Positions 1-64,000 of a stretch of 64,000 nucleotides of DNA are shown here, one piece after another. Source of the DNA: Klebsormidium nitens (taxonomy: Eukaryota > Plantae > Klebsormidiophyceae); assembly GCA_000708835.1 (NCBI GenBank), contig DF237006.1:201210-265209 (forward strand), written 5' to 3'. Numbering within the stretch: position 1 is the stretch's first letter; each line of letters begins with the position of its first letter. Both the position numbers and the translations under genes were made by a program. The notes under the pieces were generated by a model. It was not told where the DNA came from, searched no databases, and saw nothing but the letters and a program-made list of their open reading frames with translations.

Positions 1-484
1 ACTCTGTGCATTTGATATGGGGACAGTCAGCTCTCTTTGTTCCTACTCCAGGAAGCCCCAACGACAAAGTACCATATCTGACACTTCCGTAACCCCTCTG
101 ACACTTGTACACGTTCTATTTGCTCGCTGAATTGATGACATCCTCAAAACAATTCCTTCAAGTGCAGCAGCCCTGCCCAAGCTGCCAAAAAGATTCCTGG
201 AATAGATGCCTTTCAATGTGCCAAAAGATTTACAGTTCTACTGCATTTCAGGAACGTCACTCTCCTGCAGTGGCTACCGACATGCTGCAAGTCTCCTCTC
301 CATCGTTTTCCCCACTGATCCAGAGGCAAAGACCCCCGGCGCAAAGTGCACCTTTTTAACAAAGCCGAACTACCTACCCCCCAACCAGCCTGCAGATGCT
401 CTCCGTCGCACAACCCAAACTTGCCCCCGAAAGCCCGATGCCAGTCAGCACTTACCCCCCTCCCAAACAAAAGATGCTCCCCTA

Positions 485-2360
<1,876 letters not shown>

Positions 2361-4582
2361 GTTTGCTGCTTGCAAAAAGCACCTGAAGCTGTGCTCTTAA
2401 CACAACCTCAGGCAAGGGGCGCCCCTACAAAGGTTGGTGGTCTCGAGCCTTGGTTGGCGAGAAAGAGGCACAGGTTGGACCGGGGAGTCATCTTCCCCTT
2501 CTCATGAGTGGGTTTGCTCGCAACCCAGTTTCGCAACCATCATCGAGAAACAGCGCGTCGAAGTATTTTCAGGTCCAAGGAGGGTTTGAAAATTTCGACG
2601 TCGATGAAAAGTTGGAACGTCACCGTTCGTAGCCTTGGCCTTGTTCAGTGTAAATCTCTAGCCTATTAGGGTTCGATTGCAATTTGCACTGCCGTAAACT
2701 GCACAGTGCTCAGTATAGGAATCATCTGCCCATCTTTGGCGTCCAATGGGTAGCCTTAGGGGCGTCCAGCATGGGCGCGCAAATGCTTGTCTTCCTCAGA
2801 GGTCTGATTTCAACCAGCTCTACGTTGAGCACGTGGAAGACGAGAAACGGAGCCGTGTGCCTGTGATAAGCTCCTTTTGGAGTGGGATGCAATGTTGTTG
2901 GGAGAGGGGAGCACATGATCAACATTGGGCAGGTGGCGACCATGACCAGCAACTGGGGCCTTGCAGTTTCAGCTGCTGACGTGCCTCCTCCTGTTCTATG
3001 TATGCTTATCTCTGAGCTGAAACACTGCAGCCTGTTTCTCTTTTAGCCAGTTGCAGTAGTCCTGTTTGGCAGCCTGAGATGTTCTATACTGATTGCATCG
3101 CTTCTCATGTCAAGTAGTCATGCTGCTCCCTAATGATGTGCTTTTTCATTCATTGATTTGCTGAATTGAGCGTTTTTGCACGAATTACTACTCAGCTTCA
3201 TAATGACACTGAGTGGGACCGGGCTATGTCAGGTCGACAACCCTCTGTACCGCCCTCCTTCGTAAGGATTGTTCTTACAATGTGGACCGCGCAATCAAGT
3301 TGTGTTTGACTGTTTGACTGTGCCCACGACAAACCCCTTTCGTTTGGTTTTGTGAAGTTGCATCTTTGTATTTTTGACAAGCCTTTGTCATTAACCATGT
3401 TCGAAAGTCAGAATATACTTGGGTTGCATCACTCCTAAGTAAGATACAAGGGTCGGTCATGTGTACAAGTATTCCTGCTTTACTTCGTGGTGCCTTTTGG
3501 CTCGACGTATCTTGACTTTTCCAAGGGCTTCACCTTTGTTGGAAAACCAGGTTTGGATGCACAACTTAGTGGGCCAGGTTCTGTATGATGCCCACGTGGT
3601 GCCCGGCCAAATCTAACAGCAAACAGAAGCAGGGTGACAAGCAAGGGTCGAGGAATGTCCATCCAACGATGCTCTGATGGTCTTGAGGACAGGCAAATCA
3701 ATCTCATTCCAAAATTGGCTTGAGGTTCAAAAGCGGGCTTAAAACAGATGGGGACACAGCATGATCAAGTACGTCCTGTGCCGAAAACGTATTTGTGTAG
3801 AGAAGCAAAAAATCATAAGCTCTATTTCGAAGCTGGAAATTTGACCTTACATACATAGGCGTTAGTGGGACAAGGCCGAGTAGGAGGTCACATAGCTAAT
3901 AGACACAGGTTGAGTTGCAAGAGCGCAGTTCCTGTATTGAAACATGCGTACTAAAGTTCAGCCTGCTCGAACTTGGACTAAGCAGCCGCCATGGATTGTC
4001 TGGACGATGTATTGTTATTTTACTGTCAATTGTCGGTTTGGAAACCGTATGAGGACTTTTACGATTCTCTCGCATGGCCTCGCTAGACTCGTGGATTCAA
4101 GGCCACCAGCCCACCAGCCAGACCATTAATTAAGGATGTCCAAGACGAATAAGTATGCAAAAGGTCGCACTGCACAGTACACGCATATGTGCACATGCAC
4201 TCAATCGGGCTGCACATGGGTATTTCAATTAGCTCTGGCATGCCAGGTGGGATCGCAAGTTACAAGCTAGCCACTTAGCCCTCTAGCTACAAGTGCAAGA
4301 TGTCAACGTACAGGATTTCAGTGTCAATATAGGGCAATACATTAAATCCCATAGGATAAGCATGCATATCATTGACATCGTCATGGCAAGATTCGTAGCA
4401 CACTAGCTTTGAGTCTGCAACCATCATGCGTCAAAAGCACAGTGGCCAAGGCATACTTGATCTTCAGCAGACTGAATCTCAAGGTGCGATGATTTATAAA
4501 GCCATAGAAAGCTGAACCTTTGACATAGATTAGAAACGACTTGACAGCTCAATCTTTCCCTCTTCAATCTGACGGTCCGTTC

Positions 4583-7500
4583 TCATACCGGCACGCCTGC
4601 ATCAGCGGCCCGAAGCCAGAGCGCCCTTCCCGATAGTGGACCTTGATGCAGCGCCATGTAGGCTGCATTCAGTCTGCACACAACCAGGAGGGTGCTGAAA
4701 AACGTGCTACACTACCATGAGGAAAATGCGTGCGCTCTTATTACGAGAATGTTAACTCAAGTCCATTGAAGAACGGGACACCGATGCATTATCTGCGGAT
4801 GCTGTTTGCTAACAGAGCACACCCCATTTCCCAAGCAGCCAGTCACACCCAAAGAGAACACTTTTCCTTCTGCTTCGTAGAAAGGATTCATAGCAGCGCA
4901 ACTATTGGGAATAGGACGTACCTCTCGATGTTGGGTGGCGCAATTGGGTCCTCGGGCTCCTCCTTTGGTGCTGTTTGAGGCCTTTCTGGCTCCTGCGAAA
5001 GCAGCAGGCCAACCGCTTAGCGAGGGACGGATCCTAGCATCTAACTCAAACGAGTATGTCCTACAAGGCCCAACAAAGCAATTTGCATTTGCCTTCCGAA
5101 GTGTTGAGTTCCAAATCATCTGGAGTGCAAGCGGCCAGAGTCGATGGGGCTGCGGCTGGACTACTAGATTGATCTATCTCGACAATGCTGTGGGGCAGCC
5201 CCCCCGAATCAAAGGACAAACTTCGTTCATCCCCACACGTGACCCATCTTTACCCGCATCTGCGCTTTTCAAAACCCGACCACTTGAATTCTCGAACCGT
5301 TCGCTTGACCACCTTGGAGCACACAGGCTCAATTGGAACCGCCAAGCATCGTGTACATTTTTTGCTGAACGGATCCCATCACCATCGCGTAGGGGCGCAA
5401 GTCATTACATCCGAGGAACGGACGCTCAGTCACGTTCAACGGCAAAATCATTCTCCGCACTTTCTTTTTTCAACTCAGCTTCTTTGCCAAGTCGCAATCA
5501 TCACTTTGATTATGAATCGCCATGAATAAGCGCTAACCTGTCTTACATGCGGCTGCGGCGCCGCTTGCCAGTAGGGGTCCTCATACGCCGCCTGCTCGTA
5601 TCCGTGATAGCCCTGGTCGTAGGCCGTGGCCGCTCGCTGCGGGGACAGAACAGTGACACTCGTTAGCTTCCGCGTCGACCGGATCGATTGAACGCTCATC
5701 TGCAGTCCTCAGGACCATTGAGATCGTTTCGATCGATCACGTGGTATGAGAAATGCAGACCTCGTACGAATTGAAACGAAGCGGTGGTGTACAGCGCTAT
5801 TCGAGGACCGAAGATGCGAAGCTGGCAAGCCTGGCAGTTCTCCGTCGACGCGAAAGCTTACAAACCAGCCGGTAGCACAGAACGCAAAAGTCGCCTTTTA
5901 GTGTCCATTCGTAAAAAGGTATGCCCAAAGAGTGCAACGTGTCTAATGCAGGGCCGAATGGTCGATGTGGCGAGTGCTCTTGTTACTCTCCAGAACCGCT
6001 GAAACCAAGAAATCCTGTCGATAAAGCTACGGCAGAAGTTTCCAAAACTGAAATGACCATTCCAATCCACGGCTGCTGATCACTCCGTTCTCCCGTTTGC
6101 CAATGCTGCCACCTGAGGACTCAGTGCTCTGTTTCTTGTAACAATTAAGTCGCCTGTTCTCGTCGTACGTGCTGCCGGAATGGGTTGGCTACATGAATCC
6201 GTCAGCGGTATCGGCAGTTCGCTTCCAACGGGTCCTCCGAATCATCCAATTGCAACTCGAGAGGGATGTGAATTCGGAGAAGGTTTTGGAAAGGGTTTTT
6301 GACACTCACCCTCGGGCCTGAGCTCTTTCCCCACGTGACCCGAATGTTACTCCCCCCCAGTTTGTACCCATGTAGCTTATCCACAGCCTCCGCAGCGCTC
6401 GTCCTGTACATGCACAAACAGAGATGTGAGTTAGGTGAATGGAGCAGAAGCAATTTGAACTAGGGGACGCTCTGATTCGTGGGACAACTGCGCCGGACTA
6501 CTCACGACTCATCCGAAACTCGCAGAGTTGGAAAATCCGTGTGATCGGCCTTCTTCAACATCGTGAATCGATTAGCAATGACGTCGAAATGCATAAGCAT
6601 ACAGACTTTGAGGTGTCGGATCCCAACAGTGCATAGCCTGCTTGCACGCAGCTAGAGCCAGACAGCATACTAGAGTCCAGACATGCAATTGAAACGGAGG
6701 CTCGAGACCAGAGTTGGCCCAAAGCGCCCAGATTTCTGCCTATCGTCCCAAACAGTCCTCCAGTATCCTATAGTGAACAGCATTATGCGCCCATCCCACC
6801 TTACAAATTGGAGCCAGATCGGAATCGGCCTAGCAAGATTCTTGACGGGAAAGCGGTTCCCACCTAGTGACAAACTGCACGAAGCCGCAGTTCTTGCCGA
6901 GGGGAATCTTGACATAGACCAGCTCGCCATACGGGGCGAACACGGCTCGGAGCTCGTCTTCGGTCACCGACGCGTCTACTCCGCCCACAAAGACCTGGAA
7001 TAAGGGACGGGTTGAACGGGTTAGCAGCCACACAAGGTATACAAAAGATGTGATTGATTGAAACGACAAGTGTGCACCTGACTGAAACATCGCGTCTACA
7101 GAAAACAAGATGACAGGGCAGGACTGCAACCGCAAATATGCCTACGTACTGCATCTCAAAAAGGACTGGAAACAGGCTGCGTACAGCTTGAGGAATGCAC
7201 TGTTCTTAGAAGTGCAAGGGATAGGTTAGCGGAGAGCAGACTGGTCAACAAGCGCAGAAGAGGTTATTGGACAAGAGGACTGACAAAACGAGTGCTGAGA
7301 CAAGAGCTCGAGAGCAACTGTCCTGTGTGCCAGATAAGCTCGTATTGCGTGGAGTTGGCCGAAAAACGGGAAGCCACTGACGCAGCTTTCACGGTGTCAC
7401 AAGATTTGAAGAACCCCAACATACAAATGATTGCCAGTACGACACAAGCAAGACAATCAGGGGTTAGGTTAAAAAGCACGTGCCCTTATCAAACGCTATT

Positions 7501-10500
7501 CGAGCAGCTGCAATCATCCGGAATCATGTGTTTCAACCTCCTTGAGATTCGTCCGTACGATCGTGATGGAGTTGCGAGCACCGGTCTGCAAGTGACCCGA
7601 CGAGGTGGTCGAACCTCACCGTACTGTTGGTCGGATCCTCGGCCGCGGGGCCCGCCCACTCTCGAGGGATGTTGGGCGCTGCATAATCTACACGGCAAAG
7701 TTAGACTGGGCGGTACAGATATTCTCTGACTAGAAGCTTACGACAACAGAGCAACCAAAGCCAAATTAGAGCAGGCGGCAGAACTGTGTTTTGACTGAGG
7801 GCTTACGAACCACAGCGATCGGACACTTTGTCGCGTGCACAAAAGAAGCTTGACGGGGAAAGTCTTGGACAAGCGTCTCTTGTGTGGTCCTCGAGGCACT
7901 CTTGCCAGCTGGACCCCAAATAACAGTACTGGGTTCATCGACCAAAAGCGGAACTGATTCCCAGGGTTATCCCAAAGAGTCTTCGTCCCTGCAAAGCTTT
8001 TGCCACCATTGAATTATTCCAGTCCGTCCGCTTCTCACCTTGCGCGTCCCGCGCCTTCCTCGGCGCGGCCGGACTTATGCGCATTGGCCGGTTCAGGCAT
8101 AGCTCCCCTGCACAGAATGTCAGCAGTCAGACAAGAAAGCCTACCAACAAATTTGCAATTGACTGGTGGCGCAGAGGAGGATCTCCCAAAGCCGAGATCT
8201 CTGACATTCCAGCCGATCAGTAACAGCAACAGAACGTTCAAAGGATTATTGCAAAAGTTTCGACTGTGGGCGTTTCGAAGATGGCCTACATTAGAAGGTC
8301 GACAGAGTTAGCGCTCTCGAGCACGCGAAAAGAGCGCAAACTCGCAAAGCCCTCTACGGTCGCACAAGAGCAGATAACAACGAGCACTTTCCAAGATCCC
8401 TGCAACCCACATGTCTCTTTCCGTCCTGGAGTATCGTGTGTAAGACGGCGTTAGCAATCTGAAGAGAAGACCGTTTTTGCATCATTCCTGAAGACAAGGG
8501 CATATTTGTCTGGAGTCTGAAGATGAGAGTATATTTGTCCAAAGCCTGGAAGGAGGTGTAGGCCTGATTTTGGAGAGACAAGGGTAGATTCGCCTAGGTT
8601 CTGAAAAAGAGGGTATTCTCCCGATTTCAGACGAGGATATAATATTCGCCTAGGTTTTTAGAGAGGATGATGTTATTCGCCTGCAATCTGAAGGTGAGGG
8701 AGCATGAATATCACCCGCCCACCGCTCACCTTGCATCTCGTGCATGGCCCGCTCCTTTTCTGCCTCGTCCGTGAAGCGGACGAAGCCGTACCCCTTCGAG
8801 CGGTTGGTCTGCGGGTCCACCACGATCTGTATACCAGCAGATCGTAAGCAGGGATCCATGTCCTTTCTCTATTACCGTACTGCTACGTATTTTCGGCAAA
8901 AAAATAAATAATTATGGGTCCTGCCGAATTCCGCTGGAAAATATTTGGAGCGTTAATGGTCGATAACGGAATTTTTAGCAGGTAACACTAGGTCTGCCGA
9001 AAAGATAGAAACTTTCATAATCAACTTTTTGGCGTCGAAGGCGCCGAAATCAAATAGCAGTACGGTATACAAGTGTCCACTTTCTTGCTTCCTTCGCGGG
9101 AGGTTTCTCGCCCAGAAGTTGATCCAAGGGAGAGGGCTCAACCAGCCATTTGTTACAAAGGCATATTGTAACGCTTGGCAAGAAAATTCGATGTGCCAGG
9201 AGAGGTGGACTTTCTGGGGTCTCCGCTGTTGCGAACCTGCCTGTGACCGGCAGGATATGCTCGAGGAGAGTCTACACTCGTTATTGAACGCGTCCAAACA
9301 TCAATCCGTTCACACCTGCCCTTCTCCTTCCTTATTAATCCCACAGTTCCAACGGCCAAAGCAACGCAAAAGCTCATATATTCTGAGCTCCTCCAGTGTC
9401 GGAAACAAGATAAGGATGTAATGTGCCCCACCTTGGCGCTTTTCGCAGAGGTGTAGCGTGAGCGGAACGTGTCGAGCAGCGAGTAGTCCGTGACCTCGTG
9501 CGCCAGGTCACCCACGAACAGCGAGAACTCGGGGCCTGTCGGCTCCGGCTCCTGCCGGGACTCCCGATACCGCTTCACTGCGGAAACGGGAAATCAGAGT
9601 TGACTTACGATAAGGTGCTTCCTAGAGGCGACAAAAAGCTGCTGCATGACCAAGAAGACCCGATTCGAGTCACTTTGTCAAAATGATTGTATGCAGAGCA
9701 TGCGGAGGGGAAGTTGCGATTCAAGAGACGACAGACGTCAAGAACCGCTGGCAAGGAACCGAGTCGGAAGATGTTGAGGATTAGAGTTGCTGAACGAAAG
9801 AAACGTCCTTGGAGGCTCGACATTCACGGGGTAATGTTAAGGTGAAGGTGAATGGAGTTGGTACTTGCAAACGGAAAGTCAAGAAGCGCTTGTTCACCCC
9901 ATTCAAAAAGCGGGGCGACAATCTCGTCAGGCGTCTTGAGATTCCAACAAGAGGACAGCAACATCTACTAAACTATTTTGACCACCTTTATATGTTACCG
10001 GGCCGAACAAAGATCAAAGGTGGTAGCAATAAAGAGGGGTGTTTCTCCAAGCTTCAATTTTGGAAGCATCAGACCTGTCCCCAAGAGGTCAAATCTGCAT
10101 GACACCGCAGAGATCGACGCCTACAGATCTTACGTTGGCAAATCTTCCTACCTCCGAGAAGGTGAGAGCTTACAAATGCAAAAACTGCCATCTTTACTGC
10201 CAAACCTGTAGCATCAGGTGACCTCCGTGAAAGGCCACATCAAAGGTCAAAGGACCTGTGAATCACAGCAAGCGCCTTTATCAGAAGAGGAGAGACTAGC
10301 TCACCTGGCTTCTCGTTCACCCCAAAGCTCGCCCAGTTCATTTTGTAGGCTACACACAGGGATAAGCGCGTGAGTCAGCTCCCATGAAGCAAGAAAGATG
10401 AAGTCTGATCGAATCCTTGTGAAGGACCAGGATTGTCAAACGATTGACAAAAGATCTCTACCGCTACATTACCACATTGACGCTACATTAGTACATTCTC

Positions 10501-11474
10501 AAACCGGCAGGCAACGTAATCATACCCGGCCCCTCCAGATAAAACTTTGCCAATGGGAGATGGTCAGACTGCAGGCTGATGAGGTACAGCTCCTGACCTC
10601 CATGCTCAATCGCGCCTTTGTGAAACTCACTTTGTTCTGCATTGAGCATCTGCGCCCCGCTCCAGTTGTGGAGCACATACTCCGCCATGGCATGTGTTTG
10701 GAACTCCACGAAAGCGTAACCTTCCGACTGCCCCGTTTGCTTGTTGCGGATCACCTTCACTATGACGGTCTGCAGCATCGGACGAAATAAAATTTTGAAA
10801 CAACCAAGGACATGATAACACTCCTCTCGAGGTGTAAGCCAACAGACTATACTTTCAAAAGTCCTCCTATCGATTGACACAACCTGTTGGGAGGACTCAA
10901 GTGCTGGGCCGAGGAGGGGCCGGAAACAAGAATAGCAAGCGAGAGCGTCAAACAGAGACTAAAATTTTATCTGCACCAGAGCAAGAGCACTCAGCCCCAA
11001 GCAGCACAGCTTGATTTTAAGAACCAAAAGTAAGCGAGCAACGCAGCAAGGAAAGCGCCTCACTGGGATTGCGCCAGCAACATGTGCCACCATGGTTTTC
11101 CTTGCGGCCAGATTAGATAGGTCACCAGATAGCTTTTGCAGCGGCTTCGTGTTTCCGGCCATTCATGAGCATGACACTGACGAAGACAAAGTACCAAGTG
11201 CGAAGAACGTGATGATGCTGCAGCAATAGATCTAGGGCCGCCTGTGGAGCTCGAAACAGCGCCGTCCAACCAGCAAAACACAACACTCGGGAAAGACCAA
11301 CTACAGACTTAGAAGAGGCCTCACCTCTCCAGATGCATTGAAGCAGCTGGCCAAGTATGCCTCGTCCATCCATAAGGCGAGGTCCCCGACCCACAGGGTT
11401 TTCGAGTCCTCCGGAATACCTGGAGGGGTTGACGGAGGGGCTGCGGTTGCAGCACCCCACCCTCCGTCTGCCAT
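4583..11474 (-). CDS. RBP45D: Triple-RRM RNA-binding protein of the RBP45/47 (Nam8/TIA-1-like) family, RBP45D-type
   Basis: Exon 11325-11474 (MADGG...[17 protein letters not shown]), about 10655-10768 ([20 protein letters not shown]), about 10305-10349 (YKMNWASFG), about 9431-9578 ([15 protein letters not shown]), about 8729-8829 ([11 protein letters not shown]), about 8041-8108 ([11 protein letters not shown]), about 7618-7688, about 6865-6995 (VFVGGVD...KNCGFVQF), about 6310-6405 (IRVTWGKS), about 5545-5640, about 4917-4960 ([10 protein letters not shown]) and 4583-4673 ([22 protein letters not shown]...*). The C-terminal DP..PP....LNAAY....GR.LW motif recalls plant RBP45D. The exon junction near 4960-5545 is uncertain. 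Confidence 0.88.
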
Positions 11475-11815
11475 GATTATTCCTGTTGCCAAATGATTAC
11501 TTACAGTCTTCCGCCAGCACTTTATCTCCAGAAGTCTCTCTTAAGCTTGGATTGATCGCCTTTTCTCTTGCCTCTGAGCAAGAAAGCACGAAGAATCAAT
11601 GGCGCCCTTCCTGTTCGATCTCTTAAAAGTTGTATGTCAATGTCGTTGTACTAGGTAGCTTTTTGCTGGGCAGTGTTCGGCAGCAGCCAGTGCTAATGTT
11701 CAGCAAACTTCGAAGTCTGATGAAAGCATTTGGTGTGAACCGGCCCCCTGGCTGCTAACGGTTGACCTGTCGATCTGCCGTTCTCGCAGCTTTCGGGGCA
11801 AAGTTGAAACACCAA

Positions 11816-12275
11816 GGGTACTGTCACTTTGAAGTGGCACCCCCTTACGTATTATGTGGAGGGGGGGGGGCTTGGCTTGCTTCGGCCAACCGAAGGCGGG
11901 GAGGGGGGGGGCTTGAGGCCTTTACCTTGGTCAAAGCCCCAGCCGGATTTCAGCTGGAAAACATGCTTTTTCATGCTAATTTACCATCATTTATCCCACG
12001 GGTCAGAGTTTGTAGACCATAAATGTACCAAAGAAGCACTTTTCAACTTAAAAAAGGGGCGAAATTATGCATACGATAGTGCGTATATCTAAAAATACTG
12101 CTCGGGTGGTGGCAATATGGACCGGGGCCTTGACCTTTTTTGTGAAGACNNNNNNNNNNNNNNNNNNNNNNNNNNNNNNNNNNNNNNNNNNNNNNNNNNN
12201 NNNNNNNNNNNNNNNNNNNNNNNNNNNNNNNNNNNNNNNNNNNNNNNNNNNNNNNACTTCAAAGTGACGGTACCC
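11816..12275. repeat. 20-bp inverted repeat pair flanking the gap (possible MITE/foldback remnant)
   Basis: 11816-11835 GGGTACTGTCACTTTGAAGT versus the reverse complement of 12256-12275, GGGTACCGTCACTTTGAAGT (19/20 identical). Confidence 0.6.
12150..12255. other. Assembly gap (106 N)
   Basis: Run of N in the sequence. Confidence 1.
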
Positions 12276-15200
12276 CAAGAACCACAAAACCACGCCGGTA
12301 CCAGGGGCTTGCAGCGAGCCGGTTCTCACAGATGCGCCGCTCTTGGCCCTGTTCACACCGTGCCTTTTTGAGGGAAGAATGTTCTGCTTGCTTGGCGATG
12401 GCGTCTGACTCTAAGGCAAAGCAGGTGGCCCACACGCGACAGCGCTGAAGGTGGTTTGTTGCGCATCCGCTGCCAACATGGCAATGCGCCTGCTCAGCCC
12501 AGGTGCAAGTGGGGCTTTGAAAAGCTTCTTCGCGCGTGTGCTGCCGGTAGAGGCTGCGCAGATGATCACACGGCCCCTCTCCTTTGAACCCATGAAAAGT
12601 ATCGGTGAGGGGCAGGAGGCGCCTGCTCGTTCTTGCGCAAGCCCATGTGTAGGCCATGGATCAGAGAGGGATGTACGACAGGCGGCTGAGCAAGTTTTGG
12701 AACCAAGTGCTTGTGACGTCTTTGGCTCAGGAGTCCTCAGCGCAGTGTACGCAGATTCCGTTTTCAGGCTCGCAGCAGATCGCACCAGTCAAACCTGGAG
12801 CTTACCACCTCATGCCTTGACAAGTCACACGCCTCTAAGTGACTGCTTGCATTTGGGCTTGGCTGGTCGAAGTTTAGGGAGTTCGTTGCACAACCATGCA
12901 TCGCGACTTTTTCACACGGCATTGCCTTTGCGAAGGGAGGGTTGGAGCAATTTGCAGGGAATCTGTGGAGTGCAGTGCGAGGTTTCTGGTCGGTGTGACC
13001 TGTCACAGAGCAGACTTGGCCCCGCTTATCAATTTGAGGTAGGCACGTCATTGCTGCTCGTCGTTTCTTCTTCATGTGACCAGACATAACAGCCGGAACC
13101 TTGCTTGCCATCAAGACCTGGATTCAGCACAGCATTTCGAGATTTGGGTACGTGCAATCATGGGAAGAGACACGTATACTCGCTTTTGGGCACTTGCATT
13201 TTATCAATACCTTCTATCGCTCTTTATGAATCATTTACTACCATCGCCAATGGAGTTCAGACGTGTTCGGACTTTCGTAAAACCACCAGAGACTAACTCT
13301 ATCTTAAGAACCTTCCGGCCAATCTTGCCCCTTCCAGTCTGAAGAGTCTTGTTCTCCGTCAGTCTGTTCCATGCCTTGGTTACTTCTAATGGCAACTTCA
13401 TGTCTTGTTTGCCCCAGGTTAGCCGCAGCTTCGCAACAAAAACGAAGAAGTACAAGATCAAGAGCTACTCGTGAGGCCGACTAACGCAAATCTTGCCGCT
13501 TCTAGCCAATTTCAGTGCCGGCCACCGACGCTTGAAAGCAGATTGATAATGCTTGCGACAGTCTGCAAATCTGGATCAGTTACTGCCCTGATCATTTGAC
13601 ATTAGGGGCCAGATACAGCCCTTTCTTGCCTTTAATCACCATCATTTGGAGACCATTTAGGCCTGCATTTGACCATTTGTCCTCCTATGGCCAGATCGTA
13701 CAAGCAGCGCTTTTGGTCCATGCGTGACGGGGGGTTTAAGAGGATGAAGGCTGGCAAGCGGCACAACGCTTCAGCAAAAGTGAGTTGGGTTTCAGTGGTC
13801 AAGACATGCCCAGCATTCCCTTGCAAGAGTTTGAAAGTATGGTAAATCAAGACTACTTCCCCATACGACTTTCTCAACTGGTTTTTGGGATGAAACTTGA
13901 GATCGTCCTGGGGGCATAGATCTGGTATGACATCCCAACGACAAACATGGATCCTCTGTGCATCATACCTCTTTGATTTTGATTCTGGTTCATTTTCATT
14001 TTAACAGCAGCCGCGAGCAGTACGAACTTGTTGAAACGACGAATCCGTAGTTTGATATGAGAGTCTGATGTGCTTTGTAACACGTGAGCCTGAGTTGAAT
14101 GTACTGCAAGAATTATCGTTGTAAAGAAACTTTGCAACAGGGATCTGACAGATTGCTCTGTGTGCAAAGACGGGGAAATACTACGTAAGTGTTGTGCCTC
14201 TTGGCCCTTGCGGCAGACAGGAAGCTGAATTAGAATCTTGTATCGGAGTGATTGTTTGGCCAGCCATGAACCTCGGGTGCTTTGGAAGTTCAGCCTCGAA
14301 CGAAGTGCAACTCAAGCCGTATTTTGCTCTTTTTCCTGCAGACCAAGAAGCAGCTGCGGCGGTTAAGAACGCCAACAACGACCCCTCCAGCACTCGCCAA
14401 AGTAATGAGGCAGCTTGGCTTTCAAGGGCGGTAGCATGATGGGCGCTTCTTTAAATCGACTTCGAGTTTGAAGTGGGTGCCTAAGGTCTGCTGCAAAGAC
14501 GGCTGAATCAGTGACTATCTGCATTTGACGGTCCGACCAGGAAAACCTGTAATTGAACGGTTCGGTGAGCAGAGCTGTCGAATGGTCGCTTCGCTCACAT
14601 GTTGGTGCGTACAATTTCTGGTCGAGCCTCGGCACTTTGTCTACTTGTATGATATGACGACTTTTCAGACTGCGTCGAAAGCAAGCGCACATGCATGATA
14701 ATGATGCCACGAACATGTGCTCATGTTTGTCATACCTAGGCAATCACCTTTAGAGCCCGGAGATGTTACATGCAGCTAGCTTGCTAGACTGCCCCAGGGC
14801 CCATGCAACGCAACAGTATACTGAGCTATCATGCAATATATGCATCCGATCAAGTGCTATATGGTCGATCGTGGAGTTGCAGATTATCAAGTCGATTGCA
14901 CGTCGCGAACCCACAATTCATGTGCAATACCATGCATGTGATGGGCGCTTGGGCCATTGCAGCGCGGCTCTGGCTGCCACGTACTTGAGTCGACAGTTTT
15001 ACAAGACGGACAAGTCTAGAGCAATTGTTGCGAGTACACAACGGCCGATCGGTTGATGTGATCGCTAGCTCGCATTAGCCATTAGGAGACGTTGACAAAC
15101 TAGGTATGTACTAATGTAGCACACCAAGATTTGGGAGGGTAGCTAGGCGTTCAGAACTCAAAACATTTATTCCCATGTATGCCATGGAAGCCTATGGCCC

Positions 15201-16069
15201 ATGTGGCTACGGCGTTTGAAAAGAGAACATCATCACCATTGCCTGCATATGTTGATATATCATATTGCAACTAACGCACGTCAACATCTGCGCATGGTCG
15301 CGGGGTCTATAGCCCCTTCAGTTCCCATGGTACCATCATGCATGGCAATGCGAAGTTGAAATGAATGATTTGTGGTAACGTCGGACCAGTTAACAATTCT
15401 GAAAAGGACTTCGAATGGCGTGCACCCACGAAAGAGTGCCGCCGGATGCGGTTTCTATACTTCGAATCCCTGATTGTGGTCGTATCTGACAGTCTTCGTA
15501 TCCGTTTTCAAAGGAGATATTCAGGTCGACAAGTAATCCTGCTTTAATAAGTTAACACGACCTTGCTGTTCCTAGTCTACTGCTATACAATTGCGTACTG
15601 TTGCAAAGAATAAAAGAATAGCAGTCCTATGAAGCAGGCAGTTCAACTAACCTAATCCTGTCTTTTCCGTATTATATACCTCTGATACCGTTCATAATCC
15701 ACAGCAAGCAATATACACGCGCGATATAGATTCAATAAGGCACCAATAGCCCTCTTGCACCCGGCTCAGTCCTTCCTGTTCAACGACATCTATATTCGAA
15801 GGCAAAAGCCGCCAAATCGCGTTTTTCACACTCCTGAACCTGCGCGCGCGCTTTCAATTCCAGTCGTTATTTCTCCAGAACCGTTACTTTCACGGTCTCT
15901 TACCCCCCCACCCCTCTTTGACCGCCCCTTCGACAGCTCAAATCACCCCCTCACACACATACCCATTTCTACGCCCATCTCACCCAACCCCCTCGGCCCC
16001 GAAATCCCAACCCTGGCCCGACATTTGTGAAATACCCGTTTCTCTGCCCCTCCCGCTTCCCGGGTCCCC

Positions 16070-19000
16070 TTACCCAACCCACGTTCGGCACTCCGCCGTC
16101 AATCTGAGCGATATCCGCAAGAGCGACCTCATGAGGTCGTCCGCGGAGGGCCGCCACGCGGGGTGGGGTCCCAGCAGGCCTCCACCAGGTTCACCAGGTC
16201 CCCCCCGATAAGGTACACCTCGGGGGGCCAGTCCAGGCGGCCGCCCGAAGCGTAGTGGTTATACATGTCCTGAAGAGGGATTAGAGCCTTGTTCAGAAAA
16301 CTTGCTCCGAAGAGTCTGACGTAGGGGATTCGTAGACGGTCCGTGTAGGACTTCCACGACCAAAAGGAATGGCTTCCTGAAGTCAGAAACCCATCAATTG
16401 ACTTTACGGATCCAAGTGAGTCGCACAAAGAAACAAAATGTGTGCGGACAATTACAGAGGTTTTGCACTAGGTGAAGCAAAAAAAAAGGACGATAGGTGC
16501 TCTTTCCAACTCTTCCGTCGATCGAGCACCAAAAGACAACCGTCCGTTGCAACACAGCCCAAATATTTTCAGGGGCCTGGCCGACTACCGTCTACGTCAA
16601 TGCACGGATTACCAAAAGTTTACTTCAGGATCATGTCGTCCCGAGGAGTCGAGGAAAACCACCGGCAATTCTCGAATTTGGAAGAACGTGCGCTCACCCG
16701 GGTGTGGGAGAAGTCAGCCCAGGGGCGCTCCCCGGTGATGAGCCCGTGAATGACGACCCCGGTTGCGTAAACGTCCGACGCGAAGGTGTGCCGCCGCTGC
16801 CGTTACACCTCCGCGGGGATGAAGCCCCGGGTGCCGCACTGAAAAATGGATTAAGACAGGGTTAGTGGTGGTTTGCAGGTTAGCAAGCAGTGGTTTTAGA
16901 TGCGGGTCAGAGATGGTTGGGGATAGAAAGAGCATCCGGACGAGGTGGTTAGCGTTGCTTTTGAAATGAATCAGCAAGGGCTTCAACTGCTGGAAAAGGA
17001 AAACATGCCGTGCTCGAAACGAAAATAACAAGAAAAAGAGTTGAGCAAAGACTGGGCAACCAGATATCTAAAATCTCAGCAGATTCAACCACAACCACAA
17101 GAGGGTGATTCTTTTCGGAAGGGTGTTTTCCAATACTCAGGTTCCACATTTCTGCCGAAGTTTCGGTCAATTCAGAAGTATCTTGCAACAAAACAAAGAT
17201 AAAGAGAGGCATAAAACCTTACCGCCCCAGTCTGCGGCTCGTCAATGCGCCACGCCATGCCCAGGTCGATCAAGGTAGCGACCCCCTTCGCCACCCGGAT
17301 ATTCTCATGCTTCAGGTCCCTGCAAACCGAAAACGAGCTGTAAGAAGGCAAACCAAGAAAGTTCTCGGATCTTTCTGGAAAGTCGAAGCAAATGCAGCAA
17401 GCCGTCAGACCTCCGACATGCTCGACCGTGCGCATTCAAAGCAGGATTGAAAGCGCAACGAGCAGCGTCATTGGGGCCACTTTACCTCTCCCGACAAAAC
17501 AAACGCTGTCAGTTTCCAAACTTCCCACATTTAATTCCGTTCACCTTCAGATCTGACAAGCATATGCAGAAAACCATCAACGTCGAGCCATGTCAATTCT
17601 CATTCTTCAAGCCTTGTCGATTCTGCTTCTTCTACGAAAAAGCTCACCTGTGGACCACTCCCTCCCGGTGCATCGCGGCTACCCCGGTCGCCACCTGGTA
17701 CGAGTATGTCGTCACTCGAAGCAGCTCGGGGGGGGTGTACTGCACGGGGCCTCCAGCCTCCGCCCAGAGGGGGGGCGCCTCCGCCAGCGGGAAGACCAGG
17801 CCGAACTTCCCGTCGAGGAAAGTGTACCCGAGGACCTCGATAACGTTGGGGCAGCCTTGGCAGGCCATCAGGTTGTCGGCCTGCGGAGAAGGATGCGAAA
17901 ATGTGTTAGATGTTCTTCACATCTGTTTGTTCTTCTTCCTTTGCCGGGGGGGGGGGACTAGATGCGCTGCAGCCGTTTGATGGTGGAGGCCTTCCAAGAA
18001 CGAGAACAGGCGAAATGCTCGGCCAATCGCCGCAGCGTTCGAACAAACTCGACATCAGCTTGGCACTTACTACAACTATCTAGTATTACAGAGATAGCTT
18101 CTCATGATGGATTTAGATAATGGTCGAAGTCAGGAAGATGAAGACATTCATCTGTACAGGCGAACATGCCATCTGCCAAAAGATTTAAAAATGAAATATC
18201 TGGCGTCGCTTCTGGGGGAAAGGTACGGATTTCTGAAGGGCTCACCTCCTCGAACAGCTCCCTCGTGGTGTCCCTCCCCGGGAGAGGCCGGCGAACTTGG
18301 CGGCGGCCATGAAGCACTCGCCGTCGTCGTCGAAGCACATGGCCGACCAAACCTCCCCTTGACCCCCCTGCAAACGCGGGCAGACGAACAGCATGTGAGT
18401 TCCTTGATAAGTGTTCCATGCAACGGGAATCTTGAGAGACCAAACTCACGGTTGAAATCATAAATGACCAGGGAATCCATTTGGCTGTACTGTATAATCG
18501 AGAGACGTTCAAAAACGGGGATTTGCGGGCTTTTTACACATTCGCCGAGGTGATGAGAAACGGCTCATGAGCGTTCGCAATCCACAGAGACTTGAATCGA
18601 GCACCATCGAACGAACTCTGCTTCATTTAAAGGCCGTTTCATACAGTTATGGAAATGTAGTCTGAAAAATGTGAGATTAGCTGCTCACCTCCCCCAGGCA
18701 GTGCACCAGCGTAATGTTGCCGATGTACTTGAGCGTCCCCGCGGCCTGGACGGCTGCTGGGGAAGCAACCTGTCTGGCGCTGGCGGCAGAGATTGCCGCG
18801 GGGGTAGTGGCGGCCGATGTGCTTGGCTCCCCCTGCGAACAGGCACGAGAGAGGTCAGGCAGAGCCAAACACAGCATTGGTTGGCAACCATCTCTACAGT
18901 GTTTTCTCTCATTCTCAAGCATTTGTTGCGGGATGCAAGTGCCTAGAATGGTCAATCGTTGGGCTCTTCCTCATTTCGAACAAACATAACGTGCTCCAAA

Positions 19001-20577
19001 CTTCCTACAAAAAACAAGAAAAGGAATGGCCTTGGAACAACAATGACGTCATCAAAGCGGACAATTTCTCACCTGCATCCAGTCGCGCAGCAGCGCCGTG
19101 CCGGGCCCCCTGAACCACTCTGACCCAATCTCCTGCCCCCCCAAAGTCACCACGCTCCTGCTCTCCTCCAGTGCCATCAGCATAGAGCTGCGGTGTGCTC
19201 TGAACCCAGCTGACCGGGACTCCACATCAGCAAGGGGCACCGTGCTGACCTCTGTCCAAACATGCACTACTGAGTCCTGCGCTACGAGGTCCTGAGCTAC
19301 GGGGACGGGCGGAACGACTGTGGGAGAGGAGCGCGGCGACCTAAGCTGACTAGCAGAGGAGGCGGGGCTAAAGTCGAAATCAGGATCTGAGGAGATCCCT
19401 CCGAACCCTGACGGGATCTGAGCGGGCGCAAACGCGTCCCCGCTGAAGATCGCCGCGTCCTCCGCTGTGGACACCTCGAAGGGCGCCTCCCCTGCCCTGT
19501 CGCTGTCCCCCTGGCTCTCATCGTGTGTGAGCTCGGGGCCGAAGGAAACCAGGGGGGCAGCGGATGGGGAGTCAGCGACCCCTGCGAGAGCCGAGGGTGC
19601 CGCCTGCACGAAGGATGGACAGAGCAAGTTCATTGTCTGAATTCTGCAAGGCTGTCGATTTGTCAAGGAGGTTTCGTTCAGATTCAGTACCTATGTGACT
19701 TTCTTCAGATCGTTGAAATGTTTTGTTCAGGTTCATCTGCGGGTGCTTCAGAAGAGCGCTGAATCATTTGTACGATCTGGTAAATCTAGAAGCTTCACTG
19801 TTCACGTCATTGTTGACAATCCTCAATCAATTCAAGAGGCATTAGAACTCAGGAGCTAAGACTGAGACCTGAAGAAAGTCAGAAGTTGCTGGACCAATCA
19901 TGCAACAAATCATGCAACAATAAACAATCACAATAAGATATTTGTCTCTTGAAATCACAAAAATGTTGAACAAAGCTCACCCCACCCTGATCTGCAACCT
20001 GTTGAGAAGGAACAGGCCATAACCCCCACATTCTGAACAGAACATCATCCTGAAACAGGTTCTGAAGTCTGCAACATTCACCACTCACCTGCTGGTCGGC
20101 ATCCTCCTCAAAAAGTGCTCTGCCGCTCTCCTCCGGGCCCTCCTCCTGGGCCCGTCCCAGCTCCTCCTCCCTCTCCTCTCCCTCTCCCAAGGAATCCTCT
20201 ACCCCCTCCTCCCGCTGAACAAACACCTCTCCCTCCTCCCCCCCAACAAACACCTCTCCCTCCTCCCCCCCAACAAACACTGCCCCCTCCTCTCCCCCAA
20301 CAAATACCACCCCCTCCTCCTCATCCCTCTCCTCTCCCCCCTCCAGAGACACCACCACTCCCTCCTCCCCACCGACAACCACAGCCCCCTCCTCCTCCCC
20401 GAGGAGACCCTCCAGCGCCCCCATCAGCACCCCCCGCCCCATCTCAAACAGCAGCTCATCAAATGTGAGCTTCCTCCAGCTGCTGCAGAGGGGGTCCAGC
20501 CCTCCAGAAACGGCGCCCTGCGCCACATCAAACGCGGTGAGGCACGCGGCCTCCAAGAATCGAAAGACGCCCGCCAT
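16070..20577 (-). pseudogene. Protein kinase paralog 1 (acidic N-terminus family), disrupted
   Basis: Eight exons: 20089-20577, 19073-19603, 18689-18832, about 18246-18368 (GGQGEV...AAAK...E), about 17648-17881 (..VVHR), about 17224-17320 (DLKHEN...DLG), 16698-16838 and about 16070-16270. In-frame TAA at 16803-16805 where the paralogs have TAC (Tyr). A -1 frameshift in the C-run near 16160 breaks the last exon. Confidence 0.85.
20218..20325 (-). repeat. 27-nt coding minisatellite (about 4 units) encoding VFVGGEEG(E/A) in the kinase 1 acidic tract
   Basis: AACAAACAC/AACAAATAC units start at 20218, 20245, 20272 and 20299 (period 27). Confidence 0.8.
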
Positions 20578-22130
20578 GGCTGCTAGCCACCGGCTGGCCG
20601 CGCGCTGGCATACACAGATAGCGCAACGCAGGGGAGCAAAAATCGCTAGATAGCACAAACGCAATGGGCGCAAAAGGCGCTGAGAGCTGGTATCCCCTGC
20701 AACGCTGCAAGAGAATGAGGGATTTGGCTGCAGATTGCACGAAAGCAATGCTCAGGCTGTGCAATGCATGAGCTAGCCGAGTCAGCTCAGCGCGGCTGCT
20801 AGCTTAGGGCCGGGCGCGCCCGCGGCCGGGCTGGGTATTAAACCTTAGGGTTATTACTAACTGGAAGCTTGAGCGGGCAACTGTGGCTGGTTAGGACTCA
20901 GGTTACGTACCGCGCGCGGGTGCCAGCCGCCGCGCCGGTAGGGCGGCCGCGCTACTAAGGAAAGCGGCCGCCGAGGAGGGGGCGCGCCGCAGGCGCCGCG
21001 GCTGCTCCTCGGCTGCTCCCTGCGTCATGGTCGGAACAGAACTTTGTGAGAAGCTTTTGAACAGAAGACTCGTCGACTCGCACCACCGTCGCTCTAAATG
21101 ACATCAGAAGAGAGATAATTACGCTGTAGCGCACCTGGAGGAGTCACATTGTTTTCGACTGCGTTAGCTCAGATTGATTCAAAGCGCTGAAGCGCATCGT
21201 GTACTCTGATACTCAACACAACACTCCGGATCCATTCAAAGTCTTGACTTCGTACGACCTCAGTGGCGAGATGCGTATCTGGGCGCTAAGTGACTTGATT
21301 GTCATAAATCATCTATTCTTCGTGCGCATTAAGTTCTTTGACGACGACTTTCAACTCCGATTTGCCGATTGTGCAACCAGGAGCCCGCTCGTTGCTTATT
21401 CAATTTGATCTGTCATGCGCGAAATGGACGCATCCATGTCCACTTTCCCGGCCTCTGCGAGCGGCGGCGCTGCAATCCGCCCTTAGTTACCGTTGCAACT
21501 AGCGCCATAGCTACAATATCGACGGTCAGTCCGTTTGACAGATCTAAGTTCGGACAACTGAAGGGCGCTCCGACCTCAAAGACCCATGAAAAGGGGCGAG
21601 GCGCGAGCTATAACATCCGTGATCTTCAGTGAAGCAATCCAGTATAGAGTAAGTGAAGAAGCCGTAGCCCCTAGCTCCATATGCGCGCACATGCACCAAA
21701 AAGAAGTGCATGAAGGAAGCTCTTGCACCTTGCGCTGCCGGTTCATGCGGAGCTCATTCGATACCGAAGTGCAATTGCTTGTGAGAGCTCGTTCAATGTA
21801 AGTATCCAAGCAATCACAAGCTCGGGATGCCAACTCTTTGGCGGCCAGATATGTCTTTCATGATCATTTCGTCCAGGCTAATCTGAGAACCATATCGGTC
21901 TCTAGCACTGAATGCCTCTGAAGGCTCTTCACAACACTGGACCGCTACTAACATAAGGGACTCACATCGTTTGAACTTCGTAATAGCCCGCGGACAATCT
22001 CGCACCGTTTCAGCCGATCAGATCGTGTTTAAGAATGTAGACCATCGATCTGACCGTTTGATGCTACCTTAGGCCCTGTGCTTGCATCGTGAACGATGCG
22101 CCGTAAAGCAACTCAAAGTAAAGCTGGGTG

Positions 22131-24399
22131 CTACACTGTTGTTACTTGGCTGGTCAATTGGGCCTTCAGCCACGACTTCAGGTCAGCTATCTCCTGCGGG
22201 CATGAGCTGTGCGCCATCCGGGGGTACGTCTGCAGATACGATCCGAAACAAAGTTACACCAATCGTCCTCGATCGAACGCTATGAAGGTGTCAAACAAAG
22301 CGCTAAACGACACGCACGGCAAACAAAATCACCAGATTTCCTGTGTGACTGTGGTCATCAATATCGAAACATGACACTCTTGGGCAGTAACGCTTGATCG
22401 ACATCAGATATAAAAACCAGCACCGCCTGTTTTGTGACATCAGCTTTCAGAGAAGGTGCAAGTAGCGAGCAATTAAATCGAGCCCAGTATCAGATTATTC
22501 ATAAGCCCCTACAAGAACAGAAAATCTGAACAGGGCTGGACCAGAACATGAATGTGTCTTACAGGGAGGAACTTAGCGAGGCACTCAGGTCGGGGTCGCG
22601 ATGACAAGGAGACTCGATGAGACTGGCTCGACAGTGAGGCGTGGAAAACCGCACTCCGGCATTCAGCACGCACTAAATCAGGCGACTTCACCTTCAGTTC
22701 GCAGGAAACCCCTGCAGCCTGTAACCGCGGGCACCCAACCCGCGCGTTGGCATACTCCACAACGTTGTCTGCATCTCCATGACACCACAAAATGGGCGTC
22801 TTCTTCCCGCCTTCCGTTATTTGCAATTCTTGAGAAGGGATCCAGCCGCTGAACACCACAGCTCCCCCTAAGGTTTCGGGGTACAGGAGGGAGCTGGCCA
22901 GTGCCAGCGCACCTGCGGGAGGCAAACTCCGGGTCGCATTTCCAAATCAAGGGCTCAAGACTTGAGGATTTGGAATTTACAATGTGTTGTTTGGTCAGGT
23001 CCTTTTCAAGTTGTCCCTGTCACAACAAGCGGATGGCGGCATGCGGTGATCGACAACAGATCGCAAGAAGTGTTTGCGATGGTAGAGTGTCTCTTAGTGA
23101 CGATCGTGTGGAAGAAGACCTTCCTGCGTTAGACAGGAGCCGAAACACAAGAAGACTTCGTATCTGCTCCTTTTCTCACAGGGCTTTTCAGGCAAGGAGC
23201 TTAAGGGTTACGTCAGCCAAGGCATCATAAGCGGGCCCTCACCTCCTTGGCTGAACCCTCCCAGGAAGATCGAAGAGGCGGGGACTCCAGAGGCCTTGTA
23301 CTTGTCCACCTTTGCATGTACTCGGTGGATTGCCGCTAGCAATTCCTTGTCACTGGTATGAGGGGACGCCTGCAATCCCAAGGGACTTTCCTTCGAAGTA
23401 GACTTGAGCCCCAGACCTGGAGCTTACATCACTACCATTGATCAACCCCAGCACTCGCGTTATTTTGGAACCAGTTTTCTGGCTCTGCCGTTGGGAGCTA
23501 AACAAGGATGCAGACCTCATCACCACCGACCTTTACTTTCTTTCAAAAGGAAAACCAGTAAGAGTGCGTTTGTTCGAACAACGTGATACGGATGGAAGAG
23601 AGCTTTGATACATCTAAAGTGGACAAGATGCTGGAGCCCGAGGCTTAAAACACAAAACCTGAAGTCTTGATTTTCTGCTCACCGGAGTAATCGGGATCTC
23701 GAGCAGATCAAACCAGGAGGGCATCCGATAGCCACCTGAATAGCGTAGGCGCATGGAGTCAGCCGGCGCGTGAAAGATGACCTGAAAGTATGACAGCGCT
23801 TGGGCTGATGCATTCTTAAATTGCTCTGTACGGCATTGCATTTGGGGAGTAGTCAAAGCTGGAGCCGTTTCTATACTTGGTGTGCTCATGGTGGGGAAAA
23901 GTTTGTGATAGGTTTTCACTGGTGATCACTCACCGTTGCAGCTGACAGGGGCAATTGGCGCATTTGGAAACTCCCACTTGAGATTCCTGAACTCTGGGTC
24001 TTTGAAGTCCCACGTTATCCCCTCCCATGAATCCCCGCTGTCTCCAAGCCCATGCATAAAGATGAACACTGCCTGAACAGCTGTCGCAGCTCCACTTGAC
24101 GAGGAAGCCATTGCACGAACACCAGAACCGAGAAGACTTCTTTTGGACACTCCCGTTTGAGATAGACTGCCCTTCTTATGGTGCGTTTCGGGTTTGTATG
24201 CAAAGAAGTGTCCGAACACCGCCTTTTGGGCTGACTTCTTCAAAGCTTCATGTGGGTGCAGGATAGACCTGTGCAGGTTTTCAATAACGTGCGGGATGCC
24301 CCCAAGATAAGTGCTTCTGCACACCGGCCGCTGAGAATGCTGGAAGAGTGGGTGTTGCACCTTTCTTGCAAGTGTCTGCAGGTGCAAAGAGCAAGCCAT
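22131..24399 (-). CDS. Acyl-protein thioesterase / phospholipase-carboxylesterase (alpha/beta hydrolase) with putative N-terminal organellar presequence
   Basis: Exons 23934-24399 (..FMHGLGDSG..WEFPNAP), 23683-23735 (GYRMPSWFD), 23243-23369 (FLGGFSQG, catalytic Ser), 22692-22912 (LWCHGDAD, Asp) and 22131-22229 (TYPRMAHS, His). All phases are compatible. Confidence 0.92.
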
Positions 24400-24781
24400 T
24401 CACAGGCCCTAACGCCAATGGCTCTGAAGCTGCCAGTGGCCGCCACTCCCTTTCTGTATAGGAGAGGAAGCAGCAGTGCATGCGCCCAATTACCACTGCC
24501 AGTAGCTGCACTAGCATACCTAGCCATACCTAGCCAACATCGTAAGACTGGGGGTCTGCTTGGGTGGAGATCGTCTGTGAACGGTGTAGATAGGGGCCTT
24601 GATCCGCATCGGACGGTTGACGAGACTGCGAGGGGGCCAATGCACCTGTCCTTCGAGCACACTTCTAATCTAGAAGAGGTCCTGCTGCAGAACTGAGCAC
24701 TGCAGCTGCGTATGTCACATCGCTCACAAGCGGGCACAGATTGTTGGGCGCATTGAGACTTGAACCCAGCTAGTTTCTGCC

Positions 24782-27514
24782 ATGGCGGCCATCACATTAG
24801 CCGTGCCCTGCTCTTCCTGCCTTGCTGCTTCTAGTCTTGCTTCCCTGAACTCAGTCAGCTCTGCCAAACACCTTGTGCCTGTGCCAAGATTTCAGTACAA
24901 TGCAGGCAGGTCCAGCAGAAGTGTTCGGTGCCAGGCTAGAGGTTCTCAGTTGAACCCCAGCGAAATGCACAGTTTGACAAGGAGAGAAGCGCTTGGGGCT
25001 GCAGCGGCTGTTCTTGGACTCTCGCAATTGGCGGGCCCCGTTGGTGCGGCAGAGGAGTTCAACACATTCTATGGCAAAGCTGGTGAGACCAGGCCTCGTT
25101 GAGTCAGCAAGGGCAGCGCTTGCCAATTGCAGGCGTAAAGCTACCATTTCTGATTGATAAATGAAGTCAGACTTGTGCAGCATTGTATTCATTTTTCTGA
25201 ATGGTCTCTTGGCAAGTATACTTGACATTTTCATGTCAGGACCAGATACGTCGCTTCAGCTTGGTGCCACCAGCAGAGACACCAGGTGGCACGTGTATCA
25301 TCAATGCCTTTGACTTTGAATAGAGCAGTGGCCTCTCCTTTGCTTCAACCATCCAATCTTCTTCATCCAAAATAGTGTCAAGCATAGGGCGCAAGCGCTC
25401 TCTAGCCTGCGCTTGAATGAGGTCTGCATGAGTACAAGGAGTTCTTGAACAGGAAACTGTTTCTTGACCGTAATTAAGTACGAAAGAAACATCAGCTGGG
25501 ACCACACCAAATCGAACAAGGGTGATGTGTGGAGGACAAGGACATTTAAAATCTACACCCAGGTATTGCCATGACAAAGAAACTGGCACTTAGACACGAG
25601 CTCAGGTGCTGTCCCAGCGCAGATAGTGCCCTCTGAATGAAAGCTGGCCTGTCTGGACTGCAATCCTTCTCAGTTGGATCTGTAGTTTTTGAGATTGCAA
25701 CACAGCCAGCAATCTGAATTGGCGATTACGAAGGGCCTGGAAACCTTTTTGTAGACTGGTCGTGCGTAGGGCTGCAGATAGGTCTAATCTACACCAGGTA
25801 GCCAACTTACAAAAAGCTGACGAGTTCTTGTGCTGGGAGGGCCTTTGGTGCCCTTTAGAACCCTTCAGGGCCCTTGAAAAGCACAACATGAATAAAGCCG
25901 CAAGAGTGTCAACCGCTTAACGAGGTCGAATGGGGTCGTCAGAGAGGCTGAGGAAAAGCCCTCAACATCATACTACATGCCACCACTTTCCTCTTACTTG
26001 GATATTCTTTTCTGCAGCAAGCGCATCATCGTACGGAGGCTACGGAGGCAACGCCGGCACCAACACCGAGGCAGAGTACGTGTATGACGTTCCAGCAGGC
26101 TGGAAGGAGCGCGTGATCAGCAAGGTCGAGAAGGGGACCAACGGGACTGACAGTGAATGGTACAACCCAGCAAACAAGAAGGAGAAGATTTATACCACAT
26201 ACCTGGGCGGGTTCCGGAAGCTGGGGCCAAAGGTGGGTTCTTGGACCCCAAGCTTTTTATCGATCAAGGAAGCATGTACTTAGAACGTTAGCATATCGTT
26301 CCGTTTGGCGGAAGTTGGCCAATCCACGAACGCAAGAGGATGCTGTTCAAGGCTTTGACTGTGTGACAGCACTTGGTGTACGTTTGCCAAAGGCTAATGA
26401 CTTGATTTCGTCGTCACCCCTTCAGTGTTGTCCCTTCAGTTGACAAACATGTACGAAGCCGCTCATGCTTTTGCATGGCTCGTTGCCCCAGGAAGTGTCG
26501 AACTTAAAAGGCGATGGAGCTGGAATACTAAATCAGAAGAGGGTCGGAAGGTGGATTCGGCAAACGTTCCGCACTGTCGGCTTCGTGTAATTGGGAACCG
26601 AAATCGTCCCGGTGCTTCGTGCGCCGAGCCGTATCCTAGCTACAGGCGGGCCAACACCCGCCACAGAAGATTCCTCAGTCCCTTTTCATTCCGGTTGTTT
26701 CTCTTTTCGGTCGAGCTTTCTCTTCGGCTCGTTCTAAGGAGGAATTACTCTCGGCTTCACGACATTGACCTTCTGTCTCGCAATGAGGGTCTGCACACAG
26801 TCTGCTGCAGTTTACGCGTTCGTCAAGGCACCATGTATTGCTGACAGACTCAACGCCTGATCCTGCGCAAATTGGACTCCCCTGTTTTGGAAGAGGACTA
26901 GACGAATTTTCGTTGAAGAAGTCTAAGAATTTCATTCTTCGTACCTTCGCAATGACCATTCTCTTTTTGTGCAATGCGAGGTAACTTATCAGAGCCGTCG
27001 ACGTAAAAGTATGATTGCTGAGGCCGATCTGAATACCAAGTGCTCCAGCATTGGATGTTCGCAACAATTTCTGTTCGACATCCGACACCTTAATCACCTC
27101 CATTGCAGGTCCAGTCTACTCAGCCCCACGTTTCTGCCGGTCAGTTTCGTCTGTATTGGCGACCCTTTCTGAAAACTTCTTCAACGCCCTGGGCTGTGTC
27201 TCTAACGCTGAAATTGAAAGGGCTAACGGCGCCTCTTGCAGGAGAACATCATCAACGACCTGGCCCTGTCGGATGTGAAGATCCAGGACGCGTTGGGCTC
27301 TGCGGACAACTTCGACCAGCGGGAGCGGAAAGACGATGCCGGACAGCTGTACTACGACTACGAGATCGACAACCCCGGCTCCGGCCACACGTTGATCACC
27401 GTGACGGTAGCTCGGAACAAGTTGTACGCTGTCTTTGTCATGGCGCCGAACGCGGCTTGGAACAAGGACGAGAAGATGTTGAGGAGGATGTGGTCGTCTT
27501 TCAGGACCATTTGA
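24782..27514 (+). CDS. TL19: Thylakoid lumenal 19 kDa protein (PsbP-like family)
   Basis: Exons 24782-25082 (transit peptide + twin-Arg TRREAL Tat signal), 26018-26232 (ASSYGGYGGN..AEYVYDVPAGWKERVISKVEKGTNGTDSEWYNP) and 27242-27514 (NDLALSDV...LYYDYEID...NKLYAVFV..SFRTI*). Matches my recollection of plant TL19. Confidence 0.88.
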
Positions 27515-28382
27515 TTCGTTTGACTAGAAGTTTTGACGGTGTTGAGGACTTCGTCGAGAAAACGAGTTGACCAATTGGATTCGACTAGCTAAACTGACTT
27601 TTTTTGACCAGACTCGAAGACTCCTTTTTGCAACATTGTGTCGTTATGCGATACTGAACGGTCACTTTTCGATCCGTTTGATTTGCGACTAGGCACGCAA
27701 AAGGGTCTTTGACTCGATCCATAAAATTTTGTATCTGGATGCAACCATCTGATCATCAGAATCATGGTTCTTAGAAGATGCAATCCGATGGAAACAATTA
27801 ATCCTTGAGCAGCCCCGACACTTTTGCACCTGGCATGCAGCAGTGCACATGCGCCTCTTGAGCCTGAGCGATGCAACTGACAGTTCGACGGTCGCCTTTT
27901 GACCATGCAATTCGAGTCTGTGTATGCATTGCATGTGCTTAACATATCAGACACACCGTCTCGACCTGGATCCGCGGATGCATGTCTCACATATGCATGG
28001 TGCGAAGTGAAACCTCCATACGTGAACTCCATGCCGTCATATAGCTCTGTATTGATGCAATCAGCCACGTACTGCATCATGATCGTCTTGTCATTGCATG
28101 TGGCGCGTACATGCACAGCCAAGGACGCCCGAGCACCTCAATTCTGTCACGGATTGAACAAACCTGCGACAAAAAATTCTGACCGGCAAACCATTCGAAG
28201 CAACTCCACCCTGATAGGGACATGCGGAAGAGTGGTCGGAACCACTTTCACTTTGGAGAAGCGATTAGGCAGGACAATCAATTTTGTCCTACCGGCTGCA
28301 ACGAGCACTCGCGCGCCCCCACCTGCAAACCCCTTGGCCAACGTCTCTGCTTTGGCTCCGACTCATCGAGCACCCGCTCTCG

Positions 28383-31300
28383 CTAGTACCTAGAACCCCC
28401 TCTCCTTCCACCCCCGCCTCTTCCCCTGCCCCGGCCTCTACCCCTCCCACCAAAAGCCTCTGGCTCCTCCACCTTGCCGAACGAGAACATGTTTTGCCGA
28501 AGTTGCTCCGCCGCGCTCAAAGGACGCGCATTCGCTGCAGAAAGGCGGCAGGCATGAGGGATGCAACCGTCCTTCACAGAAAGCATCCAAGATCCGCGAC
28601 TAGTCGGCCGTCTGACCTTGTTGGGTCTTCGGTACATTCGACGACAAACAAGCGGATGGTCGAGTTGAAACAAGCAGGACAGAACACACAAGGGCCTGGT
28701 GCAACTTCCCTAATCTGGATGATTAATTGCTTGCTTCTGCAGTCCTGCTTTCGATCACACAGGAAGGTGTTGACATGAATGAGACCGACTCAGTCGTCCA
28801 AGCTCAATCGCGATTTTGGGGAATGGGTACAACGACCTGCCGGTTTCGTAAGGCAGTTCCGGTGCCGATGAGCTTCTAACAGATAAATCCGTTTCGACTT
28901 ACCAAGCGCCGCTTCTCTTTCTTCCAGGTCAAACTGCTCCTGCATCCTCCGCGCCAGCTCCTCATCCGTCTCGACCACTTTACTCCCCCCCACTCCCCCT
29001 GCTTTCTTCGCCTCCCATTCCTCCAACGTCATGCCCACGTCACCGTCGTCGTCATCATATCTCCTCCGCCTCCCCCCCCTTCCTCGCCCCCTGCCGCGGC
29101 CCCCCCTGAAGCCGTCGGATCCTTCGTCATCCCGCCTCTCGAGTAGCTTCATCGCCGCCGACTTGTTCTGGACGGGGGCAGCCGCCTGCGGCAAAACCAC
29201 CCCCCCGTCGGGCGCCTTTTCTCTTCCGCTCGACGCACTTGCACCCGGCTCCGGCTTTCCGTTGTTCTGAGTTGCTGTACCAGCTTTCTCGAACGGCATG
29301 CCACGAGCGGAAGCAGTACCAGGGGGCGTGCTTCGCCCGAAGTCGGCAGTCCCCTGGACGGCTTGAGGTCTCGCAAGGCCCGGATCCTCATCTCGGACGT
29401 TTGCGTCTGCAGATTTGGAGAGTCCGTTTCCCCTTTGTGTTTCGTTGCCCTCCGTCCTGGGAGGCTCCACCGAGCTCGAAGTGGCACCACCCCTTCTAAC
29501 GCCATCACCCCTCCCCTCAGTGTCCTGACCCACCTGCCCCAGAGACCTATCTCCGGGCTTCAAAGGTCCTTTCGGCTCGCTACTTGACGCCGAAGATTCT
29601 GTCGCCGTGGAGTGTGTGCCACTTGTTGCCGTAGCTTCAGACCGCGGCCGGGGCCGGTACGGCTCAGCGCCCGGCCGCATACGGACGCTCTCTCGCGGCC
29701 GTACTACCCCGCCGCCGTCCAGAATCCTTGTGCCGCTCTCCGCTTCTGCCTGAACGCGCCTGGAATCCTGAGACGGCGCTCCCGATTCGTTCCGCCAATC
29801 CCCACTGGCGCCTCTCCCTGCGCCGGCCCCTCGCCAGTCTTCCCCTGCTGAGCCCCGCTGCGCGCTTCGTTCTCCCGTCGCATCAAAGCGTTGGGAGTCC
29901 GATACGCCAACCTTTATATCCTTGTTTTTGCGGTCAGTGCTCCACCCAGCGGGCCCTCCTTCTCTGATTGACTCGCCCCTCTGCCCCTTGCCGCCACGCC
30001 CCCCAAGGACACTGCCGTATGCGCCCCCAGCCTCGCCCCTCTGCTGCGAAACCCCGCCCTGTCGCCCGCTGACGGCACGCCCTGCCGAGCCGTGTGCCGA
30101 CCGAACCTCGTTCACTTTCGTATCTGACGCCACCTGTGCCGGACTTTGGGTTACGGCTGGTGGCTCGACAACCGCCTTCCCTCCCTTAATGTGGACACCC
30201 GTGAAGGGCGGGGGGCGGGGCCCATCGACCGACTTCCCGGCCCCCGCTTTGAGAATAATCTTCATCTTGCGGTCCAGGTCCCACGAATCTGCTAAAGCGG
30301 GAACACGCCCCCCAAGGACTCGGACGTTCTTGACGGCCAGGAGGATTACGCCGGAGATGATGGGGGCGTCGATGAGCGCCACCTGAGAATCGCAGAAAAC
30401 GTGGCGTCAAACCACTGAATCCCATCTTCGAGAATGGAGTAGTGAGTATTTCAGATTGCCAACGAAACACTCGACGGATACGTCATAAGACTCTGCAGCG
30501 GACCTGTTAGTCCAGAATAAACCGGTCAGAAGGCTTGTGAAGGGCAACGAGTGGGTTTTGGATCGAGCTCAGGAGCCTATCACTGGAGACCAGTTGCCTT
30601 CAGCGGCTGAAAGAGGGATCAACGAATATGCTGATCGAAACTTGTTCGGAAGGAAGCCTGCATAAAGTTCATACTGAGAGAAACAGCCAGTAACCAATAA
30701 AAGGATCATCAAATTGAGGGCCAGAAATTGGCAGGCGTCAACCGAGGTGCACCATACCCCCTCCTGTAGGAATCGCCTTCCGCTTTCTTGTCGTTCCCCC
30801 CTGCGACATTCTTACCGGATTCCTCCTGAGCTCTCTGATTTCGACCAAGTAAAGTGGAATTATTGGGATGGCCAGGAAGCAGCTAATTCATATATTACGG
30901 GAGTGTTTTGTCAAGCATATAATCGGGCAAACATTGCAGAAACGAGTCTAGCAAAGTTCCTGCGGTGGAAACTGCATCGTCGGAAACAGATTGGTTGTCA
31001 AGAGCTACAATCTGACGAAATCTGCTTCTAGCAGATCTCTGCTAGACTGACGACCAGGCAGAAAAGTATGACTGCTTGCCTTTGTGCCTGGGGGGAGATC
31101 AGGAGAAAGCGACGTGATTGGCTGGTACTCGATTGCCGTTGCCGTCACGTGGCCATCAGTCAGCCTCACTCGGAGGAGCCGGGGAGCGGTCCCTGCGCCC
31201 CCTGAAACCTTGCTCGGCTGAGAAACATTCTGGATTGACACAACCTGGAGGGAGGGGGCATGCTTTCTGTTAAAGAGTCTCACAAAAGTCAAGAACAGCA

Positions 31301-32225
31301 GTCTGAGGCAGTGCTTTGGGATCAGCTTATTGATCTCAGTGCTTGAAGGTGGCTCGTGTGTGCAACAGTATGGCTTTCGAGATCAGCATTCACAAAGTCA
31401 GATTGTGCCAAAGCTTGGCAGCTGCTTGTGTCGAGCGACCCTATCGAGGACAGCCTCACATCCAGCCGTCTCTTTTCTCTCTCTTGATTAGTGAATAGTA
31501 TAACATCCTGCAAACATACGGAAAACGAATCACAGACAGGAATGTACAGCAGGACCTTAAGAATGCAGGCAACTTGTTATAGCCTATTGCTTTGCAAAGC
31601 TGTTTTAAGACTTTCTGAAGATGCGTAACATAGTAACTTATACATGGATTGTTGCATGAGAAATTATTGGACAGATTTGAGTACCAATTGTTTGAAGCGG
31701 CTTGCCAAATGCTGGGCGTTCCAAATGTTGGGCGCTCATTCAAGGCGCCACATCTTAGTAGGGGGAAGCAGATGCACCACCATCAATCGGAGTCGGACAA
31801 TTGCCGCATGTCTCCTAAAACAATCATGCTGGGCGCGCGCAGAGAGAAATCCTTTGCACCACCAGCTGCCAGCCTTTCTATCCTCTGCAGGCGCTTAGAT
31901 GCTTGCTCAGAAGTTGCAGTCTTCTAGATTCCCTCGGTTGCAATCATCAGCAAAAGAGCCACATAAATGGACCAATAGCTGCCATTGCATTCAGCATTCT
32001 CACCTGCAGCACTCGGATCCCGTCCAGCTGCTTGTTTGTTGCTCGATTCACGTCATCGGGAAGACTAGCCGCTCCCACCTCTCTCAGGTCCGCGTCTTTC
32101 AGCGCCAACTGAACCGCTCCCAGCTGGGGTGTTCCTCCCACAGACATGTCGTTGACAATGTGTGCGAGGCTCTCCTCGCGGAGGTGCCAGCCTTCCTGCT
32201 TCAGAGCTGCCGCAAGCGTCGCCAT
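28383..32225 (-). CDS. TDRD3: Plant-type TDRD3-like protein (RMI1-N/OB-fold domain, RGG-rich tail, no recognisable Tudor domain), about 672 aa
   Basis: Exons 32004-32225 (EGWHL...DLREVGAASLP..VLQ), 31080-31244 (NVSQP..APRLLRVRLTDG...AIEY...PPGTK), 28903-30382 (VALIDAPIISGVILL..VLGGRV) and 28383-28534 (FSFG..GRGRGRG*). The phases work if intron 2 has a GC donor. Confidence 0.82.
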
Positions 32226-32740
32226 TGCATGCGCTGCTCGAAGTTGGCCGAGTGACGCGAAGTGACTAGTGCTCAAGACTGAGCCTGCTTGTCAGGACTC
32301 AGGATGCAGTGCGCGGAGCGCGCGCTGCGGCATTTCCCGGCGCAGCCCGGCCGCGAATCGTCGTTGACATATGGCGACGCGGGACCGGCATTTTGTGCAG
32401 GTTTGAGAAGCTGGTTAATAACTTTTTGGGGTATCAAAGCGTCGTAACCACTGGCCTAACCTGATGGCCCGCTTGGAGCCCGGTCGCCGCGCGCCCGTTG
32501 GCCAGGGTTTGAAGAGTGCACGGCTCAGCTGCATTGCAACGCTGAGTCGGCTTGGCCACCGTTGCTGGAATGTTTATAGCGCTGGCTTCTGACCAGAATC
32601 TTTCATTCTCTTGCAAGCAATTGCAGAGGATACCAGCTCTTAGCGCTTTCTGCGCCCTTGCGATTCAGCATTCCAGCGATCAGCGATTATCGCGACCTTG
32701 CTCTCAGCGATCAGCGTTCGCCAGCGCGTGGCTAGCAGCC
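32226..32740. promoter_or_regulatory. Bidirectional promoter between TDRD3 (-) and kinase 2 (+)
   Basis: Head-to-head start codons 515 bp apart. The GC-rich segment 32325-32740 is conserved in the copy upstream of kinase 3. Confidence 0.55.
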
Positions 32741-35700
32741 ATGGCGGGCGTCCTTGGGCTTCTGGAGGCCTTGTGCCTGAGGACATATGATATTGCGCAC
32801 GGCGCGGTCTCTGGAGCGCTGGACCCCTTCTGCAGCAGCTTGGAGAAGCTCACATTTGATGAGCTGCTGTATGAGGTCGGGCGGGGTGCGCTGGTGGGTG
32901 CGCTGGAGGGGCTCCTCGGAGAGGAGGAGGGGCTTGTGGCTGTGGGTGGGGAGGGAGTGGTGGAGTTTTTGGGGGAGGGAGAGGAGGGAGAGGAGAGGGG
33001 GGTGGAGGAGGAGGATGGCGAGGAGGGGATGGTCTTTGTTGGGGGGGAGGAGGAGGTGGAGGACCTTTTGGAGGAGAGAGAGAGGGAGGAGGAGATGGGG
33101 CGGGCCGAGGAGGAGAGCCCGGAGGAGAGCGGCAGCGTGTTTGAGGCGGATGCCGACCAGCGGGTGAGTTGTAAATGTGATTGCAAACCTCTTATTCATG
33201 CCGCAGTGTTCTGATTTTCCACTGGCAGGAATGACTGCTAAAGTGTTTGTTCTGACAACTTCTGCCAATGATTCTCTCGAACATTACACAGCTTTCGTTC
33301 AACTTTGCAACCGAAAGTGCACATGGTATTCACAACATTATCAGCTTGGACTGCTGCCATTTTGCAACCACTTCGTGCCCTGAATGTTCTTTCTATGTTG
33401 GTGGTTTTTGTAGCAGCTTTCGGTTCAACAACAGCTTTGCAAACTGAATTTTTTTAGTTCAACAATGTTGTGTTTTTGCCCGGAAAGGGAAGCACTTTTT
33501 CCTTTGCGGCGCAGCGAATCATACGTCCTAAAGTCTGCCTGAACAAGATCAAGTAACCTGTTTAAGTACTTAGGTTATCTTTCAATTTGTTGGCTACATT
33601 TCAGCTGTTGAAATCTTTGACGATGGACTCAGAGTTGCAGGTGTGTTACCAACTTGAACAAAGTCGCTTGGTGTATTTATGGCACAAGTGTTCTACATTC
33701 TCAAACTTCCTCACCCCATTCTTTCGCAGGCGGCATCCTCGCCAGCCCTCGCAGAGGCAGCTAACTCCGCCTCCGCTGTCTCTCTGGCCCCACTCATCCC
33801 CGAGCATACCCATGGCGACGGCCAGAGGGACAGCGGCAGGGCAGAGGAGGCGCCCCTCGAGGTGTCCCTCCCAGACGAGCGACTCTTTAGTGGGGATGCC
33901 TTCGCAGTCGATCAGATCCCAGCAGGGTTCGGTGACATTTTCTCTGACCCCGCTTTCAGCATTAGCCGCGCCCTCTCTCATAGTCAGCTCCCGCTCCCCG
34001 TCGCCCCCCGCCGCTTTTCGCTCCCGCCCACTCTAGCTCCTCAGGATTCTCCAGTAGATGAGCTGTCCTGGACTGAGGATAGTGTGCTCCCCCCCATTGA
34101 GTGGGAAGCAGTTTTGGCAGAGCGGGATGCAGCCGTCAGCTCTCTCATGACAGCGGTCAGTGAGAGCAGAGAGCGGCGCATTGTCATCCTGGACGGGGAG
34201 GAGGACATGTGGCGGACGGCGCTGCTGAGGGAGTGGACGCAGGTAGGGTTACTTACCGTGCCTGCTTCGGGTTTCCTGCTTCCACAAGCTTGTTGTTTTG
34301 TTCAGTACATGCAAAGGCTCGTTGTCTTGTTCCTTACTGGGCTAGGATGTAACGCCTGACCACACCTGAGCAGCAAGTATTCTGCATTTTCTTGTTACGG
34401 CGGCTGTGAATTAGATTAACATCGGCACTTTCATGCCTTGTAAGATTATACCTCGTGGAAATTATACCTTGTAGATTGTATTCTGACCCTTGTCTTGCAT
34501 CTCTACAGGGCGAGCCTCGCACATTGAGCACCACCAGTTCTGCACCCGCTACGATCGTCGGCCCCGGCGAGGAGGCCTCTCTGGCCGATGCTGAGGACGC
34601 GGAGGCGGTGCCCTTGTTCCAGGAGGTCATTCCCCTGTGTTTGCTGGGGCGGGTGAGCAGCCGCTTCGCTATGCACCTTTTATTTTAGATTTCAAAAGAT
34701 CAAAAGATTTCTGTGTCGAAAATGTGAACAAGCACTTGAACTTTCTTCATAGATGCCCTGTACATGACACTGCAGTGCGAGAGTGAGCTCTGGAGTGGAT
34801 AGATGTTACGGACTTCTTTCTCCCCTCTCAGGATCATTTCAGCAGTGCCTCAAGTCCTCCGTCTATTCGAACCAACCCATAGCGGTTCGTGCGAGTAAGC
34901 CGAAAGTTCTGAACTTGCCTTTCTGCGCGTATTTGCAGGGTGGTCAGGGTGACGTTTACCACGCGGCGTGCTTCGACGCTGACGGCAACTACTTCCCGGC
35001 CGCGGTCAAGCGCGCCAGGCCGAACCCCGAGACGGACACTACGGAGGAGCAGCTGCGCGAGGTAAGCCAGAATACCGAGCGGGGTTGCAATGCATCCTAA
35101 GCCTATGACATTGATTCCAAAAAATTGCTTCTGGAAACCTGCCGGAGCCATCGCCAGATCGTGTTGGGGCTTGTGACTTGGTCTGCAGAATCCACATCCT
35201 AGGATCTTATCAGAATCGCTAATCAGGCCCCTTACAAAGTAGCAACATCAGGAAGACTCCTCGATATTATTGGAAATGCTATGAAATATCCTGAAGTACT
35301 TTCCTCTCCTCCTCCGCAGCTGAGCAGCCTGGTCGCCTGCCGCGGCTGCGCCAACGTGCTCCAGGCCCTCGGCTACTTCATCTTCGAGGATGGAGAGCTG
35401 GGCATTGTCTTGGAGCTGGCAGAAGCGCCCCCCTCGTGGGCGAAGCACGGGGCTACCGTGCAGCACACCCCCCCGGAGCTGCTGCGAATAGCGAGGTACT
35501 GTTACCAAGGGGCAGCGGGGCTGGCGGCCATGCACAGCCGGCAGATGCTTCACACGTGAGTGATACTTCTGTCCTTTTAAGTCAGTGCTTGCGGGGTGAA
35601 TGAGTCTGGGCGGAGTGTCCCAAGTCAGAGTGGGGAAAGGCATGTCGTGCGCTCAGAATGTTGCATAGAGGCAAGAAGTGAGGAGCCGACGTTTTCTGGA

Positions 35701-36996
35701 GAGAAGTTTCGCCAAAATGCTCGTACTGCCATTCTTTGTGCCTGCACGCTCGATGTTTTTCTTACTGCAGTTCGATTGTGTTGAACGGTGGTTGGACGTC
35801 CATAGCTTCTTCTTTGCGCAACACTAAATCATCTTATGTAAAGAGCCTGACACTTTGCCCCCTCTTTGCAGCGACGTGAAGCCCGAGAACTTCCTCGTTT
35901 CCGGGGAAGTGGCCAAGCTGGCCGACCTCGGCTTCGCAGTCCGTGTCGACAGGGCCGCTGAGATGGGGGCGGTAAGAAACGCCCCCTCGCATTTCCTTGG
36001 TTTGTAATCGCAGTTGCTTGTATTCCACAAATCACTGTCTGGTTCTTATCCATGCTTCTTCGGTGTCGGTTTCTCTACCTCAAGGGGTTAGGAGCCTGCA
36101 ATTGTTTGTTTCGCGGGTCAATGAACCAGCCATTCCGGCAAAGATTTCTGCTTGTCTGCGTGAGAGAGCTCTTCCGCCAACTTCTGCGCTAACTCTTTGA
36201 AACCGGTGCGTCAGAGCCTTGACGAACCCTGCTGTTAACCCGTTTCTCACAGTGCTAACCCCCCGAAACCGGTGCGTCAAATCCTTAACTAACCCTGCTG
36301 TTAACCCGTGTTCTCCAGTGCGGCACCCCGGGTTACATCGCGCCCGAGGTGTACGTGGACGACCAGCACAGCAAGGCGTCCGACGTCTTTGCGATGGGGG
36401 TGACCGTTTGGGCCCTCATCACCGGAGACCGCCCCTCCGATTACTTCAGGAGCAGACAGGTACGTGCATGGCGGCTCCTCGCAACCAATCTTCTGATGCA
36501 AACTTTTTCTTGTTGAAACGGTTTGCCTTCGTATGATGAACTCGAGCGAAATCGAGGGCTGGGTCGGACTGCAAGTGAAGCTGGTTCTGGCTTTGACTAG
36601 CCGGACACTCCAAACCTTGCTGATGTCTTCGCATGGATCGCACATGGCAGACGTCGAAAGTGCTCGACCAACAATCATTAGGATATCACCCTCGCTGCGC
36701 GTTCACCTGATACGTGCTGCTTAAAACGTTCCGCAATGCTAGGACAGTTTTTTATGAAAATGCAGCCTCCTCAACGTGTGTTTCTCTCCCTTCAGGAGTG
36801 CATCGACTGGTATGTCGCGGGCGGCCGCCTCGACTGGCCCGACGAGGTGTACTCTTTCGGGGGGAACCTGGTAGACCTGGTGGAGGCCTGCTGGGACTCC
36901 CTCCCCGAGCGGCGGCCCTCCGCCCACGCGCTCATGAGGGCGCTGCTGCAAATCTCTCTAGAGCTGGAGGGGGCGAAGAAGGTTTGGGTGGGGTAG
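32741..36996 (+). CDS. Protein kinase paralog 2 (intact, non-RD HTD catalytic loop), about 626 aa
   Basis: Exons 32741-33163, 33730-34242, 34509-34652, 34939-35061 (GGQGDVY...AAVK...E), 35320-35555, 35872-35971 (H-T-DVKPEN, DLG), 36319-36459 (GTPGYIAPE, SDVFAMG) and 36796-36996 (CW...RRPSA). All GT-AG, in frame, no stops. Confidence 0.92.
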
Positions 36997-38416
36997 AGGG
37001 GGGTGACGGGGCAGGTTAGATCAGGACTTGCGGCGGTTAGTAGTCAAGCTACTAACTAGATAATCTGGCGGGGCACAAGTGGTGTAGAAAAGTGGGGAGC
37101 TTTGAGGGAGGGTCGGGTTAGAAAGTGTAACAGACGGAGATTCGGAACGATTTAAAACGGGTTGGGAAGGTAACTTGAGTCTTGTAGATAAACAATAGGA
37201 GGTAAGCGCGCGCGCATAGACTGTGTTTCGAAACTGGAATCATGTTCAGGGGGCGTAGTAAGGGTTGTGTTGCGAAATCGGCAGTTGGCTGCCGTCTGTT
37301 GAGGGGATTGTTGTGAGGTGCGCGACACCGGATCTTCAACTGCAGAGAGCGGCCCCAACCGATAGAATATGTACTTGCGCAGTTTGTCGGTACAGAAAAC
37401 CATTTATACAATCTGCTCGAAGAGCTTTTAGGAGACAGGAAATCACGACAACATAGGAACAAACACAAACAGGTGCAGTTGACGGGTCATGCAAGATTGC
37501 CTTGTCGAATCCTTAACGTAGCTTGATAGAGATATACTGCTAACTTAACAGCAAACATTCTTTATTCTTGAGTAGGTCGACTGCCGCCTGTGTTGAGTAA
37601 GTTGCAACTGATTACTGTATAGGAATTGGACTCAGAGCATTCTTCGCAAAGAAAACTGGAGATTAAATTAAGAGCTAGCTAGCATATAGGACTGCTAATC
37701 ATTTACGGGGCTTGCGCTCAACAACTTTTAGCTAAAGTTTGAGAGCTACAGCGGTATCTCAACTGTCCGACGAATTAACGAACATCTTATTTACGAACTG
37801 AGATTGTAGGCGCTCGCGATCGATCCGTCATACTAATTTATAGGCACCCCCATTTCAGCTACCAGGCACAAAGCGATTCACATGCGCATGAGGCGAATTA
37901 TCGCTGATTCAGATATCATTTGTAGATGGTCTATGCCTTCTAGCTAGCTTCTGTTCGGATGTTTTCTGGCTTCGTGTAGATTCAGTAGAATGATACGAGG
38001 CCCGCGCCGCGGCATTTTTCCAGCGCAGCCCGGCCGCGATTCGCCACGGACTCTTGGCGACGCGGGACCGGCATTTCGTGCGGGTTTGAGAAGCTGGTTA
38101 AACTCTTCTTAGGAACCTTCGGGTAATCAAAACGTCGTAACCAATCATAGCTCGTCGGCCCGCTTGGGGCCCGGTCGCCGCCGCGCCCGTCGCCCAGGGT
38201 TTGCAAATTGTAGGGCATTCATTGCCTCGCTGAGTCGGCTTGGCCACGGTTGCTGATAGCCCTCGCATTTGAACAGATTCTTTCATTCTCTTGCAAGCAA
38301 TTGCAGAGGATACCAGCTCTTGGCGCTTTTTGCGCCCTTTTGCGATCAGCGATATAGCGATTATTGCGCGCCCTTGCTCACTGCATTCAGCGTTCGCCAG
38401 CTCGTGGCTAGCAGCC

Positions 38417-41400
38417 ATGGCGGGCGTGCTCGGGTTCCTGGAGGCGATGTGCCTCACAGCATTTGACGTCGCGCAGGGCGCTGTCTCTGGAGCGCTGGAC
38501 CCCCTCTGCAGCAGCTGGGAGAAGCTCACACTTGATGAGCTGCTGTTTGAGGTAGGGAGAGGGGCGCTGATGGGAGCGCTGGGTGGTCTCCTTGGGGAGG
38601 AGGAGGGGTTTGAGGCATTCTCTGGGGAGGAGGGAGTGGTGGAGTTCTTGGGGGAGGGAGGGGAGGGAGAGGAGAAGGGAGGGGGAGGAGGAGGATGGGG
38701 AGGAGGGGACTGTCTTTGTTGGGGGAGAGGAGGGAGTGGAGGAGTTTCTGGAGGAGGGAGAGGAGAGGGAGGAGGAGATGGGGCGGGCCGAGGAGGAGAG
38801 CGGCAGCGTATCTATTGAGGAGGATGCCGACCAGCGGGTGAGTTGTGAATGTTGCAAGATTCCTACATTTGGGATCTGGAATTGCTCAACGCCCCACGTG
38901 CCAAAAATTTTCTGGATTTCTCCAGGAGAAGACCTTGTCAGTTGCCAACTTCTTTTTGTTTGACAGTTTGTGAAAATGACTCTGCTCGGCGTCAAATAGC
39001 TTTTGTTCAGCTTCGGACACAGAGCTGCACTGAAAACTTGTAGATTGACCAGCTTGAAGTTTCTGATAATTTCTTACTCCATTTCGTGCACTGAATCCAG
39101 TCTTTTCTTGGTCGGTGGTGAAAGTTGGACAATGCCGCGTTCTCACCAGGATCAAACAATTGCTTATTTGCCGATCTGTATCCTGAAGCGGCTTGAACAA
39201 AACCTGAAGTAACCTGGAATTCCAGTGTCCATGTAGCCCACCGTCAACGACTTGGTATTAGCAAGTCTGCCCCATTTCAGCTGTAACCTCTCTGAATGAG
39301 AGCCTTAACCTTGGAACAAAGTCACACAGTTAGATGTCAGCAGATTCCTTCATATTTCTCACATTTTCACCCCATCCTTCTTGCAGGCGGCATCCTTGCC
39401 AACCCTCGCAGAGGCGGCAGCCTCCCCCTCAGCTGTCCCTCTGGCCCCACGCGCCCCCGAGCACACCCACAATGACGGTCAGAGGGACAGCGGCAGGGCA
39501 GATGAGGCGCCCCTTGAGGTGTCCCTCCCGGACGAGCGACTCTTCAGTGGGGATGCCTTTGCGGTGGATCAGATCCCAGCAGGGTTTAGCGACATTTTCT
39601 CGGACCCTGCTTTTGACGCCAGCCGCGCCCCCCCTCATAGTCAGCTCCCGCCCGCTATCGTCCCCCTCCGCTACTCGCTCCCGCCCGCGCTAGTTCCCCA
39701 GGATCGCCTAGATGACCTGTCCTGGACTGAGGCTAGCGCACTTCCCCCCATAGTAGAGTTGGCAGAGAGGGAGGCCGAGCAGGACGCAGCCATCAGCTCT
39801 CTCATGCAGCGGTCAGTGAGAGCAGAGGGCCGTCCATCATTATCTTGGAGGGGGAGGAGGACGCCATGTGGCGGACGGCGCTGCTGAGGGACTGGACGCA
39901 GGTACATTTGCTGCGCTTGCTTGCTTCTTCGTTCCCCTGCTCTTGCAGGCATGTTCATTTGCGCAAGCCTTGTTTCACTTGTTACAAACGATGCCTGACC
40001 AAAGTTCAGCAAAAATATTGTTCCATTTCCCTGAATACACCGGCTGTAGCGGCTGTTAACTGAACGAAGATCCTTAAAGCCAGGCCTTGCAAGAACGTAA
40101 GGTGAATCTCACCCTTGTCGTGCTATTTACAGGGGGAGCCTTCCACATCGAGCGCCGTCGCGCCTGCCGCGCTCACGGCAGCCGGCCCTGGCGAGGACGC
40201 GGACTCGGTCCCCTTGTTTGAGAACGTTGTACTGTTGTGCCTGCTGGGGCGGGTAAGCGTTGCATACCGGTAATTTTGAATCTAATCCATGTCGGAAGGA
40301 TGGGAACAAGAGAGGTTTGTTCAGAATGCCTCATATGTCTCTGCAATGTTTCAGTGAGCTTTTCTGTAAGGAGCTGCTCCTTATGCAGAACGTCAAACTG
40401 GTTCGAGAAAGTGTTCTCATGCTGTTATTTTGCGCAACCTTCGTCCTTGTTTCGCTCAATTCAAAAGTCCTCCACTTCTTTCCCCAAGATGCTCGGCCCT
40501 CTTCGTTGTGACAGCGTATTGGTAAGTTTATGTCAGAGCAAGTTCTTAGATTGCTTCTGTGCGCATGTTTGCAGGGTGGCCAAGGGGACGTCTATCATGC
40601 GGCGTGCTTCAACGCGGCCGGCAACTACTTCCCGGCTGCCGTCAAGCGAGCCAGGCCGAACCCCTCCACGGACACCAGGGAGGAGCAGCTCCGAGAGGTG
40701 AGGCAACCTTTTTGCAAGCGTCCCGCACTGCATCTCCTTGGATGTTGACTTCTTTTCCTTAGAAGCGTGTTAGAGATGCCGCCAAATCCCAAGGAGCTTC
40801 CAGCTTTCCAGTGCGCATGCCAGGATCTCGTCATAGCATGTCAATCAGGCCCCTTCCGTGCCAGTAGAAGAATCCAACATACCATTGGTAATCTGGTGAA
40901 GACAGCTGACCGAGTGTCTCTGTCTTTCCCTCCTCCGCAGCTGAGCAGCTTGGTCGCTTGCCGCGGTTGCGCCAACGTCCTCCAGGCCCTCCGCTACCAC
41001 ATATTCGACGACGGGGAGCTGGGCCTGGTCTTGGAGCTGGCAGAAGCGCCCCCCTCGTGGGCGAAGCGCGGGGCTCCCGTGCAGCACACCCCCCCGGAGC
41101 TGCTGCGGGTGGCCAAGTACGCCTACCAGGGGGCGGCGGGACTGGCGGCCATGCACAGCCGGGACATGTTGCATACGTAAGAAAACCTCCGTTCTCTTTC
41201 TCAATGGCTGTGATTGTGACTTAGAAAGAAGTGGTGCAAACCAGAACGGGGTGAATAAGATTTCGAGACCCGCGCTCGGAATGTTGCATGAAGTTAGGAG
41301 ATGCGGAGTCAACGTCTTCTGCACTGCCTCGTTTCTCTGTCTCACGCACGATTCCAGCTTTCTCTAAGCGCAGTCGCATTGTGTTGTATCCATTAGTTTC

Positions 41401-42533
41401 GACAAGACGTCCACTGATTCTCCATGACGATTTCAGGACGTTTATTTTCAAAAGCCTGACGCTTGCCCCATCTCTGCAGTGACGTCAAGCCCGAGAACTT
41501 TCTGGTCTGTGGGGAAGTGGCCAAGCTGGCCGACCTGGGTTTCGCAGTCCGCGCCGACAGGGCCGATGAGATGGGGGCGGTAAGAAACGACCCCTCGCAT
41601 GCTCTCCGTTTGTGATCGCACTTGCTTGTATCACACTTGAGAGTGTCTGGCTCTTAACCATGCTTGCTCGGTGTCGGTTTCTCTACATCAAGGGGTTAGC
41701 CTACCGCTGTTTGCTTTGCCAAATCAATCCACCAGCCATACCGGCAAAGGTTCCTGAATGTCTGCTGACGTCAGAAGAGCTCCTCTGTCAACTCCTGCGC
41801 TAATCCCTTGAAACCGGTGCGTCAAAGCTTTGACTAACCCTGCCTATAACCCGTTTCTCCAGTGCGGCACCCCGGGTTACATCGCCCCCGAGGTTTACGT
41901 GGACGACCAGCACAGCAAGGCGTCCGACGTCTTTGCGATGGGGGTCACCATTTGGGCCCTCATCACCGGGGATCGCCCCTCCGATTACTTCACGAACAAA
42001 CAGGTGCGTGCACGGTGTCTCTTTGCAAGCAGTCTTCTGATGCAAACGTTTTAGTGTTGATCCAATTTGCCTTCGAATGGTTAGATTGAGCAATCTCGGG
42101 GTCTGGTTCGGACTGCAAGCGAAGCTGGTTCTGGCTTTGATTAAACGGACGTTCTGAGTCTTGCTGATTCCTCCGCAGAGATCGTACATGGCAGACGTCG
42201 AAAGTGCTCGACCATCAGTTGCCCTCGCTGCTTCTTGACCTGATACGTGCTGCTAGTGAAATTCCGCAAAAGCTGGGACAGTTTCTAAGTAAATAAATGC
42301 AGCCTCCTGAATGTGTTTTCATCTCCCTCCAGGAATGTATCAGCTACTACGCCATGGGCGGCCGCCTCGACTGGCCCGACGAGATATCCCGTTTCGGGGG
42401 GGACCTGGTGGACCTGGTGGAGGCCTGCTGAAACCCCCTCCCCGAGCGGCGGCCCTCCGCCAACGCGCTCATGAGGGCGCTCCTCCAGATCTCTCTCGGG
42501 CTTGAGGCGGCGAAGAGGACCTGGGTGGGGTGA
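38417..42533 (+). pseudogene. Protein kinase paralog 3, tandem duplicate of paralog 2, disrupted
   Basis: Same 8-exon structure (38417-38837, 39387-about 39901, 40133-40252, 40575-40697, 40941-41176, 41480-41579, 41863-42003, 42333-42533). Lesions: +1 G in the run at 38681-38685, -1 base at 39806/39807, and TGG>TGA at 42429-42431. Confidence 0.85.
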
Positions 42534-44176
42534 AGGGAGGTGGGGGCCCAGGTTAGGCCGAGAAGCTCGACGGTTTGTAGCGAAGCTACCGACTAAACTA
42601 GACTGGTTGGGAGCAGTGGTGTAGAAAACGGGGGGGTGTTGAGGGAGAGAGGGGTTATAGACACTGATTGAAGAGATGGAAGTCACGGAGAGAACATTGT
42701 AGGGAGCTGTACAAACGGAGCGACGGGAAGGTGAAAAATAGACGAGTTGCAAACATTGTTAAGGTTAACGACGGGGTGTAAGCTAGAGCGCGCGCGCATA
42801 CTGACTTTTAGAACTGAGATACTGAGTCGGGGGCGTAGATATGCATTTGTTGCAAGTTGCAGAGGGCTGCTGTTGGAGGATATGGATCTTTGAGTGAAAA
42901 GGGCGGCTCTAATTGAATCTGCGTATGGACGTGTTGTAGGACTGGCCTGGTCGTTCAGAGAAGTTATATTTATGCAACTTAGCCTTCATACGAGCCTCCA
43001 ACTCTGGGGGGGTTTAAATTTGAAAGAGGAATCTAGTAATAGGAATAGATCAATTGACAAAGTGAAAGCTGCTCGTCAAATATTGTAGTCTAGAGTTGAT
43101 ACGATAACTGCATTTCAACGTAACAGCAACTGTGACCAATCTTTACAGAATTCCTGCCCGCTTTCGGGGTAATATGTTGTGTAGGAAGTCTGGTTTGTGG
43201 GAACTTAGGCTTGCGTAGTAAAGTGATAAGTAGAGCCTAGATTGCACAATATAGTCCTTGTAAGAACTGTAGCTGCGCGCAGAAAAAATTGGCCCCATTG
43301 CAAGAACCAGGAGTTGCAAATTCAGTCTGATCTGGAAGACTCATTTGAAAGACTCAGGCTAGGCGTCCTCCTTAATATAGTTAGATCCAGAAACTGAATG
43401 GCCATGCATGTCTAGCTTTCCGGTGTCTAACCCACTTAAGTCGTTCTACCTGTCACTCCATGGTGCATGCTGCACGAAAGTTGGCATGGGTTTAGCTTTT
43501 GATACCAAGAGCAGATCGCGATCGCACCGGGTCGGGCCTTACTTATATGAAGGGAGCTAGAGTTATCCCTTGAGGGAATGGCCGCCGCGGCCGGCCATCC
43601 GCTCGCTTGCACGAACTTGGTCCACTCCAGCTGCACGGACCTTGCGTCACCCCCAGATCATTCCAGCAATCGACTGAAAAGCGCAGCCCGATTTTCCTAT
43701 GATTTGAGAGTATGTGCACAAATGCAGCTCGCTAGACAACAATCCATGAAATGGTGTTCCTTGACTGTACCAGCAACTATATCAAGGTCAGCAGCGTGAT
43801 CTCATGCACTCGTACATGGTTTTCTGCGGTAGTGACTCAAGCTCGAGTTCTAAAATTTTGAAGCTGACTACACAATTATACCCAAACCCGACAATTGCCT
43901 GCTCCCACATGCCATGCTCACTCGTCACCCAGTTATAAATAACCCCATCCATCCAAGTTCGATAACTTGAATTCACAAACAAATTACCCAGTCGAAGACC
44001 AATTACCCATACAGGTTCGCTCGCTCCGAATGTTTGCTCCGTCTTATTCACACATGGACTTCACAGAATGCTACCGATCTGTTCAATCATCGAGGATAGA
44101 TCAGGTCAGCCCAATCACAGGTTGACGTCATCGTACGTGAGCATTATCACGGCGGCTGTTCCTGAGGCGGACGCTT

Positions 44177-47100
44177 CTAGGCGCAAGTCGGGGGGCTGTT
44201 CGAGCCGCACGCGCCGGGGCAGCAGCGGAACACGGATCCGTCGGAAGAGTAGCACTGCACGGAAGAGCGGAAGGCGATTGATAAGGCTTCGACGCACAAT
44301 CAGGTCTGTGGCCGATTGTCCCTCGCGTTCACTAATTCCATTTTTTATTCGATGACATAGACTCGAGCAAAGCCAGAGATCTCGTGAGGTGTCGGGCCCC
44401 AACGCATTGCGAATGCAATTCAGTCGAAGTGGAACGAGGCGAGCAAACTGGAGCGGGCTCGTGAACGGAATAACGGAACAAGTTGAATGGGAACAAATCC
44501 AACGTGTGAGTCCGGAAACAATCTGCAAAGGATGGAGCTGGGCGAAGGTCGGAAGATCCTCAAGCGGCTCCGATCATAATTCGCTCGATCCGTTCGGAAC
44601 CATTGGGCACCGTTGGCGCCGCAAACAAAGTTTTGGCTGCTAGCCAGGCTGATTATCAACCTTGGGTCCCTAATCACTAGTCAACAGACGGGCTTTAACC
44701 CTGTTCCAAAGCTGGCAACCGCCCAATTCTAGATATTGGACTCGTAACCACTTTCCAAGCAGCCCACAAGCAGCGCATACCATCCATGGCTCCGGGCCAA
44801 AACGTCCTGTTCTCCTGTCCGCCCACTCACCGCGTTCGGGGAGTCTCCTGAAGGGTTGCACCCGGGGGATCCCACCGGAGAAAGCCCACCGGTAGAAGCA
44901 GGCACACCCGGGGTGAGGACGTAGACTGTAAAAAAGAAGCCATCGTACAATTCGCTGCCCACGGAGGTGGGCTCGGCAGACTCCATGAAGTAACCCGACG
45001 CGGTTGCGTACTTGCCAGTGCCCCCGACGATACCGTATGGGTCGGCGTTGGTGGTAAAGGGTGCAAAGGAGCCCTGACGGTGGAAGAACGAGAACGAGCT
45101 TCTCAACAGAGACCAACACGGCACCAAGTTTTGAGATTCGGCATGAAAGTAGGACTCGTTTCTTGATGCAAGTCGAACAGGAGGGAGTCAGGAAGCTTGC
45201 AAGAATGTCGGGAAAAATTCCCGTCACACTTTTCCCCCTTTCTCCCCCCTTGCACATTTCCTCCTTTCTCCGCCTCAAATTGCCCTGGAATGGCTGAAAC
45301 CGCAAACTGGAAGCGATCCGAAAACTTCTTGGCAGCGTGCTGGGAGAAGAGATCGGTTCATGGAGAATGATTCTGCATCGAGAGTGCTGTTTTCAATAGT
45401 GGGTACCGTTTTTCCAATCTCAAGGGCGCCTTTAACATTACGTGATCAAAATTGTTCAAGGAGTCCGGGTCTGTGTAAGTCAAGCACCGGGGTAACGACC
45501 TGGATTAAGACTGACCCTAGTAAAGAGGGCATCGCTGTAGCCACCCATCGAATCCTTGACGAAGTAGAACGATACGACGCAGTCCAGAACGGGCGGCGGG
45601 GGAACTGTGATTTGGTCCGTTGCTGTGACGTAGCAGAATCCCTGGGAGTAACCTGCGCGCAGGAGGTATGCCTGTTCCTAAGCTGGTCGAACTTCAGCGC
45701 CCGCATGAGTCACTTATGCTCGCAAAATCTGGTGGCGCCGGCAGGGCCCTCGCAAGTATTGGAAGCTCATGACTTGTAGCATGGATAGGCTGGTGGCAAA
45801 ACAACCTTTGAAGTAGCGATGCGAACTGCGATTGCGTCCACGTGCAAGTCTCGCACTTTGCTTAAATTTAAAAGATTGAACACTTGATTGGAAGCCACAA
45901 AGCCACTCTGAAAGCCTACGGATCTTCATCCTTCTGCATATGATGATTGGAATTCCTGAAGTGGATCTTGGAACGGCATCCTCATTCAGGAACAGCCTGC
46001 TCGACATGTTCAATGACCCCCCAAACATGTGTCAGCATTACACATAATGCTCCGCTACCCTCCCCATTACTCGTACTCACGTCCTCTTTCCTTCTTGTGT
46101 CCCAGTTCTTCTTCTCTCTTACTGCCATCTCTTCTCGTTAACGATTTCTTGGTGCATCATCTAAAGTCCCAGCAGAGTCGAAATGGGGGGAATTGTTAAC
46201 GAAATCCTTTGAGATAGAGAGAGGAAATTCTTGAGCTTCTCTCGATGTGCTGGCGCAAGTCATCACTCACCAGCCTTGGCTTTCTCGTCGGGCGTGCCGG
46301 CCGGAATCGAAAAGTAGAAGTCCTGGTTGTAGTGGAACGAGTTCCCAATCGTATAATTCTGGTAGATATTGGAGGTTGAGCCGTGACGAGGGCCCGGGAT
46401 TTGACCCCGCCTTACATTGACCTGCCAACAGGATGCACAGCGTAAAAGTCAAGGTCAACTGGAGCTCTTGTTCTGGTTACCCCGGACGACAATTCAGGCT
46501 GACGCAAGGTCTTCTCTTCTTGTTTGTTGTTGGTTCAATGCTTTCAACTAGATGCGGGATGAAGCCAGCTGAATTGAAGAGTGGGAGGACCTGACGACAT
46601 GCGAAGCAAGAAAAGTTTGCAGAGGATTCACCTGCAAGACTGTTATCAGCTGCCTTTGATCACTACCAGTAATGCTGCAAGAAGCTTGAATGACCTAGTG
46701 TAAGGTACAGCCATGCTTTCTAATACGCACATGCAGGAAAGCAAGTTGTTCCTCAGTGCAGAAAGCAACAGTGATGCAAAAGAGTCGACAATACTAGAGC
46801 AAAAGAAAGACTCTAAGTCCAGACACCTTGAACCGGAACCTTATAAGGGTACTGGCAACAGAGTTGGCGCGATCGGCTCACCGTGACCTGTTCCGTGCTC
46901 AGCTGAACACCTTGGGCCGCCACCTGGCATACCCACATCAAGATGAAAGTGTTTGTTTAACCTGGAAACCGAACACTTTGAGATAATATTGAGGCTCTGA
47001 TCAGCCCTCTAGTAAGCAATTGAGGACAATACTGCAGTCTGCTGCAAGCCTTGCATTGTGTGGCGTTTACCCCCTGTCAAATTGGACTTGTTGACGGCTT

Positions 47101-47413
47101 TGAAAACTAAGATGCACGTCACAAGAAAAGCACAACTTCATGCCGCCCATGTTGTTCTCGCTTTTTCGCAAGCATGCAGGATCCGGCGTTTTACTCACGT
47201 GGTGCTTCATTTGGTCGCTCAGCATCAAATTTTGAATTACAACATGGGCATGAGGTCTCAAGAGAATGTTTTGTGCACTGGGCTCTGTTTATAAGCCTGT
47301 AAGGACAAGCTGGAAGTTTTGAATGTAGGCACTTAGACACTTACCTCAAGGACTGCATGGCAGCCCATCAAAAGGAGCACGAGGAGTGCGACGTCACGTC
47401 CTTGACGCGCCAT
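44177..47413 (-). CDS. Secreted dirigent/AOC-like beta-barrel protein with C-terminal 6-Cys module, about 239 aa
   Basis: Exons 47345-47413 (MARQGRDVALLVLLLMGCHAVLE), 46882-46923 (VAAQGVQLSTEQVT), 46271-46421 (..NYTIGNSFHYNQDFY..), 45516-45652 (GYSQGFCYVT..DCVVSFYF..SDALFTR), 44831-45073 (GSFAP..YGIVGGTGKYATASGYF..) and 44177-44254 (CYSSDGSVFRCCPGACGSNSPPTCA*). All junctions are GT-AG with matching phases. Confidence 0.78.
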
Positions 47414-50128
47414 TGTACTGAGTAGCTCTGATACTAATTATCGTGGAGCAGGTTCAGCAGATCAAGTGGCCAGCAGCTTGAGCTGCCGCGAGACAATGAA
47501 CACCTAAATGGCGCTTGGCGCGTTATGGACAATCGTTTATGGATCGAGCTCCCACGATGAAGAAAACAGCAGCTGCTGAAGTGAAGAGGATTAAATGTTG
47601 TGAATTGAGCACTCTCACCACCAGCGGCTCTAAGTCTGCTCTGAAGTGTCTGATAGGACGCGGTTCGAAGCACCCTTGAGCTTGTTGCACAAATCTCTTC
47701 AAGAAACGCCCTTCCAAACTTCGATCTGCGACCAAAGTTCGCCTCTGTACCTCGTGTACAGCATTTTATCTATACATTGCTGAATGAAAATCACGCGGAT
47801 CAGTGCCTTGGACACCGAAGGCCGTGCACATCACGATACGTCGCAAAAGGCGGGCGACAATGCAGTGAATGGCAAAGCAATATGGTAAATTGGTACTACG
47901 GTATACATCAAACGTACTACAATCTACGGGTGAATATGACATCACGTATCAGCTGTGCAGTGCGCGCACATGGGACTAGGGACTCGGGAGACGTCACCGC
48001 ATCGCAGAATTCCGCCCATGATGATGCACACCTGATGCACAAAGAGAAGCTGCAGTGGCAGTGTGCACCAGCCAGATGCCAGTATTACAGTGACAGTGCA
48101 CACTGCACACCACCAGTGCACTTGTACGGATCCTTGAGTACGGCATTGCGGGCGGTCGTGGATGGATTCCCGGCTCCGGCAATTGTCGCTGGTGACGAGT
48201 CCGGAGTCCGGATCCGAGGTCCGTACAAGTGACCGGTACAAGATAGCACTTCGGATACCTGATCGGATTTGACAATTTGTTGAGCAATTTTGCTGCCCCA
48301 ACGGGTGGGGTTAGCCTAGGGGTTTAGGGTGGGTACGGGAGCGAAGCAGGTAAAAGTTACGGTCAAGTTTACCTGGTTACTTGAGAGCTTGATTTAATTC
48401 CTGACTCTTCCAGTAAAAGGTTAGAACATCATTCGCGACATTGACCGTTTAATTGTGAATGATCATGATCACTCCAGCTCAGTACCGTACATGCCACAGA
48501 GTACCATAGGTACCTAGAAATTAAAGTACCAGTGTCCATGAGCAGATTCGTGTCAAGACTCAAGACTCAAGACTCACGCGGCACCTGCACCTATGGGCCC
48601 CGGGGGACAGGTAGGGTTGGTCCGTGTTGGTCCGTGGGTTAGATTGGGTACGTACGAGTACGAGCCCTGTCAATCTTGGGTTTGGGTTCTTTGGTTCGAT
48701 TTTGTGTCTTCGTTCCGAGCAAGAGTCCTCAATTGACGTACATGCTCTTGTTGCTCTCTGGATAGGCAGTCAACCTGAATCAAGTGCAGACGTAGGTATG
48801 CGGCATCTGGTCAAGGTCTTAGTACCGCCCAGTGCCTAGTACCTAGTCGTGCCGTAGTCTGGGCACATGTCAAGGTTGCCTGTCCGACTACATGTTTTCA
48901 ATGCTTTGCAGCACTGACAGAAGACTCGCGCAAGCAAGGAGGGAGTGGAATCACGAGCGCGGCCTGGCGAACAAGTTCGGAGCGGGGTTTGGGACTTAGC
49001 TGCGGCGCGGGCAGTGTCCAGGCAGCCATCGTGGGCACTCACTACTTGCGCTATAGAACATTTGGGGGGCGCTCAGTGTGCGCTCAGCCGCGGCACCCGC
49101 ATTGCCAGCGACCGCAGTGCCCAGCTGCAGGTGCTGCTTGAGCACCTCAGCGCGGCCAATTGAGGGCCCAGAGAAGAGTATGTTGAATTAGAGTAAGGGT
49201 AAGATTCGAGTCATAGGCCTCTCGCCTTTCTAGTGTCTGGAGTTCATCATTGCCACGTAGCATTGATCAGAGCCTTTTAGTTGTGACATGCTAACCGTTC
49301 GCTGGCGTTCTTCAGTACTCACATGCTTTTATACCGTGGACACCACCCATACCCGTGCCTTTTGAGTTTCATATCATGTTGTCCGCTAATGAGTCCGTCA
49401 CCAATTTAATTGGAACAAAAAGGACACTATTTTTATTTTGTCGTCGAAAGGTCACTATTGTCACATGAAAACTTCGTGTACTCGGGCGTGACTTCATTAC
49501 TTAGGGCGTCTTTGGTGCCTCCTTTGTGGTGTCGCACTGATGGTAAATTGCCGCCTAGTTGGTGCGCACCGATGCGGCTCCTTTGAGGCGTTGTGATTCG
49601 TCGAGGGAATGGATTTTGTGACATTAAAATCTAGTAATAGTATTATCAGTGACTGCCGGCCAGACCGTCACGTTGTGTTGTACGAAACATGTATGCGCGC
49701 ACGCCCAGAAAGGCCTCAGTGATGGCAGCTGACTTGACCACCAAAAAGTTCATCCACCAGATTGTGCAAAGTCAAGCTTTTTGAAGGTCCGCAGGAGGAC
49801 CGCATCAGAGGGCCAGTCCGCATGTCTTTGCAACACAGGTTTTGACGTTGAAGCCACCCTGAAAAAGTCACCGAACCATGCCTATGGTAGGACATCCAGA
49901 TTGAGCTGCTGAGAATGACCTCCTTCTGAGAGGCCGGGTACAAAAGCACTCCAAAAAACAGCGAGTCACTGGACGAGACCAAAGACGGCAATGTAACTCT
50001 CTAACGGGCTGATGGGGCGGCCGGGTCTCGTGCCTCCGTACAACGGGGCAAGATCGAAAGTCTTCGTGGATTCTTCACCCTCAAATGGGACCTTGAAACC
50101 CGTCCCCTCTGGCCCAAAGCGCGCAGGG

Positions 50129-53055
50129 TCAAACGTAAGCAAAGCGTTGGAGGTGGCAAAACGAGTGGAGCGCCTCTCTCTCCCGGGCATTGCTCGCAAG
50201 TATTGCCTTGAACGGCCGCATCACCGGAGGCAGGAGCATGTTGCAGCGCGGGTCGTGCGCGAGCACCTTACCGCAAGCACTGGAAACGTGAAAGTAAGGC
50301 CGAGTTAAGAGTCCGCAAAAGATTGCCCTCAACTTTACCCCCCGGTTTTACGGACTTTCACAAGGGTTATCAGCGGATTAGCACGTGCCCACGCTGGCTT
50401 CATCAAGTCCCAGAGGGCGACCCCACAGGTCGGGCGCAGGAGAATTGAAGGCACTTCTTCCATACTTTATTGTCAAGTCTGATGGGATGCACAATTCGAG
50501 CGGAAGGAACTTGTCAAGATTCGCCGTGTTTTCCTCTCAGGAAACCTGGAGTTACGAGAAGCTGCCGTTGAAAAAGACTAGTTGTCAAATAGACAGGCAA
50601 CGATCCAAAATACTCAAGATCCGGTCAGAGTTCGTCGACCGACTGAGGTTCGGCCACCCTTTTTCAAGTACGAAACGGTTCAAGTACCCTGTGTCCTTCT
50701 TTCCATCTTTTCCCCGTCAGATTAGAAAGAGACGATTGTGTCTCGAGTGCCACAGGGAAGCGGGCCGCTGAGAAGTTTTGCAGGAGACGAGTTAAACACG
50801 AGCTGCCGCTTGAGACTCACTTGCAGCGTTGTGTAAAGAGACTCCTGTAGCTGGCCAGCCAGACCTGCACACGAGTCAGCCACGATACGATTATGATCCT
50901 TTTCGCGACATCTCAACGAGGTGGTCTAGGTGTGAATATTGCCCCGCATCAATTGGCAGAATCCCGACCAGTTCTGCAAACGGGCGTCACCAGAAACGTT
51001 CTCAAACAGAGCTTTTCCTGGCGCCTTCAGTGCGGTTGCACTAACCGAACCGCTCTGAAGTGAAATTGCAAGCGCCACCAGATCAAGATGTCCTTCAGAA
51101 CAGATGTGACGAAAAGTGACAGCCCCAGGCGACCTCCGTAGGCGATCAGGCGGCTGCTCACCAAGAATCGTTCCAAGGCGGTTTCTGGACGTTGGGACTT
51201 GAAGTGAAAGAGAGCACTCGTGGCAATGTTCTGCAGCAGAGGGGAGGGATCAGTCCGATATGGTACGTAAGATTGAACTTTCTGTTTGCGCATGCCCTGC
51301 AACTTGCTTCGGAATGCAGCAGGCTGAAAAGAGCAGGCATTGGCATGCCAGATTGCTACACCCCAGTTGTTGTGCAGTTTCTTGCTCTAAAGTCTCATCT
51401 CGTCGGGAGACGGGAACAACAAATGGAGTGTTAATAGATACCTCGAGAAACTCTCGTACCCTCAAAGATTCTCGAGAAGACCCATCGGCACAAGTTGGAA
51501 AGAGCTTGCAATTCACGAAGTTAAAAAGTCGAAAGTGAAGTGAAACTCGTCCACTTTTGACCCCTACCTGACCTTCAAACTTGCCTGATCCACTCGAGGG
51601 GAAGAGATCAGAAAAGGGTGATTTCACTGGAAATGGCTCAGCGAAAACTCACCGTCACGTCTTGAAAAACGTTGTGACCTGCCCGAGTATGATGCGCAGT
51701 TGCCTACAAGAAAGTCATGATGGCTCTTATGTCTCAGCATTGAAATAGACACGGTCTAGGTCCGCAACTCAGCCTTCCACCACACGAGCTATAAGTCTAA
51801 AAGACTCTGAGAAACTGCAATAGGAAACACACGTGATGCAAGCAACCTTGTTGCATCGACTCAAAGTCTTGGCGGTGAAGATATAGCTCTTTTTCATGGT
51901 TTCAAAGTCCACCGGCAGAAATAGTCAGACTGCTCCGAGCACCTGCGTAGCCTCTGTCACAGAGACGGTTGTCGCCTGCCCCTCTTTTGAGACCCCAAGT
52001 GTGGCACGCAGCACCCCTGGAAGCAGGCATCGTAGAGAGGCCGGCCGCTCCTCAAATACCCCCCCCTTCCCCTCTCCCTCATCTGAACCCCCCACCGCAG
52101 ACCCTCCCCCTGAACTGTGCCAAAGCACCTTTCCAGTCTCGCCGACCAGTTCCATCTCCATCCACCCCGCCACCTTTTGCACCCGCTCTAGCTGCTCAAT
52201 TTTCGAATTGTCTCGAGCTGGCTCTTCACCTTCGAGCACCCCATTCTCCCTCAGTAGTTGCAAAACCCCGGAGACTCTGTCCGGATCTGCGGCGCTCAGG
52301 CCCTTCATGACTTTGTCGATCTCCCACACGGTCTCCCGGTCATCCTCAAACCGCTGTCTCAATTGCAGGTGCACCTTCCGCAGCGCCGCTTGCACATTGT
52401 CCAACTCATCCTTTGCCTTTCTCTCCGCAACTAGAGCGTCCCATTCCCGTGCCGCAAACTCCCCGTCTGGCTCTGCTTTAGCGCCCCCCACGGTGCTGGG
52501 CAGAAACGAAACCCCCGCTTCTGTGAGCTCCCTCCCAAGCCCCGCTAGCTCCGCCAATGCAGCCTCCACTTTGCTGATGACAAGCGACACGGGCGTGACC
52601 TCAGCATCATCCTCCGTGCTGACATCAGCCTGTTCGGGCTGCTTATTTTCTTCCGCGCTTGCAATTCTGGCTCGTTTGACAGCTGTCGCGTCGTCCAACA
52701 AACTTAAAGCCCTCTTCCGACCACTGCCAGGTGGCTCTTTCACGAGAGGGCCAGCTGGCGTTGATGTCATCCGGGCGGTCTCTCGCAGTGCGGCTATCAG
52801 ATCCTCAGCGCCCTTCCGCACCTCAGAGATGAGTTTGTCCGCTTGATCTAACTTTGACAAGGTGACCTCTCTTGAAAGTGCTTTCTCGACAGGTGGCGCA
52901 CCATCGTCGGAGGGCTTTCCGTCCTGGCCTGGGGAGCTGTAAAGAAGGCCTGGAGAGTGCATTAAGACATCCATCGACGGGAGGGGTGACATAGGAGGGA
53001 AGGGGGTGGATATCCCAGGGGTTCTAATGGAGGGCCCTGCAGATTGGTCAGCCAT
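50129..53055 (-). CDS. MED27: Mediator of RNA polymerase II transcription subunit 27, about 475 aa
   Basis: Exons 51943-53055 (LSKLDQADKLISEVRKGAEDLIAAL; LRCLLPGVLRATL), 51653-51703 (HNVFQDVT), 51162-51230 (IATSALFHF..ALERFL), 50821-50864 (VWLASYRSLFTQRC) and 50129-50279 (NACGKVLAHD..LLPPVMR..EALHSFC*). The C-terminal C2HC zinc-finger signature resembles plant MED27. Confidence 0.85.
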
Positions 53056-53761
53056 TCTGGAAATCTGGTTGGAACAGTTAAGGATACCCAAGCAAAGTTG
53101 CAAATTGAAGAGCCAGTCGAACACTGTCACCACCTCCTGATACTTTCCACCCCCATACCAGCTGTTTCTTGCCTCTAGGACAGCCACATCAGGTCCGATT
53201 GCCCTTCTCATGCCCAGACAAGGAAAGAAGGAGAAAAATGTGCGACCTTCAGGCTTCAAGTTCAGGTCCCTGTTGAACTCTGCAACTTGCAAGCAGAATG
53301 ACAATTGGCGGCAGCATGCATTTCCTTTGAATATCCAGCAATTTTCGCTCCCAACAGCCAGAATGGTCGCCGCAAACACCTGACACACAAGCGCCGTCGC
53401 CAGAACCGGCATGTGGAGGACTTGGACGAGTTTTAACTTGAGAGTCAACGTCCTCGGTCTCATTAATATTGTCATTGAAGAGAACTGCCCCTGCTAAAAC
53501 GGTATGACGGTTCAAGATGCCAGGCTCCTATTGCGGCCGCAAGCAAAATGCCCTCTGAATTCAACTTGAACGCTCGGACTGAGGATGCTGTCCTTGGCCT
53601 CAGGCTTGGGCACATTTGGAAAACTCTTGAGCTTTCAGGCAAGAATGGTTAGTCTTACATTATAGGAGAGCTGTTGTCAAGCTGGCTGCTGACCAAAGAT
53701 GCTCACATTCTGGCACTAGGATCTTCGAGCGGTCCCGAAAAGGACGGCCGCCCGCTGCGGT

Positions 53762-56700
53762 ATGGCATCAGCGAATGCGCTCTTCTGTACTGGCCACGAG
53801 GAGGGTTGCTTTATGAGCAAGGGACATGACGCGCAGAGAAGGGAGCAGATCGAAGCCAGACTGGGATTCTGCCTTAGGCGATGCTGGCCCTTGCATCGCA
53901 GCACCGCACCCGGGACCTCCTGCAGGACTGGCCGGCTCCAAAGCCGCTGCAATGCAGGCTCACAGGTCTTCAACCGAGGGGGAAAAGCAGCTGAGCAATT
54001 ATCGAGTGGACTTTTTAAGCAATATGACAGAGACTCACGGAAGAAAAGGAGTGGTACTGTGTCTGCTTCTGTTGATGCATTTGGAGCTGACGACAGTGGG
54101 GAGGAGACGAAGGGGGGCAGCGTGAGAGGGACTAGGCAGAGGGCAGCCAAGAGGGGAGTGCAGAGCAGTGCGAGGGAGGAATACAAGGCCAGAATGACAG
54201 CAGCACTGGATGCCGAGCTGGTGAGTCCAATCAGAAGCTGCCAGCTCTCCAATTGGGTGTGTGTTTGTTGAACAGATATGGCTTTTGAGATGTTCTTTGC
54301 TTATGTTGCACTGGGCGCACATAGAAGCCTACGACACAGGCTTCATGTGTCGGCCCCTGAGTTGCGGAGTGGCAAAAGTAGATGGATGATTCAACTGTGA
54401 TGAATGAATCTAATGGGGAGACGTTTTGCTGGAAAGTGAAGCCCTCCTGGAGGGCAACGTCCTTGGCACACTGACACCTGGCCGACGCAAAAGCCCCCAT
54501 GGATTCTGGTTGAAAGAGGATCCGATCAATTTGGTCAGATCTGATTGACTTCCTCATTCTCTCGTGAACTTTGACTTCTGACAGGTAGTAGTCAAGTTAG
54601 GTGCTCCGTCTCCTTCAAGTTAGCACTGTTTCAGTCTTTCGGATTCCAGCCCGCATATCGCTCTGCGGGGAAGACATGTCCAAGCATCTACGGCTTGGAC
54701 TCAAGCCTTACTTGATACATACCTCAAACCCATCTTGAAGCTGGTATAGATTAGGAGAGCGCAATTCTTACTCTTCTTGATCCGGCAGGTCGACATATTC
54801 GTGAGACCGGTAGCTGTAACTCGCCCCTCCGAGAGGAGAGTTTTACATAACCAATAATTAGGCTCTTCTTCGTCTCTAACCTGCACGTCTAAACCTGCCT
54901 CGCGATTTGCAGGACCAACCTGCATCCCTCCAGCCTAAACGCTTGTTGAAACCCCTGTGATTGCAGAAAGAAGAGATGGCAGCCTTTGAGAAGCGCATCA
55001 AGGAATGGACCCCGTCCCAGCTGGCTGAGCAGGGTTACGCCCTTTTCGGATTAGTCGCCAAACCCGACGGTTACCTGTTCAGGGAGCGGATCTTCCGCTT
55101 TGCCAACCCTGTAGGGGACGGGCTCTTGCCTTCCCAGCACCAGTTTACTCAGGTGGGCGAATGCAGACGCGCTTTCTAAATGCATCCAAAGTCTTTGGCA
55201 TTTGCATACAGCTGCTCTCGACAAACCCCCTAGTTCCCGTGAAGAAATATATGATGGAGTTTAGAGATTCAGTTGCTGAGAGAAGCACACTAGCTTAGTT
55301 GACACAAGTTTTAGGGGAGGGGTCGAAAAGAGGTGTAAACGGTTTGACTCTGAGAAATATCTACAGTCTCATCATGTCGTTTTTCTTCCAAGTCCCTTCC
55401 TGCAGTCTTCACGACCCAGATAAGCAGCGCTTTTACCAATTCTGATTCCTCTCATGACGGCCGAACTATACTTTGCGCTTGAAGCAAACCCTGCAAGATT
55501 TGAAAGTGATCACCAAGCAGGACACAAGAGCAGGAACAAAGTCACATTTGCTCAGTGAAGGCAGACACCGGCCTGTTCAACGAGGAATAGAACTCGTTGT
55601 ATGTGATGAATGAAGCCTCTTTTGTTGTTAGGAACATCGCCACAGGGCGCTGAGCCAAGGTTATGCTGAAGTCCGCTCGTTTCTGCGCAGGGGGACATAG
55701 CGCGAATCAGCGTCGGGGGCCCCTCCATTTTCGAAGATGGGGATGCCATCGAGGGCGTCGTGCTGGAAAGAGCACGAAGGTCAGTCGTTACGCAATTACA
55801 GAGCCCCCTGGTTCCCGTCTTGGATATTGTCGTGTCTGCCAATGGTCCCCACGTGTGCCGAAGTAAGAAGAACCGTACTTGCAAGTTTCTGCAACCCTGT
55901 GATGCAAGTCTTTGGCCAAGTCTTTACCCACGCTTCTGCAGAACCGAGGCAATCTAAAAATTCTTGCTTTTGGTTTCGTGCCTGGAACGGAGCTCGGAAA
56001 GCTCCGATATGGAGCCAGCAGGAAAGGAAGATATGTAATGCAAGGCAACTCTGAATAGGAGTCGAGGAGAGAAATGAGTTTCGCTACGGAGAACGACAAA
56101 AGCACCTAAGGTGCAAGTCTGCTTCTCGAGTGCAGTCAGGTCGCTGTGTTGAAAAGGTGACGGCACACTTTTGGCGTTTATCCGTTGCGCTAGTCTGACG
56201 CCAACCTCCCGACAACACAAAAGAACCTCTGCACACAAAATTCATACAGGTACTTGCGCCTGGTGTTGCCGGTACGTACCGCCTCGGAGCTGGACCTCAC
56301 GAAGCAGTACCGGCTCGACCTGTCCGCAAACCAGGTGGCGTATGAGAGGGCCGTTGCGGCGCTCGAGGCGTTTGCGTCTAGCTCGGGCGATCCAGGTTGG
56401 GACGTCAACACCAGCTTTTTCCGTTTTCGTTACGCGCCTATGCTCCTGCCTTTTAGCAAGGTGGCTTTTGTCGAGGGCATCACAAGACGGTCGTCGTGCG
56501 TTTCTGCCTGGCTTACTCCTTCTTCTGGCGCGTTGCTACTCCTCGATTGTAGCAACGGAACGAAATACGTGGAACTTCTCAGCCGCTCCTTGACCACGAC
56601 GAAGAGTCAGTGGGTGATTGCCCTGAGCGTGTGCGCACGTGCCTGGGCAGATCGGGGGAAGTCGCTCTGGCAAATCTGTACGAGTCCTGCATAGACATTA

Positions 56701-59700
56701 GTACCGTTGCACGGAAAGTCCTTTGTTCAGTTTTTTAGCCAGCCAACACGGGGCCACATGATCTGACAGCTCCCGAGTGCGAAATGAGTCATCACGGTCT
56801 CTTCTCCGCCTCTGTTTACGTAAGTTTGTCGACTTCTGGACGTGGAAGGTTGGCTCTCATCAAAGCGAAGTAACAGGAGTTCTTGCTAACCCGGTTCACC
56901 TGGACTTCTCGCAGTACCGCTCACTCGAGTTGCTCGGGACTCGAAAGCCAACGGCGACAACAGCGTCACGAAAAAGAAAGCCGAAAAGACACCGAAAGTC
57001 AAGGGCAAAGACGGCAAGAAGAACGGCGGCAGAGAAAGCACGAACACCGCCTACGGCCAGGGCCTTCACACCCTGCGCTTCGCCCTGCTTTGGCAGGGTG
57101 TGAAAACCCTCCAGGCGCAGGTTTTGCAAACGGGGGGTGCCGTAGACAGCGCGGGAGAGACCCCCGAAAAGATGGCGGCCAAGGCACCCCCCTGGGCCAG
57201 CGGGAAAGAGCTGGGGAGTTTGAAAGGGGGGGTCAGGAAACAGCTGGCGAAACTCGAAGAAAGAGGGGGGGTGAATAAGAGCCAGGCAAAGGCGATTGAG
57301 GCGGCGATGACGCGGCGGCTGACGCTTTGGCAGGGGCCCCCAGGTGACGTCATCTTCCAGCGGCGTGTATTTGAAATGTTGAGGCGCGAACCAGGCTCTG
57401 CCAAGCTTGCCGTGAACTCGGTTGCCCTTTCTTTCAATCAACGGAGGGAGAAGGCATGATAGAATTGAATCCCTTCTGAAGGAGGAGACAATTTTGTACT
57501 GGCGCTGTGCTTTCTTCGCGCTTGTCAGCAGATCAATGGACAAGAAGTCTTTCGCGGCCTGTGTGATTTCCTTCCCGGAATTTAGGAATCCCCGCGCTCT
57601 GCTCCGCTTCGTCTTCATCGACTCGAATAGCAAGAAGCTGGAAGTCTTCCATTTCGTGGAGTCCTCTCTGCAAGAATGTGAGATGCCAGGGCGCAGTGAC
57701 CCTCACAAGTGGAAGCTGTACGCGCACCCAAGAGAAGCGCGAGCGTACGCGCTCTTTTGACGTTCGCAAGCGTAGCCACTTGTTTTCTCAACACAATTCT
57801 GTCTATTCCTCTGCAGGTACGGGCAAGACACGAACGCTGCTCCACTTCTTGCTGCTCTCCACCAGGCTGCTCGCGCGGGAGCACAAGCCCATCCTGGCGT
57901 GCGCGGACAGGCACGTGGCCATTCGCTGACGGAAAAACTTTTAGGCCTGCGTCGATGCAAATGACCGCTTCTGCTCGCACTACTTTCCAGAATCTTGAGC
58001 GCACTGCTTGTCAAATCTTGAGACTAAGCACTCTTTCTACAGCTTCGTGAAAGCGCAATCAATACCGTGAATAAGTTCCCGCCAAAGCGGTCGCTTTCGA
58101 AGGCGTTGTATCGCTTTGAAATGTCACGACGGGATTCTGACAATCTCTCGCCCTTGCAGCAACATCGCTGTGGATAACCTGTTGGAAGGGCTCTTGGAGC
58201 TGGGGTTGAAGGTCGTGCGGATAGGGCAGCCGGTTAAGGTGAGAGACTGCGCTTTCGAACCCGTTGCACAGCGTTTTGTCAAGTGTGAACTCGTTAGATT
58301 GCAAGCAACCACTGCTCTTGACCAGGGTCTAGGGGGTCGGGGCCTCTAGGCCGCAGGAACAATCAGGGTGTGTCTTGCGACCCCCCTTTTATGGAAACTG
58401 TGAATCGATGGGTCGTTGGCTCGGGTGAAGTCCGGCCCTCTCGTCGAGACTGCAAGCAACCACAGACTTCCCGCTATAGGACTTGTCAATCGTGGGAGCC
58501 AAAGAATCTGCAAGCAAGCAAAGGAACAACTCTTCATAATCAGCGCTTCCATACGTTTCCAAAGAAGAATGGGTCCAGAAATGCGCTTCCAGGAAGTCGG
58601 ATTGGGTATTTTGGTATGCGCAGGTTCTTCTCGAAATCCTCCGTTGTGCGCTTTTGCAGGTGAAAGCTACTCTGCGGCACGCAACTCTGGAGGCCTTGAT
58701 TGCGGACCATCCCCAGATGGCACGTGCCGCCTCTCTGCGCGGCCAATCAGTGACCGCCAGCGCGGAGGCACGTGGCAGCCGCAGCTGGTCCAAGGAACGT
58801 CAGCAGAGGGGGGACGCCGCGATGAAGGCGTGGCGAGCATCGGAGGACGCAGAGGCGATTGCGATCAAAGAGGTGACCTTTTCACTCCATTTCCGTCGAG
58901 TACATTGGGTTGTTTTCGGGGTAGTTGCACTTCCGCTTGTTGAATCTACACTTTTGACGCGAAAGAAGGACTTGCAACGGAGCATAAGCGCGTCGGAGGA
59001 TGCGGCGACGATTGCAATCAAAGAGGTCAGCGCTTCGGCGAGCGGACTGTCGGAAGGTCCTGAGAGCTTTCGGAAAAAGGAAAGAGAGTTGACGCGGAAA
59101 CGAATCTGATGAATAGGCTCTCGCGCCGCAAGCGATAGTCCAATGCAACCAGTTGCTTCTCCCTGAGTGTTATTCGAAATTATGATGGGCAATCTGACGA
59201 AAGGGCCATTGTCATGACTGGAGGCATATCCTCAAAAGCAACGGGCACTCTGCGAGACAAGTCGCAGTGCCTCTTTTGCTCTGCCCTCTCCCATTTCACA
59301 GTCAAAGCTTTTACCTGCGGACGAGAGTCCAGCTCCCTCAAGGCAGTTGCAAAACAGGCGGCCCATAGCGCAGTGCGTAACGTCCGCCTCCGTCAATGAT
59401 TTCCGTTCTCTACAGGTTTTGGACGACGCTGACGTCATCGTGGCGACATGCATCGGGGCGGGGGATCCCGTGCTGGAGGGCCGGACCTTCCGGGTGTGCG
59501 TCATAGACGAGGCGACGCAGGTGCGTTTTCGGACGGTTGTAAACACGCTCTTTGCTTCAACCGTTGAAACCACACGGAAAGACACCAGAATCGTAACCAG
59601 ACGTTTGATATGCAAGTCTCAACGGTGTCGTTACCGCCAGGTGGAACTAACTTACAGGCAGCTATTGCTGACTCGACCGGTGGAGAAAACTTTACTACGC

Positions 59701-62700
59701 CATGCGCGAAGGTAAACGCGGAAGCCATGCGTGACGGCATCCAGCCACTTCGAAATCAATCGACTCCGATCTTTCTTACTTTTTAGAGAGGCTCACGGAA
59801 ATGTTGGCAAGAGGTTGATACAGCGGAAGGAGAGAATTAAAAGATCCGTCCCTCCCAACGGCTAAGCCCTCGAACCGCTGCAGGCCCTTCCTTTGTCACT
59901 TGGACGGCTCCAGTCCGATCACCGCAGCTTTATTGCAAGTCTCGATTCCACGTTAAAGTTGAGCCAGATTGAGAGACTGTGGAACCGGGAGGGCGCACCT
60001 AAAGTGAACCCCTAGACACAGACTCACGCGCTCCGCACCCATACCCCAAACTAAGCCCAACCGTTCCCTGGGCACTGACCTACCTCGACCTGGCTGCACC
60101 TCAACCTGAAAACGAGACTACGAGGTGTATTTGTAGGTGCCCGGGCACACCTTCAAGAAGTTTGCTGAATTCTTCGTGTTGTTAACCCCAAAGGCTAACC
60201 CTGAAATTTGCTGCAGGCGACGCAGCCGTCATCTTTGGTACCGTTAGTGGGCGGTGCCGACAACGTGGTTCTGGTGGGCGATCAGAAACAGCTGCCCCCG
60301 ACGGTCATCTCGCTCGAGGCCGCCAAGGTACGGAATTATATCCTTGGGACTGAAACACGATCCCATAATCCGCCTTTTCAAGTTGAGACGTTGGCTGATG
60401 TCATATCTGCGGAATACTTTTTCTCTTTTTCGACTGTTGCTCCCAACGGTCAGCTCGCTTGAGGCCGCCAAGGTACGGAATGCATGTTTCTGTGACTGGA
60501 ACACAAGCCGTTAACCCGCTGATCGTGTTAGGACGTTGACTAATATTACGGTTTCAACAGCTGCCCCCGACAGTCATCTCGCTCGAGGCCGCCGAAATAG
60601 CGACTCCGAACTCCTTTTCACGAAATTCAGCACCGTTGATCTGCCCACGTTTGCTGCGCAAAGCTACAGAACTTCTCGTTAATCTCTCCCACTCGTTGCT
60701 GGCGTTCTTCCGCTATCTCTTTGCCAGTACAAAGGTTCTGTGCTTTCAAGAGTGATTCAGCTTACCTGAGTTCTGGACACGTTTTTGAGCGCGATTGTAA
60801 CGTTCGCTTCAGAGCCTGTCCTACGGGCTTTGGCAAGTAAAGCGAGAGTTTTCGCAGGTCTGAGGCAAGACTATTCCGGATTGTTCTGCAACAGATCCAA
60901 AGCGTGTTCAACGGAAAGTTTTTCGCCTGAGAGCTCAATGTGCTTCATTCCCGCCGGCTGTCAAATGACGCACCATCCGTCCTTTCTGCTGTTGCGGCGT
61001 ATCGCTTATAGCGATACACATCGCCTATAGCAATCGCTTACGCACCATGTCTCCATGACCCACCTCTGTGACCCGTGTTCACACTCGCAGGCCGGCCTAG
61101 AGGTGAGCCTCTTCGAGGAGCTCCAGAGGAGCGGTGTGAAAACTTTCCTGCTGGACACGCAGTACCGGATGCACCCCGCGCTGGCCGCTTTCCCGTCGCA
61201 GCACTTTTACGACGGCCGGCTGACGTCATTCCCGACGCCCGAAGACCGGCCGGCACCGAAAAGGTGACTTTTTCCTCACGAATTGCGTTCCACTTACGGA
61301 TTTTGCGCTGCGTTAAAGGCGTGGCTTCCTCGTAAGGCGGATGGCATGACTCACCTTGCATCCAGTAGGAAGAATCCTGATCCCTTTGCTCTTTGCGCTA
61401 ACGACCGCCCTCCACCCAGATTTGACGGCACTGTGAGGTGTCCGGATACTGGCTATGAAGTTTCAGCTAGCGTTCACGTCTTTTGTCGACTTTGTGAAAT
61501 TTCCACTCTCGACTTTTCAAGCAAATTGCCAGCTTCGCGGAGAAACGCACATAAATTTGTCGCGTCCTCTTCGCAGGTTTGCGTGGCCGGACGCCAGCCG
61601 CCCGATCGCGTTCCTTGACTGCAGCGACGGCAGGGAAGAGATCAGCGGGGAGAACTCCCGCATGAACCAAGCCGAAGCTAGCATGGTAAGCAACAAACCT
61701 GCAGCTCGAGAACGTACACCAACCTGCTTAGGACGCTTGAAGTCTTCAATCTTTTCTGGCTGCTTAATCAGCTGCTTCGTTCGGGCTGCCTGCATCTTGT
61801 GCCTTCCCTTACCATTACCTGCCTGTCCTGTAAGATGGATGAACGCTTCCACTGGAATATGGATGATCATATCCAAAAAAACTCCAAGCAGGGGCGTTTC
61901 TGCTGGTGACGTGCTGACAGCAGCTCTGCCTACTCGTTCTCTGCCGCTTCCGCTGCCGTCTTCTTCTCTTCTTCTCGTGATGTGTTGCGGCCAGCCGATC
62001 AACACAGGATACAAATCTGACAACGATTCCAAGCTCCGCAAGCCTTCATATTCTCGATTCCAGACTTACCTGCCCGCCCTGCGATGCAGGTAGTCAAGAC
62101 GGTAACGGAGCTCCTTCAAGGGGGCGACCTACCGTCCGCAGAGGCCATTGGAGTGATTGCACCGTACAGCGGACAGGTACGTGACAAAAGCAGACGACTC
62201 CGACTTTGACCCTCTCGGGGCTGTCTTCGCTCTGCTGGAATCTTGGCTTCGACTCTGTATTTAAATCTAGTATTAAACACTAGAGATTAAATCACATTTT
62301 TGACTCGCTGGATACTCAGAAGACAGCCCAGATCATAACACAAACAGACGCCTCGACAGAGAGATTTACGAAAATGCCGATTATTTTTCAAGTCCATTTT
62401 GGATGATCGAGACTAAGATCGAACGGGAGTCTTGGCTGCAGGTCCGATTGCTGCAAGACCTTTTCTTCTCGCCGCCCAACACGAGCGGCGCCGCCCGTCG
62501 AATGTTTGACGGGTTAGAGGTAAAGACCGTCGACGGTTTCCAGGGCCGCGAAAAGGAGGTGGGTAGAGTCTCGCTATTCTCGAAAGCTCGCTCAACGATC
62601 AGGGTTCGGGCGCTTTGCTGCACGCCTCGCGAAGAAAGAAGCTCTTACATTTGGTTCTGGGACCGCTTCTTCCCTGTCCTAATGCGTGCCTCACAAGAAC

Positions 62701-63597
62701 CCGAAGCTTTTGCTTGACTGGACTAATATCGTATCCTGGTGACTGAGATTTGTTTCCTGTGCGTCTTCGGCTTGCTTCAGAATGCCATCAGAGGTTCACA
62801 TCGTCGCTTTCTTTGTATTTCCAATGCGGGCAGACCCCTTTCTCGAGACCCCAACCGTTCCGTTCCCTGACTATCACGGCTTTGTTCACCGAGCGTTGCC
62901 CGCCCGGCAGGTCATCGTGTTGTGCACCGTCCGATCCAATACGGACGGCCAGCTGGGGTTCGTCGCAGACGCCCGGCGGATGAACGTGGCCCTGACGCGA
63001 GCCAAGCGCGGCCTTATTGTGGTGAGAAGTCTCATGCTGACAAGTTTGGAATGACGGACGACAGCCTCGCTCACTGGATAAACGAAGAGGGTCGAGAAGG
63101 GCAATATGCTGGACGCATTATGCAACAGGACGATGCAGGCACGTACGAACTTTTTCACTACCGCACGTGCCTTTTTCATGAGATCGTTTTCCAGGCCCTC
63201 CGCCCTCATCCTTCTCGAAGGACAAGCGCGTAATTGTCTCATGAAACGGCCTGGACTACTTCCGTCTATTCTACAGAGCGTAACGGTTGAGGTCCTCAGC
63301 AAAATCACACAACGCCCTGGCAAACAGCGACGAGCCCTCGCTTTTGGGGTCGTAAGAGAACGGGATTGCTCGTTTGCGAAGTGATTTTGTCTGTGCTGGT
63401 TTTGTGCCGCCGATCAAAGCTATGCGCGGCTGCGCCGAAGCTTACTTGACTTTCTTTATTGTTTGTTCCAGGTTGGCAACCAATCGACGCTTAGCAAGCA
63501 AGATCCCTGGCGTAGCTGGCTGGCAGGTTTGAGCACGATAGACGATGATTTAAGGAAGCTAAAGCGTTCGGCAAATTTGTCGGAGGTTGTCGTATGA
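53762..63597 (+). CDS. Superfamily 1B helicase, Upf1/IGHMBP2(SMUBP-2)-like, with possible organellar transit peptide
   Basis: Exons include 53762-54220, 54967-55152, 55691-55779, about 56251-56395, 56915-about 57342 (..WQGPP), about 57818-57910 (GTGKT), 58160-58238 (SNIAVDNL), 58660-58872, 59416-59520 (VIDEATQ), 60217-60327 (LVGDQKQLPP), 61091-61263 (SLFEEL, LDTQYRMHP), 61577-about 61685 (NQAEA), about 62090-62176 (IGVIAPYSGQ), 62441-about 62558 (TVDGFQGREKE), 62911-63021 (RRMNVALTRAK) and 63472-63597. Confidence 0.9.
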
Positions 63598-64000
63598 CAG
63601 ATTAGACCGAGCGACAATTAATCATTGAGTTGCTGGAATGATCAGTAGGTAAAGCTAGAAGCGCGCGTAACTCTAAACGCTTTCCGTGAAGGCTGGAATG
63701 GCATGTATGATTACACTCAGTGAGCCAGCCCTGGGATTCCAAATCGAAAGAGTTCACTTAACATAGCTTCCATGCAGAGTCCTCACAATGATCTGTGTGC
63801 ATGCTTCCTCAGCTTCCACATATGCAGGATCTGCCATGATATGCATGGCGCCGGACTCAGCTGATCGAACGTTCTGCACATGTCTGTGCTGACTCAGCGT
63901 TGTCTTCCCCAGTGTGCTCATGTGTTTGAAGCCGCAAGCGAGACCGAATCGACTGCGCTTTAGACTGCCAAGAGATCATGTATCGCGACGTTTCGTATCA

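What the first reader, a model, noticed from the sequence alone, without database searches (positions are those of the whole stretch)
44177..47413. Hidden secreted protein: dirigent/AOC-like barrel + linker + knottin-like 6-Cys module
Seen: six small exons, none called as a whole by the ORF track, splice in phase into a protein of about 239 aa. It has a signal peptide (cleavage near VAA|Q), an N-glycosylation site (NYT), the motifs AGYSQGFC and YGIVGGTGKYATASGYF, a GVPASTGGLSPVGSPG linker, and C-X9-C-X9-CC-X3-C-X7-C at the C-terminus. Established: dirigent proteins (PF03018; motifs GRAQG and VVGGTGxF..A.GY) and allene oxide cyclases (PF06351; G..AG.C, SFYF, AITGG.G.F) share an 8-stranded barrel. 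Dirigents are secreted land-plant phenoxy-radical coupling proteins; AOCs are plastidial. Inference: this is a dirigent/AOC-intermediate apoplastic protein in an alga, carrying an inhibitor-cystine-knot-like module that may anchor it to the wall or bind a carbohydrate. I know of no described fusion of this kind. It bears on the origin of wall phenolics or oxylipin chemistry before land plants. The dirigent FYxHD motif and the AOC catalytic Glu strand are not recognisable, so the chemistry may be new.
Basis: partly seen in the sequence, partly recalled or inferred. Interest (0 to 1): 0.8.

Follow-up and report, generated by a model that had tools for sequence, protein, structure and literature searches.

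The report
Secreted dirigent-like barrel with cysteine tail
This is a real, expressed six-exon gene of the streptophyte alga Klebsormidium nitens for a secreted barrel protein of the allene-oxide-cyclase/dirigent superfamily, and its conserved six-cysteine tail is missing from the public protein record because the last intron was mis-annotated.

Summary
Six GT-AG exons on the minus strand (47413..44177) join in phase into 239 codons. Transcript contigs of 1610 nt from two studies carry all five junctions exactly.

The window is Klebsormidium nitens scaffold DF237006.1. The gene is KFL_000570500 / GAQ80604.1, which UniProt auto-names "Dirigent protein". The deposited 240-aa model matches residues 1-194. 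It then uses a donor 59 nt upstream, which shifts the frame and loses the linker end and the 6-Cys tail.

A K. subtile transcript ORF (P0003, 88% identical) and a third relative (L001) both keep the tail. Exon 6 has dN/dS 0.05.

The barrel belongs to the AOC/DIR superfamily:
- Pfam Dirigent is the only hit at E 3e-4, but it falls below the curated cut-off.
- PodA is the best PDB sequence match.
- An AF2 model (pLDDT 77, on an alignment I seeded with bacterial sequences) matches dirigents, PodA and AOC at Z 12-14.
- An alignment-free homotrimer prediction scores 0.88 against 0.00 for the controls.

The protein fails specific membership tests for DIR, AOC and AOC_like. The tail has no detectable relative, so "knottin-like" rests on cysteine spacing alone. 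The function is inferred, not shown. I rate it a new variant of a known kind, of moderate interest.

The parts
47345..47413 (-). Exon 1: start codon and most of the signal-peptide-like segment (MARQGRDVALLVLLLMGCHAVLE)
   Evidence: Translation. Joint 47345|46923 is in the X1 and X2 contigs. An in-frame stop lies upstream.
46882..46923 (-). Exon 2: end of the signal peptide (likely cleavage at VAA|Q) and start of the mature protein
   Evidence: EVAAQ is conserved in P0003.
46271..46421 (-). Exon 3: first barrel strands, the NYT sequon and the start of the AGYSQGFC block (ends in phase 1)
   Evidence: Alignment A4.
45516..45652 (-). Exon 4: barrel strands with both barrel cysteines (GFC.., LDC..) and SFYF
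   Evidence: Both Cys align with the two conserved Cys of the bacterial AOC_like/PodA group.
44915..45073 (-). Exon 5, barrel part: GIVGGTGKYATASGY hairpin and last strand FFFTVYVL
   Evidence: Pfam Dirigent, profile positions 109-128. This hairpin lies in the predicted trimer interface.
44861..44914 (-). Exon 5, linker TPGVPASTGGLSPVGSPG (Pro/Ser/Thr/Gly-rich; 7 residues longer in K. subtile)
44831..44860 (-). Exon 5, first cysteine of the tail module (CNPSGDSPNA)
   Evidence: The donor 44831|44830 (CG|GTGAGT) is supported by RNA contigs in X1, X2 and X3.
44177..44254 (-). Exon 6: CYSSDGSVFRCCPGACGSNSPPTCA plus stop, the other five cysteines of the tail
   Evidence: 24 of 25 aa are identical in L001, with 5 synonymous and 1 non-synonymous change, dN/dS 0.05. 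Identical in P0003.
44889..44890 (-). Alternative donor (G|GTGGGC) used by the deposited model GAQ80604.1. It shifts exon 6 into another frame.
   Evidence: No transcript contig uses it.
47414..47861 (-). Approximate 5' UTR. The extent is inferred from the contig running 261 nt beyond 47600. It holds three uATGs if it is colinear with the genome.
43735..44176 (-). Approximate 3' UTR. The extent is inferred from the contig running 265 nt beyond 44000.

Best explanation
KFL_000570500 of Klebsormidium nitens encodes a 239-aa secretory protein with four parts: a cleavable signal peptide, an eight-stranded barrel of about 165 aa from the allene-oxide-cyclase/dirigent superfamily, a flexible Pro/Ser/Thr/Gly linker of about 18 aa, and a C-terminal mini-domain of about 35 aa held by six cysteines. 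The barrel most likely forms a homotrimer, as DIR, AOC and PodA do. The linker is probably O-glycosylated. Shown here: the gene structure, its expression, the error in the deposited last intron, purifying selection on the tail, superfamily-level fold similarity, and a confident trimer prediction. Inferred: the barrel trimer sits in the apoplast or cell wall and binds a hydrophobic or aromatic small molecule in its pocket, steering or catalysing a reaction without cofactors, as the other members of this fold do (phenoxy-radical coupling, cyclisation, tautomerisation). Also inferred: the three disulfide-locked tails on flexible linkers tether the trimer to a wall polymer or a partner. My confidence is about 0.9 for the architecture and about 0.3 for the functional part.
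For: Gene model and expression. Identity and the mis-annotated donor. Orthologues with the same architecture. Selection: exon 6 dN/dS 0.05 against 0.36 for the barrel part of exon 5. Barrel family: Pfam Dirigent is the only family hit, at E 3e-4 to 2e-3 in three orthologues. PodA is the only meaningful PDB sequence hit, E 0.083, with three colinear motif blocks and both cysteines. Language-model neighbours are Dirigent 0.91, AOC_like 0.89 and AOC 0.89. hhalign against the bacterial AOC_like set gives 95.6%; with the selected motif removed, P is 0.0047 in the same register. The AF2 model on A4 has pLDDT 77.4. Foldseek E is 8e-7 to AOC, and DIR and PodA are also hit. VIA gives Z 14.2 for PsPTS2, 13.4 for PodA (rmsd 2.8, 119 of 123 residues, 24% identity) and 12.1 for PpAOC2. 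Trimer: ESMFold2 without any alignment gives ipSAE 0.88 against a best control of 0.00, partner pLDDT at least 75, and the runs agree in at least 86% of contacts. In the tool's calibration that mark was reached by 21 of 30 proteins solved as pairs of one chain and by 0 of 23 solved as single chains. Secretion: Arg-containing n-region, 10-residue hydrophobic core, V-A-A before Q, an NYT sequon, 8 cysteines and a PST linker, all read from the sequence.
Against: No assay, localisation or ligand is known. The AF2 model was confident only after I added bacterial AOC_like sequences to the alignment; with three sequences pLDDT was 33.6. The fold match is therefore partly circular. The trimer pass may reflect the predictor's memory of solved DIR/AOC/PodA trimers. 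The Pfam Dirigent score (18-21 bits) is below the gathering cut-off of 29.1. The FYxHD strand of dirigents and the strand-1 Glu of AOC and the bacterial AOC_like group are absent. The tail has no relative and no confident model, so its role as a tether is a guess from architecture. No signal-peptide predictor was available.
Confidence: 0.55

Rival explanations
1. The barrel is a true enzyme of the bacterial AOC_like/PodA type rather than a dirigent-like scaffold. It would be secreted to transform or detoxify a redox-active aromatic compound made by soil bacteria, such as a phenazine. The gene line may have entered the alga from bacteria long ago, since it now carries five introns.
For: PodA is the best PDB sequence match and has the highest structure-based identity (24%). 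Both barrel cysteines align with the two cysteines conserved in the bacterial group. An earlier scan note (s1-277666) describes another 'bacterial-type' barrel in this genome. From my own knowledge, Klebsormidium lives in soil crusts.
Against: There is no Pfam AOC_like hit at E<=10. tblastn found no bacterial relative. The strand-1 Glu conserved in the bacterial group is Val/Arg here. PodA catalytic residues could not be checked. Pfam and language-model neighbours rank plant Dirigent first.
Confidence: 0.2
2. It is the 'missing' allene oxide cyclase of K. nitens. That alga makes OPDA and dn-OPDA and has AOS, but is reported to lack AOC orthologues.
For: It has the AOC fold. It shows AOC-like motifs: G..G.C, SFYF, GG.G hairpin and F.T.Y.L last strand (sequence). 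bioRxiv 10.1101/2023.02.03.526968 states that K. nitens synthesises OPDA without AOC orthologues.
Against: It has a secretory signal peptide, a sequon, a PST linker and a disulfide module, whereas the AOS/AOC step is plastidial. No Glu sits at the catalytic strand-1 position. There is no Pfam PF06351 hit. The same paper argues that AOC is not strictly needed for OPDA.
Confidence: 0.04
3. The 6-Cys tail is the functional product: a knottin-type antimicrobial or signalling peptide released by cleavage in the linker. The barrel would then serve as carrier or prodomain.
For: The tail is under much stronger constraint than the barrel (dN/dS 0.05 against 0.36). From my own knowledge, its spacing C-X9-C-X9-CC-X3-C-X7-C resembles plant knottin-type AMPs such as Mj-AMP and PAFP-S, which are C-X6-C-X8-CC-X3-C-X10-C.
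Against: No dibasic or other obvious processing site lies in the linker. The barrel is itself conserved (88% between species) and is predicted to fold and trimerise. No sequence relative of the tail exists among knottins.
Confidence: 0.08
4. The tail frame is an accident of splicing, and the deposited C-terminus is the real one.
For: The deposited model GAQ80604.1 uses the donor at 44890.
Against: All transcript contigs use the donor at 44831. The K. subtile transcript ORF ends with the same tail. Exon 6 shows 5 synonymous and 1 non-synonymous change in the tail frame. The supported donor is GTGAGT and the deposited one is GTGGGC.
Confidence: 0.02

Closest known systems
Plant dirigent proteins (Pfam PF03018; structures PsPTS2 8TH2, GePTS1 6OOC, AtDIR6 5LAL, DRR206 4REV)
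   Same: Secreted, with a sequon. Eight-stranded barrel (VIA Z 12.3-14.2). Predicted homotrimer. GGTG.F/Y..A.G hairpin. Dirigent is the only Pfam family hit (E 3e-4).
   Different: The score is below the Pfam gathering cut-off (21 against 29.1 bits). There is no FYxHD strand. It has two barrel cysteines of the bacterial type, four insertions of 6-7 residues, and a C-terminal linker plus 6-Cys module that I have not seen described for dirigents. The known DIR fusions are with jacalin lectins, for example OsJAC1 (7R5Z).
Bacterial AOC_like barrel proteins (Pfam PF18678), including pyocyanin demethylase PodA (5K21)
   Same: Best PDB sequence match (E 0.083), with colinear blocks GY..G.C..T.C, iFaR.S..P.T and GGTG.YA...G. 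24% identity, rmsd 2.8 over 119 of 123 residues, Z 13.4. Both barrel cysteines are conserved. PodA is a homotrimer (PMC10521758).
   Different: No PF18678 hit. No bacterial relative by tblastn. The strand-1 Glu of the bacterial group is missing. It is a eukaryotic gene with five introns, a signal peptide, a linker and a Cys tail.
Plant allene oxide cyclase (Pfam PF06351; AtAOC2 2GIN/1Z8K, PpAOC2 4H6A)
   Same: Top Foldseek hits (E 8e-7). Z 11.3-12.1. Shared SFYF, G..G.C and GG.G motifs.
   Different: It is secretory, not plastidial. There is no Pfam hit. The catalytic strand-1 Glu is not conserved.
Knottin / inhibitor-cystine-knot mini-proteins (framework C-C-CC-C-C)
   Same: Six cysteines with the CC doublet in third and fourth place. 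About 35 residues. All six positions are invariant in three species.
   Different: There is no sequence similarity to any Pfam or PDB entry. Connectivity and fold are unknown. Here it is a C-terminal domain behind a linker and not a free peptide.

Membership tests
AOC/DIR barrel superfamily (fold level) | Eight-stranded antiparallel barrel superposable on solved AOC, DIR and PodA structures | tested here: met
   AF2 on A4 gives pLDDT 77.4. Foldseek E is 8e-7. VIA Z is 11-14 to DIR, PodA, AOC and Diels-Alderases, against Z below 8 for unrelated barrels. Caveat: the alignment was seeded with bacterial AOC_like sequences. Support that does not depend on that alignment.
AOC/DIR barrel superfamily (fold level) | Homotrimeric assembly | tested here: met
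   ESMFold2 on three copies without an alignment gives ipSAE 0.88 against a best control of 0.00, pLDDT 76-79, and at least 86% contact agreement. The mark was reached by 21 of 30 proteins solved as pairs of one chain and by 0 of 23 solved as single chains. This is a prediction only and may come from the model's memory of solved trimers.
Dirigent (PF03018) | Pfam score at or above the gathering cut-off of 29.1 bits | tested here: not met
   18.3-20.9 bits, E 3e-4 to 2e-3, for P0002, P0003 and P0001.
Dirigent (PF03018) | N-terminal strand motif FYxHD | tested here: not met
   The aligned strand 1 reads VTVNVRRG. The motif itself is recalled from my own knowledge of the family.
Dirigent (PF03018) | Secretory signal peptide and N-glycosylation sequon | tested here: met
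   By inspection only: MARQGRDV plus a hydrophobic core ALLVLLLMG, then VAA|Q, and NYT conserved in K. subtile. No predictor was run.
Dirigent (PF03018) | Stereoselective phenoxy-radical coupling or a related quinone-methide reaction | not testable with these tools
   Needs recombinant protein with laccase and coniferyl alcohol.
Allene oxide cyclase (PF06351) | Pfam hit | tested here: not met
   No PF06351 hit at E<=10.
Allene oxide cyclase (PF06351) | Catalytic Glu on strand 1 (Glu23 of AtAOC2, recalled from my own knowledge) | tested here: not met
   In A4 the column where the bacterial AOC_like group has its conserved Glu (..VVE) holds Val, followed by Arg-Arg. The alignment in this strand is uncertain.
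Allene oxide cyclase (PF06351) | Plastid targeting | tested here: not met
   The N-terminus is a hydrophobic-core signal peptide, not a Ser/Thr-rich transit peptide. Judged by inspection only.
AOC_like / PodA (PF18678) | Pfam hit | tested here: not met
   No PF18678 hit at E<=10, whereas 19 of 59 bacterial motif-bearing ORFs hit it at E<=1e-3.
AOC_like / PodA (PF18678) | Two conserved barrel cysteines (G.C ... C on neighbouring strands) | tested here: met
   Both align in the phmmer alignment to PodA and in A4.
AOC_like / PodA (PF18678) | PodA catalytic residues | not tested
   The PodA papers were not held, and no residue-level structural alignment was available.
Knottin / ICK | Six cysteines in the framework C-C-CC-C-C within about 30-40 residues | tested here: met
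   C-X9-C-X9-CC-X3-C-X7-C, invariant in P0003 and L001.
Knottin / ICK | Knotted disulfide connectivity I-IV, II-V, III-VI | not testable with these tools
   The tail had pLDDT 24-38 in the only model that included it. The fold jobs were then exhausted.
Knottin / ICK | Sequence relationship to a known knottin family | tested here: not met
   No Pfam hit. No meaningful PDB hit.
CBM1 / hevein (CBM18) carbohydrate-binding modules | Pfam or PROSITE-type signature | tested here: not met
   No Pfam hit at E<=10 for P0003:200-250 or 214-250. The spacing does not fit the CBM1 or hevein patterns as I recall them.

The most novel reading that the evidence does not exclude
Klebsormidium carries a genus-restricted extracellular machine: a dirigent-like trimer that displays three cystine-knotted wall-binding modules on glycosylated linkers. 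It would position cofactor-free guidance of phenolic, oxylipin or other radical or pericyclic chemistry directly on the cell wall of a streptophyte alga. That would place wall-tethered 'dirigent' chemistry before the origin of land plants, and the tail would be a new class of wall-binding mini-domain.
Probability: 0.12. Interest if true: 0.75.

Novelty: new variant of a known kind. Interest (0 to 1): 0.45.

Why it matters
Dirigent proteins and AOC are usually discussed as land-plant innovations tied to lignin and lignan coupling and to jasmonate synthesis. K. nitens is a key alga for reconstructing the move to land, and it makes OPDA although it is reported to lack AOC orthologues.

A transcript-verified, corrected model of a secreted AOC/DIR-type barrel in this alga gives a concrete protein to express and assay. 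Its conserved and previously hidden cysteine module raises the question of how such barrels are positioned in an algal wall.

Practically, the public protein record (GAQ80604.1 / A0A0U9I6R0) has a wrong C-terminus, and any survey based on it will miss the module. The find is limited in three ways: the family is seen only in Klebsormidium, the barrel is already auto-labelled "Dirigent protein", and nothing here shows the chemistry.

Tried and rejected
Searches for relatives:
- phmmer of exon 5 against 1.84 billion representatives found only the gene itself and one relative.
- Two word-indexed searches of 5.8 billion proteins with the barrel, once as a single sequence and once as a profile, found only P0001-P0003.
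- A search with the tail region found nothing but itself.
- The search for related loci in bacterial genomes and in metagenomes found no tblastn-confirmed relatives.
- A DNA pattern for C-x9-CCPGACG-x6-C in metagenomes gave 10 hits. All were short wrong-frame chance matches.
- There is no paralogue in the window.

Structure and profile work:
- AF2 on the three-sequence alignment failed, with pLDDT 33.6.
- A PDB profile search with A2 gave nothing significant.
- hhalign of A2 against all 59 motif-selected bacterial ORFs gave 95.6%. I discount this, because the set was chosen by the shared GGTG[EK]YA motif. With the motif removed, the mixed set gave P 0.064 and the canonical AOC_like subgroup gave P 0.0047. 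The C-terminal strand alone was not significant (P 0.22).

Literature:
- The PodA papers could not be read.
- Searches for dirigents in Klebsormidium or charophytes found no paper treating this gene.

Readings considered and rejected:
- The tail as CBM1 or hevein: no signature.
- A GPI anchor or membrane anchor: there is no C-terminal hydrophobic stretch.
- The deposited C-terminus as the real one.
Full report
**1. The observation**

The gene lies on the minus strand. From landmark searches and exon-by-exon translation the exons are:
- E1 47413-47345: MARQGRDVALLVLLLMGCHAVLE
- E2 46923-46882: VAAQGVQLSTEQVT
- E3 46421-46271: 151 nt, ends in phase 1
- E4 45652-45516: 137 nt, restores phase 0
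- E5 45073-44831: 81 codons
- E6 44254-44177: 25 codons plus TAG

The total is 239 codons and every intron is GT..AG.

Read laying placed one 1610-nt contig from each of two runs (X1 and X2, organism A, two studies) on the stretch with zero mismatches. The five joints, once the tool's 'cut +n' ambiguity is applied, are exactly 47345|46923, 46882|46421, 46271|45652, 45516|45073 and 44831|44254. A third run (X3) also carries the last joint. The runs' RNA status is the tool's guess, but contigs that skip GT..AG introns are spliced transcripts.

**2. Identity and the 'hidden' part**

A phmmer search with exon 5 returned two proteins. P0002 is the deposited product of this locus: GAQ80604.1 / KFL_000570500, 'hypothetical protein', Klebsormidium nitens GCA_000708835.1 scaffold DF237006.1. 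UniProt A0A0U9I6R0 auto-names it 'Dirigent protein'.

It then reads VLLFRRIRVPLL... to residue 240. A script check shows why. The deposited model uses a donor at 44890|44889 (G|GTGGGC), 59 nt upstream of the transcript-supported donor 44831|44830 (CG|GTGAGT), with the same acceptor. Exon 6 is therefore read in another frame. No contig uses that donor. The end of the linker and the whole 6-Cys module are thus absent from the public protein. The tail is hidden by a mis-annotated intron, not merely by the ORF track.

**3. Conservation**

P0003 is a Trinity transcript ORF of Klebsormidium subtile (EukProt EP00243). It is 88% identical and has the same layout, ending ...GCSPSGNLPNACYSSDGSVFRCCPGACGSNSPPTCA. 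Its linker is 7 residues longer.

P0001 and L001 come from a Logan contig of SRR23617210. They hold exon 5 at 79% aa identity and, after an intron that cannot be aligned but has conserved GT/AG ends, exon 6 at 24 of 25 aa. Nei-Gojobori counts give:
- exon 6: 5 synonymous and 1 non-synonymous change, dN/dS 0.05
- barrel part of exon 5: dN/dS 0.36

The tail frame is therefore the selected one, and it is the most constrained part measured.

No further relatives were found among 1.84 and 5.8 billion proteins, in bacterial genomes or in JGI metagenomes. At the sequence level the family is seen only in Klebsormidium. However, the ESM Atlas lists an unannotated 208-aa eukaryotic cluster of 71 members, labelled Streptophyta, as the nearest neighbour both by features (0.91) and by shape (TM 0.77). 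I could not fetch its sequences.

**4. The barrel**

Evidence that does not depend on my choices:
- Pfam Dirigent (PF03018) is the only family hit for all three orthologues, at E 3e-4 to 2e-3. The scores of 18-21 bits are below the curated 29.1.
- The only meaningful PDB sequence hit is pyocyanin demethylase PodA (5K21), at E 0.083. It has three colinear blocks, and both barrel cysteines align.
- Language-model neighbours are Dirigent, AOC_like and AOC clusters, with all ten best named hits in one clan.

To go further I fetched bacterial ORFs carrying GGTG[EK]YAxxxG. Of 59 ORFs in the size range, 19 hit AOC_like, 17 hit Dirigent and 14 hit AOC at E<=1e-3. hhalign of the Klebsormidium profile against them gives 95.6%, but this is inflated by the way I selected them. 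With the motif columns removed, the N-terminal part still aligns in the same register to the canonical subgroup with P 0.0047. Against the mixed set P is 0.064.

MAFFT aligns the whole domain colinearly with the bacterial group (A4): strand 1, the GD..F.N block, G..QG.C..T.C.....L, the ..G.F strand, the GGTGKYA hairpin and the YD.F...L last strand. The alga has four insertions of 6-7 residues.

AF2 failed with three sequences (pLDDT 33.6) and reached pLDDT 77.4 and pTM 0.74 with A4. The model matches:
- AOC by Foldseek, E 8e-7
- dirigents PsPTS2 and GePTS1, Z 14.2 and 14.0
- PodA, Z 13.4, rmsd 2.8, 119 of 123 residues, 24% identity
- Diels-Alderases of the same fold, Z 12-13
- AOC, Z 11-12, with unrelated barrels below Z 8

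Because the alignment was seeded with AOC_like sequences, this is closer to a homology model than to an independent test.

ESMFold2 used no alignment. It folded three copies with pLDDT 76-79 and ipSAE 0.88, against 0.00 for the best of three controls, and the runs agreed in at least 86% of contacts. In the tool's calibration the mark was reached by 21 of 30 proteins solved as pairs of one chain and by 0 of 23 solved as single chains. That calibration used two copies, and the pass may come from memory of solved trimers. The interface includes the GGTGKY hairpin. PodA is a homotrimer (PMC10521758). From my own knowledge, DIR and AOC are also trimers.

**5. What it is not**

- Dirigent: below the Pfam cut-off, and no FYxHD strand.
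- AOC: no Pfam hit. The strand-1 position where the bacterial AOC_like group keeps a Glu is Val followed by Arg-Arg. From my own knowledge, plant AOC has its catalytic Glu at that position. The N-terminus is a signal peptide, not a transit peptide.
- AOC_like: no Pfam hit and no strand-1 Glu, although the two cysteines fit.

**6. The linker and tail**

TPGVPASTGGLSPVGSPG is Pro/Ser/Thr/Gly-rich and varies in length between species, as flexible glycosylated linkers do. That it is such a linker is an inference.

The tail has the framework C-X9-C-X9-CC-X3-C-X7-C, invariant in three species. It has no Pfam hit and no meaningful PDB hit. No protein of 137-437 aa shares words with it, and metagenomes gave only chance pattern matches. 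The spacing resembles the knottin framework and plant knottin-type peptides, as I recall them. There is no C-terminal hydrophobic stretch, so a GPI or membrane anchor is unlikely.

**7. Mechanism**

Shown: a secretory-type N-terminus by inspection, an AOC/DIR-type barrel, a predicted trimer, and a strongly constrained disulfide-rich tail on a linker.

Inferred: an apoplastic or wall-resident trimer that binds a hydrophobic or aromatic ligand in the barrel and steers or catalyses a cofactor-free reaction, as all characterised members of this fold do. Its three tails would tether it to a wall polymer or a partner.

Rivals:
- a PodA-like detoxifying enzyme of bacterial ancestry (0.2)
- a released knottin-type peptide (0.08)
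- the missing AOC of K. nitens (0.04; the literature context is)
- the deposited C-terminus being the real one (0.02)

**8. Context**

The neighbouring genes are a helicase, Med27 and two protein kinases. None suggests a pathway. Earlier notes of this scan report two further AOC/DIR-like barrel genes in this genome, one fused to a tectonin propeller. I did not test those notes.

**9. Rule compliance**

I never typed or sent the joined six-exon protein to any tool. Exons were searched by reference. For joined sequence I used database proteins with ids: P0002:1-194, which is identical to the model over that range, and the orthologue P0003.

**10. Verdict**

The gene, its expression and its architecture are confirmed, and the public model is wrong at the last intron. 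The superfamily assignment is well supported, while family membership, the knottin fold and the function remain open. I rate it a new variant of a known kind, with interest 0.45.

Noticed in passing
window 45447-45881: Runs X3 and X4 (organism B) hold unspliced contigs (45447-45818 and 45590-45881) that run through exon 4 into both flanking introns. They could be retained introns, DNA carry-over or an antisense RNA.
   Followed up: no
window 47764-47831 (minus strand): If the 5' UTR is colinear with the genome up to about 47861, as the contig length suggests, it holds three upstream ATGs at 47831, 47777 and 47764. Each opens a short uORF of 3-21 codons.
   Followed up: partly
loci L003-L122 (bacterial genomes): Among 59 small bacterial ORFs carrying GGTG[EK]YAxxxG, only 19 reach Pfam AOC_like at E<=1e-3. 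Several coherent groups may be branches of the AOC/DIR barrel clan that Pfam does not model. Examples are L041/L054/L056/L063/L100/L108 from Nanopelagicales-like actinobacteria, and L006/L012/L026/L032/L055/L071/L090/L117 with a C-terminal Cys pair.
   Followed up: partly
ESM Atlas neighbours of P0003:32-195: The nearest cluster by both features (0.91) and shape (TM 0.77) is an unannotated 208-aa eukaryotic family of 71 members. A 139-aa Nucleocytoviricota cluster scores 0.90 by features. I could not fetch the sequences.
   Followed up: no
window about 34115-57413 (from L002): Called neighbours are an AAA_11/AAA_12 helicase, a Med27 gene and two protein kinase genes. No oxylipin, laccase or peroxidase gene lies next to the barrel gene.
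   Followed up: no
window (whole): The window holds 106 N, an assembly gap. I did not locate it.
   Followed up: no
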